Made by a program: the position numbers and the translations under genes. A stretch of DNA of 64,000 nucleotides from Mobula hypostoma (taxonomy: Eukaryota). The DNA lies in NCBI RefSeq assembly GCF_963921235.1, contig NC_086110.1, forward strand, positions 9,548,001 to 9,612,000. The letters are read 5' to 3'. Below, in pieces: positions 1-64,000 of the stretch. The notes under the pieces were generated by a model that was given only the letters and a program-made list of their open reading frames with translations, was not told where the DNA came from and searched no databases. Every line of letters begins with the position of its first letter. Position 1 is the first letter of the stretch.

Positions 1-1835
1 ACACCTCTATCATGTCTCCTCTCATCATCCTCCTCTCCAAAGAATAAAGCCCTAGCTCCCTTAATCTCTGATCATAATTCATACTCTCTAAACCAGGCAG
101 CATCCTGGTAAATCTCCTCTATACCCTTTCCATTGCTTCCACATCCTTCCTATAGTGAGGCGAACACAACTGGACACAGTACTCTAAGTGTGGCCGAACC
201 AGAGTTTTATAGAGCTGCATCATTACCTCGCGACACTTAAACTCTATCACTCGACATATGAAAGCTAACACCGCATAAGCTTTCTTAACGACCCTATGTT
301 CACGTGAGGCAACTTTCAGGGATCTGTGGACATGTACCCCCTGATCCCTCTGCTCCTCCACACCACCAAGTATCCTGCCATTTACTTTGTACTCTGCCTT
401 GGAGTTTGTCCTTTCAAAGTGTACCACCTCACACTTCTCCGGTTTGAACTCCATCTGCCAATTGTCAGCCCACTTCTGCATCCTATAAATGTCTCTGTGC
501 AATTTTCGACAATCCTCTACTATCCACAACACCACCAACCTCTGTGTCGTCTGCAAACTTGCCAACCCACCCGTCTACCCCCACATCCAGGTCGTTAATA
601 AAAATCGCAAAAGTAGAGGTCCCAGAACCGACCGTTGTGGGGCACCACTAGTCACAACCCTCCAATCCAAATGTACTCCCAGCACCACGACCCTCTGCCT
701 TCTGCAGGCAAGCCAATTCTGCATCCACCTGGCCAAAATTCCCTGGATCCCATACCTTCTGCCTTTCTGAATAAGCCTACCGTGTGGAAGCTTATTATAT
801 GCCTTACTAAATTCCGTGTAGATCACATCCACTGCACTTCCCTCATCTATATGCCTGGTCACCTCCTGAAAGAACACTATCAGGCTAGTTAGATACGATC
901 CGCCCTTCAGAACGCCATACTGACTGTCCCTGATCAGACCATGATTCTCTAAATGCCCATAGATCCTACCTCTAAGAATATTTTCCAACAACTTTCCCAT
1001 AACTGACGACAGGCTCACTGGTCTATAATCACCCGGACTATCCCTACTACCTTTTTTGAACATGGGACAACATTTGCCTCCCTCCAATCCTCCGGTACCA
1101 CACCCGTGGACAACGAGGACATAAATAGCCTAGACAGAGGCTCAGCAATCTCTTCCCTCGTCTCGTGAAGCAGCCAGGGGAATATTCCGTTAGGCCCTGG
1201 GGACTTATCCGTCCTAATGTATTTTAACAACTCCAACACCTCCTCTCCCTTAATATCAACATGCTGCAGAACATCAACCTCACTCATATTGTCCTCACCG
1301 TCATCCAGTTCCCTCTCAATGGTGAATACCGAAAAGAAGTATTCATTGAGGACCTCGCTCACTTCCATAGCCTCCAGGCATATCTTCCCACCTTTATCTC
1401 TAATCAGTACTACCTTCACTCCAGTCATTCTTTTTTTCTTCACATAATTGGGGTTTACACAAATCTTGGGGTTTTCCTTTACCCTACTCGCCAAGGCCTT
1501 CTCATGCCCCCTTCCTGCTCTCCTCAGCCCCTTAAGCTCCTTTCTTGCTACCCTATATTCCTCAATAGACCCCTCTGACCATTCCTTCCTGAACCTCACG
1601 TATGCTGCCTTCTTCCACCTGACTAGATTCACCGCCTCACTTGTCACCCGTTGTTCCTTCACCCGACCATTCTTTATCTTCCTCACCGGGACAAATTTAT
1701 CCCTAAGGGATCCAAGAGATCCCTATGAGATGCAAGAGATCCCTAAATATCGACCACATGTCCATTGTACATTTCCCTGCAAAACATCATCCCAATTCAC
1801 AACCGCAAGTTCTAGCCTTATAATTTGCCCTTCCC
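1..1835 (-). mobile_element. CR1-clade LINE ORF2 fragment (RT region and C-terminus), frameshifted
   Basis: ORFs 119..565, 575..1087 and 1015..1686 (-) carry CR1 RT motifs: [38 protein letters not shown]. Confidence 0.92.
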
Positions 1836-3251
1836 CAATTAAAAAGGGTCGCATTAACTCGAAATTGTTGTTTCTTACAATGAGCAGCATAGATATTAAG
1901 AGCGGCGACGATCCATTAAGCCTTTTACAGAATCTTTGATCAAAATATCCATCCACAGCATCGAGGAAAATCAATGAGTGAACATCAACTTCAATGCATG
2001 TCAGAAGAGAGAACCAACAAAATATGCAACTGTGATACATGATCGATTTATACCATGCATTCTCCTCTTTAAGGGCAAAAATTTAGTTTTCATACAGAGA
2101 GGAAACAGAAGACTGTTTCCAGAGCAAGAATTGTAATGAACTTTTCCAGCTCGTGTGCGAAACCAGACAGTGTTGGGCTCCAAGGTTGGTAAGAATACCT
2201 GATTTGGTTAATTGTTAATCGTTTGGAGTTTCGCGAGTTTCTTTTCTCGAGCGAATCGCTCTTCCCCGGCTGCTTTCTGCTTAAACTTAATAAGTTTATT
2301 TTTATAGCCTCGGGGATTCCGTGTTACTTGTGTAATTTAGGTGGGCACCCGATTAGCGCTAATAGTGTTGGTCCTGTTTTCAGAATGTTTCTGTCAGCAT
2401 GTGCACTGGCAATGACTGAACGCAAGTTCGGAGGAAAATTAGACTCCCCTTGATAGACGGCAACCAGGGTTTATCAATACAACTTCCAACACAACGCTGG
2501 TGGTTCATCCCAGCGACAGAGTGAGATGAAACATTCTCAAAGCTAGGATCCCACGAGAAGAGCGAATAAAGAATTAGCATGAATAATCATAGGAACCTGA
2601 AATGCTGTGCCTGTCAAAATGAATTTAAAAGGTTTAAAGAGAACACATCAGAGATTAACGACTCTCATTAAGGCACAATTAACAAATTCAGGTGCTCCAG
2701 AAACCTGGGAGCCCAACGCTGTCCGGCACCCGATGCAGACAAGACGAGTTCATTACGAATGCGTCTCGCGGGTTCGCTCGGCCAAGTCACGGATATTCCG
2801 TTGAATTCTTATGAATAAACTTTTGTCACCGGCTTTTTATTGGTGTCTGTCTTTCCTCCGCTCTTGGGTTCCATTATTGTCAGCGCACAGGAATGGACTG
2901 TGTTGGAATGTAAAAGATCGATCTCAAATAAACCTGGCTAACGGATTGGAAAACAGTTGCCTAAATTACGATATAATAGAAAAGGAATGCACAAGATACA
3001 AATATAAAAGTACAAAAAAGTTAATAATTAATATTCAGAAGGAAAGTACTACTTACAAATGCAATGTTTACAGACTATTTTTAGTTGCAATGTTTAGTGG
3101 ACAACTTGTTCAGTTCCTGAATATGTATATTAATTTACTAATGCTTGGAATTACTCTTATTCCAAAATAAGTAAAAAAACGGCAAATTATACCTCGAGTA
3201 GAATTTAACGCGACATTTTGCGTTTCATAAGAATTCGAGTTTTACAGTTAT

Positions 3252-3257
3252 TTTATT
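3252..3257 (-). promoter_or_regulatory. Candidate polyadenylation signal of the IgSF gene
   Basis: AATAAA on the minus strand about 130 nt beyond the candidate terminal stop. Confidence 0.35.
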
Positions 3258-3384
3258 CTTCACCGGCATCAAAACGCTTGTAGCAGTATTTTGAAAGAAA
3301 AAATCATACTTGGTAGTCCAGAAATGGGATTTGCTATTGTCATGTAAAAGTTATAAATCCAGGCAAAGTATGTGACTGGCATGA

Positions 3385-3425
3385 TCATTGATTCCAAGGA
3401 AGCAGGATCTTACTGCTAGAAGACT
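3385..3425 (-). CDS. Candidate terminal exon (tail QSSSSKILLPWNQ* if spliced directly from the TM exon)
   Basis: Strong pyrimidine tract ttatctttttcttatatctacaag| at 3426, and AATAAA on the minus strand at 3252-3257. Confidence 0.4.
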
Positions 3426-6400
3426 CTTGTAGATATAAGAAAAAGATAACTTTAAAAACAATGTGAAGAAAAAAAAAGCCTTACTGAGAATATAACTGTA
3501 CATAAGGACAATCATCTGCATTTTCTTCAGAAACAGGCTAGATATGCATTGAAAAGAATAGACAATCTCCGTGAGTTGAAAATACCTTTAATTTCGTACA
3601 AAATTTTTCTCCTATGACATTTCCACATTTGTGATCACACGAAGTTTCTCCGTTATGATCATTACCTCTGGAATGGACATAGATGTCATTTTACTCAGAC
3701 ACGGAAGTTGAGACACAGAGTTTAGAAATCAGATTAATTAATTAGGTTTAATTAATTCCATATCGCACTCTATCTTTCTCTTGTACCAGTAAATGATTTA
3801 CAATATAAATACGGAATTGTTTTCTGTTCGTGTGAAGTTGCATCACATCACTAGAATGAAAATAAAATTCATTATTTACTCGCGGTATACCTTGGAAATA
3901 GACAATAAGTCTAGTACATACGTTTGTTCATGGAAATGCACCTCTTGCCAGCGATAATTAGAAGTATCAAAATGACTATACCACCGACTGCACATCGAAA
4001 ACTCCAGATGTTGATAAATTTGTCATCAAATTCTGCAATATTAGAAAGGCGACAGTGAACTTGCTTTGTAAATACGTTACAAAGATTAGGTTTCGGAATT
4101 ATTTGTTGATTCAACTGAATTTTATTTTTAAGAAACTACATTGTGAGATGACAACGCAAAGGCAACCAACAATAGTTTTTTTACTCGTGAGTCGAGAGTA
4201 TGTAAGCAGTTTGTTCCCGGAAAATAATATAATATGAGGCCTAAGTCATATGTGTATTCTGGAACGTTTATTTTATTTGCCTTGCCTTTATATTACAGCT
4301 TCATAATCTTCATAATCCCTATAGACTCAGCAATATTCTCTTAAATTGAATAAATTAATACATATTGCATAACCAGTTACTTATCCGCTGAAGCAAGGCA
4401 CTGTGTACCTAATTAACGTTATATTTGTGAACTGCTGCATCGGGGAAGCATATTCTGAAGCATTGAGAAACTACAGGAGATCGCTAATGCTTGTCCGAAA
4501 ATAGTACTAAAACAGCTGTTCCTATATTCTAGGACAGTAACAGTATAGGATCCAGTGAAAGTAGCTACTAAAACCTCTATTTTTATATTCCAGGACATAA
4601 CAGCTTGGGGACTAAAAGACCTCAATATTCTTTAGGAGGCTCCATCTGACTGCTTAGCAGAAACCCATCACTTCACCTTATATTCACACACTGAAATCTG
4701 TCTGGACTAGCCGTCTATTTCTAGAAAATTAGAACGAGGGGATATTGACTTCATCACCTAACGTCATCAACACCAGTAAAGTTAGAATTCAATTGCTAGT
4801 CAGACAATTTAATTGCTTGTTCACTTCATACCTCGGTAAGAATTCGGAACGGTGTGGATAACAATGGCAGGAGTCCTTAGCGAGATATGTTGCACCAAAC
4901 ATATGTAAACAGTCTCGTTCACCTCTGATTGTTTTACTTGCAAGGAACTAGAAACTTTAAACAACCCTTCAGTATTTTCGTGTTTATAGGTACTTGTATC
5001 TGTGGTGGCCGTAGTACCGTTTTTATACCATGTAACAGTTAATTCTCCAGGGTAAGCTCGAATAAGTTCAGATACCTCCATATCGAATAAGTTCCTTGAA
5101 CCATTTCCCTCTGTCTTCCATGCGCAAGCCAGTGATGAATCCGAACAACCAATTTGCTGCAGACCCCAAACACCTTAATCATCTGGAGTGGCCACCCACG
5201 AGCGACTTTGTCAAACATATGACTAAATTCCACGTAGACAACTTCCACTGCTCAATCTTCATCAATCTCTCTCGTCTCGTTAAAAACGCAATCAAGTTAG
5301 TAAGTCACGAGCTGCCCCGCACAAAGCCATACTGGCTCTCTCTAATTCGGCCAAATACTCATATATCCAGTCCGTTAGAATTTTCTCCAGCCATTTCCCT
5401 ACCACTGACGTGAGACTCACCAGTGTATAGTTCCCAGGATTTTCCTTGATCCTTTCTTACATAGAGATACAACATTAGCCACTCGCTAGTGCTCAGAGAC
5501 CTGACCTACGCCTAGGCAGGACACGAAGATACCCGTCAAGACCCCAGCATTTTCGTCTCTTCCCTCCTTCAATAGATCGAGGTAAATCCATTTAGGCCCT
5601 GGGGACTCAAAGATCTTAATACTCATCAAGAGGCTCAAGCTGACTGCTTAGTAGAAACTCACCACTCCACCATATATACATACACTGAAAGCTGTCTGGA
5701 CTAGCCGACTATTTCTAGAAAATTAGAACTAGGGGATATTGCAATGTATATTGACTTCATCACCTAATGTCATCAACACCAACAAAATTAGAATTCAAAT
5801 GCAAGTCAGAAAATTTAATTGCGTGTTCACTTCATACCTCGGTAAGAACTGGGAACAGTGTGTATAGCAATGGCAGGAGTCCTTAGCGAGATATGTTGCA
5901 CCAAACATATGTAAACAGTCTCGTTCACCTCTGATCGTTTTACTTGCAAGGAACTGGAAACTTTAAACAACCCTTCAGTATTTTCGTGTTTATAGGTACT
6001 TGTATCTGTTGTGGCCGTAGTACCGTTTTTATACCATGTAACAGTTAATTCTCCAGGGTAAAACTCAGCCGTTTCACAGACAAGTGCCAAAGTCGCAGAT
6101 GAGTGCTTGAGAACCCTGGATGAAAGGGTCAATGGAGTTGGAGCAGCTGTGGGGTATAAAATGTAAAACAAAACATTTTGAGGGGAGGTAATTAAACACA
6201 GAATGTGAGAGAATAAAGGCATCCTCTGTAAGGCCGTGTTTTTATCAGTAAATCTGCACCTATCAGCCTGTCTTTCAAGTGCCAAACAGATGAATTACTG
6301 ATATTGGTTAGCTCACACAATGGGGCGCAAGAAGCCGAGATTGGTTCGGATTTATATTAGCTTGCTCTTCAGTTTGTAGTTTTGCTTGGTATGAAATATA

Positions 6401-7149
6401 GAATACCTGCTGTCCTTCTAACCTTTCCATTTTTTTCTGTATAAAAAAATTGAAGTGTAAAACGAGGCAGTAAACGAAGCTTTAGATAATGCATTTAGCA
6501 GAGTTAACAAATTTTGTTGGGTTCTTATATTTCCAGGAATCTCAAAGTGATATGGTAACGTTATATAATAATTTCAGATGTTCCCGCTCACTCATTCTAC
6601 TCACCACACACTGTCAGGTTTGATCCTCCTCCTTCTCCTGTGATTTTTCCGTCACGCGTGACTACGCACTGATAGATTCCCGTATCCTGGGCAGTCGCGT
6701 TCAGCAGTTGAAAATAGCCCCCTCCTTTATTTTTGCTGCCTATTCTCTTCCTGCCAGTAAGTTCATTTTGTAGGTATTCATTCTCCCCCTGCTTCTGCCA
6801 GCGCACTTCAATTCCTGACTGGGCATACGTAAGAGGGATTATGCAATGGAAAGTGATGTTTCCTCCCATCCATATAGTCTCTCGATCAGGAATCTGTGTC
6901 ACGATAATCGAAGCTTCTTCAGCAACTATTAAAACGTGTTGAAATTCGGTTAGTTGTACTGAACTTGGCATCAAACATTTCAGAACGGATTTCGGCATGG
7001 AAATATGGAAAGATGTGTTAAAAATAAATTCTACTGGTTGAACTAATCATAGTTTTGTATATTCTGGCACTTAGAGAAGATGGAAATAAAGTACCTGAGC
7101 AAGTAATCCTCGAGAGAGTCATGAACAAGGAGAGAAACATTGCAGTCAT
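3385..7149 (-). CDS. Multi-exon IgSF receptor gene: leader - VJ-type Ig - C1 Ig - TM(Arg) - short tail (SIRP/NKp30/antigen-receptor-like VJ-C1 class)
   Basis: Exons 7149-7095, 6925-6605, 6146-5838 and 4032-3922 all have GT/AG boundaries in phase 1 and splice into one open frame. The 3' end (3385) is tentative. Confidence 0.88.
3481..3537 (-). CDS. Candidate cytoplasmic exon PVSEENADDCPYVQLYSQ (YxxL)
   Basis: Acceptor ttttcaatgcatatctag| and donor TCA|gtaagg. It needs a phase-0 upstream partner, so its linkage to the gene is unresolved. Confidence 0.3.
   Translation of the reverse strand, partial: PVSEENADDCPYVQLYSQ
3922..4032 (-). CDS. Transmembrane exon (E)FDDKFINIWSFRCAVGGIVILILLIIAGKRCISMNK
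   Basis: Acceptor ctttctaatattgcag|AATTT (phase 1) and donor AAAC|gtatgt. Hydrophobic stretch with one Arg, followed by a KR stop-transfer signal. Confidence 0.85.
4832..5055 (-). pseudogene. 5'-truncated duplicate of the C1 exon
   Basis: 8 mismatches over 224 bp versus 5838-6061 (hand count). It keeps the gtatga donor but lacks the acceptor and the first Cys; CR1 sequence abuts it at 5056. Confidence 0.85.
5056..5607 (-). mobile_element. Internal CR1 RT fragment between the two C1 copies
   Basis: Reads from a KSPGP-like motif to VVYVEFSHMFDKV...WLAHGRQR (ORF 5039..5248). Confidence 0.85.
5838..6146 (-). CDS. Ig C1-set domain exon
   Basis: Acceptor ccccacag|CTGCT and donor CGAG|gtatga, both phase 1. 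C1 hallmarks: LVCETAEFYPGELTVTWYKNG, FKVSSSLQV, YICLVQH. Confidence 0.93.
6605..6925 (-). CDS. Ig V-set (VJ-type) domain exon
   Basis: Acceptor ttttaatag|TTGCT and donor TGTG|gtgagt, both phase 1. Motifs: B-strand Cys (ITFHC), C-strand Trp (VRWQK), DTGIYQC, and a J-like G strand GEGGGSNLTV. Confidence 0.93.
7095..7149 (-). CDS. Leader (signal peptide) exon MTAMFLSLFMTLSRITCS
   Basis: ATG at 7149 (alternative ATG at 7140), hydrophobic core, donor TCAG|gtactt in phase 1 matching the V-exon acceptor. Confidence 0.75.
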
Positions 7150-7469
7150 GACGTTCCGAACAAAGCAATCAACTGATGCTGCGCTTCCTTGATTAATGCA
7201 GGTAATGATTGATCTGTTTTTTTTTGAATTTGCGGCCTTCGCAATGACGTTTGGTTTCCTTCCCACGTGTACAAGTCTGTATTTCCTGTTCATCCTTGAG
7301 GCAACGGACATCAAAGTGCAACGAGTGGTGAACAGCAAGCATTTCGCAGAACAACTTGTTGCAGCTAACGGGCTCGGAATAATTCAACAGTAAAATCTGC
7401 ACGTCTAGATATATCGGTGCGGGCCAAATATATGCTGTATGGAGGTACCATTTCTCAGATTAGACTGCA

Positions 7470-8885
7470 ATATCATTAGACATAGGAGGACAATTAGACC
7501 ATTCGGCCCATCGAGACTGTTCCGCGAACCCATCATACCTGATTTATTATCTCTCTCAAACCATTCTCCGACTTTCTTCCCATAACCTTTGGCGCCTTGA
7601 CAAATGAACAGCATATCAACCTTAAATATATTCAATGACTTGGCCTTTACAACCGTCTGTAACAATGAATTCCACAAATTCACTGCCCTCTGGCTAAAGA
7701 AATACCACCCCGTCTGTTTTAAATGGAAGTCCCTCTATTCTGCGGCTGTGCCCCGTGATCCTAGTCGCATCCACTGTACGTAACATCTTCACACACACTC
7801 TATCTCGGCTTTTCGTGTTTTATAGATTTCAATGCGATCCTTCCTTATTTTTATAAACTCTATCGAATACATGCTCAGAGCCATCATATGTTGACATTTT
7901 CCTACCGGAGGCATTCTCGTCAGCTTTCTCTGAACGCCATCCAATGCTAACATATGTTTTCTTAGGTAAAGGGCCCCAAACAGCTCATATGGCTGGTCCT
8001 TTTCATCCCATTCTCAGCACCACTCCCCGGACTTCTCCCTCTAACTTTTGATGTTGTGTTCAATCAAAAACTTATCAAGCTCTGCTCCACACCCAACGAC
8101 CTGGCCTCCACGGCTGCCTGTGGTAACAAATTCAAAAAATTCATCACCGTCTTGCTAACGAAATTTTTCAGCATCTCTGTTTTAAATAGACGCCCCTCTA
8201 TCCTGAGGCTACACCCTTTTGTCCTGAACTCCCCGCCAGAGGAAACATCCTTCAAACATCTACCCTGTCTCGGAAGTTCAACGTTTAAAAGGTTTCAATA
8301 AGATTCCTCCACACCATACTTCTTAATTCGAGTGAGTAGCTATCAAATGGTCCTCGTATGATAACCCTTGCATTCCCGGATCATCCTTGTGAACCTTCTC
8401 TGAAGCCTTTCCAAACCAGTACATCTTTTCTTAGATGAGGAGCCCAAAACTGCTCACAATACTCGAGGTGAGGCCTCACCAGTGCATTATAAAGCCTCAG
8501 CATCGCATCCACGCTCTTGTATTCCATCTGCCATTTTTCCATTCTCCCATTCTGACTCAGTCCTTCTGTAGACTTCCCGCTTCTTCAGCACTACTTGCCC
8601 TCCATCTGTCCTCGTATCGTCCTCAAGATTGGCCATAAAACCATCAATTTTGACATTCAAATCATTGACATTTAACTTGAAAAGAAGCATTCCCAACACC
8701 GATCCCTGTGGAACACCACTGTGGAATAACCTGCAGCCAACCAGAGAAGCCCCTCCCCCGCCTTTATTTCCACACTTTGCCTCCTGCCAGTCAGCTAATC
8801 TTCTATCCATGCTAATATTTTTCCTGTACTATAGGTCTTATCTTGTTAAACAGTTTCATGTACAGCACCTTGTCAAAACCCTTCT
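7470..8885 (-). mobile_element. Degenerate CR1 LINE 3' fragments
   Basis: MNLWNSL and GVPQGSVLG motifs; 3' UTR similar to other copies in the window. Confidence 0.8.
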
Positions 8886-9471
8886 AAGAGTTCCTGCATT
8901 ACTTTCCCGATATCAGCAAAGCTCAATTCAGTTGGAGTGGTCGAGACAATCAAACTTTTATGAAAAATACATGTTTTTCCATGTATTATGTTTATCAAAA
9001 CTGGCACTCTCTTTTCATTGGCAATTTTAATTGTTTCTAATACTGCTCGATTCGTTCAGTGTACATCACCCAGTTGTGCAATTAAACAAATCTACTTTTT
9101 CGATGTTGCCCGCTATTTATCCTTCTTTATTATTTACTCTTAGTATTTCTGCTACTCACTGTTTATGACACAGTGAATTTCATTCGTTTTCTGCGTTAGT
9201 TATCTCTCGCGCTTCCTGAAGAAAGACGTATTGCACTCGACCTTTTAACTCGAGCGTCCCCGGGCCCTTGCTAAGAGAGAGAAAAAACGTGCTGCTCTTC
9301 AGCAGGAAGGTAGGTAGTCGTCTCATCACCACTGTTAAATTTTGTAACTGCAGAAACTAGTCAAAAGTATAACACGGGAGCCGTGTATAAACGTGTCCAC
9401 TTCGTTTTACTTTAGTGAGATGAGCACACAGGACGTGATGCCACAATGACATATGACATTAACCTACTTTA

Positions 9472-11960
9472 CATAAGACCATAAGACAAAGGAGCAGAAG
9501 TAGGCCATTCGGCCCATCGAGTCTGCTCCGCCATTTTATCATGAGCTGATCCATTTTATCCTATTTAGTCCCACTGCCCCGACTTCTCACCATAACCTTT
9601 GATGCCCTGGCTACTGAGATACCTATCAATCTCTGCCTTAAATACACCCAATGACTTGGCCTCCACTGCTGCCCGTGGCAACAAATTCCATAGATTCACC
9701 ACCCTCTGACTAAAAAAATTTTTTCTCATTTCGCATAGGAAAACAGATTATTATCTGAATGGTGGCCGATTAGGAAAAGGGGAGGTGCAACGAGACCTGG
9801 GTGTCCTTATACACCAGTCATTGAAAGTGGGCATGCAGGTACAGCAGGCGGTGAAAAAGGCGAATGGTATGCTGGCATTTATAGCGAGAGGATTCGAGTA
9901 CAGGAGCAGGGAGGTACTACTGCAGTTGTACAAGGCCTTGGTGAGACCACACCTGGAGTATAGTGTGCAGTTTTGGTCCCCTAATCTGAGGAAAGACATC
10001 TTTGCCATAGAGGGACTACAAAGAAGGTTCACCAAATTGATTTCTGGGATGGCAGGACTTTCATATGAAGAAAGACTGGATGAACTGGGCTTGTACTCAT
10101 TGGAATTTAGAAGATTGAGGGGGGATCTGATTGAAACGTATAAGATCCTAAAGGGATTGGACAGGCTAGATGCAGGAAGATTGTTCCCGATGTTGGGGAA
10201 GTCCAGAACGAGGGGTCACAGTTTGAGGATAGAGGGGAAGCCTTTTAGGACCGAGATTAGGAAAAACTTCTTCACACAGAGAGTGGTGAATCTGTGGAAT
10301 TCTCTGCCACAGCAAACTGTTGAGGCCAGTTCATTGGCTATGTTTAAGAGGGAGTTAGATATGGCCCTTGTGGGTACAGGGGTCAGGGGGTATGGAGGGA
10401 AGGCTGGGGCGGGGTTCTGAGTTGGATGATCAGCCATGATCATAATAAATGGTGCGGGCTCGAAGAGCCGAATGGCCTACTCCTGCACCTATTTTCTATG
10501 TTTTCTATGTTTTTTCTATTTCTGTTCTGAATGGGCGCCCTTCAATCCTGAAGTCATGCTCTCTTGTACTAAACTCCCCCATCATGGAAAACAACTTTGC
10601 CACATCCACTCTGTCCATGCCTTTTAACATTCGAAATGTTTCTATGAGGTCTCCCCTCATTCTTCTAAACTCCAAGGAATACAGTCCAAGAGCGGACAAA
10701 CGTTCCTCATATGTTAACCCTCTCATTTCCGGAATCATTCTAGTGAATCTTCTCTGTACCCTCTCCAACGTCAGCACATCCTTTCTTAAATAAGGAGACC
10801 AAAACTGCCCACAGTACTCCAAGTGAGGTCTCACCAGCGCCTTATAGAGCCTCTACATCACATCCCTGCTCCTATACTCTATTCCTCTAGAAATGAATGC
10901 CAACATTGCATTCGGCTTCTTCACTACCGACTCAACCTGGAAGTTAACTTTAAGGGAATCCTGTACGAGGACTCCCAAGTCCCGTTGCATCTCAGAACTT
11001 TGAATTCTTTCCCTATTTAAATAATAGTCTGCCCGTTTATTTTTTCTGCCAAAGTGCATAACCATACACTTTCCAACATTGTACTTCATTTTCCACTTCT
11101 CTGCCCATTCTTCCAATCTATCCAAGTCTCTCTGCAGACTCTCCGTTTCCTCAGCAATACCGGCCCCTCCATCTATCTTCGTATCGTCAGCAAACTTAGC
11201 CACAAAGCCATCTATTCCATAATCCAAATCGTTGATGTACAATGTAAAAAGAAGCGGCCCCAACACTGATCCCTGTGGAACACCACTGGTAACCGGCAGC
11301 CAACCAGAACAGGATCCCTTTATTCCCACTCTCTGTTTCCTGCCAATCAGCCAACGCTCTATCCACGTAGGTAACTTTCCCGTAATTCCATGGGCTCTTA
11401 TCTTGTTAAGTATGTAGCCTCATGTGTGACACCTTGTGAAACGCCTTCTGAAAATCCAAATATACAACATCCACTGCATCTCCCTTGTCTAGCCTACTGG
11501 TAATTTCCTCAAAAAATTGTAATAGGTTTGTCAGGCAGGATTTTCCTTTAAGAAATCCATGCTAAGTTCTGCCTATCTTGTCATATGCCTCCAGGTACTC
11601 TGTAACCTCATCCTTGACAATCGACTCCAACAACTTCCCAACCACCGACGTCAAGCTAACAGGTCTATAATTTCCTTTTTGCTTCCTTGCCCCCTTCTTA
11701 AATAGCGGAGTGACATTTGCAATCTTCCAGTTTTCCGGAACCATGCCAGAATCTATCGACTTTTGAAAGATCATCGCTAATGCCTCCGCAATCTCCACAG
11801 CTACTTCCTTCAGAACACGAGGGTGCATTCCATCTGGTCCAGGAGATTTATCGACCTTTAGCCTATTCAGCTTCCTGAGTACTTTCTCTGTCGTAATTGT
11901 GACTGCGCACACTTCTCTTCCCTGCCACCCTTGAGTGTCCGGTATCCTGCTGTCTTCCTA
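9472..11960 (-). mobile_element. CR1 LINE ((TCTTATGG)n tail family), interrupted by a second LINE at 9733-10517
   Basis: Tail at 9472; RT ORFs 10505..10834, 10853..11329 and 11562..11912 (GVPQGSVLGPLLF, KFADDTK). Confidence 0.9.
9733..10517 (+). mobile_element. 5'-truncated CR1 LINE inserted into another LINE
   Basis: ORF 9785..10420 encodes the ORF2 C-terminus; (TTTTCTATG)n tail; ATTTC duplicated at 9728-9732 and 10518-10522. Confidence 0.88.
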
Positions 11961-13364
11961 TATAACTGATAATAAATTATATGGACAAAGAATGCTTTAT
12001 CAAACAATATATTTATAATATTATTCAAGCATTACTGAATTATTAAATATACAATTGGTAATTTAATTTCTTAATGTGAGCATTATTAGCGTTTAACTAG
12101 ATGATTCTATTGGCCATTAATACCTATATTGTCTTACTGTGATTGGTGATTAATCACATAAAGTACGAATTTGAACATACACAATGTTACCAATTGGTCA
12201 TTGTCCGTATCCAATAGATTAATTCTGTATAAGAATTGCATTTCTTTTTTCCAACTGCAGAACAGTGTGGTGACAGGAACCAGATTGTTCTTCTTGTGCA
12301 CAAGTAAATATACTGTGTATTTGAGGAACAAGTGTGAGTTTTCAGAGTCCAGTTAGTCGGCAATGAAAATGGCCAGTTTAGTCCCGTTTCCTTAGACTCC
12401 TAGTTCTAGTCTCTCCCTCAAGAAGAAACATCCTCTCCACCTCTATCCTGTCAAGATCTCCGAGGATCATATATGTTTGAATCAAACTGCCCCTCCAGGT
12501 TAGTTTCTTCTTTGTAGTTCTGAAATCACTGGAAGAGATTTGAACAATGTGTGCAAAATGTTAAAATGAACAGAAGCAGCAAACCCATCTCCTTTTGTTC
12601 CAATGCTGAAGAATGAGGTGACTGAATCTTTAAGTTAATGTTAACTGTTCAACAGTAAAAACATGATAGAATTTTAAACGCAGTTCTGTCAAACTGGAAT
12701 TCTTTCCAACCAAAGGGCAATTGAAACTTTCCTCAAAATAATGGATTATTATTTGTTGTACGGGGATTTCACGAGACTGATGAATGAATCTGACTGAGGT
12801 ATAGACCATTAAGGATCTAATTCAGATCAGCTTTGAGGATTTCTGTAGCTTTTTCCAGTTCCGAATGATGCAAAATGAAATGACAATCATAGACCAGGTC
12901 TTTTCTACTATCCCACTATTTTACAATGTTCAAATTTCTCAGTATTTTGCAGGAATTGTTACTCGGCCCAAGGACAGGTTTTAAGTTGCAGTGTATATTA
13001 TACTTGTGATGGTGAGTTACAAGCTCCAGTCGACTTGATGCGCCCTTTGTAACAACTAACTCCCTGTGTTAAACAGGAAACGCAAAACATTACAGGAATC
13101 CTCTGACTGCCAAGTCAGCAGTTAACCCCAAAACATGAGTTAAGTTCCTTTGTGGATATCAGAGCCTTGTAATCAGGGCATTACGTAGGGAGGAGCAGGG
13201 TGTGAGGGTAAGGGTGTTCCTGCAGGTTCGCATAACTCAGATGGGACCAGCAGTGTAGGGTAACTCACAGATTACCAGCGAATTCCTCCTCCGGCTTCTC
13301 CACCCCTACTCTGTACCCTGCAAGTTTGTATCATTCATCGTGTGAGATCTGATCTAATGCAAGA

Positions 13365-14655
13365 CTACGCAGGCGCATGCATCGGCCAGTAGAGCGTGAA
13401 AAGTTTAAAAAGGCAAGGAATCTTCAGCGGTTTTAGATCGAAGCAAGAAGGCTGCGAGTGAACGGCTGAGGATTTCCAGAGCGAAAAAACTCGGAAGATA
13501 GTTTGCCTCCCAGGTGCCAGGGTCCGGGATGTTTCAGATCGCGTCCACGATATCCTGCAGTGGCAGGGAGAAGAGCCAGAAGTCGTGGTACATATTGGTA
13601 CCAATGACATAGGTAGGAAAAGGGAAGAGGTCCTGTAAACAGACTACAAAGAGTTAGGAAGGAAGTTGAGAAGCAGGACCACAAAGGTAGCAATCTCGGG
13701 ATTACTGCCTGTGCTACGTCGCGTATAGTGAGTATAGGAATAGAATGAGGTGGCAGATAAATGCGTGGCTCAGGAATTGGAGCACGGGGTAGGGATTCAG
13801 ATTTCGAGATCATTGGGACATCTTTTGGGTCTTTTTAGGAACAGAGATGTTGATCATTGGGACATCTTTTGGGTCTTTTTAGGAACAGAGAAGTTGAAAA
13901 ATAGTTTAAATGGAGGAAGGGGAATTATGAGGCTATCAGACAGGAAATTGGAAGCTTAAACTGGGAACAGATGTTCTCAGGGAAAAGTACGAAAGAAATG
14001 TGCCAAATGTTCAGGGGATATTTGTGCGGAGTTCTACATAGGTACGTTCCAATGAGACAGGGAAGTTATGGTAGGGTACAGGACACGTAGTGTACAAAGG
14101 CTGTAATAAATCTAGTCAAGAAGAAAAGAAAAGCTTACAAAAGGTTCAGAGATCTTGGTGATGTTAGAGATCCAGAAGATTATAAGGCTAATAGGAAGGA
14201 GCTTAAGAAGGAAATTAGGAAAGCCAGAAAGCGACATGAAAAGACCTTGGCGAGCAGGATTAAGGAAAACCCCAAGGCATTCTACAAGTATGTGAAGAGC
14301 AAGAAGATAAGACGTGAAAGAATAGGACCTATCAAGTGTGACAGTGGGCAAGTGTCTATGGAACTGGAGGAAATGGCGGAGGTAATTAATGAATACTTTA
14401 CTTCAGTATTTACTATGGAAAAGGATCTTGGTGATTGTAGTGATGATTTGCAGCGGACTGAAAAGCTTGAGCATGTAGATATTAAGAAAGAGGATGGGCT
14501 GGAACCTTTGGAAAGAATTAAATTGGATAAGTCGCCGGGACCGGATGAGATGTCCCCCAGGGTACTGTGGCAGGCGAGGGAGGAGATTGTTGAGCCTCTG
14601 GCGATGATCGTTGCATCATCAGTGGGGAGATGTTCTGGAGGATTGCAGGGTTGGC
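13365..14655 (+). mobile_element. Deleted CR1 5' region (5'UTR, ORF1 esterase fragment, ORF2 fragment)
   Basis: CLPGARVRDVSD and VVVHIGTND-encoding sequence; ORF 14247..14828 contains KSPGPDEM. Confidence 0.8.
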
Positions 14656-14659
14656 GACA

Positions 14660-16400
14660 GAACCACAGGACCATAGAACATTATAGCGCAGAAAGAGGCT
14701 TTCTCCCCCTTCTTGGCTGTGCCGAAACATTTTTCTGCCTAGTCCCACTGACCTGCACCTGGACCATATCCCTCCATACACTTCTCATGCATGTACCTGT
14801 CCAAGTTTTTCTTAAATGTTCAAAATGAGCCCGCATTTACCACTTCATCTTGCAGCTCATTCCACACCCCCACCACTCTCTGTGTGAAGAAACCCCCCCC
14901 CAATGTTCCCTTTAAACTTTTCCCCCTTCACCCTCAACCCATGTCCTCTGGTTTTTTCTTCCCTTAGCCTAAGTGGAAAAGCCTGCTTGCATTCTCTCTA
15001 TCTATACCCATCATAATTTTATATGCTCGATCAAATCTCCCCTCATTCTTCTACGCTCCAGGGAATAAAGTCGTAACCTATTCAACCTTTCTCTGTAACT
15101 CAGTTTCTCAAGTCCCGGCAACATCCTTGTAAACCTACTCTGCACTCTTTCAACCTTATTAATATCCTTCCTATAGGTTGGTGACCAAAACTGTACACAC
15201 TACTCCAAATTCGGCCTCTCCAATGCCTTATACAACCTCACCATAACATTCCAACTCTTATACTCAATACTTTGAAAGGCCAATCTACCAAAAGCTCTCT
15301 TTACGACCCTATCTACCTGTGACACCACTTATAGGGAATTTTCTATCTGTAATCCCAGATCCTTCTGTTGTACTGCACACCACTAATCACAGGCCTCCAC
15401 TCAGAGAAGCAATCCTCCACTACCACTCTCTGGCTTCTTCCTTTGAGCCAATATCTAACCCAATTTACTACCTCTCCATGTATACCTAACGACTGAATCT
15501 TCTTAACTAACCTCCCATCGGGACCTTGTCAAAGGCCTTACTGAAGTCCATGTAGACAACATCCACTGTCTTTCCTTCATCCACTTTCCTGATAACCTCC
15601 TCGAAAAACTCTAATAGATTGGTTAAACATGACCTACCACGCCATGTTAACTCTCCCTAATAAGTCCTTGTTTATCTAAATACTTGTAAATCCTATCTCT
15701 CAGTACTCCTTCCAATAATATGCCTACTACCGAGTCAAACTTACCGGTCTATCATTTCCCCGATTACTTTTAGATCCTTTTTTAAAATAAAAGAACAAAA
15801 TGAGCTATCCTCCAATCCTCAGGCACCTCACCCGTAGATAACAACATTTTAAATATATCTGCCAGGGCCCTTGCAATTTCAACACTCGTCTCCTTCGAGG
15901 TCCGAGGGAATACCCTGTCAGATCCTGGGGATTTATCTCCTCTGAGTTGCCTCAAGATAGCAAGCACCTCCTCCTCCTGCTGAATCCGTATAGGTTCCAT
16001 GACTGCACTACTTGTTTGCCTTATTTCCATTGAATCCTTCACTACTTGTTTGCCTTATTTCCATTTATCCCTTACTATCCCTTTGCTCTTAATATATCTG
16101 TAGAAACTCTTCGAATTATCCTTCACCTTGACTGCCCAAGCAACCTCATGTCTTCTTTTCGCCGTCCTGATTTCGTTCTTAAGTATTCTTTGCACTTTTT
16201 ATACTCCTCAAGCACCTTATTTGCTCCCTGTTTTCTGTACATATCATACATCTCTCTCTTCTTCTTTATCAGAGTTCCAATAGCCATTGAAAACCAAGGT
16301 TCCTTATTTTTATTCACTTTGCCTTTAATCCTGACAGGAACATACAAACTCTGCACTCTCAAAATTTCTCCCTTGAAGGCCTCCCACTTACCAATCACAT
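14660..16400 (-). mobile_element. CR1 LINE fragments with 3' tail
   Basis: Tail at about 14670; ORFs 15782..16042 and 16123..16398. Confidence 0.82.
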
Positions 16401-16860
16401 CCCTGCCAGAGTTGTTCCCTTATTCAAGAAAGTTTGTAGACATAGCTCAGGAAATTATAGAACAGTGTGTCTTACTTCAGTAGTTGCTAAGTTGATGGAG
16501 AAGATCCTGAAAGGCAGGATTTATGAACATTTAAAGAGATATAATATTAGGAATAGTCAGCATATCTTTGTTTAGGCTAGGTCATGCCTTACGAATCGGA
16601 TTGAAATTTTTTGATGATGTGACGAAACACACTGATGAAGGAAGAGCAGTAGATGTAGTGTATATGGATTTCAGCAAAGCATTTGATAAGATACTCCATG
16701 CAAGGATTATTGATAAAGTAAGGAGGCATGGGATCCAAGGGGACATTGTTGTGTGGATCCAGAACTGGCTTACCCACAGAAGGCAATGAGTGGTTGTCGA
16801 CGGGCCATATTCTGCATGGAAATCGGTGACCAGTGGTGTGCCTCAGGGATCTGCATTACC
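16400..16860 (+). mobile_element. CR1 RT fragment
   Basis: VDVVYMDFSKAFDK motif (16568..16789). Confidence 0.85.
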
Positions 16861-17393
16861 CTTGGCGTGGCATTCCGTGCACCGGGCACTTCCTGTGTAA
16901 AAAATAAAATCATATTTTAATTCCACCTCCACCCCCCGCCCCCCGCATATGTTCCGCCAATCACGTCAAATCATACCCCCCATATTAGCCATTTTCACCC
17001 TGGTAAAGGTCTATGGTTATCCACTCTATGTATGACTCCTATTTTCCTGTACACCTCTGTCAAGTCACCTCTCATCCTGATTCGCTACAAAGAGGAAAGC
17101 TCTAGCTCACTCAACCTATCCTTATAAGACATGTAGCGTCCTGATAAATCTCCTTTGCACTTTCTCTGAAACTTCCACATCCTTCTTATAATGAGATGAC
17201 GAAAATTGAGCACACTAGTCCAAGCAGAGCAACATTAATTCGTGGCTCTCGAACTCAGTCCACCGACTAATGACATTATTGTTGAAGCAAGGTTCTAGTT
17301 TCTGCGACTGCACAAAGATGGGCAGCACCTGTACTTCCAAAAAACACGTTAGGCTGTGTTTGATGGTGCGTTCGGGGTTTGTAACTCTGAGTG

Positions 17394-18564
17394 TGTCACA
17401 ATGGGGCGCGTTGGGAACGGACCCAAATGCAAGGCACAGACACTGAAGTACCAGGAACAAGACTTGACTAGAGTAGGGACGGGACAGGATACAGACAAGG
17501 ATCAGGGACAAAAACGCAGACTTGGGCTAGGACATAGACTAGACAGTGAACTCGGAAAAGGAAATATGAACTAGGAGCCTAGGCTTGGGAAAGCGGGACC
17601 AGGACTAGGAACCATGAACTAGAAGTATGTGCTTGTAGTCCGAGCCAGAGTCTGGACAAGGACCTAGAACCTAGGTTTTGCCTCGGGATCGGACCCCAGT
17701 ACTAGGCAAGGACATAACATGGCTACAGGACAGAACGTGGCTGGGGTCTTGAGGCTTGGGGCTGCAGGCTGGGGTCTTGGAATGTGGAGGCTGGAGCTCG
17801 GAGACACACTGGGAACATCAACATAGAGCAGGGACTTATCCTTCGAAAGCCGGGACTCATCTTTAACACGACACTAACATGAGACTGGACAGTACATAGA
17901 CATAGAGCCGGGAGTTATCCTCAGAGAAGCCCGGACTCAACTTTATGTCCACACCAAGGTGAGTCATGTCCATCCGTCGGATAACGGCAGAATGGCCAGA
18001 TTTACTCCACGGAGGCGAGGACAAGACAAGACAGATCCCCCCGCAGACCAACAGCAGAACGGCCTGACTTACCCCACGGAGGCGAGGACAAGAAGAGACA
18101 AACACTGAAAAACGGCAGACAGTTCCACCTCTGCATCGGGGTTGCTCCAAGTCGCAGTTACGGCCAGCAACCTCGGCTGGCTACGGAAACAGCCGGATCC
18201 CTACCTAGCTCGGAGTGACTGACGGCCACTCAGCTGGCCCGGGAAACGGCCGAATCTATACCGCAAAGACAGCTCCGACTACCGACAGCAAGGCTCCATG
18301 AAGCGATGGTTCTCAAAAGCGGCCTAAAGAAGGCAAGTGGCCGCTCTAGCCTTCCACCGGCAGGTTGCTCCCAAAGGATCTTGACAAGTCAAACCAGCAG
18401 CCCACACTCGACCTCAAGGCTACTTATATTCCAAGCACCAAGATTGGAATCAGTTACCTATGATGAACCCAGCCGAAACAAGGGACAGCTGGTAAACCCG
18501 GAGTCCTGAGTCTGCGGACCGGACCGTGAACTGGAATGCTGACTTCACGGACCGGACCATGACA
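17394..18564 (-). mobile_element. Solo LTR (1171 bp) with 5-bp target-site duplication
   Basis: TGTCA...TGACA termini; GAGTG at 17389-17393 and 18565-18569. Same family as the 58708 copy; orientation inferred from that copy's AATAAA. Confidence 0.8.
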
Positions 18565-18899
18565 GAGTGAAGCTTGTTCAGTCTATAAGTATGGGGATCA
18601 CATGACACAACATGCAATATATACATGTATGTATGTATAGATAGCAGAATGGTTCGTTTTGTATTTCAGTACACGAAGTCCTAAATAATATGGAATAGCT
18701 GACAATCTTGCTTCTCTTCCTTCCTTACACCCACCCTCTTTACCTTGCTCTCTCCCATCCTTCCTCCCCCTCTCTGTTCTAGAAGGGACATCTAAAATCG
18801 GCAGATTAATTTATTATTGTCACCTTTATTGTGTGCAGTAATGGCCACCGACCTGCAGGAGAGATATACTGCCTATCAGCCAATCTTCACCATGATCGT

Positions 18900-20290
18900 A
18901 TCTTTACTGTAATACCCTGGGGTCGTATCTTATTAAGCAACCTCATGTGAGGAAGCTTGTTAAAGGCCTTCTGAAGATCCAAATAGGCAACGCACTGACT
19001 GTCCTTTGTCTATCCTGCCTGTTATTTCCTCAAAGAATTCAAAAAGGTTTGTTAGGCAAGAGTTTCCATTATGAAAATTATACTGACTTTGGCTAATTTT
19101 ATCATGCGCCTTCAAGTACCCTGAAACCTCACCCTTAATAATGGACGTAAGCATTTTAGAACCACTAGTCAGGCTAAATGGCCTATAATTTCCTTCATTC
19201 TGCCTTCTTAAAGTGTGGGGTGACCTTTGCAATTTTGCAGTCCTCTGGAAGAATTCTAGAAACTTGTGATTCTTGAAAGACCATTTATAATGCATTCACA
19301 ATCATTTCAGCTACCTCTTTTAGGACTCTGGGGTGTAGTCTGCTTTGTCTAGGTGACCAATCTATCTTCAGATCTTTCAGCTTCGTAAGTAGATTCTCCA
19401 TAAGTAATAACAGCTACACTGTCTTCTGCTCCCTAACATTCTCGAATTTCTGGCATATTGCCCCTGGCTTCCACGCTGAAGATTGATGCAAAATATTTAT
19501 AAAATTCATCCACCATTTCTTTGTTCACTATTAGTTCCTCACCAGCATTATTTCCAGCGGTCCAATATCCACTCTCATCTTCCTTTTACTCTTTATATGT
19601 CTGAAAAGAAAAAAAACTTTTGGTAGCCTCATTGGCTAGCTTACCTCGACATTTCGTCTTTTCCCTCCATATTTTTAATGTCTTTCTGTTGTTTATTTAA
19701 TAAACCTCCCAATCCTATAACTTCCCACTAGTTTTTTTTTGCGATGTTATATGACCTCGCTTTTATTTTATGCTTTATTTGACTTTGGTTGCCTCGTCCT
19801 CCCTTCAGAATGCTTCTTCTTTGGGATGTACCTATCTTGCAACTTCTGAATTCCCCCAGAAACTCCAGGATTATTGCCCTACCAACCCCTTCCAAACAAC
19901 ATTAGCCAACTCTCTCTGTCATGTCTCTGTAATCCCCTTTACTCCCCTTTACTCCCCTGTAATACTGATACATCTAACTTTAGCTTTTCCGTCTCAAACT
20001 GCAGGATGAATGCTATCATTTTCGGATCACTGCCTCCCAATAGTTCCTTTACCTTAAGTTCCCAAATCAAATTATTGTTATTAGACAATATAGCTAATTA
20101 CAGAGTTGCTTTTCTCCTGGCAGGCTCAACTCAAGCTTCTCCAGACAGCAATCTCCTTTGCATTCTAAAATTTCTCTCTGTTGGAATTTAACACCAACCT
20201 CATTTTCCTCAGTTGCCTGCATATTGAAATCCCCTATGGCTATTGTAAAATTGCCTTTCTTACATGCTATATCTATTTCCCATTGAAACA
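18900..20290 (-). mobile_element. Old degenerate CR1 fragments
   Basis: NYRPFSLTS and CLTNLFEFFE motifs (18960..19295). Confidence 0.75.
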
Positions 20291-20321
20291 GAAATTTCCC
20301 ACTGAAATTGTATTTCCTTTA

Positions 20322-22690
20322 CAAACATAGAAACATAGAAAATAGGTGCAGAAGTAGGCCATTCAGCCCTTCGAGCCTGCACTGCCATTCAATATGATCA
20401 TGGCTGATCATCCAACTCAGAACCCTGTACCAGCCTTCCCTCCATACCCCCTGATCCCTTTAGCCACAAGGGCCATATCTAACTCCCTCTTAAATATAGG
20501 CAATGAACTGACCTCAACTGTTTCCTGTGGCAGAGAATTCCACAGATTCACCACTCTCTGTGTGAAGAAGTTTTTTCCTAATCTCGGTCCTAAATGGCTT
20601 CCCCTTTATTCTCAAACTGTGACCCCTCGTTCTGGACATCCCCAACATCGGGAACAATCTTCCTGCATCAAGCCTGTCCAATCCCTTTAGGATTTTATAC
20701 GTTTCAATAAGATCCCCCCTCAATATTCTAAATTCCGACGAGTATAAGCCTAGTCGATCCAATCTTTCATCATATGAAAGTCCTGCCATCCCAGGAATCA
20801 ATCTGGTGAATCTTCTTTGTACTCCCTCTATGGCAAGGATGTCTTTCCTCAGATTAGGGGACCAAAACTGCACACAATACTCCAGGTGTGGTCTCACCAA
20901 GGCCTTGTACAACTGCAATAGTACCTCCCTGCTCCTGTACTCGAATCCTCTTGCTATGAATGCCAGCATACCATTCGCCTTTTTCACCACCTGCTGTACC
21001 TGCATGCCCACTTTCAATGACTGGTGTATAATGACACCCAGGTCTCGTTGCACCTCCCCTTTTCCTAATCGGCCACCATTCAAATAATAATATGGGTTCC
21101 TGTTTTTGCCACCAAAGTGGATAACCTCACATTTATCCACATTAAATTGCATCTGCCATGAATTTGCCCACTCACCTAACCTGACCTCTTAGCATCCTCC
21201 TCACAGCTAACACTGCCGGCCAGCTTCGTGTCATCCGCAAACTTGGAGATGCTGCATTTAATTCTATCATCTAAGTCATTAATATATATTGTAAACAACT
21301 GGGGTCCCAGCACTGAGCCTTGCGGTACCCCACTAGTCACTGCCTGCCATTCTGAAAAGGTATCGTTTATTCCCATCTTTGTTTCCTGTCTGCCAACCAA
21401 TTCTCTATCCACATCAATACCTTACCCCCAATACAGTGTGCTTTAAGTTTGCACACTAATCTCCTGTGTGGGACCTTTTCTAAAGCCTTTTGAAAATCCA
21501 AATATACCACATCCACTGGTTCTCCCCTATCCACTCTACTAGTTACATCCTCAAAAAATACTATGAGATTTAATCTAAAGAGTTTTGAAAAATTATCTCT
21601 AATGCACCCACTATTTCTTGGGCTACTTCCTTAAGCACTCTGGGATGTAGACCATCTGGCCCTGGGGTTTTATCTGCCTTTAATCCCTTCAATTTACCTA
21701 ACACCACTTCCCTACTAACATGTATTTCCCTCAGTTCCTCCATCTCACTAGACCCTCTGCCCCCTACTATTTTCGGAAGATTATTTATGTCCTCCTTAAT
21801 GAAGACAAAACCAAAGTAGTTATTCAACTGGTCTGCCATGTCCTTGCTCCCCATAATCAATTCACCTTTTTCTGTCTGTAGGGGACCTACATTTGTCTTA
21901 ACCAATCTTTTTCTTTTCACATATCTATAAAAGCCTTTACAGTCAATTTTTATGTTCCCTCCCAGTTTTCTCTCAGAACCTTTTTTCCCTTTCCTAATTA
22001 AGCCCTTTGTCCTCCTCTGCTGGACTCTGAATTTCTCCCAGTCCACAGGTGAGCCGCTTTTTCTGGCTAATTTGTGTGCTTCTTCTTTGGAATTGATACT
22101 ATCACTAATTTCCCTTGTCCGCCACGGGTGCTCTACCTTCCCTGAGTTATTCTTTTGCCAAGCTGGGATGAACAATTGTTGTAGTTCATCCATGCGATCT
22201 TTAAATGCTTGCCATTGCATATCCACCGTCAACCCTTTAAGTGTCATTTGCCAGTCTATCCCGGCTAATTCACGTCTCATACCTTCAAAGTTACCCTTCT
22301 TTAAGTTCAGAACCTTTGTTTCTGAATTAACTATGTCACCCTCCATCTTAATGAATAATTCCACCATACTGTGGTCACTCTTACCCAAGGGGCCTCGCAC
22401 AAGAAGATTGCTAATTAACCCTTCATCATTGCTCAATAACCAGTCTAGAATAGCCTGCTCACTAGTTGGTTCCTCGACATGTTGGCTCAAAAAGCCATCC
22501 CGCATACATTCCAAGAAATCCTCTTTCTCAGCATCCTTACCAATTTGGTTCACCCAATCTATATGTAGATGTAGATTTCCCACATCCTGAGTACTATTCA
22601 AAGGCCCGTATATAACTCCAATTAGGTTCTTTCTGCTGTTGCAGTTTCTTAACTCGACCCACAAGGTTCCAAGTCTTCCAAACTTATGTC
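20322..22690 (-). mobile_element. CR1 LINE with internal deletions (endonuclease to 3' tail)
   Basis: ORFs 21570..22664, 21176..21412 and 20514..21152; (AAACATAG)n on the plus strand at 20322. Confidence 0.92.
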
Positions 22691-22730
22691 ACCTCTTTCT
22701 AAGGAATGATTTCATTTTTCTACCAACACA

Positions 22731-23555
22731 CATAAAAGTTGCTGGTGAAAGCAGCAGGCCAGGCAGCATCTCTAGGATAAGGTACATTCGACGTTTCTGG
22801 CCAAGATCCTTCGTCAGGCCTAACTGAAAGAAGAGCTAATAAGAGATTTGGAAGTCGGAGGGCGAGAGGGAGATCTGAAATGATAGGAGAAGACAGGAAG
22901 GGGAGGGATGGAGCCAAGACCTGGAGAGTTGATTGGCAAAATGGATATGAAAGGTTCATGGGACAGGAGGCCGAGGGAGAAAGAAAAGGGGGAGGGGGGA
23001 AACCCAGAGGATGGGCAAGGGGTATAGTGAGAGGGACAGAGGGAGAAAGAGGAGAGAGAAAAAAAGAATGCGTGTATATAAATAAAAAATGGGGTACGGG
23101 GGGAGGTGGGGCATTAGCGGATGTTTGAGAAGTTTGACGAGGAATTAAAATGCGTGGCCACTGTGAAATCCTGCTTTCTCTGGCGGACAGAGCGTAGTTG
23201 TTCAGCGAAACAATCTCCCAGTCTGCTTCGGGTCTCGCCAATATATAGAAGGCCGCATCTGGAGCACCGGACGCAGTACATCACCCCAGCCGACTCACAG
23301 GTGAAGTGTCGCCTCAGCTAGAAGGACTGTTTGGGGAAAGCCGGATCTCCCAGCGGCCACACATTTTAACCTTCAACCTGATGGCATGAACATTGACTTC
23401 TTAAACTTCCGCTAATGCCCCACCTCCCCTCGTACCCCATCCGTTATTTATTTATTTATACACACACATTCTTTTTCTATACCTCTTGCCCATCCCCAGC
23501 AATTTTATGTATGTTGCTTCAAAATCCAGCATCCACAGACTTCCTCGCGTTTGCG
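22731..23555 (-). mobile_element. Penelope-like element: GIY-YIG endonuclease remnant plus pseudo-LTR, with an inverted partial copy
   Basis: Minus frame at about 23145-23320 reads HFTCESAGVMYCVRCSRCGLLYIGETRSRLGDCFAEQLRSV. 23340-23480 is an inverted partial copy. A degenerate hammerhead core lies at about 22790-22817. Confidence 0.88.
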
Positions 23556-23949
23556 TCATTTTTCTACAAGTAGTTCCACGCCAGCCTCCGCCCACCTGCC
23601 TGTCTTTCCAATACAATGTGTGTCCTTAGACGTTAAAGTCCTAATTATGATCTTCTTTCAGCCATATTTCATTTATGCCCACAATGTCACGCATGCTAAT
23701 TTTTAACTGCTCTACAATATCGTCTATCTTATTCCGTATACTGTTTGCATTCAATTATAACATCTTCCGTCGTGTTATTCATCACCCTTTTGGATTTTGC
23801 CGTCATCTCTCTGACAACAATTTTACCTTATTATCTGCCTGTCCATCCTCACATTCTCATTACACACTGTATCGGCGTATGCCAACTGCCTCATATTCAG
23901 TCCCCTCACTCCAGTCCCCATCTTTCTGCCAACTTTGTTTAAATCCTCC

Positions 23950-24640
23950 CCGACAGCTCTAGCAAACCTGCCAGCAAATATATTAGTCCCCATAGGGTTC
24001 AGGTGTAATCCATCCTTCTTTGCAGGTCATAAATTGCCCAAAAGAGATCCGATTGTCCAGATCCAGAAATCCGAAGGCCTGCGCACTGCAACACTTCCAC
24101 AGCCACGCATTCATCTGTATCATCATTCTATTTAGGTCCTGACTAGCACGTGGTTCCCGGATAATCCAGAGATTACTGCCATGGAGGTCGTGTTTTTCAC
24201 CCTTTACTTTAACCTCATACTCACTGTGCATGACCTGTTTCCACTTTCTACCTATGCCTTTGGTGTCAATATGCACCAGGGCCTCTCGCTGTTCACCTCC
24301 CCTCTCGAGAATCTTTTTCAGCTGCTCAGAGACATCCTGGACCCTAGTACCTGAGGGGACAACACGCCATCCTGGCTTCTCATTCATGGCCAAATAATCT
24401 CTTGTCGTCTCCCTATTGAGTCTGTTGTCATTAAGCTCAACCTGACTTTACCCTTCCCTGCTGAGCCTCAGAGCGCCTATAATGCAACTTGGCTGTCTTC
24501 TGCCGTGCCCTGATATCATCCTCTCCTCCCCCTCCCCCACAGCAGTATCGAAATGAGTATACTTATTGCTGAAGGAAATCATGGAATCATGCGCTGACTG
24601 TTTAGTGCCCTTATTTCTCCAGGTGATCACCCATCTACTA
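23950..24640 (-). mobile_element. Degenerate CR1 ORF1 (SGNH esterase) fragment
   Basis: VPSGTRVQDVSE and ALVHIDTKGIG motifs (23983..24393). Confidence 0.75.
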
Positions 24641-25684
24641 TCTAAAGCCTGATTGAGGATGTGACCAACTCGGTATAATAATCATCGATGATTTTTTTCA
24701 GCCTCTTGGATGGTCCTGAGTATATTCAACTCTAGTTCCAGTTCCTTAATATTGCTAGAAAGGAACTGAAGTTTGATGCATATCCTGCAGGTATAGTAAT
24801 TAAGGAGACCTGAAATCCCACATTTCAAGAAAGAGAATTCCACTGCCCGAACTACCAACTTGCCTTCATTTGCTATGCTTTTCAAACTTAAATACGAGCC
24901 TCTGCCTGTTCTTGCCAAAGCCTGACCACTGCTACAATGACTGCTCCGCTTACACCCTGCATCTTTGTATTGGCCCTTGGAAATTACCCTAGTTAATATT
25001 AAAACTAAGAGATCTCCTGCTTTGCAGGCAAGTCCCGAAAAGTCCCATTCTCTGTTTAAATTTGGCGCGTAACGCCCAGAAGGAACTCTCTCCAATTCAC
25101 TCAAAGCTCAAAGCTTAAAATAAATTTATTATCAAAGCATCCGTACGTTATACATACTTGAGATTCGCCTCCTAAGAGACGGCCATAAAATAAGAAATCC
25201 CAAAAGAAGACCGTCAGACACCCAATGTGGGGAGAGAGAACAATAAACGCAAGTAAATTCTGTTCTGAACTGTTTTTCACGGATACCGTGTTCAGTATGG
25301 AGCGGAGCAGCACCCGGTTCTTTACTCGTCCAAACATAGGGTTCAGTCACCACCGTACGCTCTGGGGCCTGGATCCCGCCGCCTCGATTCGGCCTGTACT
25401 CAACCTTTCGGATTCGGCCTGGCACTTAAACCGATGGAAGCTAGGGTCTTCCTCGCCTTGTTTTTACCATCGAATTCCCTTCAAGTCCAAAGGGAATTTA
25501 CAGACTGATGCTTGCGATGATTGTTTGTCAGAAAATAAGTGCCCCGCTCGCTTTTTAAAATATACACGTAAATTCCACAAGGATGTACTGTATCTCCAAT
25601 TCACTCCGCAATCGTCCACTTCATAGACAAGGAAGATTGTGAGTTCAAGAATAGAACTTAAGGAATAAGGGGTATGTTAAATAG

Positions 25685-28400
25685 TGTATGGTAATGTAAT
25701 GGGTGGAAACATGTATATTTCACAACCACCGTCATTGAGCTGGGGTTCACTTTAAGAGGCTGGTCTGGTGTGATGACATAATTACGTAGCTTTCTCTAAC
25801 TGCGGTTTGTATTCTGTGTTTGGAGCACAATGAATGAGTTCTTCCGGTTTTCCTCAGACTTAAATGCCTCACATGTTTATGTTTGCGAAAAATTACATTG
25901 GTGATCCAAATGCTCTGGACGATTCCAGAGCTATAGAACATGTTGGCCAATGCAGTAACTTTGAAACTGCTGGAGTTTTGGGAGCAAAAGGTTGTAACTT
26001 GGTTGTACAAGCCAAGGCCCTATTCGCTCTGCGGGAATCTCAGCGGACGACAGCTCTTTCTACTACCTGGTAGCTTCGCTCAGTACTTCCACGGCTGTGA
26101 GAATGGTGAGTTTACTTGAATACCTGCCTGAATGTGATAAATATCGTACGTTGAGAACTAAACTTTTACATAATTTTAGACTATCGGTGTCTGAGCGCGC
26201 CAAACAATTGCTTCCTTGCCTGGCCTCAAGGATGCTCGGCCTTCGGAGCTAATGGACCACATGTTGTTTCTCCTGGAAAAGCACCATCCTTCTTTAATCT
26301 TTAGCAAACCTTTCATGCAGCAAGTGCATGATCAGGTTCACATAACCCTCGCTAATGCACCTTCGAAGGGCTATAGATAGCTTGGTAAAATGGTTGATAG
26401 TCTGCACTCAGCCAGGCAGCAGTCCATAATTCCTCCACTATTCCCTGCCTCTATATGCCCGTTCATCAAAGCCTCCAGCACATACGCGACTGCGAAACAG
26501 ACAATACTGGGTCTGTGCTTTTGTCATGCTCGCTTTGGAACAAACGTTAAGTATTGCCAACCACGTTGCAGCTTCGACAGTACCAAAGCATCAAGACGTC
26601 TGAGGTCTGTGAACACCGTGGGTTCCAGCTGCCAGGATAGTCTAATGTTCACTATGGACATCCTTTTAGGGCGACGCTTCCTGTGTGACACGGGTGCTCA
26701 AGTGAGTGTGCTGCCAGCATCGCCTATTGATGAGAAGGCAAATAGCTGGAGGCCGTCAACGAAAGCCGAATCCAGACTACGGGACACGACGGATGACGCT
26801 CTGCTTCTGTGAGTGACGTTACGCACTTCGCTCTGGCTACAGTGGTTGGAGATTTGCTCAGTGCCGATTTCCTGTGTGTCTAAGGAGTGTTAGTCCCGTT
26901 TAAGTACTGCCGGCTTGTGGATGGCAAAGACCCCGCTCCCCAGGAAGTTCCCAACAACAACTCAGACAAATGTATGTACAACGGCATGTCAGTTTACTCA
27001 ACTGCTGGGCGAACTCACAAACCTCACCAAGCCCACATTCGCAATTAAAGTCACAAAACGTGGGTTTGAGGACCACATTTCTACAACTGGCCCGCTGATC
27101 CTCATCCGCGCATGTAAAATGAAAGCAGAAAAGCTGGCAATTGCAAAGGCTGAGTATGTAACATGGAAACACTTGATATTGTCCGCCGGTCGAATGGCCA
27201 ATAGGCTTCGCTCCTCCACATGGCCCCTAAGTCCAATGGTGGTTGCTCCCCTTGTAGTCATCACTGACGCCTTAATAAGGTCACCACCTCCGGCCCTTAC
27301 TCGGTCCCGCATATCCAAGACTTTTCGGCCTGTTTATCCAGAAAGTTATTTTACTACCGAACTTAGATAGGAGCTTATCATCAAGTGTCTGTGTGCTCAG
27401 AGAACATCCACAAAGCGACTCTGATAACGCTGTTTGAACTCTTTGAATATCTGCCAGCTCTTGAGGCCATACGTTTAGGAGTTGACCATGCCTGCATGTC
27501 AGCCGACCAAGCTACGTACCTAGAAGTCCAGGCGTACCGAACAGCAGTAACAGGCCTGCAGTTGGGTGATGTTAATTTCGAAGAAGCCGCGGGTTCTCTC
27601 ATATGCGAGTTCTCCACTGGTCGTCCTCGCTCCATAGTGCAAACTGGAAGTGGACTGTTTTTTACGCTATACATGGCCTCGCACATCCGAGCCAGAAGGT
27701 CTTACAGAAACTGGTTGAACTAAATTTGTGTGGCACGGTTTTAGAAAGGATATGCATGATTGAAGTATCGAGTGGCAACGAGCAAAAATTAACCGTCATG
27801 TTCAGGCACCATTGGCAATCTTTGAGGTCATTGAGAGACGGTTTGATCATGTTAATGTGGATCTAATTGGTCCCTTTTCCCCCCTACCACGATTACATGT
27901 ACCTTCTTCCCATGGTGGACGGTGATACCAGTTGATAGATATCAAACCTTTAGCAACCCCGACAGCTAAAGACGTGGCTTGGGCGCTCATCAGCACCTAG
28001 TTGCTCGCTTTAGCACTCCTTCAGCATTGGCGTTACGACATGACCATGAGTTCGTGAACACATATCTGGACGAGCCAGAGGCACCTGGTGTTCCTCCGCC
28101 CATACAACATAGGACCCGTGCCGGGAAGCTGGTCCGAGTTCTACACAAACGCACAATGCTATGTTAGTCAATTCTGGGTGGCCTGTATAGGGTAAAGTAA
28201 TGGGTGGAACGATGCATAATTCTCAACCACCGACATTGATTCAGGGTTCAGTTTAAAGGAGCTGCTCATTCGCGATTATGTAATTACTTAATTTTCTTTT
28301 TACCACGCTTTCTGTTCTCTGTTTGGAGCACAATAGAAGAGTTATTAAGTTTTCGTTACGCTTAAAATGTCTCACGTTATTTTATTTACGAAACCCTACA
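25685..28400 (+). mobile_element. Internally deleted Gypsy/Ty3 LTR retrotransposon with both LTRs
   Basis: LTRs 25685-25897 and 28184-28400, TG...CA termini, ATAG TSD, PBS-like ttggtgatcc, gag-like start, protease FLCDTGAQVSVLP, integrase HGLAHPSQK ... HVNVDLIGP. Confidence 0.9.
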
Positions 28401-28404
28401 ATAG

Positions 28405-28850
28405 AAACTACCTTTGAGTCTGGTGGTACGTACTTTCAGACTTTTGTATCTTCTTCTCAAGAGGGTAGAGAGAGAAGTGAGAATCACCGGGGTGCATGAG
28501 TCTTTTATTATGGGGGCTGCTTTACCGAGGCAGCAAGAGGTGTGGATAGAGTCGATAGACGAGAGGCTGGTTTCCAATGAAGTGCTGATCTGTGTCCACG
28601 ACATTGCGGTTTCGTGCTCATACTAAGCTGTGATGCATCTTGATATGATACTTTCTGTGGTGCATCTATGAAATTGGTGAGAGTCAACGAGGATATATTT
28701 AGCCCCCGGAGAAAATCAAGGCGCTGGTGAACTGTATTGGGCACAGCATTTACCAGGTCGAAATAGGATCGTACTTCATTTCTAGGAATCTGAAACCCTC
28801 TACCTTCCAAACCTCAGCAATTTTGATGCATTCTCAAGAGACTGCAGCAG
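28405..28850 (-). mobile_element. Rex1/Babar-like LINE 3' fragment
   Basis: RRYKSLKVRTTRLKGSFY (28386..28604) resembles the Rex1-type ORF C-terminus. Confidence 0.65.
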
Positions 28851-31035
28851 GGATCCAATCGCAGACCCAGTATTGTGCACATAGTAACATTAATTGAGTA
28901 ACAAATCCGGAGGTGCAAACAAAGTCGGCGTCAAAGTTCAGGCAGAGGTCAAAACATCCAGAGAAATCCAAAAACCAGAATCGGGAAACAGGCAGCGTCG
29001 ATATTCAGACGGACAGAATGCAGATGCAAATGCTGGAAAGGCTCAGGAAAATCTCTCCTTCTCTCTGTGAATGACAGGCCAACATCATAGGGAAAAAGTG
29101 CAGAGAGGTGGGAATGAAGCAGAATTTCAGTGTAGCCAATGGCTATAGCACCTGTCCCAGAACAACATAATTAACAATAGCTATACCCTCGAAGCATTCA
29201 GTTCTTGAACTGGCTGGCTCAAACTTAATCGATAGCGCACAGTACAATGACTATTTTAATCACTTTGTAGTAAAATGGACTTTATTTCTTCTAATTGTAC
29301 ACTTCCTTGCAAAACAATTGTACACACTTTATATTTAGTTCATGTGTTTTGTGATTTTCCTTGTGAATGCAGTTTATATAGTTTGAATGAGCTAGGGCTT
29401 TTTTCTTTAGAGCAAAAGAGGATGAGAGATGACTTGGTAGATGGGTACACCATGATTTGAGGCATATATCTAGAGACAGACCTTGTCTCAGGCAGAAATA
29501 GCTAATGCGAAGGGGCTTACCTTTAAGATCAATGAAGGAAAGCACAGGGAGGACATAGAAACATAGAAACATAGAAAACCTACAGCACAAAGCTGTTCCG
29601 AACATGTCCTTACCTTGGAACATTATAGGCTTACACATAGACCTCTACTTTTCTAAGCTCCATGTACCTATCCAGGAGTCTCTTAAAAGACCCTATCGTT
29701 TGTGCCTCCTCCACCGCGGCTGGCAGCCCATTCCACGCAGTCACCACCCTCTGCGTAAAAGACTTACCCTGACATCTCCTCTGTACCTAATTCCAAGCAC
29801 CTTAAAACTATACCCTCTCGTGCTAGCCATTTCAGCCCTGGGAAAAAGCATCTGACTATCTACACGATCAATGCCTCTCATAACCTTGTACACCACTATA
29901 AGGTCACCGCTCATCCTCCATCATTCCAAGGAGAAAAGGTCGAGTTCACTCAACCTCTGAAAGCCCTCCACACTATCTATAACACTCCCAATGTTTGTGT
30001 CATCGGCAAATTTAATAAGCCATCCGTCCACTTCCTCATCCAGGTCATTTATAAAATTCACGAAGAATAGGGGTCCCAGAACTGATCCCTGAGGCACACC
30101 GACCTCCATGCAAAATATGAGCCTTCTACAACCAAGCCAGTTCTGGGTCCACAAAACAACATACCCTTGGATCCCATACCTCTTTACTTTCTCAATAAGC
30201 CTTACATGGGGTACCTTATCAAATACTTTGCTGAAATCCATATACATTACATCTTCGGTTCGACCTTCATCAATGCGTTTAGTCTCAGAATTCCTCAGAA
30301 GAATTCCGTCAGGCACGTAAGGCACGCCCTGCCTTTGCCAAAGCCATGCTGACGATTCCTAATCATATTATGCCTCTCCGAATGTTCATTAATTCTTCCA
30401 CTTGGGATCTTCTCCATCAAATAACCAACCATTGAAGTAAGGCTCGCTGGTCTATAATTTCCAGGGATATCTCAACTCCCTTTCTTGAATAAGGGAACAA
30501 TATCGGCAACCGTCCAATATTCTGGATCCTCTCCCGTCCTCATTGATGATGCAAATTTCATCGCCAGAGGCTCAGCAATCTCCTCCCTTGCTTCCCTGGG
30601 GTACATCCCGTCCTGACCCGGTGCCTTATCCAGCTTGATGAGTAACAAAAGCTCCAGCACATCCTCTTCCTCGGTATCTACATGCACAAGCTTTACAGTA
30701 CGCTGCAAGTCTTCCCGACAACTGCCAAGATCCATTTCCGTAGTGAATACTGAAGCAAAGTATTCATGAATTACCTCTGCAATCTCCTCCGGTTCCATAC
30801 ACACTTTTCCATTCTCACACTTAATTGGTCCCTATTTTCTTACATCTTATCCTCTTGCTTTTCACATACTTGTAGAACGCCTTGGGGTTTTCCTTAATCC
30901 TGTCCGCCAAGGCCTTCTCATGGCCCCTTCTGGTTCTCCTAATTTCATTCTTAATCTCCTTCCTGCCAGCCTTATAATCTTCTAGATCTCTAACATTACC
31001 TAGCTTTTTGAACCTTTCGTAAGATCTTCTTTTCT

Positions 31036-31898
31036 TTGTGACGAGAATGCACATAAAATTAAGATGTTTGCTGGCCTGGCTTAGCATCAGTGACATCAGC
31101 AAGTGGTCTGCCACCTGCCCTCAGGGGAAGGAGAGATAAGGAACAATGGAGCAGCGTCTGGAGATGTGTAATGAAGGGACGGGGGAGAGAGAGCTGTCTG
31201 GGGCGGCTCCCCCCTTTGAACCTTGAACTGTTTGAAGTGATGGACAGGCGATACCCCAGCAGGGGGATAAAAAGGGACCGGTTCACTAAGGCGGACACAC
31301 ACGCCACCCGAGGTAACGAGACCCTGGAAGCGGTACGCTTCTCACGAGTCGGTGGGAAGTACCAGACAACGGCCAGGGTGGAAAGGTACGATCAGCGGGA
31401 ACCCGGTGTGTGTCCGCCCTTGCCTGGGTGCCGGGTTCACTGCAGAGGATCGACCGCATCTGGAGGAGGGGTCACAGTCGGTGACCTCAGGTGACATCAC
31501 CAAGGACCCGCCCAAAAGTTGCTTGTGAGCCATCTCGCCGGTCTGTGAGTGAAGCCGTGTCTGAATGATCAATTGTTCCTGTTCTCTCTCTCTCTCCCCC
31601 CACGTTGTCCAACGCCATGGCAACGATTACTGCGAACTGAACTACTAAACTGGACTGAACTTTGAGTCACTTTGAAATTTGGTCATTTACCCCTAGACAA
31701 CGATAGAGCTTGATTGATGCTGTTATCTTAATTCTGTGCACATGTGTGGTTATCATTGCTGAACTGTTACATTTATTATCCTTTCGATTACTGTGTTGCT
31801 TGTTTCTTTAATAAAACTTTCTTAGTTCTAGTACTCCAGACTCCAACTGAGTGATCCATTTCTGCTGGTTTGGCAACCCAGTTACGGGGTACGTAACA
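31036..31898 (+). mobile_element. Solo LTR (863 bp) with 4-bp TSD
   Basis: TGTGAC...GTAACA termini; TCTT at 31032-31035 and 31899-31902; AATAAA at 31810. The host CR1 sequence is contiguous when the insert is removed. Confidence 0.88.
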
Positions 31899-33170
31899 TC
31901 TTCTTGACTAGATTTACAACAGCCTTTGTACACCACCGTTCCTGTGGCCTACCATCCTCTCCCTGTATAATTGGAACGTACCTATGCAGAACACCACACA
32001 AATATCCTCTGAACATTTGCCACAATTCTTCCGTACATTTCTCTGATAACATCTCTTTCCAATTTATGCTTCCAAGTTCCTGCCTCATAGCTTCATATTT
32101 CCCCTGACTACAATTAAACGTTTCCCTAACTTATCTTTTCCTGTCCCTCGTCAATGCTTTGGTAAAGGAGATAGAAATGTGATCACTATCTCTAAAATGC
32201 TCTCCCACTGAGAGACCTGACACCTGATCAGGTTCATTTCCCAATACCAGATCAAGTACATCCTCTCCTCTTGTAGAGTTATCTACATATTGTGTCAAGA
32301 ACCTTTCCTGAACACACCTAACAAACTCAACGCCACCTACACCCCTCACTCTATGGAGATGCCAATCAGTATTTCGGAAATTAAAATCTCCCACCACAAT
32401 AACCCTGTTATTATTAAACCTTTGCAGAATCTATCTCCCTATCTGCTACTTGATGTCCCTGTCACTATTAGATGGTATATAAAAAACAAGCAGTACAGTA
32501 ATTGTCCCCTTCCTATTCCTAACTTGCGCCCAGAGAGGCTCCGTAGACAACTCTTCCATGACTTCATCCTTTTTTGCAGCCGTGACACTATCTCTGATCA
32601 ACAGTGCCACACCCCCACCTCCTTTGCCTCCCTCCCTGTCCTTTCTGAAACATAGAAAACTTGACACTTGCAGTAGCTACTCCTGCCCCTGCACCATCCA
32701 AGTTTCTGTAATGGCCACTACATCATAGCTCCAAGTTCTGATCGACGCTCTAAGCTCATCCGCTTTGTCCATAATACTCCTCGCATTAAAATGGACACAT
32801 CTCAAACCATCGGTCTGAGCTCCTCCCTTCTCTATTATCTGCCTATCCTCCCTTTCACACTGTCTCCAAGCTTTCTCTATTTGTGATCCAACCTCCCCTT
32901 CCTCCGTCATTTCACCTCGGTTCCCACCCCTCAGCAATTCTTGTTTGAAGTCTCCCCAATAGCCTAAGCAAAGCTTCCCGCCAAGATATTCGTCCCTCTG
33001 GGATTCAATTGCAATCCATCCTTTTATACAGGGCACACCTGCCCCAAAAGAGGTCCCAATGAGCCAGAAATCTGAATGCCCAATGCTCCAATCCCTGAGC
33101 CACGGATTTATCCTATTTATTCTATTCCGATACTCACTGTCACGTGGCACAGGCAGTAATCCCGTGATTA

Positions 33171-33408
33171 GCACTGAGCGTCATAGGAAGTCATTCCTGC
33201 CTGTGGCCATCAAACTTTACAACTCCTCCCTTGGAGGGTCAGACACCCTGAGCCGATAGGCTGGTCCTGGACTTATTTCATAATTTACTGGCATAATTTA
33301 CAAATTACTATTTAACTATTTATGGTTCTATTACTATTTATTATTTATGGTGCAACTATAACGAAAACCAATTTCCCCCGGGGTCAATAAAGTATGACTA
33401 TGACTATT
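33171..33408 (+). mobile_element. 5'-truncated Rex1/Babar-like LINE 3' end
   Basis: RHRKSFLPVAIKLYN, then AATAAA and an (ATGACT)n tail, inserted in CR1 ORF1. Confidence 0.7.
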
Positions 33409-34159
33409 ACCACCTTTGACGTCGTGTTTTTCAACTTCCTTCCTAACTCCTCCCTTTTCTAATCTGTGTTTACGGGAACTCCTTCCTTTTCCTACCTATG
33501 TCGTTGGTACCAATATGCACCACGACCTCTGGATGTTCACTTTCCCACTTCAGGATATCGTGGACGCAATCAGAAACATCCCGGACCCTGGCATCTGGGA
33601 GGCAAACTGGCATCCGCGTATCTTTCCTGCGTCCACAGAATCTCCTGTCTGACCCTATAACTATAGAGTTTCCTATCATTGCTACATTCTTCCTTTCCCT
33701 ACCCTTCTGATCCACAGGGCTAGACTCTGTTCCAGAGGGGCGCCCACTGTTGCTTCCCGCAGGTAGGCCGTTCCCCCATAACAGTGCCCAGACAGGAGTA
33801 CTTATTGTTAAGGCGGACAGCCACAGGGGAACTATCTCGTATCTCCCTCTTGCCCTTCCCTCTCCTGAGTGTTAACCACGTATCTGTCTCCCCAGGCCCA
33901 ACTGTGAGTACATGCCTATAGTTCCTCTCTAACACCTCTTCACTTTCCCAGACCAGACAAGAGTTGAAGGTTGAATCTTGAAGGATTCCTGAACAAGTAT
34001 TCCCATGTCCCTTTGCACCTCTGAATTCTGAATTTTCTTCCAATTTAGAAAATGGCCTACACCATTATTTTTCCTAAAAAAAATGCATAACCCCACAATT
34101 TCCGGTGGTGCATTCCATCTGACACCTTTTTCCCACTCTCCCCACCTGTCCAATTCCTT

Positions 34160-36050
34160 TTGTGACTGTAAAAGCTTTTATAGATATGTGAAAATTGACT
34201 GTAAAAACTTTTATAGATATGTGAAAAGAAAAAGATTGGTTAACAGAAATGTAGGTCCCCTACAGACAGAAATAGGTGAATTGATTATGGGGAGTAAGGA
34301 CATGGCAGACCAATTGAATAATTACTTTGGTTCTGTCTTCAGTAAGGAGAACATAAATAATCATCTGGAAATAGTAGGGGACAGAGGGTCCAGTAAGATG
34401 GAGGAACTGAGGGAAATACATGTTAGTAGGGAAGTGGTGTTAGGTAAATTGAAGGTATTAGAGGCGGATAAATCCCCAGGGTCAGATGGTCTGCATCCCA
34501 GAGTGCTTAAGGAAGTAGCCCAAGAAATAGTGGATGCATTCGATTTTTTCAAAACCCTTTAGATTCTGGACTAGTTCCTGAGGATTGGAGGGTGGCTAAT
34601 GTAACCCCACTTTTTAAAAAAGGAGGGAGAGAGAAACCGCGGAATTATAGACCGGTTGGCCTAACATCGGTGGTGGGGAAACTGCTAGAGTCAGTTATCA
34701 AAGATGTGATAACAGCATATTTGGAAAGCGGTGAAATCATCCGACAAAGTCAGCATAGATTTGTGAAAGGAAAATCATGTCTGACGAATCTCATAGAATT
34801 TTTTGAGGGTGTAACTAGTAGAGTGGATAGGGGAGAACCAGTGGATGTGGTATATTTGGATTTTCAAAAGGCTTTTGACAAGGTCCCACACAGGAGATTA
34901 GTGTGCAAACTTAAAGCACACGGTATTGGGGGTAAGGTATTGATGTGGATAGAGAATTGGTTGGCAGAGAAGAAGCAAAGATTGGGAATAAACGGGACCT
35001 TTTCAGAATGGCAGGCAGTGACTAGTGGGGTACCGCAAGGCTCAGTGCTGGGACCCCAGTTGTTTACAATATATATTAATGACTTGGATGAGGGAATTAA
35101 ATGCAGCATCTCCAAGTTTGCGGATGACACGAAGCTGGGTGGCAGTGTTAGCTGTGAGGAGGATGCTAAGAGGATGCAGGGTGACTTGGATAGGTTAGGT
35201 GAGTGGGCAAATTCATGGCAGATGCAATTTAATGTGGATAAATGTGAGGTTATCCACTTTGGTGGCAAAAACAGGAAACCATATTTTTATTTGAATGGTG
35301 GCCGATTTGGAAAAGGGGAGGTGCGATGAGACCTGGGTGTCATTATACACCAGTCATTGAAAGAGGGCATGCAGGTACAGCAGGTGGTGAAAAAGGCGAA
35401 TGGTATTCTGGCATTCATAGCAATAGGATTCGAGTACAGGAGCAGGGATGTACTACTGCAGTTGTACAAGACCTTGGTGAGACCACACCTGGTGTATTGT
35501 GTGCAGTTTTGGTCCCCTAATCTGAGGAAAGACATTCTTGCCATAGAGGGAGTACAAAGAAGGTTCACCAGATTGATTCCTGGGATGGCAGGTCTTTCAT
35601 ATGAAGAAAGACTGGATGAACTAGGCTTATACTCGTTGGAATTTAGAAGATTGAGGGGCGATCTGATTGAAACGTATAAAATTTTAAAGGGATTGGACAG
35701 GTTAGAGGCAGGAAGATTGTTCCCGATGTTGGGGAAGTCCAGAACGAGAGGTCACAGTTTGAGGATAAAGGGGTAGCCTTATAGGACCGAGATTAGGAAA
35801 TACTTCTTCACACAGAGAGTGGTGAATCTGTGGAATTCTCTGCCACAGGAAACAGTTGAGGCCAGTTCATTGCCTATATTTAAGAGGGAGTTCGATATGG
35901 CCCTTGTGGCTAAAGGGATCAGAGAGTATGGAGGGAAGGCTGGTACAGGGTTCTGAGTTAGACGATCAACCATGATCATACTGAATGGCGGTGCAGGCTC
36001 GAAGGGCCGAATGGCCTACTCCTGCACCTATTTTCTATGTTTTCTATGTT
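34160..36050 (+). mobile_element. 5'-truncated, relatively young CR1 LINE (RT through 3' tail)
   Basis: ORFs 34083..34562, 34592..35329 (VYLDFQKAFDKV, KFADDTK) and 35357..35776; (TTTCTATG)n tail. Confidence 0.93.
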
Positions 36051-36384
36051 TTGCAGACTTCCTGCCTCTGTATCAATCCCTGTTCCTTCACTTCTTGTGG
36101 CATCTTCTGCAAAAAATTAGATGCAATACCGCACGCAGGCGACACCTCACAGTAAGTACAAAATGCAAGATTCAACTAAACACATTACTAATAACACTGT
36201 TTCTAAAGGAAATTGTGGTCAACTATCACTGCAAATGTTCAGGGGGCAAGCGGAGGCGAAACTGATTCGAACGATGGACCGTGCTGGTGCATTGCACGGC
36301 CAAGGGGCAACGTGTTCAAGACAAGGTCGCTGCCGATGTTGAACTGAATGATTTGGAGAGGAGTCCATGCAGAAGTGTTTCACA

Positions 36385-38230
36385 GAACATAGACCATAGA
36401 ACACTATAGCAGACTACAGGCCCTTCGGCCCACAATGTGGGCCACCCCTAAAACCCTGCCTCCCCTATAACCCCCCATTTAAATTCCTCCATAAACCTGT
36501 CTCGTAGTCTCTTAAATTTCACTAGTGTATCTGCTGCCACCACTGATTCAGGCAGTACATTTCAAGCACCAAACACTCTCTGAGTAAAATAGCTTCCTCT
36601 AATATCCCTCTTGAACTTCCCACCCCTTACCTTAAACCCATGTCCTCTAGTATTGAGCAGTGGTGCCCTGGGGAAGAGGCCCTGGCTGTCCACTCTATTC
36701 CTCTTAATATCTTGTATAACTCTATCATGTCTACTCTCATCCTTCTTCTATCCAGAGAGTAAAGCCCTAGCTCCCTTAATATCCGATCATAATACATACT
36801 CTAGAAACCGGGCAGTATCCTGGTAAATATCTTCTGTACCCTTTCCAATGCTCGCACATCCTTCCTATAGTGAGGCGACAACAACTGGACACTGCACTCC
36901 AAGTGTGCCCTAACCAAAGTTTCATAGACCTGCATAATTACCCCGCTACTCTTAAACTCTATCCCTCGACTCAGGAAAGCTAACACTCTATAAGCTTTCT
37001 TAACTATTCTATCTACCTGTGAGGCAACTTTCAGGGATCTGTGGACATGTACCCCCAGATCCCTCTCCTCCTCCACTCTTCCAAGTATCCTCCATTTACT
37101 TTGTACTCTGCCTTGGAGTTTGCCCTTCCAAAGTGTACAACCTCACCATTCTCCGGGTCGAACTACATCTGCCACTTCTGAGCCCACTTCTGCATCCTAT
37201 CAATGCCTCTCTGCAAGCTTCGACAATTCTCTACACTATCCACCGCACCACCAACCTTTGTGTCGTCTGGAAATTTGCCAACCCACCCTTCTACCCCCAC
37301 ATCCAGATAGTTAATAAAAATCACGAAAAGTAGAGGTCCCAGAACCGATCGTTGTGGGACACCACTAGTCACAAACCTCCAATCCGAATGTACTCCCTCC
37401 ACCATGACAATTCTGAAACCATCTGGCCAAACTTCCCTGGATCCCATGCCTTCTGACTTTCTGAATGAGCCTATCGTGTGGAACCTTGTCAAATGCCTTA
37501 CAAAAATCCATGTACGTCACATCCACTGCACTACCCTCATCTATATACCTGGTCACCTCCTCAAAGAACTCTGTCACGCTTGTTAGACACGATCTGCCCT
37601 TCACAAAGCCATACTGACTGTCCCCGGTCAGACCATGATTCCCTAAATGCCTTTAGATCCTACCTCTAAGAATCTTTTCCAACACTTTTCCCACCACAGA
37701 CGTAAGGATCACTGGTCTATAATTACCCGGACTATGCCTACTAACTTTTTTGAACAAGGGGACAGCATTCGCCTCTCTCCAATCCTCCGATACCATTCCC
37801 ATGGACAACGAGTTCATAAAGATCCTAGCCAGAGGCGCAGCAATCTCTTCCCTCGCCTCGTGGAGCAGCCTGGGGAATATTCCGTCAGTTCCCGGGGACT
37901 TATCCGTCCTAAAGTATTTTAACAACTCCAACACCTCCTCTCCCTTAATATCAACATGCTCCAGAACATCAACCTCACTCATATTATCCTCACTATCAGG
38001 TTCCCTCTCATTTGTGAATACCGAAGAGAAGTATTAATTGAGAATCTCGCTCACTTCCACAGCTTCCAGGCACATCTTCCCATCTTTATCTCTTATCTGT
38101 CCTATCTTCACTTTTGTTCTTCACATAATTGAAGAATGTCTTCGGATTTTCCTTGACCCTACTAGCTAAAGTCTTCTCATGCCCCCTTCTTGCTCTCTTC
38201 GGCCTCTTTTTAAGCTTCTTTCTTTCTACC
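36385..38230 (-). mobile_element. CR1 LINE with deletions
   Basis: ORFs 36801..37076, 37163..37492, 37365..37604 and 37653..37982; tail at about 36385. Confidence 0.88.
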
Positions 38231-38899
38231 CTAGATTTGGACACCTGTCCACCTAGCCCGGGTGCGAGTTTTCTTTGCTGTATGCACCAAGCCGATTTAA
38301 TGCCATCGGGAAGGGCTGTGGGCTGTGCGGCCCCAGTGTGTCGCTATGTCGGGATCCAGCTCCTAGAGCGAGTCACTACCCAGCACATGGACCAGATCAG
38401 ATTGTTGGCCTTTGTATTTCTTTTTCCCTTGCCCTACTCATTTTCCTTCGTACCCATGCCTCAGCATGTGTGGGTTTAGAAGGTTCAAACATTTCCGATG
38501 CCTTTTTGGGATTCACCGGTACAGTGAGACATCACAGTTTGAAGCTTCTGGTCCTGGATGGTCCCGCTCTAATGCTGTTCCATACACCCCTTGGAATACA
38601 GTCCATATACTCGATGCAAATACAGTGGGATGTTCATCTCTGGTAACCTTTGGCTGGCGTCTGTACCGCTTCTCCTCTGTTGACATCCATAACAGTCATT
38701 ATTGTGTTTTACAGTTCCTCACTTATGCCCTCACCATGTAATTGAATATCGGGCAAGCCTAAGTATATATTTGGATATAAACATATTATAATTAATTTCC
38801 TTTCCTCAGAGTCATATAGGCCATGTAATACTCACTGATGACTAGTTGCTTGGAATGTTACTAGCTACTCTCTAGCATCTGTCTCTTGCCATTCCCTCT

Positions 38900-39350
38900 C
38901 CTGAATGTTACCCACTATCTGTCTTCCCAGACCCCGGTGTAACTACCTGCCTATAGCTCCTCTCCATCTCCTCCTCACTCTCCCTGACCAGATGAAGGTC
39001 AACGAGCTGCATCTCGAGTTCCCTAACACAGTCCCTGAGGAGTTGCAGCTCGACACACCTGGTGCAGCTGTGGCCATCAGGGAGACTGGGAGTCTCTAGG
39101 ACCTCCCACATCTGACACAGAGCACAGAAAACCTGCCTCACACGCATCCTTTCTGTCTGTATTCTACACAGATAAGCTATCTCGCCTCGACCCTTTGTCG
39201 CCGAATCCTCGTTGAGCCAAAGTCTTCCAACTCTGCCTCCCTCTACTCCGACGCCCACTGTATAAATCTATCTTCTTCTTAAACTCTTCTCGCTGTTCTC
39301 ACTGGCAGACCTCCACGCGCTTGCGGAGTCTTCCCCCGTTGAAACCGCTG
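38900..39350 (-). mobile_element. CR1 ORF1 N-terminal Cys-rich/coiled-coil fragment
   Basis: VFCALCQMWEV...CTRCVELQLLRDCVRELE (38908..39258). Confidence 0.75.
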
Positions 39351-40544
39351 AAGATATAACCCGAGGCCAGCTCTTTGCGCAGATTATGGTAGGTGTGTTG
39401 AACATACTGCCTAGGCATTTGTAGAGGTAGATATATTAGGGGTATTTCAGAACCCCTTAGATACGTGCATAGATCATAAAATGGAGGATTATGTAGCAGA
39501 GAGGGATTAGATGGATCTTAGAGTACGTAATGGGGCCAGCACATCATCGTGGGCTGAAAGGCGTTTACTATGTTGTAATGTCTATACTCTGTGTTCTATA
39601 TTCTATATGATAGTGTATGCAATCAACTTTTTCATTGCACCTGTGCACACGTGCACTTGTGTATACTTGAAAATAACCTTGATTTTGAACTTGGGAGTGA
39701 ATGACCTGATTCTGTGCTGCAATATGTTGACAGGTTTGATAATTTCACAGGTACAGATTTTAACATTTGGCTTCCGTGTATGTGATAACATCGTGTAAAT
39801 TATATGACAGAGTTTGTTCTGAAGAAAGAGGGGTGCTGTTTCTCAGGTGAATCAACAGCCTATTGATCCGTCTCATGCAGGATATAGTGTACAAATCTCA
39901 AGGACAGCGGAGTGGTACAGTATGAAGAGAAGATGCCTCAAGGCACCAAACACCTGGGTAAAACCTAATCTTGAGCACAGTCTTTGTTTCTCTCTTTTCT
40001 GTCCGTTATGTCACTGGTATGCAAGGCAGCAAAAACGTCTTCCATCTCTGCTGGTGTTAGTGACTTCCTTCATCATGTCGGTTTTCACTAGCACTTGTCA
40101 CACAAGTTCCGGATGGAGACTCAAGAATTCGATCATACATAGATGTAGAAAGATTCTTCAATAATGTTTCTGTAACATTTTTGTTTTAGTAGTCAGTGTC
40201 GTTATCCCTGAGTTGAGGCCCCAAACCTGGAGGACCGCTAGACCACTCTTAGTCTGGACTCTACGTGTGTAACCCTCACCGCTGTTCGTACACATACTCG
40301 GACAGTAAGCTAACACTGCTAGCAACCACGCGACCCAGAGGTGAGAAGGCCATCTTTCATGAATTATGTACATCCAGCGTCAGTATGGTTTGGGGTTCAA
40401 CCACACAGGAGCAGTGAGAATTCTGATTAAATGAATCTCGATTTGAGCGAATATTGCCCATGCACAATTATCATTTGGCAATAAATAACAGATCTTAAAC
40501 CGTATAAAATTATGAAGAAAGTATATTTACCAATTTCGGCTTTA

Positions 40545-42510
40545 GAAACATAGAAACATACAGCACAATACAGGCCCTTCTGCCCACAAAGCTGTGCCAA
40601 GCATGTCCCAACTTTAGAACTACCTAGGCTTTACCCATAGCCCTCTATTCTTCTAAGCTCCATGAGTCTGTTAAAAAAACACCCTATAATTTCCGCCTCC
40701 ACCACCGCCGCCGGCAGCCCATTCCACGCACTCAACACTCTCTGCGTATAAAAATTACCCCTGACATCTCCTCTGTATCAACTTCAAACCACCTTAAAGC
40801 TGTGCCCTCTGATGCTAACCATTTCAGCCCTGAGGAAAAGCCTTTGACAGTGAGAATGCGTGTGTGGAACCGGAGGAAATAGCAAAGGTACTTAATGAAT
40901 ACTTTACTTCAGTATTCACTATGCAAAAGGATATTGGTGATTTTGTGATGACTTGCAGCGGACTGAAGATCTTGAGCATGTAGATATTAAGAAAGAGGAT
41001 GTGCTGGAGCTTTTGAAAAGCATCAGGTTGGATAACTCGTTGGGACCTGATGAGATGTACCACAGGCTACTGTGGGAGGCGAGGGAGGAGGTCGCTCAGC
41101 CTCCGGCGATGATCTTTGCATCATCAATGGGGACGGGAGAGGTTCCGGAGGATTGGAGGGTTGCGGACGTTGTTCCCTTATTCAAGAAAGGGAGTTGAGA
41201 TAGCCCAGGAAATTATAGAACAGTGAGTTTTACTTCAGTGGTTGGTAAGTTGATGGAGAAAATCCTGACAGGCAAGATTTATGAACATTTGGAGAGGTAT
41301 TATATGAACAGGAATAGTCAGCACGACTTTGTCAAGGGCAAGTCGTGCCTTACGAGCCTGATTGAATTTTTGAAGACATTGATAAAGGACAGGCAGTAGA
41401 TGTAGTGTATATGAATTTCAGCAAGACATTTGATAAGGTATCCCATGCAAGGCTTATTGAGAAAGTAAGGAGGCATGGGATCCAAAGGGACATTGTTTTG
41501 TGGATCCAGAACTGGCTTGCCCACAGAAGACAAAGAGTGGTTGTTTACGGGTCATATTCTGCATGGAGGTCGATGACCATGGTGTGTCTCAGGGATCTGT
41601 TCCGGGACCCTTACCCTTCGTGATTTTTGTAAATGACCTGGATGAGGAGGTGGACGGATGGGTTAGTAAGTTTGCTGATGTCACAAAGGTTAGGGATGTT
41701 GTAGATAGTGTGGAGGGCCGTCAGAGGTTACAGCAGGACATTGATAGGATGCACAACTGGGCTGAGAAGGGGCAGATGGAGTTCAACTCAGATAAGTGTG
41801 AACTGGTTCATTTTGGTAGGTCAAATATGATGGCGGAAAATAGTATTAATGGTGAGATACTTGGCAGTGTGGAGGATCAGAGGGTTCTCCACAGGAAGCT
41901 CAAAGCTGCTGCGCAGGTTGACTCTGTGGTTAAGAAGGCATACAGTGTAACTATATACGACCCTGGTCAGACCCAGCTGGAATAATGAGTTCATTTCTGG
42001 TCCTCACGACAGGAAGGATATGGAAACCATAGAAAGGGTGCAGAAGTGATTTACAAGGTTGTTCCCTGCATTGGGGAGCATACCTTATGAAAACAGGTTG
42101 AATGAGCTCGGCTTTTCTCCTTGCAGCGACGGAGGATGAGAAGTGCTCTGATAGAGGTGTAAAAGATGATGAGAGGAATTGATCGTGTGGATAGTCAGAG
42201 GCTATCTCCCAGGGCTAAAGTGGTTGCCACAAGAAGGCACAGGTTTAAGGTACTGGAGAATAGGTACAGAGGAGATATGTTTTATGCAGAGAGACGTGAG
42301 TGTGTGGAATGGGCTGCTGGCAACGGTGGTAGATGCGGATACGATAGGGTCTATTTAGAGACTTTTGGATAGGTACGTGGAGCTTAGAAACATAGAGGGC
42401 AATGGGTAACACCAGTAATTTCTACGGCGGGGACATGTTCGGCACATCTTTGCGGGCCGAAGGGCCCGTATTGTGCTGTAGGTTTTCTATGTTTCTATGT
42501 TTCCATGTTT
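40545..42510. mobile_element. CR1 fragments: minus-strand tail (40545-40850) and plus-strand RT-to-tail (40850-42510)
   Basis: YMNFSKTFDK and KFADVTKV motifs; tails at 40545 and about 42490. Confidence 0.85.
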
Positions 42511-42599
42511 ATCCCACGATCAATGTCTCTCATTATCTTGTACACCTCTCATCCTCCGTCGCTCCAATGAGAAAAAATCGAGCTCAATCAACCTATTCT

Positions 42600-45500
42600 T
42601 CGGCAGTTTGAACGGGGCACGACTGCGCAAGCGCATGAAAGTCGGCTCATGAAACAGCGGAAGAGTTTAAAAAATGAGTAGATAACGGAGCGGGCGACGT
42701 AGTAGTGGGAGACAGAGTAGGAAGGCTTTGCCTCGATAGGGTTCGGCGATCAGAGGCTGAGGACGAGCCTGCTCCCAGTGAGATAAGGCCGGGTAAGTTC
42801 CTTTAATTACTCGAATTAACATCGGAGTAGGTAATGGAAGCAGCAGTTAGGGCAGTCGAGTTCACTGTTTGCAGTATGTGGGACGTCAGGGCGAGCGCAA
42901 TTTTCCCTGTTGACTACAACTGTAAAAAGGTGCATCTAACTGCAGCTCCTCACAAACAGAGTTAGGGAACTGGAGCTGAAGCTGGATTATTCGTGAGGCA
43001 GAGGCAGAAATAAACAAGATTTACAGGGCGATAGTCACCCCTAAAAGTCAGGAGACAGGTAGCTGGGTGACGATCAGGAGAGGGAACGGGAATAGACAGA
43101 GTGAACCGTTCCCATCAATAATAAGTATACCATTTTGGATACAGTTGGTGGGGAAGACCTAGCAGGGACAAGTTGCAGTGGTTGTGTCTCTGGCACCGAG
43201 AATGGACCCTCAGCTCAGAAGGGAAGAAAGGAAGAGAGGAGAGCAGTAGTGATAGGGGATTCGATAGTTAGGGAGACAGATAAGAGGTTCTGTGGAAGAA
43301 ACCGAGAATCCCGGATGGTCTGTTGCCTCTCTGGTGCCAGGGTCCGCGATATCTCGCATCGAGTTCAAGGTATTCTCCAGAGGGAAGGTGAGCAACCGGA
43401 TGTCGTGATCCATGTAGGGACCAATGACGTGGACAGGAAGAAGGAGGAGGTCCTGCAAAGAGAATTTAGGGAGTTAGTTGCAAAGTTGAAGGACAGGACT
43501 TCCAGGGTTGCAATCTCAGGATTGCTACCAGTGCCACGTGCTAGTGAGGCAAGAAATAGGAAGATAATGCAGTTAAATACGTGGCTAAGGAGTTGGTGCA
43601 GGAGGGAGGACTTCATGTTTCTGGACTATTGGGCTTGGTTACAGGGAAGGTGGCACCTGTTCCGACGGGATGGGTTGCACCTGAACTGGAGCGGGACTAA
43701 CATCCTTACGGGAAGATCTGCTAGTGCTGCCCCGGGGGGTTTAAACTAGATTTGCAGGGGGATGGGAACCAGAGTGTTAGAGCAGATAGTAAGGTGGAGG
43801 AGGATGAAGATCATGTGAGAACTGCAGGTATAGTGCATGGAGTAAAGCCAGATCTAACCTATAAAGAGGATTTGAGGAAAAAGAAACACAATAAAGGGTG
43901 TAACGTTAGTAAGGTAGAAGGGCTAAAGTGCGTGTACTTCAATGCAAGAAGCATCAGGAACAAAAGTGATGAACTGAGAGCTTGGTTACATACATGGAAT
44001 TATGGTGTAGTGGCCATTACAGACACTTGGCTGGCACCAGGGCAGGAATGGATTTTCAATATTCCTGGATTTCAGTGCTTTAGAAGGGATAGAGAGCAGG
44101 GGGAGGGGAGGAGGGTGGCATTACTGGTCAGGGATATTGCTACAACTACAGAAAGGGCGGGTAATGTAGCAGGATCCTGTTTTGAGTCAGTATAGGTGGA
44201 AATAAGGAACAGGAAGGGAGCGGTTACTCTAGTGGGAGTATTCTATAGGCCCCCTGGTAGCAGTAGAGATGCCGAGGAGGAGATTGGGAGTAAAATTTTG
44301 GCAAAGTGGGTGACTTTAACTTCCCGAATATTGATTGGCACCTGATTAGTTGCAATGGTTTAGACGGGGCAGAGTTTGTTAAGTGTGTCCACGACGGATT
44401 CCTGTCACACTATGTTGACAGGCCGACTAGGGGGAATGCCATACTCGATCTAGTATTAGGTAATGAATCGGGTCAGGTCACAGGTCTCTCAGTGGGTGAG
44501 TATCTGAGGGATAGTAACCACCGCTCCCTGGCCTTTAACATCGAAAAGGATATGATCAGAGAGGACAGGAAAATTTTTATTTGGGGAAGGGCAAATTATG
44601 AGGCTATAAGGCTAGAACTTGCGGGTGTGAATTGGGATGATGTTTTTGCAGGGAAATGTACTATGGATATTTCGTCGATGTTTCGGGATCTCTTGCCGGA
44701 TGTTAGAGATAAATTTGTCACGCTGAGGAAAAGAATGGTAGGGTGAAGGAACCATGGGTGACAAGTGAGTTGGAGAATCTAGTCAGGTGGAAAAAGGCAG
44801 CATACATGAGGTTCAGGAAGCAAGGATCCGATGGGTCTATTGAGGAATATAGGATAGCAAGAAAGGAGCTTAAAAAGGAACTGAGGAGACCAAGAAGGGA
44901 GCATGAGAAGGCCATGGTGAGTAGGGTATAGGAAAACCACAAGGCATTCATCAATTACGTGAAGAGCACAAGGATGACAGGAGTGAAGATAGGACTGATT
45001 AGAGATAAAAATGGGATGATGTGCCAGGAGGCTGTGGAAATGAACGAGGTCCTCAATGAATACCTATCTTCGGTATTTATCAGCGAGAGGGAAATTGATG
45101 ACGGTGAAGACACTATGAGTGAGGTTGATGTTCTAGAACATATTGATATTAAGGGAGAGGAGGTGTTGGAGTTGTTAAAATACATTAGGACGGGTAAGTC
45201 CCCGGGCACTGACGAAATATTCCCCAGGCTGCTCCACGAGGCAAAGGAAGAGATTGCTGAGCCTCTGGCTAGGATCTTTATGTCCTCGTCCTCCAGGGGA
45301 ATGGTACCAGAGAATTGGAGTGAGGCGAATGTTATTCCCTTGTTCAAAAAAGGTAGTAGGGATAGTCCGGGTAATTATAGACCAGAGAGCCCTGCGTCTG
45401 TGGTGGGAAAGCTGTTGCAAAAGATTCTTACAGATAGGATCTATGGGCATTCAGAAAATCTTGGTCTGATCAGGGTCAGACAGCATGGCTTTGTGGAGGG

Positions 45501-47234
45501 CAGATCGTGTCTAACAAGCCTGACAGAGTTCTTTGAGGAGGTGACCAGGCATATAGATGAGGGTAGTGCAGTCGATGTGATCTATATGGATTTTAGTAAG
45601 GCATTTGACAAGGTTCCACATGGTATGCTTATTCACAAAGTCAGAAGGTATGGGATCCAGGGAAGTTTGGCCAGGTAGATTCAGAATTGGCTTGCCTGCA
45701 GAAGGCAGAGGGTCGTGGTGGAGGGATTACATTCAGATTGGAGGATTGTGACTAGTGGTGTCCCACAAGGATCTGTTCTGGGACCTCTACTTCTCGTGAT
45801 TTTTATTAACGACCTGGATGTCGGGGTAGAGGGGTGGGTTGGCAAATTTTCAGACGCCACAAAGGGTGGTGGTGTTGTAGATAGTGTAGAGGATTGACAA
45901 AGATTGCAGAGAGTCATTGATAGGATGCAGAAGTGGGCTGAGAAGTGGTAGATGGAGTTCAAACCGGAGAAGAGTGAGGTGGTACACTTTGGAAGGACAA
46001 ACTCCAAGGCAGAGTACAAAGTAAATGGCAGGATACTTGGTAGTGTGGAGGAGCAGAGGGATCTGGGGGTACATGTCCACAGATCCCTGAAAATTGCCTC
46101 ACAGGTGGATAGGGTACTTAAGAAAGCTTATGGGGTGTTAGCTTTCATATGTCGAGGGATAGAGTTTAAGTGTCGCGATGTAATGATGCAGCTGTATAAA
46201 ACTTTGGTTAGGCCACACTTGGAGTACTGTGTCCAGTTCTAGTCGCCTCACTATAAGAAGGATGTGGAAGCATTGGAAAGGGTACAGAGAAGATTTACCA
46301 GGATGCTGCCTGGTTCAGAGAGTATGCATTATGATCAGAGGTTAAAGGAGCTAGGGCTTTACTCTTTGGAGAGAAGGAGGATGAGAGGAGACATGATAGA
46401 GGTGTACAAGATAATAAGAGGAATAGATAGAGTGGATAGCCAACGCCTCTTCCCCAGGGCACCACTGCTGAATACAAGAGGACATGGCTTTAAGGTAAGG
46501 GGTGAGAAGTTCAAGGGGGATATTAGAGGAAGGTTTTTTACTCAGAGAGTGGTTAGTCCGTGGAATGCACTGCCTGAGTCAGTGGTGGATGCAGATACAC
46601 AAGTGAAGATCAAGAGACTACTAGACTGGTATATGGAAGAATTTAAGGTGTGTGTGTGGGGGGGTGGGGTGTTATATGGGAGGCAGGGTTTGAGGGTCGG
46701 CACAACATTGTGGGCCGAAGGGCCTGTACTGTGCTGTACTATTCTATGTTCTATGTTCTGTGAAAGGGTACAGAGGAGAGTTACCAGGATGCTGCCTGGT
46801 TTAGAGAGTATGCATTATCATCAGAGATTAAGGGAGCTAGGTCGTTACTCTCTGGAGAGAGAAAGGATGAGAGGAGACATGATAGAGGTATACAAGATAA
46901 TAAGAGGAATAGATAGAGTGGACAGCCAGCGCCTCTTCCCTAGGGCACCACTGCTCAATACAAGAGAACATGGCTTTAAGGTAAGGAGTGCGAATTTCAA
47001 AGGGGCTATTAGAGGAAGGTTTTTCACTCAGAGAGTGGTTGGTGTGTGGAATGCACTGCCTGAGTCAGTGGTGGAGGCCGATACACGAGTCAAATTTAAG
47101 AGACTACTAGACAGGTATGAGGAGGAATTTAAGGTGGGGGTTTATATGGGAGGCAGAGTTTAAGGATCGGCACAACCTTGTGGGTCGAATGGTCTGTACT
47201 GTGCTGTACTGTTCGATGTTCTATGTTCTATGTT
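42600..47234 (+). mobile_element. Near full-length CR1 LINE (5'UTR, ORF1 Cys-rich + SGNH esterase, ORF2 APE + RT) with a tandemly duplicated 3' end; inactivated
   Basis: ORF1 ATG at 42834, VIGDSIV...VHVGTND...DGLHL; ORF2 CVYFNARS, GDFNFP, YMDFSKAFDK; TSD CTATTCT at 42593-42599 and 47235-47241; several stops and frameshifts. Confidence 0.92.
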
Positions 47235-49910
47235 CTATTCTCATAAGGCATGCTCCCTAATCCAGGCAACATCCTTGTAAATCTCCTCTGCACCTTTTTT
47301 TCTGGTTTCCACGTCATTCCTATACTGAGGCGACCAGAATTGAGCACAGTTCTCCACGTGGGGACTGACCAGTGTCCTATATAGGTGCAACATTAACTCT
47401 CGGCTCTTAACCTCAATCCCACAATTGATGAAGTCCAATGCAACGTATGCCTTCTTAATCACAGAGTGAACCTGCGCAGCACCCTTGAGTATCCTATAGA
47501 CATGGACCCCACGATTCCTCTGATTCTCCACAATGCCAAGAGTCTTACCATTAATGTTATATTCTGCCATCATATTTGACCTTCCAAAATGAACATTCTG
47601 AAACTTACCTGGGTTGATCTCCAACTTCTTCTTCTCAGCCCAGTTTTGCATCCTGTCAATGTACATCTGACAGCCCTCCACGCTATCCAGAACACACTCA
47701 ACCTTTCTGTCATCAGCAAATTTACTAACCCATCCCTCCACTTCCTCATCCAGGTTATTTATAAAAATCACAAAGAGTCTGGGTCCCAGATCAGATCCCT
47801 GAGAAACACTCCTGGTCACCGGCCTCCATACAGAATATGACCCATCTACAACCACTGTGCGATACAGTTCTGGATCCACAAAGCAATGGCCCCTTGGATC
47901 CCATGTCTACTTGCTTTCTGAACAAGCCTTGCATGGGGTACCTTATAGAATGCCTTGCTGAAATCCATATACACTGCATCTACTGCTCTTCTTTCATCAA
48001 TGTGCTTAGTCACATCCTCAGAAAATTCGATCAGGCTCGTAAGGCACGACCTGCCTTTGACAAAGCCATGCTGACTATTCCTAGTCATATAATGCCTCTC
48101 CAAATGTTCATAAATCACAGGATCTTCTCCATCAACTTACCACTACTGAAGTAAGACTCACTGGCCGATAATTTCCTGGGCAATCCCTACTCCCTTTCTT
48201 GAATAAGGGAAAAACATCCGCAACCCCCCAGTCCTCCGGAACCTCTCCCGTCCTCATTGATGATGCAAAGATCATTGCCAGAGATGAGCAATCTCCTCTC
48301 TTGCTTCCCACAGTAGCCTGGGGTGCATCTCATCCGGTTCCGGAGACGTTTCCAACTGTGTGCTTTCCAAAAGCTCCACCAAATCATTTTTCTTGTATCA
48401 AAATTCTCAAACTTTTCAGTCCACTAAAACAGCGGTCCCCAACCATGTTAGCAAAGCATGTGCTACCGTGCCGCGAGGAAACGATATGATTTGGTGATAG
48501 GAGTCAGCTGCACCTTTCCTCATTCCCCGTCACGCCCACTGTTGAGCTTGAACGCACGCGTCATCCACGTCAGCGCGGGAAGAAGATCAGCTCCCCGAGC
48601 TTGCAAATGACGGCGGACTGTAAAGTATGTTGGACATAACATCTCTGCCGGCATTCCGGATCAAAGTCAAGGCTAAATATCTTGAGATAGCCACGAAAGC
48701 ACTGAAAACGTTGCTTCCATTTCCAACATATCTCTGCAATGAATGCAACGAAACCTAAATTGCGGAATAGAACGGACACAAGGAACCCCGTTCGAGTATC
48801 GCTGTCTCCTATCACCCCTCAATAGGAACGTCTTGTTGCAGGAAAACAAGCCCAGGGCTCCCACTGATTCAGCGATATTGGTGTGTTGCAATGATTTTAT
48901 ATGTTCATACGGGGAAAATATGTGCTGTGTGTTTAATATCCAAACGTTACTTAAAATGTTATGATGCTATTGACTTATATAACCATATAACAATTACAGC
49001 ACGGAAACAGGCGATCTCTGCCCTCCTAGTCCGTGCCGAACGCTACTCTCACCTAGTCCCACCGACCTGCACTCAGCCCATAACCCTCCATTGCTTTCCT
49101 GCCCATATAGCTGTCCAATTTTTCTTTAAATGATAATACCGAACCTGCCTCTACCACTTCTACTAGAAGTTCGTTCAACACTTACTTCAAGCTCCTTGTC
49201 CTCCCCTGATAATTGACTTATCACTATATTCGTGAGAGGAAAATATGCGCTGTGTGTTTAATATTAAATTCGTTAGGTAAACCCTTTTAGAAACGAAATT
49301 GAGTGTATTAGCCAGTTATCACCTATATTGCGTTCGTGATTAATACCCCACCCCGGACCAGAATCGCCAATAACGAATTATAGAAAAAAAATCGGCACGT
49401 ACACACATGCGCACATCACACATTCGCACTGGTGCCCGCGCAAGGCTTAATGGTCATTGTAGTCTTTTTCGGGGTAAACCCAACATATTTGACTGCTACT
49501 CTTGTTCATTGGCAACCCTACCACCACCCCCCACCCCCTGATCGGCCGGTCCGCAAAAATATTGTCAATATGAAACCGGTCTGCAGTGCGAAAAAGATTG
49601 GGGACCCCTGCACTAAAAGTTATCCCCATAATTGCGAAGATCCTTTTCCATAGTGAATTCTGAAGAGAAGTATTCATTAAGTACCTCCACTATTTCCTCC
49701 GGTTTCATACACACTTTTCCATTGTCACACTGAATTGGTTCTATTCTCTCACGTCTTATCCTCTTCCTCTTCACGTACTTGTAGAATGCCTTGTGGCGTT
49801 CCTTAATCCTGTCCGCCAAGGGCTTCTCATGGCCCCTTCTGGCTCTCCCAATTTCATTCTTAAGCTCCTTCCTGCTAGCCTTATAATTTTCTGGATTCAT
49901 AGTATTACCT
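47235..49910 (-). mobile_element. Older CR1 LINE, continuing at 42515-42599, split by the full-length CR1 and by a hAT element
   Basis: ORFs 47241..47879, 47846..48118 and 49613..49900; sequence joins across both insertions. Confidence 0.85.
48430..49610 (+). mobile_element. Non-autonomous hAT (Charlie/Buster-type) element
   Basis: TIRs cagcggtccccaacc / gattggggacccctg; 8-bp TSD CACTAAAA at 48422-48429 and 49611-49618; transposase C-terminal remnant ending KQAQGSH*. Confidence 0.9.
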
Positions 49911-51104
49911 AACAGTTTATCAGACAGTTAATAGGCAAACTAAAATGAAAAACGCTGGAGCTCCTATCGTGTCTGTAATGGTGGGTTGTCCCGCTTCACT
50001 CACAACGCTGAATTCTCATCGCCAATCATAGAAAAAAGTTCTTTTCATGGACTCTTTCTCCTCGGGAAGCACTCCTTACATTAGGGTCTTCCCTTCGGAT
50101 CGGATCCTCCAGGCTTCCTCCCAGATCCTCTCCTTTCCGGATCTCCCGCCAAAAGACTACGAACTCGACCACTGTTGGTCACAAATCCTTCTCCACCCAG
50201 CTCTGTCTAGAACTTTCTCCCGAATCCACTTCCTTGATTGGCTGACACAACATTCTTAAGTTGAAGAATATGGCTCCTTATCTTTAGGATAAACGAAACA
50301 TTCTACCAGAAGAGCACATTGTTTTACAGAAAACTGCTAAAATGAAAGACTTCACGGTTTAGCAGTGGCAATAAGATGTTTGGCATGCGTGACCCTACCG
50401 AGAGCAAAAGCGTAAAACTCTGACTTCAGCCAACATAGCTCTGCGAGTCATTGAGACACACAAACCTCCAAAACCTCTGACAAGGTTGTAGTCTGCTTAG
50501 AGGACAGCCCATGTGGAATTTGCAACTTCTTCCTGTGACCGTCTAGTATTTCCTCTGAGTGATCCAGCTTTCTCCCACATCCCAAGGATGTGTGGGGTCG
50601 TAAGTTAATTAGCCACTGTTAATGCTCCTAGTAGGTAGGTGACAGGTAGGATCTAATGTTGATGAGGAGTTGATGGAAATCTGGGAGAAGAGAAAATGTA
50701 AAATGCAGGATTAGAATAAATATGTTTTGATTGTCAACGCACAGTCGATAGGCCAAATGGTCTAATTTTCTACTCTCTATGACTTGGCTGTGAGTCTTCC
50801 CACTAGTGGCCTGGCCAATATTATTTTTGAATTAACATAATTAAAGTAGATCAGTTATTGCAGTTAGTAGGGTTTTGCTCCACACAGTGTATAGCAGCAC
50901 TTCTCAATCTTTTTCTGCTGGAGGAACCCTTGAAATAATTTTCAAGTCTTAGGAAACCCCTGTATAAAAATTATTATACTTAAAGCTTATGGGTTGTTAC
51001 CATATCAGTAAGTTGCAGATATAATAATCCAGAAATAATTGTCAAATCTCTTTTGAGTAAAGAATAATTTTTAGCCAACCTTCCCTGAAAAGAAATAGGT
51101 AAAA

Positions 51105-54100
51105 ACATAGAAAACCTACAGCATAATACAGGCCCTTCAGCCCACAACGTTGTGCCGAACATGTCCCTAACTTAGCAATTACTAGGCCTACCATTTATCT
51201 AAACTCTATGTACCTATCCAAAAGTCTCTTAAAAGACCCTGTCGTATCTGCCTCCACCGCCGTTGCCGGCAGCCCATACCACGCACTCACCACTCTCTGG
51301 GTAAAAAACATACCCCTGACATCTCCTCTGTACCTACTCCCCAGCACCATAAACCTGTGTCCACTTCTGGCAACCATTTCAGCCCTAGGAAAGAGCCTCT
51401 GACTATCCACACCATCAAAGCCTCTCATCATATACACCTCTATCAGGTCACCTGTCATCTTCCGTCGCTCCAAGGAGAAAAGGCCGAGTACACGCAACCT
51501 GTTTTCATAAGGCATTCTCTCCAATCCAGGCAACTTCTTGTATTTCTCCTCTGCGCCCTTTCTACAGTTTCCACATCCTTCCAGTAGTGAGGCGACCAGA
51601 ACAGAGCACAGTACTCCAAGTAAGGCCGGACCAGAGTCCTATATAGCGGCAACATTACCTGTAGGCTCCTAAATCCACTTCCACAGTTGATGAAGACCAA
51701 TACACCGTTGACCTTCTTAACCACAGAGTCAACCTGCGCAGCTGCTTCAAGCGTCCAATGGACTCGGACCCCAAGATCCCTCTGATCCTCCACACTGCCA
51801 AGAGTCTTACCACTAATACTATATTCTGCCATCATAATTGATCCACCAAAATGCACCACTTCACACTTATCTGGGTTGAACTCTATCTACCACTTCTCAG
51901 CCCAGTTTTGCATTCTATCAATGTCCTACTGTAACCTCTGACAACCTTCAACACTATCCACAATACCTCCAACATTAGTGTCATCAGCAAACTTACTAAC
52001 CCATCCATCTACATCCTCATCGAGGTCATTTATAAAAATCACGAAGAGTAAGAGTCCCAGAACGGATCCCTGAGGCACAGCACTGTTCACCGACCTCCAT
52101 GCAGAATATGACCCGTCTACAATCACTCTTTCCCTTCTGTGAGCTAGCCAGTTCTGGATCCACAAAGCAAAGTCGCCTTGAATCCCATGCCTCCTTACTT
52201 TCTCAATAAGCCTTACAAGGGTTACCTTATCAAAAGACTTGCTGAAAACCATGTACACTGCATCTATTGCTCTTCCTTCATCAATGTCTTCAGTCACATC
52301 CTCAAAAAATTCAATCAGGCTCTTAAGGCACGAACTGCCCTTGAAATAGCCATGCTGACAATTCCTATTCATAATGTACCTCTATAAATGTTCATAAATC
52401 TTGCCTCTCAGGATCTTCTCCATCAATTTACCAACAACTGAAGAAAGTCTCACTGGTCTATAATTTCCTGGACTATCTCCAGATGCTTTCTTGAATAAAA
52501 GAGCAACATTCGCAACCCTACAATCTTCCGAACCTCACCCGTCCATATTGATGATGAAAGATCATCGCCGGAGGCTTAGCAATCTCGTCCCTCGCCTCCC
52601 ACAGTAGCCACCCGGCGACTTATCCAACTTGATGCTTTCCAAAAGCTCCAGCACATCCTCTTTCTTAATATCTATATGCTCGAGCTTTTCAGTTCGCTGC
52701 AAGTCATTACTACAATCACCAAGATCCTTTTCCATAGTGAATACTGAAGTAAAGTGTTCATTAAGTACCTCTGCTATTTCCTCCGGTTCCATACACACTT
52801 TCCCACTGTCACAATTGATAGGTCGTATTCTTTCACGACTTATACTCTTGCTCTTCACATATGCCTTGGGGGTTTCCTTAATCCTGCCCGCCAAGGCCCC
52901 TTCTGGCTCTCCTAATTTCCTTCTTAAGCTCCTTCCTTTTAGCCTTATAATCTTCTAGATATCTAACTTTACTTAGCTCCCTGAACCTTCCGTAAGCTTT
53001 TCTTTTCCTCTTGACTAGATTTACTACAACCTTTGCATACCATGGTTCCTGTACCCTACCATAACTTCCCTGTCTCATTGGAACGTACCCATGCAGAACT
53101 CCACACAAATATCCCCGAACATTTGCCACATGTCTTCCGTACTTTTCTCCGAGAACATCTGTTCCCAATTTAAGATTCAATTTCCTGCCTGATAGCCTCA
53201 TAATTCCCCTTACTCCAATTAAACGCTTTTTCAACTTGTCTGTTCCTATTTCTCTCCAATACTATTGTAAAGGAGATAGAATTATGAACACTGTCTCCAA
53301 GATGCTCTCCCACTGAGAGATCTGACACCTGACCAGGTTCATTTCCCAATACCGAATCAGGTACAGTCTCTCCTCTCGTAGGCTTATCTACACATTGTGT
53401 CAAAGAACCTTCCTGAACATACCTAACAAACTCCACCCCGTCTAAACCCCTAGCTCTACGGAAATTCCAATCGATATTTGGGAAATTAAAATCTCCCATC
53501 ACGAGAACTCTGTTATTATTACACCTTTCCAGGACCTGTTTCCCTATCTGCTCCTCGGTATTCCCGTTACTATTGGGCGGCCTATAAAAAACACCCTGTA
53601 AAGTTTTGACCCCTTCCTGTTCCTAACCTCCACCCACAGAGATTATCTGTCCATGGCGTCCACCTGTCCTGCAGCCGTGACACTATCTCTATTCAACAGT
53701 GCCACGTCCCTCCTCATGTGCCTCCCTACCCGTCCTTTCTGAAACATCTAAAACCCGGCACTTGAAGTAACCATTCCTGTCCCTGAGCCATCCAAGTCCC
53801 TGTAATGGCCACCACATCGTAGCTCCAAGTACTGATCCACGCTCTAAGCTCATCCGCTTTGTTCACAATACTCCTTGCGTTAAAGTAGACACATCTCAAA
53901 CCGTCAGTCTGAGTGCGTCCCTTCTCTATCACCTGCCTATCCTCGCTAACACACTGTCTCCAAGATTTTTCTATTTATGAGCAAACCGCCTCTTCCCCAG
54001 TCTCTCCAGTTCGGTTCCCACCCCAGAACAATTCTAGTTTCAACTCTCCTCAGTAGCCTTAGCAAACCTCCCCGCCAGGATATTGGTCCCCCTGGGGTTA

Positions 54101-54530
54101 AAGTGCAACCCGTGCTTTTTGTACAGGTCACACCTGCCCGAAAAGAGGTCCCAATGATCGAGAAATCTGAATCCCTGCTCCCGCTCCAAACCCTCAGCCA
54201 CGCATTTATCCTCCACCTATTCCTATAGTCACTGTCGCGTGGCACAGGAAGTACTCCCGAGATTACTACCTTTGCGGTCCTGCTTCTCAACTTCCTTCCT
54301 AACTCCCTGTAGTCTTTTTTTCAGGAGGTCTTCCCTTTTCGTACTTGTGTCATTGGTACCAATATGTACCACGACCTCTGGCTGTTCTCCCTCCCACTGC
54401 AGGGTATCTTGGACACGATCTGAAACATCCCGGACGCTGGCACCTGGGAGGCAAACTACCATCCGAGTTTTTTTCCTGCATCCAGAGAATCGACTCTCTA
54501 ATCCCCTAACTATAGAATCCCCTATCACTT
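51105..54530 (-). mobile_element. CR1 LINE with internal deletions (ORF1 esterase to tail)
   Basis: IGDSIV, CVYFNARS, MGDFNFP and KFADDT motifs; tail at 51105. Confidence 0.9.
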
Positions 54531-54906
54531 TGATCGTTAAGTTTAACTTAACTTCCTTAAAATTAATTTCTTAATCTGTTAATCATAAATTTTAATAACT
54601 CATGGAGATGTCAGGGGTAAGTTTTTTCTTCGGGAGATGTCAAGGATAAGTTTTTTACGCAGAGTGTGCGTGGAATGGGCTGTCGGCAACGGTGGTGGAG
54701 GCGGATATGATAGGGACTTTTACGAGACGCCTGGACAGGTACATGAAGCTCAGAAAAATAAAGGGCTATGGGTAACCCTAAGTTAAGGGCATGTTTGGCA
54801 CAGCTCTGTGGGCCGAAGCGCCTGTATGCGCTGTAGGTTTTCTATGTTTCTATGTTTCATAAGGCAAACGTAATAAATTTCTGTTAAGTAACTGGCTTAA
54901 GTTAAA

Positions 54907-55132
54907 GCAGCACACATCAAAGTTGCTGGTGAACGCAGCAGGCCAGGCAGCATCTATAGGAAGAGGCGCAGTCGACGTTTCAGGCCGAGACCCTTCGTCA
55001 GGACTGACGAAGGGTCTCGGCCTGAAACGTCGACTGCGCCTCTTCCTATAGATGCTGCCTGGCCTGCTGCGTTCACCAGCAACTTTGATGTGTGTTGCTT
55101 GAATTTCCAGCATCTGCAGAATTCCTGTTGTT
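54907..55132 (+). mobile_element. Penelope-derived short insertion with 5' inversion (perfect 91-bp inverted repeat)
   Basis: Arms 54911-55001 and 55004-55094 are exact reverse complements; 14-bp TSD TGGCTTAAGTTAAA at 54893-54906 and 55133-55146; homologous to the 22731 element end. Confidence 0.9.
54969..55006 (-). ncRNA. Minimal type I hammerhead ribozyme motif
   Basis: cagtc-CTGACGA-agg(gtctcgg)cct-GAAAC-GTC^gactg: intact core, 5-bp stem I, 3-bp stem II and palindromic loopless stem III (ACGT). Confidence 0.75.
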
Positions 55133-56909
55133 TGGCTTAAGTTAAAATTGGATTTAATTTTTCTAAAGGTAGTTCTAGTAGATTTTATTTAAATAAAGGT
55201 TTTTAATTGATTTTAATGAATCCTATTCACAGCATGAAAATTTATTGACAATGTTGAATAGTAACATTACTAAAAATCATAAGCCAATGCAATATAAATA
55301 AAAAATATAGCCTCAGGTACAATTTTATACAAGAGTTTGAAAGTACCAATATCAGGCTTATTGTTTTTTCCCCTTCTCAGATACTCAATTCTGGGTCGAA
55401 CTTGAGATCAGCGCACGGATTTCACCTTTAACTGAAATGAAATTATCTCTATCCTTGCTTCTGATGCTTGTTAAACTTGGACAATCTTGCTGGCATATGT
55501 AAGAAGTTGAAAAGTGCAGCAAAATTCGCATTGATTTCCTGTGAATGGCAGTATACTGTTCTTTCACAGAAATCCAGAACTGATCCAGGGACAGGTCAAT
55601 AAATCTCATCTTGAGTGCACGAAAGGTAGCTTAAAAGGTTCTTCCTCTTCTCTCAAAGGTAAGTTCTCAGATTCAGCATAAGATTTCGAGAAAGGGTCTT
55701 TCACCAATGGGGTACCATCAGTACAGATGCCAACACAGTTCCTCCATGATAGACCTTTTGTTTCCAGACATGAAGAAAAAAAATTAATTTATCTTGATAT
55801 TTACTTCTTTCGGACAGCTTTATGCAACACAAAAGTTTTCTTGAATTTCACCATGATTTACAAGTCTTACAAATACCACACATGGCATTTATTGCTTAAA
55901 TCTATTGGCTCATCAACCCAGATGGAGAAGCTGTTTTTTCAGTCTGTCACACAAGACAACTTCAATATCTTGTGGTATTTCATCAATACGTCGACTTATC
56001 GTACTTGAGAGTGAAACCTTTTCCAATTTCTCATACTGCATTTTGACCACCATAATTTTACATGCTAGCATTATTGGGTTCTCACCAACTGTGTTACTTT
56101 AACTGTTCTGGGTAATAAGCTCTGCGACTAAATAACATTTACAACACCAGGGAAGCGGCAGGCCAACAGTTGAGTCCTGGCGCGTAAAAATTACTTCTTT
56201 AGAATGAATATTTTCCTCCAATTTTCTACTGCACCGGTTGAGTTTTTTCGCTCCCTAAATCAGTCGGCGGCGCATAAGTGGAAGTTGGGGGAGGTAATCC
56301 GGGAAGAAAGGGTTTACATCACACCTTAAATGGGGCGAGTCTATCCAATGCTCAGGAGAACGCACTTCACCCTCCTCATCAACCTAACGTCCTCCCCTCC
56401 GAGCTCACCAATTATCAACGGCTCCCCTATCTCGCATCAAACACGAAAAATGGACTCAATTAAATAAACACGCTATACCATATTGGGCTGAGAGGCCTCT
56501 CCGGAGATTGCCCTTGGGGCTGCTCAGCCACTGTCCATCACTGCGAACGCTCGCATCATGCGTCGCGTGAAGATCGGATAACAATGTTTTTTTTTCTTAA
56601 TCACGACCTGTCGCAGAACTGCGGAGCCCCGGTTGAGAACTCCTGGTCTAAAGGTTCGTGCATTTCTTATATTTCAAATTCCACTCTATATCAAAGTTCT
56701 GAGTAGACATATGTACAAATGTAGCATCCATCTTTCTGTAGCTTCCTGTAGGATTAAGACCCATTTTCAAACTCACTGTGATTCATTGTCCCCGAGAACT
56801 ACTTGACTTTAACGGCCCCAGGCTAAGGGTAGAACATCGGCAGAACGTTGACTAACTTACAATGATTTGGAAGTAATATTGAAGGACACGTGGTTAGCAA
56901 CATCAGCAT

Positions 56910-57370
56910 ATAACCATGTAACCAGATGACAATTGCAGCACAGAAACAGGCCATCTCGGCCCATCTAGTCCGTGCCGAAATCTTACTCTCACCTAGTCCC
57001 ACCGATCTGCACTCAGCCCATAACCCTCCATTCCTTTCCTGTCCATATATCTATCCAATTTAACTTTAAACGACAACATCGAACCTGCCTCAACCACTTC
57101 TGCTGGAAGCTCGTTCCACACAGCCACCACTCTCTGAGTAAAGAAGTTCTCCCTCATGTTACTCCTAAACTTTTGTCCTTTACCTCTCAACTCATTTCCT
57201 CTTGTTCGAATCTCCCCCACTCTCAATGGAAAAAACCTATCCACGACAACTCTATCAATCCCCCTCATAATTTTAAACACCTCTATCAAGTCCCCCCTCA
57301 ACCTTCTATGCTCCAAAGAATAAAGACCTAATCTGTTCAACCTTTCTCTGTAACTTATGGTTATATGGTT
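56910..57370 (-). mobile_element. CR1 LINE 3' end
   Basis: FFTQRVVAVWNELP (56993..57340); AACCATAT-type repeats at both ends. Confidence 0.85.
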
Positions 57371-57479
57371 ATCAGCAACATCTTAATTGTTGCAAGAAAA
57401 ATCTTATGATTTAGTAGACAAGTCCTTTGGTTAATATTTCCCACCTAGAAACTTCTTACAATTTTCAACTAGAAGATTT

Positions 57480-58700
57480 GCTTCTGCGTGATAGTTGCGG
57501 TGGCTCTAGGGCACTCGACAGTTAGGGGTACGGTAAGGATATTTTGTGGCCTCAAAAGAGACACAAGGATGGTCTGTTCCCTCCCGGGTTCTTGGGTCAA
57601 TGATGTATTGGAGCGGCTGCTGTATATTCTCAAGGGGGAGGGGGAACAGCCAGATGCCGTGGTGTTTAAAGGCAGAGAAGAGAGGGGATGTGAGGTCCTA
57701 CTCAATGAGATATAGAGTTAATACAGAGGTCGAAGAGAATGTCCTCCAAAGTTGTAATCTCCGGATTACTCTTTGTGCCACGGGCTTCTGCAAGTAGGAA
57801 AGTGTTGATAACTTGGATGAATGAGTGGCTGCCGAGATGGTGCAGGGGGCAGGATTTCAAGTTCTAGGGTCGTTGAAATCTTTTCTGGGGAAGAGATGAC
57901 CTGTAGTAGAGGGTCGGGTCGGGTTGCACCTGATTTGGAACGGAATAAATCTCCTGGCCGGGGATTTGAAAGCAGAGCCCCAGGTCAGTAAGAGAAAGCT
58001 CTGAACAGAAGGTAGGTGTCAGCGAAAGTATTGAAAGGCAAAAGTGAAATAATAGTTATGATTAGTCGGATAGTTAGAAGTGTGTATATTTTAATGCTTG
58101 GAGTATTATGGGTAAGTATTGGAGTCTTATACCGGTAAACTTAGAAGATGGACCTCCGATGTTGTTGTCATTACTGAAACTTGGTTGAGAGAGGGGCAAG
58201 AATGGGTGACTAACCCACCAGGTTTTCGAAGTTTTAGAAAAGATAGAGGAGGAGTTCAAAGAGCGCGAGTTGGGGGGCGTTGCATTACTAATCAGGGACA
58301 ATAAAACAACTACACTCATGGGAAGCCCAATGGAAGGGTGGTCAGATATTGAGTCCAATGGGTGCAATTCATGAATAGGAGGGTGCAATCACACTGATGG
58401 GATTGTACTACAGATCTCATAATAGCCACTGGACCATTGAGGAGCAGATATGCAATCAGATTAAGGAAACTTGTAAAAATAATAGCGTTGTTGTCATGGG
58501 GGATTTCAAGTTCCCTCATGTAAACTGGGAGGTTTAGATGGGGTTGAATTTTGTTACGTGTATCCAGAAAAGCTTCTTAAATCAATATGTAGACGGTCCA
58601 ACGAAAAGAGTGGTGTTCGATAATGAGATTGGCCAGATTACAGACCATTCAGTGGGTCAATAGGAAAGGCACAATTAAAATAACTCCTTAACTTTCAGGG
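57480..58700 (+). mobile_element. Degenerate CR1 ORF1/endonuclease fragments
   Basis: ALGHSTV, VVVITETWL and MGDFKFP-like motifs. Confidence 0.72.
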
Positions 58701-58707
58701 TAGCTAT

Positions 58708-59990
58708 TGTCACAATGGCGGGGGCTTTGGGAGCAAGGGTGGACCCAAATGCAAGACACATCTTGTGAGGTTAATTAAAATTTAGTTTATTGTTCGATAC
58801 CAGGAGAGCAAAGCAGAAGCAGGAATAGCGAACAGGGTAAGGACTCGGGACTACGACTAGGCTGGGACCAAGGGTCTGGGCTTGGACTCAGAATCGGCTC
58901 CCAGAACTAGAGGAGACATGAAGAGGCTAGGGTATGGACTCCGAGCCAGAGAATGGGCAAGGCCCCAGTACCTGGGTCTTGCCTCGGGCTCGGACCCCAG
59001 AACCAGGCATGGACATGACATGGGCTAGGGAGAGGAGGAACATGGAAAACAGGTCTCGGGAGAGCCATGGACACATACACAGAACACAAACGGAACCATG
59101 GCCACATACACAGAACACAAAGTCGGGACCCCTCCTTCGGTACAGGACATAGGGCCGGGACTCATGACCCTTCGCAGGGCAATGGCAAGACGGCCTGACT
59201 TAGCACACGGAGGTGAGGACAAGACAAGACAAGACATGACCCCCCGCGGGGCAACGGCAAGACGGCCTGACTTACCCCACGGAGGCGAGGACAAGACAAG
59301 ACCAACACGAAAGCACACCAGACAGTACCTATCTAGCTCCGGCGATAGAACTGGACCGAAGTGCAGGCGAGGGCTGCAGACGAGGGCGAGAGGCGAGAGG
59401 GGCAGAGAACGGATACAGACAGGGGGGTAGGACAGGAATCACAGACTGCCAGGGTCAGGACTTGACTCGGAACTGGGAAGCCGCCAGGGCCGGGACTTGT
59501 CTCGGTACTTGAATGCCGCGAGTGCCAGGACTTGACTCGGTACTTGAATGCCGCCAGGGCCAGGACCAGGACTTGACCTGATACTTGAATGCCGCCAGGG
59601 ATGGGACTTGACTTGGTACTTCAATGCCGCCAGGGCCAGGACAGGACTTGCTACTTGAATGCCGCCAGAGCCAGGACTTGACTTGGTACTTGAATGCCCC
59701 CGGAGCCAGGACTTGACTTGGTACTTGAATGCCCCCGCAGCCAGGACTTGACTTGGTACTTGAATGCCTCCGGTGACAGGACTTGACTCGGTACTTGAAT
59801 GCGGCCAGGACAAGGACTTGACTTGGTACTTGAATGCCGCCAGGACCAGGACTTGACTTGGTACTTGAATGCCGCCAGGGCCAGGACTTGACTTGGTATT
59901 TGAATACCGCCAGGACCAGGACTTGACTTGGTACTTGACTGCCCCCGGAGCCAGGACTTGACTTGGTACTTGAAAGCCCCCGGAGCCTGA
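58708..59990 (-). mobile_element. Truncated LTR of the same family as 17394-18564
   Basis: Shared tgtcacaatgg...ggacccaaatgcaag start and shared cggcctgacttaccccacggaggcgaggacaaga blocks; minus-strand AATAAA near 58790; no matching far terminus found. Confidence 0.7.
59448..59988. repeat. Minisatellite, about 15 copies of a 35-bp unit (ccaggacttgacttggtacttgaatgcc...)
   Basis: The ggacttg core recurs at about 35-bp spacing. Confidence 0.92.
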
Positions 59991-60149
59991 CCAAGGTTAT
60001 AGCTGTAACCGTACCTCATGGCTCTTGAACTTAATCCCATGGTTAATGAATGCCAACGCGCCTTATGGTTTCTTAACAACACTGTCAACCTGCGCAGCAA
60101 CTTTGAGTGTCCAATGGACACTGACTACAAGATTTCTCAGATCCTCCAC

Positions 60150-62440
60150 ACTATTATGCAAATCTTCGGAAGTTGGAATCAAATAAAGCACACGAGGAGT
60201 TTAAAGAAGCCTGAAAAGAACTAAAGAAAGGAAATAGAAAGGCTAGGATGGGCCATGAAAAGTAACTTGCAAGTAGAATTAAGGTGAATCCCAAGACATT
60301 GTATACACACCTCAAGAGCAAAAGGATAACGAGGGTGAGGTAGAAATGGGGGAATATTTGCTTGGACGCAGAGAATGTCAGTGAGGTACTTAAAGAGAAC
60401 TGTGCTTCAGTATTTACCAAAGAAAAGGATATTGAACTCCAGGCGGTCAATACTGACTGTATAAATACCTTAGTGGTTTAGAGGTCAAGGAGGAGAAGGT
60501 GTTAGGCATGCTAATGAATATTAAGGTAAATAAGTCCCCAGGGCCCGATAGGACTTACCACAGGTTATTGAAGTAGGCAAGAGGTGAGATCGCTGAGTCT
60601 TTGACCAGTATCTTGGTGGCTTCTCTAACCATAGACGAGGTCCCAGAGGACTGACTAGTGGCTAGTGTTGTACCTCCATTTAAGAAGGGAAAAAGGGAAA
60701 ATTCTAGGAACTATAGACCGGTGAATGTCATGTCAGTAGTAGGGAAATTGCTGGAGAAAATTCTTAGCGGCAAGAAGCGTGAATATTTTGAAACCTATGC
60801 CCTGATTAGGAAGAGGCTTTGTACGTGTTAGGTCGGGCCTTACCAACTTGATTGAGTTTTTGACAAGGTGACGAGCGAGATTGATGTCGGTAGGGGAGTG
60901 GAGATAGTCTACATGGATTTCAGTACTGAGATTTTAGTAATGTGTTTGACAAACTCCCACATGATAGCCTAATTTAGAAAATCAAGATACACGCGGTCCG
61001 AGCCGAATTAGCTGTTTGGCTTCAGAACTGGCTTACACACGGGAGACAGAGTGTGTTGTTTGAAGAGGCTTATTCGAGCTGAACGTCTGTAATTAGTGGA
61101 GTTTCGCAGGGAACTGTACTGGGACCTCTGCTGTTTGTAATGTATATAAATTACCTGCATGAAAATGTAGATGATGGCTTAATAATATTGCGGATTATAC
61201 CAATATTGGAGGAGTTGTAGGTTGTGTAGAAGACTGCAACTAATACAGCGCAATATAGATCAGTTGCAGATGTGTGCAGATAGAGTTTAACGCAGATAAA
61301 TGTGAGTTGCTGCACCGCGTTGGGACAAATGCAAGAGACAGTACACTGTTAAGGGTAAGATCCTTGATAGTGTTGCTGACCAAAACGATCTCTGGATGCA
61401 AGTTCGTAGCTCATTGAAAGTGGCTATACAGGTCGATAAGATGGTTACGAAGCTTTATGGAATGCTTGCTTTTATTAGTCGAGGCACTGAGTTCGAAAGG
61501 CAGGTGGTTATGTCGCAAATACTATATAAAATCTGTTTAGGCCACTTCAGGAGTATTGCATACAGTTCTGGTCGGTCCACTATAGCAAAGGTTGAGGCAC
61601 TGGATAGAGTGCTGAAAAGGTTTACTAGAATGCTGCCTGGTTTAGAGGGTATGTGCTATCACGAGAGGCCTGATAAACTTGATATGTTTTCTCTGGAGTG
61701 CCTGATGCTGAGGAGAAAACTAATAGAGGTTCACAAGTTTATGAAAGACTAGATGGCGTGGACAGATTATCTCTTTCCAGTGGTTGAAATGTCTAATGCC
61801 AGAGGGCATACATGAAGCTGGAAGGTGGTAAGTTGACGGGTGATATGAGGGCGAAGTGTTTATTTTTTTACTCAGAGCGTGGTGGATGCTTGGAATGCGC
61901 TGTCTGGTAGAGCCAACTATATTAGATGTTTTTAAGAAATATTTGGATAGGCACATGCATGTAAGGAAGACAGAGAGATATAGACATGATGTAGGGATTG
62001 GTGTTTAGCAGTATTTGATTTGCTTTTTAGCTGGTTCAGCATAACAGTGTGGACCAAATGGCCTGTTTTTGTGTTATACTGTTTGATGTTATATGATTTC
62101 GAATGTTGAAAGGCATGGACAGAGTGGATGTGGCAAAGTTGTTTCCCATGATGGGGGTGTCTAGTACCAGAGGGCATGACTTGCGAAGAAATTATTTCAG
62201 TCAGAGGGTGGTGACTCTATAGAATTTGCTGCCACGGGCAGCAGTGGAGGCCAAATCATTCGGTGTATTTAAAGCAGAGATTTATCTGAGTAGCCAGGGC
62301 ATCAGAGGTTATGGTGAGAAGGCGGGGGAGTGGGGCTAAATGGGAGAATGGATCAGCTCATGATAAAATGGAGAAGCAGACTCGATGGGCCGAATGGTCG
62401 ACTTCTCCTCCTTTGTCTTATGGTCTTATGGTCTATTCTA
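60150..62440 (+). mobile_element. Degenerate CR1 ORF2 fragments with tails
   Basis: KSPGP-like, GTVLGPLLF-like and RFTRMLPGL motifs; (TCTTATGG)n tail at about 62420. Confidence 0.8.
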
Positions 62441-62604
62441 TATATTCGAACCTGGCCAGGGAGAGACCGTGATCAACAGCTCTGATCAAGGCAGAAGAGG
62501 GCTGAAACCGGCAGGCACGTAAGGGGACGTGGAAGCTCATAATTTTTACTAAAAAAATTTCCCTGTCCCCTAAAACCCTCACTAATTTTTAAAGATACAC
62601 CGTA

Positions 62605-64000
62605 GATTGCTACCTGTGTTACATGCCAGTGAGGGTAGGAATAGGATGCTCTGGAGGATGAACAAGTGGCTGAGGAACTGGTGTAGGGGACAGGGTTTCA
62701 GATTTCAGCATAATTGGGACCTCTTCTGGGGCAGGTGGAACCTGTACAAGAGAGACGGGTTACACATGAACAACAGGGGGACCAATATCCTTTCAGGGAG
62801 GTTTGTTAGTGCTATTGGGTAGGCTTTAAACTAGATTTGCAGGGGCATGGGAACCAAACTGCCAGAGCAGACAGTGTGGCTGGGGTGAAAATAAATGCTG
62901 TTAAAAGTTCAAGCAAATCCGCTAATAGAAAGGTTGTGAGTGGTGGTAAAAATCTTCTGAGGTGTATATATTTCAATGCTAGGAGTATTGCGGGGAAGGC
63001 GGATGAGATGAGGGCGTGGATTGACACATGGAATTATGACGTTATAGCAATTAGTGAAACTTGGCTACAGGAGGGGCAGGACTGGCAGCTTAATATTCCA
63101 GGGTTCCAATGTTTCAGATATAATCGAGGCAGAGGAATGAAAGGTGGGGAAGTAGCATTACTTGTTAGGGAAAATATTACAGCAGTGCTCAGGCAGGACA
63201 GATTAGAGGCTTGTCTACTGAGTCCTTATGGGTGGAGCTGAGAAACAGGAAAGGTATGGCCACATTAGTGGGATTGTATTACAGACTACCCAATAGTCAA
63301 CAAGAATTGGAAGAGCAAATCTGCAGGGAAATAGCAGGCAACTGCAGGAAACATAAAGTTGTGGTGGTAGGGGATTTTAATTTTCCATATATTGATTGGG
63401 ACTCTCATACTGTTAGGGGTCTAGATGGTTTAGACTTTGTAAAATCTGTTCAGGAAAGTTTTCTAAATCAATATATAGAGGGACCAACTAGAGGGGATGT
63501 AATATTGGATCTCCTGTTAGGAAACGAGTTAGGACAAGTGACGGAAGTCTGTGTAGGGGAGCACTTTGGTTGCAGTGATCATAACACCATTAGTTTCAAC
63601 TTGATCATGGACAAGTATAGATCTGGTCCTAGGGTTGAGGTTTTTAACTGGAAAAGGCCAAATTTGAAGAAATGAGAAAGGATCTAAAAAGCGTGGATTG
63701 GGACAGGTTGTTCTCTGGCAAGGATGTGATCGGTAGGTGGGAAGCCTTCAAAGGAGAAATTTTGAGAGTGCAGAATTTACATGTTCCTGTCAGGATTAAG
63801 GGCAAAGTGAATACGAATAAAGAACCTTGGTTCTCAAGGGATATTGCAACTCTGAAAAAGAAGAAGAAGGAGTTGTATGACATGTATAGGAAGCAGGGAG
63901 TAAATAAGGTGCTTGTGGAGTATAAGAGGTGCAAGAAAATATTTAAGAAAAAAATCAGGAGGGCTAAAAGAAGACATGAAGTTGCCTTGGCAGTCAAAGT
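62605..64000 (+). mobile_element. CR1 ORF1 end and ORF2 endonuclease (runs off the window)
   Basis: RDGLHMN, CIYFNARS, IAISETWL and VGDFNFP motifs. Confidence 0.9.

Follow-up and report, generated by a model that had tools for sequence, protein, structure and literature searches.

The window examined here, the whole stretch of 64,000 nucleotides (64 kb) analyzed from Mobula hypostoma (lesser devil ray), contains a structurally intact, non-rearranging V-C1 receptor gene on its minus strand. The gene consists of four phase-1 exons with a CDS of 807 nt, corresponding to 268 aa, and its parts are located as follows.

7095..7149, minus strand: leader exon; opens with ATG at 7149 and holds 18 codons plus 1 nt (MTAMFLSLFMTLSRITCS), donor CAG/GTACTT
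6605..6925, minus strand: V exon; 321 nt, phase 1 to 1; Cys46, Cys105, Trp60 and a terminal unpaired Cys125 (NLTVC)
6609..6632, minus strand: J-like G-strand motif GGGSNLTV (GxGSxLxV), uninterrupted, within the V exon
5838..6146, minus strand: C1-set domain exon; 309 nt, phase 1 to 1; FYP, SSSL and YICLVQH motifs
3911..4032, minus strand: TM exon; connecting peptide, transmembrane segment and 11-residue tail; stop 3913-3911
3995..3997, minus strand: Arg241 codon CGA; GGA/GGC (Gly) in the inhibitory paralogue, one nucleotide different

An earlier note on this DNA had proposed that four exons splice in phase 1 into one frame of about 265 aa. Every junction is indeed AG/GT in phase 1 and the frame is open and continuous, its actual length being the 268 aa given above; the five N-glycosylation sequons counted in that note were also located (NIT41, NAT94, NLT121, NGT166 and NET200). 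No further Ig exons and no other gene were found in the 64-kb window, including positions 1-2000, and the remainder is LINE debris.

Comparison of the two domains with Pfam profiles, proposed in the same note, placed both above the respective cut-offs. The V exon matched V-set with 33.2 bits (cut-off 26) and Ig_3 with 37.3 bits. It runs continuously through the G strand GEGGGSNLTV and ends in ...NLTVC; the claim that a J-like G strand is already present in the V exon, with no RSS, agrees with the uninterrupted GGGSNLTV found within 6925-6605. The motif G98-x-G100-S101-x-L103-x-V105 has the canonical J spacing, GxG(S/T)xLxV, and its five fixed residues are nearly invariant in an alignment of 30 family members. 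A Phe or Trp does not precede it, the position being occupied by Glu in the window copy and by Asn in the family. In the AlphaFold model of the V domain (pLDDT 90.3, nine strands), the G strand is divided around the glycines (93-97 / 101-105).

The C1 exon matched C1-set (PF07654) with 53.3 bits (cut-off 21, E 3.5e-14), and the C2-set_2 (CD80-like, 24.5 bits) and C2-set_3 (27.6 bits) profiles were passed merely marginally. The C1 model (pLDDT 90.6, 7 strands) gave only C1-set proteins (MHC II beta2 or Ig C) among its best 30 Swiss-Prot fold matches (30/30). These results, together with the motifs listed above, bear out the reading of a true C1-set domain. Among the 50 PDB fold matches listed (Z 12.2-14.4), the best were MHC II beta2, Ig C, the B7-H6 C domain and UrIg2, with SIRP-gamma at 12.9; the matches by sequence in the PDB were Ig CH, UrIg2 and SIRP-alpha. 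The C1 domain is about equally close to MHC II beta2, Ig C, B7-H6 C, UrIg2 and SIRP.

A paralogue of the window gene is annotated in Mobula hypostoma as RefSeq XP_062923444.1 (P0151; 355 aa), under the names SIRP-alpha-like and 'tyrosine-protein phosphatase non-receptor type substrate 1-like isoform X1', and has an orthologue in M. birostris (XP_072135210.1). The window protein is identical to it at 244/268 residues (91%; V 96%, C1 97%). The earlier note had assigned no orthologue; its suggestion of a little-characterised receptor holds, but the gene is not an orphan, since this 91%-identical, ITIM-bearing gene is annotated. The exon plan, the junctions, the J-like motif and the Cys after the G strand are shared by both copies. 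XP_062923444.1 differs in having Gly at position 241 (WAFGCAIGG, compared with WSFRCAVGG in the window copy; plus-strand 3997 is G>C in RNA contigs of both Mobula species), in being transcribed in the runs examined, and in its tail of 97 aa. This tail contains four ITIM/ITSM-like tyrosine motifs (LTYAAV, SSYAQV, LTYATV and TEYAEL), all of which fit [SILVT]xYxx[ILV].

Similarity between the two copies is unevenly distributed. Their nucleotides are about 99% identical in the V and C1 exons and 81-86% identical in the leader and TM exons; the mismatches between an RNA contig and the window numbered 5/321 in V, 3/309 in C1, 22/114 in the TM exon and 13/96 in the leader plus 5'UTR. Seven of the 8 differences in V and C1 alter the protein (1/7 listed is synonymous, and the eighth matches G119E of XP_062923444.1), and at least 5 of the 10 listed in the TM exon are synonymous. 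To judge from these substitutions, the contrast between V/C1 and leader/TM is explained by different histories and not by selection alone, and the mosaic similarity indicates a recent homogenisation of the ligand-binding exons. The amino acid replacements in V and C1 are compatible either with adaptation or with relaxed constraint.

Arg241 sits in the hydrophobic run FINIWSFRCAVGGIVILILLIIAG, in accordance with the charged transmembrane segment that had been claimed. Because only 16 hydrophobic residues follow it, Arg241 should occupy the outer third of the helix. Reading through the TM exon yields the tail KRCISMNKRMY, which lacks an ITIM. However, the exon retains the family's phase-1 donor AAAC/GTATGT at 3922/3921, two codons ahead of the stop, and this site corresponds to the end of the TM exon in the family (NKR... 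in the window copy, NKRKHG in P0005 and NKSKHG in XP_062923444.1, where the sequence continues into KHGDTD...). The stop at 3913-3911 would therefore be used only if the donor at 3922/3921 stays unspliced, and the four-exon model may be short at its 3' end because this donor is retained.

A donor at the usual end of the family's TM exon would be expected if the exon splices to exons for a cytoplasmic part that lie past the window's left edge, giving a receptor with an Arg-bearing membrane segment and a longer tail, partly inhibitory or tyrosine-poor. We consider this unlikely, as the read-through stops after two codons, just as it does in RefSeq short-tailed relatives, several of which end a few residues past the membrane segment. 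No tail exon was detected in positions 1-3925 of the window by tblastn with 12 relatives, an ITIM motif scan, relaxed tblastn with three tails, or a tail HMM applied to six-frame pieces (best E on the minus strand not below 1.6). A piece at 2804-2769, 'STEYP*LGRANP' (E 16), recalls the C-terminus of the partner at a level no better than chance.

By sequence similarity, the window gene is a member of a large V-C1 family, the named members of which, where looked up, were all from sharks, rays or chimaera. The RefSeq names of these relatives conflict (SIRP-alpha-like, SIRP-beta-1-like, tapasin-related-like, CD276, NCR3LG1-like, Ig lambda-like and MHC II beta-like), and no well-characterised family fits; the earlier suggestion of a lineage-specific, little-characterised innate receptor is accordingly sustained at the level of a cartilaginous-fish family. 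The 'SIRP-like' names are automatic. Our literature search yielded no paper on a chondrichthyan V-C1 family, 'shark B7H6' (Flajnik et al. 2012) and PRARP being outside the comparison, and none of the matches obtained was named PRARP. Profile searches of family alignments against the PDB returned mostly multi-domain proteins and antibodies and could not tell families apart, and the look-alikes in the ESM Atlas were generic V/C1/C2-set clusters only.

Short-tailed family members carry Arg at the position of Arg241, for example in Scyliorhinus (WAIRCTVGG, tail of 11 aa) and Mustelus (WISRCVMGG), among others; at this position the ITIM members listed with that motif have Gly or some other small residue. 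Across sharks, rays and chimaera, such Arg-bearing, short-tailed members are found repeatedly alongside ITIM members. On a tree of the ectodomains of 47 proteins, the Arg/short-tail label required at least 8 changes on well-supported branches; every Arg/short-tail member adjoined an ITIM member, and the window protein was sister to XP_062923444.1. On this topology, the short-tailed forms look to have been derived from ITIM forms many times.

Because the window protein shares 91% identity with an annotated protein that bears ITIMs, a paired activating/inhibitory receptor offers the better frame for it. We propose, with a probability of roughly 0.55, that the window gene is the activating-type member of such a pair and a duplicate of the inhibitory XP_062923444.1. 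A near-identical ligand-binding ectodomain would have been kept, with Arg in place of Gly within the helix's outer third and no ITIM tail in reach. The window protein would be delivered to the cell surface, perhaps as a dimer held together by a disulfide bond at the unpaired Cys125, and would share its ligand with the inhibitory partner. Arg241 could then pair with an acidic residue in an ITAM-bearing adaptor like FcR-gamma, CD3-zeta or DAP12 and thereby signal, and gene conversion would keep the V-C1 block similar to that of the partner. A two-copy complex prediction for residues 19-230 of XP_062923444.1 scored 0.20, below the mark, which is evidence neither way.

Signalling through a basic TM residue and an ITAM adaptor is known for SIRP-beta, NKp30 and activating KIR. 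Paired receptors with nearly the same outer part recur in innate immunity (KIR, SIRP, PILR and Ly49) and are thought to be driven by pathogens that exploit the inhibitory member. The ray would display the same paired arrangement in a family whose V(J)-C1 ectodomain is antibody-like, and the window copy adds an apparently unannotated Arg-bearing partner, a one-nucleotide Gly/Arg switch at a position where Arg recurs between species, and the mosaic similarity described above. If the copy is expressed, it may provide a simple system for dating adaptor-coupled activating receptors in jawed vertebrates.

RNA-type contigs from two Mobula species have joints exactly at 7095/6925, 6605/6146 and 5838/4032, but with the letters of the paralogue. 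In four RNA-type runs, all contigs over the exons, including the entire TM exon, were of the partner type, the partner being assembled at a depth of 15-30, although contigs cannot prove absence; their loose end at 3919 is paralogue tail sequence. The earlier note had named a lack of spliced transcripts as the mark of a pseudogene. The exon joints do occur in contigs, but the transcripts are those of the paralogue, and by this standard the window gene may therefore still be a pseudogene. Searches of a collection of 5.8 billion proteins brought up no protein matching the window copy, so RefSeq probably has no coding call for it. The locus is full of LINE fragments, which flank the gene on both sides and also lie within it, and the C1 exon is partially duplicated.

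4606..5041, minus strand: tandem copy of the C1 exon's 3' two thirds and of the following intron (repeat search, 95% and 87%)
5047..5599, minus strand: retroelement-like filler between the two C1 copies, with repeat-like RNA depth

The duplicate of the C1 exon was 90% identical over 81 aa by tblastn. Its pseudo-exon (about 5046-4833) is 5'-truncated, with an intact donor and no acceptor, and is joined by no RNA-type contig. The filler is covered by many divergent high-depth contigs with loose ends, as is typical of a repeat family; the one filler ORF tested (5292-5420) had no Pfam match, and RVT_1 was matched in other window ORFs only.

The partner-type contigs, the lack of a matching database protein, the LINE debris with the partial C1 duplication and the lack of tail exons in the 3.9 kb downstream would all suit a silent, decaying duplicate, that is, a young pseudogene whose tail was removed by LINE insertions and whose frame was saved by overwriting of V-C1 from the partner. 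We regard this as rather doubtful. Although the homogenised block does not include the leader and TM exons, which have diverged by 14-19%, both remain open and still encode the signal peptide and the hydrophobic core, and all four pairs of splice sites are kept; moreover, the change from Gly to Arg falls exactly where functional-looking short-tailed relatives carry Arg. DNA runs of the second Mobula species also hold about 0.4 of the words sampled along the whole stretch. This fraction corresponds to about 3% divergence, so that, as far as word content can tell, the window copy may predate the species split.

Among known systems, mammalian SIRP resembles the window copy in that a V domain with a J-like strand stands at the N-terminus, ahead of C1-set domains that match the window C1 domain (2wng, E 2.3e-13; 4i2x, Z 12.9). 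Like the proposed ray pair, SIRP-alpha and SIRP-beta comprise an inhibitory member and a short-tailed activating member with a basic TM residue and near-identical ectodomains; SIRP-alpha has four xxYAxx tyrosine motifs, as does the tail of the inhibitory partner. However, SIRP has two C1 domains and the ray family one, SIRP-beta uses Lys deeper in the helix and the window copy Arg241, and SIRP domains are prominent in neither the V nor the C1 fold ranking. SIRP proper was rejected on the basis of the single C1 exon between V and TM, the copy at 5046-4833 being unspliced. Tapasin and tapasin-related proteins were also rejected, as the V domain begins directly after a leader of 18-19 residues and there is no large N-terminal tapasin domain.

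B7-H6 (NCR3LG1) shares with the ray family the order of V, one C domain, TM and a tail with tyrosine motifs. Of the C1 matches, its C domain has both the highest identity and the lowest rmsd (4zso_E, Z 14.0, rmsd 1.4 A, 33% over 90 residues), the neighboring matches being tied within 1 Z unit. Neither B7-H6 nor any B7 V domain except PD-L2 (rank 43) appeared among the best 30-50 of the V fold search. B7-H6 is a ligand, and no activating/inhibitory pair is known for it. NCR3LG1-like is the RefSeq name of some relatives. NKp30 (NCR3) and TCR chains likewise combine a J-like V domain and a very short tail with a basic TM residue, which couples to acidic residues of CD3-zeta/FcR-gamma or CD3; however, NKp30 lacks a C domain, the V regions of TCR chains rearrange, and identities are about 20%. 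Finally, UrIg and UrIg2 of elasmobranchs have a non-rearranging single-exon VJ followed by C1-type domains, as in the window gene (PMC12227049), and UrIg2 domains match the window C1 domain (9dmx, E 4.4e-14; Z 13.9, 26%). UrIg is liver-secreted and has three C domains, UrIg2 has nine to eleven, and neither ITIM nor Arg-TM pairing is described for either (PMC12227049). Both were rejected, since members of this group have at least three C1-type domains and are secreted or form a very long membrane protein, the window protein having one C1 domain in 268 aa.

A one-exon VJ, a C1 domain, a TM segment with a basic residue and a tail of very few residues are arranged as in a TCR chain, UrIg2 ranks among the best matches of the C1 domain, and the IgNAR V domain stands first in the V fold list (Z 14.3, 26% identity). 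The V(J)-C1 family, with its short-tailed Arg-TM members, might accordingly descend directly from the non-rearranging VJ-C1-TM ancestor of TCR/Ig chains; were this so, adaptor coupling via a basic TM residue would be older than RAG-mediated rearrangement. We judge such a descent very improbable. SIRP-beta and NKp30 have the same layout features yet are no antigen-receptor ancestors, at least three C domains are present in UrIg and UrIg2 (PMC12227049), and the repeated origin from ITIM forms suggested by the ectodomain tree also argues against it. Nor is a special kinship to antigen receptors or to a pre-RAG ancestor upheld by the domains themselves, the C1 domain being about equally near several groups. 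The best structural neighbors of the V model (V-set, Z 12-14, all at most 26% identical) are mixed, comprising IgNAR V, NCAM Ig1, CD79b, basigin, TCR V, TMIGD2 and NKp30, and NCAM, CD79b, basigin and titin lie within one Z unit of the best.

Translation and inspection of splice sites placed the V-C1-membrane receptor gene (hereafter the window copy) in four exons on the minus strand:

7149-7095, minus strand, leader exon
6925-6605, minus strand, V exon (donor GTG/GTGAGT at 6605)
6146-5838, minus strand, C1 exon
4032-3911, minus strand, membrane exon

All introns are of the GT..AG type and all junctions are in phase 1, giving a coding sequence of 807 nt and a protein of 268 aa; the earlier observation of four phase-1 exons encoding a V(J-like)-C1-membrane receptor was thus confirmed, and the five N-glycosylation sequons claimed with it were counted again. 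After a signal peptide of 18-19 residues, the protein contains a V domain (Cys46/Cys105, Trp60) whose G strand, GEGGGSNLTV, is followed by an unpaired Cys125, and a C1 domain (Cys149/Cys206, FYP, SSSL, YICLVQH). A basic residue, Arg241, lies inside the hydrophobic run FINIWSFRCAVGGIVILILLIIAG, and the tail reads KRCISMNKRMY. Both Ig exons exceeded the Pfam cut-offs, the V exon with 33.2 bits against V-set (cut-off 26) and the C1 exon by far, with 53.3 bits against C1-set (cut-off 21, E 3.5e-14). The AlphaFold models of the two domains were confident (pLDDT 90.3 for V and 90.6 for C1).

We compared these models with known structures and families. The neighbours of the V model formed a flat list at identities of at most 26%, namely IgNAR V (Z 14.3), NCAM Ig1, CD79b, basigin and TCR V-beta, with TMIGD2, CD79b, Ig kappa V, IgW VH, NKp30 and CD8-beta among Swiss-Prot proteins; we therefore regard it as a J-like V-set domain for which no particular relationship to antigen receptors could be demonstrated. 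The C1 model matched C1-type domains exclusively, and the top PDB entries were tied within about 1 Z unit (HLA-DP beta2 14.4, Ig light-chain C 14.3, B7-H6 C 14.0 and UrIg2 13.9), with SIRP-gamma lower in the list (Z 12.9). The B7-H6 C domain showed the highest identity in the PDB list (33%, rmsd 1.4 Å). SIRP proper, which has two C1 domains, and tapasin-related proteins, which possess an N-terminal domain, were ruled out on architecture. UrIg and UrIg2 were likewise ruled out, as they carry three or more C domains (PMC12227049).

When the V exon was used in a full HMMER scan, 176 matches were returned, 43 of them with E < 1e-10, and the V-plus-C1 plan was common to at least 76 proteins among the matches. 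All members whose names were looked up belong to sharks, rays or the chimaera Callorhinchus, and the RefSeq names were inconsistent (SIRP-alpha-like, SIRP-beta-1-like, tapasin-related-like, CD276, NCR3LG1-like, Ig lambda-like, MHC II beta-like). One 80.6-Mb record carries several of the M. hypostoma members, with neighbouring accession numbers. The earlier note had suggested that the gene could be a lineage-specific or little-characterised receptor of a class discussed as related to the ancestor of antigen receptors; the architecture and the lineage-specific family hold, and the ancestral angle received no specific support.

Word-based protein searches identified XP_062923444.1 of M. hypostoma (355 aa), annotated in RefSeq as 'tyrosine-protein phosphatase non-receptor type substrate 1-like isoform X1' and with an orthologue in M. 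birostris, as the closest relative. This inhibitory receptor, hereafter the partner, is identical to the window protein at 244 of 268 residues (V 96%, C1 97%). Its membrane segment reads WAFGCAIGG, compared with WSFRCAVGG in the window protein, and its tail of 97 residues contains LTYAAV, SSYAQV, LTYATV and TEYAEL. The codon of Arg241 (CGA) is one nucleotide apart from that of Gly (GGA/GGC) in the partner, at plus-strand position 3997. Arg also occupies this position in short-tailed relatives, for example those from Scyliorhinus (XP_038662022; WAIRCTVGG, 11-residue tail) and Mustelus (WISRCVMGG), and Gly or another small residue occupies it in the members listed with this motif that bear ITIMs, the tyrosine motifs of inhibitory tails. 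In a quick-search ectodomain tree of 47 proteins, we labelled as Arg/short-tail, by a simple rule, those whose hydrophobic core begins with Arg and whose tail lacks [SILVT]xYxx[ILV]. These members were scattered, each beside an ITIM member, and well-supported branches forced at least eight changes of the label. The window protein was the sister of the partner in a starred three-member clade that includes the M. birostris orthologue.

RNA evidence came from contigs of four RNA-type runs of two Mobula species. The contigs splice exactly at 7095/6925, 6605/6146 and 5838/4032, and extend about 1 kb past 3919 into sequence unlike the window. They differ from the window as follows:

Differences between the RNA contigs and the window
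V exon: 5 of 321 nt
C1 exon: 3 of 309 nt
Membrane exon: 22 of 114 nt
Leader and 5'UTR: 13 of 96 nt

When translated, the listed differences (S7F, T35I, T108M, T114I, H140D, L145V, G184R, R241G, V244I, I247M and V248A) are the amino-acid differences of the RefSeq partner, indicating that the transcripts derive from this paralogue. With regard to the spliced transcripts on which the earlier note had made the gene's status depend, the contigs confirm the three junctions as the real exon borders of the family; their splicing is transcription of the paralogue and no proof that the window copy is expressed. An unspliced contig of low depth (2.9) from one RNA-type run spans 6150-6462, within the V-C1 intron, and departs from the window at 4 of 313 nt. 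If it were partner pre-mRNA, the intron would have been homogenised together with the exons; alternatively, it could represent DNA carry-over.

The window and the partner transcript are separated by eight nucleotide differences in V and C1 (6609-6877 and 5973-6105), of which seven were nonsynonymous; among the seven of these eight that were listed, one was synonymous. T to I or M accounts for three of the V/C1 changes, numbers too small for a selection test, and three of the four V-domain changes (T108M, T114I, G119E) are in or adjoin the FG (CDR3-like) loop. In the 114-nt membrane exon, at least five of the ten listed differences were synonymous. Judging from these sequences, selection alone cannot explain the mosaic similarity, which fits a scenario in which two genes of much older divergence recently exchanged the ligand-binding block by gene conversion or recombination. 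PMC3210942 describes the same pattern for paired opposing receptors.

The sequence is best described as that of an Arg-bearing, ITIM-less partner of the annotated inhibitory receptor. That it is the activating half of a receptor pair is suggested by the single-nucleotide Arg/Gly switch, the Arg in short-tailed relatives, the scatter in the tree, the mosaic similarity and the FG-loop differences. By analogy with SIRP-beta, NKp30 and activating KIR, Arg with a short tail may couple the protein to an ITAM adaptor, and the SIRP-alpha/SIRP-beta pair is the nearest analogue in mode of working. The window copy would contribute an activating-type partner and its mosaic similarity to the inhibitory one.

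Other observations weaken the activating reading. The membrane exon retains the donor AAAC/GTATGT where the exon of the family ends (NKR/; compare NKRKHG in P0005, another family member, and NKSKHG in the partner), so that the MY* stop is reached by read-through only. No tail exon was found in window positions 1-3925, no Ig exon was found in 1-2000, and searches of a large protein collection yielded no protein for the window copy. The locus also carries a C1 duplicate and is full of CR1-type LINE fragments, and further LINE pieces lie in the rest of the window:

5046-4833, second C1 exon copy, 5'-truncated, with a retroelement-like fragment between it and the real exon
43105-43746, plus strand, CR1/L2-type LINE piece
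34511-35326, plus strand, CR1/L2-type LINE piece
578-1129, minus strand, CR1/L2-type LINE piece

The retained donor, the missing tail exon in 1-3925 and database protein, the LINE debris and the C1 duplicate all count in this direction. On the minus strand at 2769-2804, the reading KNSTEYP*LGRANP bears a faint resemblance to KSKNTEYAELQRAKP, the C-terminus of the partner, and has a stop within the tyrosine motif; the resemblance had a tblastn E of 16, was not recovered by the tail HMM, and may be due to chance.

The second C1 copy, which is absent from the spliced RNA of the partner, belongs to a tandem duplication (4606-5041 versus 5600-6047) that comprises the final two thirds of the C1 exon and the downstream intron, the copies being separated by a retroelement-like fragment of about 550 nt. 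The copies diverge at 8 of about 220 nt in the exon part (3.6%) and, in the intron part, by about 11% and a 12-nt gap; the pseudo-exon retains an open frame and an intact donor. Many other LINE pieces form a patchwork in the rest of the window, with a GDSL-esterase-like ORF1 (Pfam Lipase_GDSL_2, 1.5e-14) as well as reverse transcriptase (RVT_1, down to 6e-33), and no other cellular genes were seen within the 64 kb. At 59448-59978 (also 59163-59302), a 35-nt tandem repeat (15 copies, 84% matches), adjoined by a 72-nt two-copy repeat, contains long minus-strand open frames (SSTKSSPGPGGIQVPSQVL...) and probably represents satellite DNA or a transposable-element tail.
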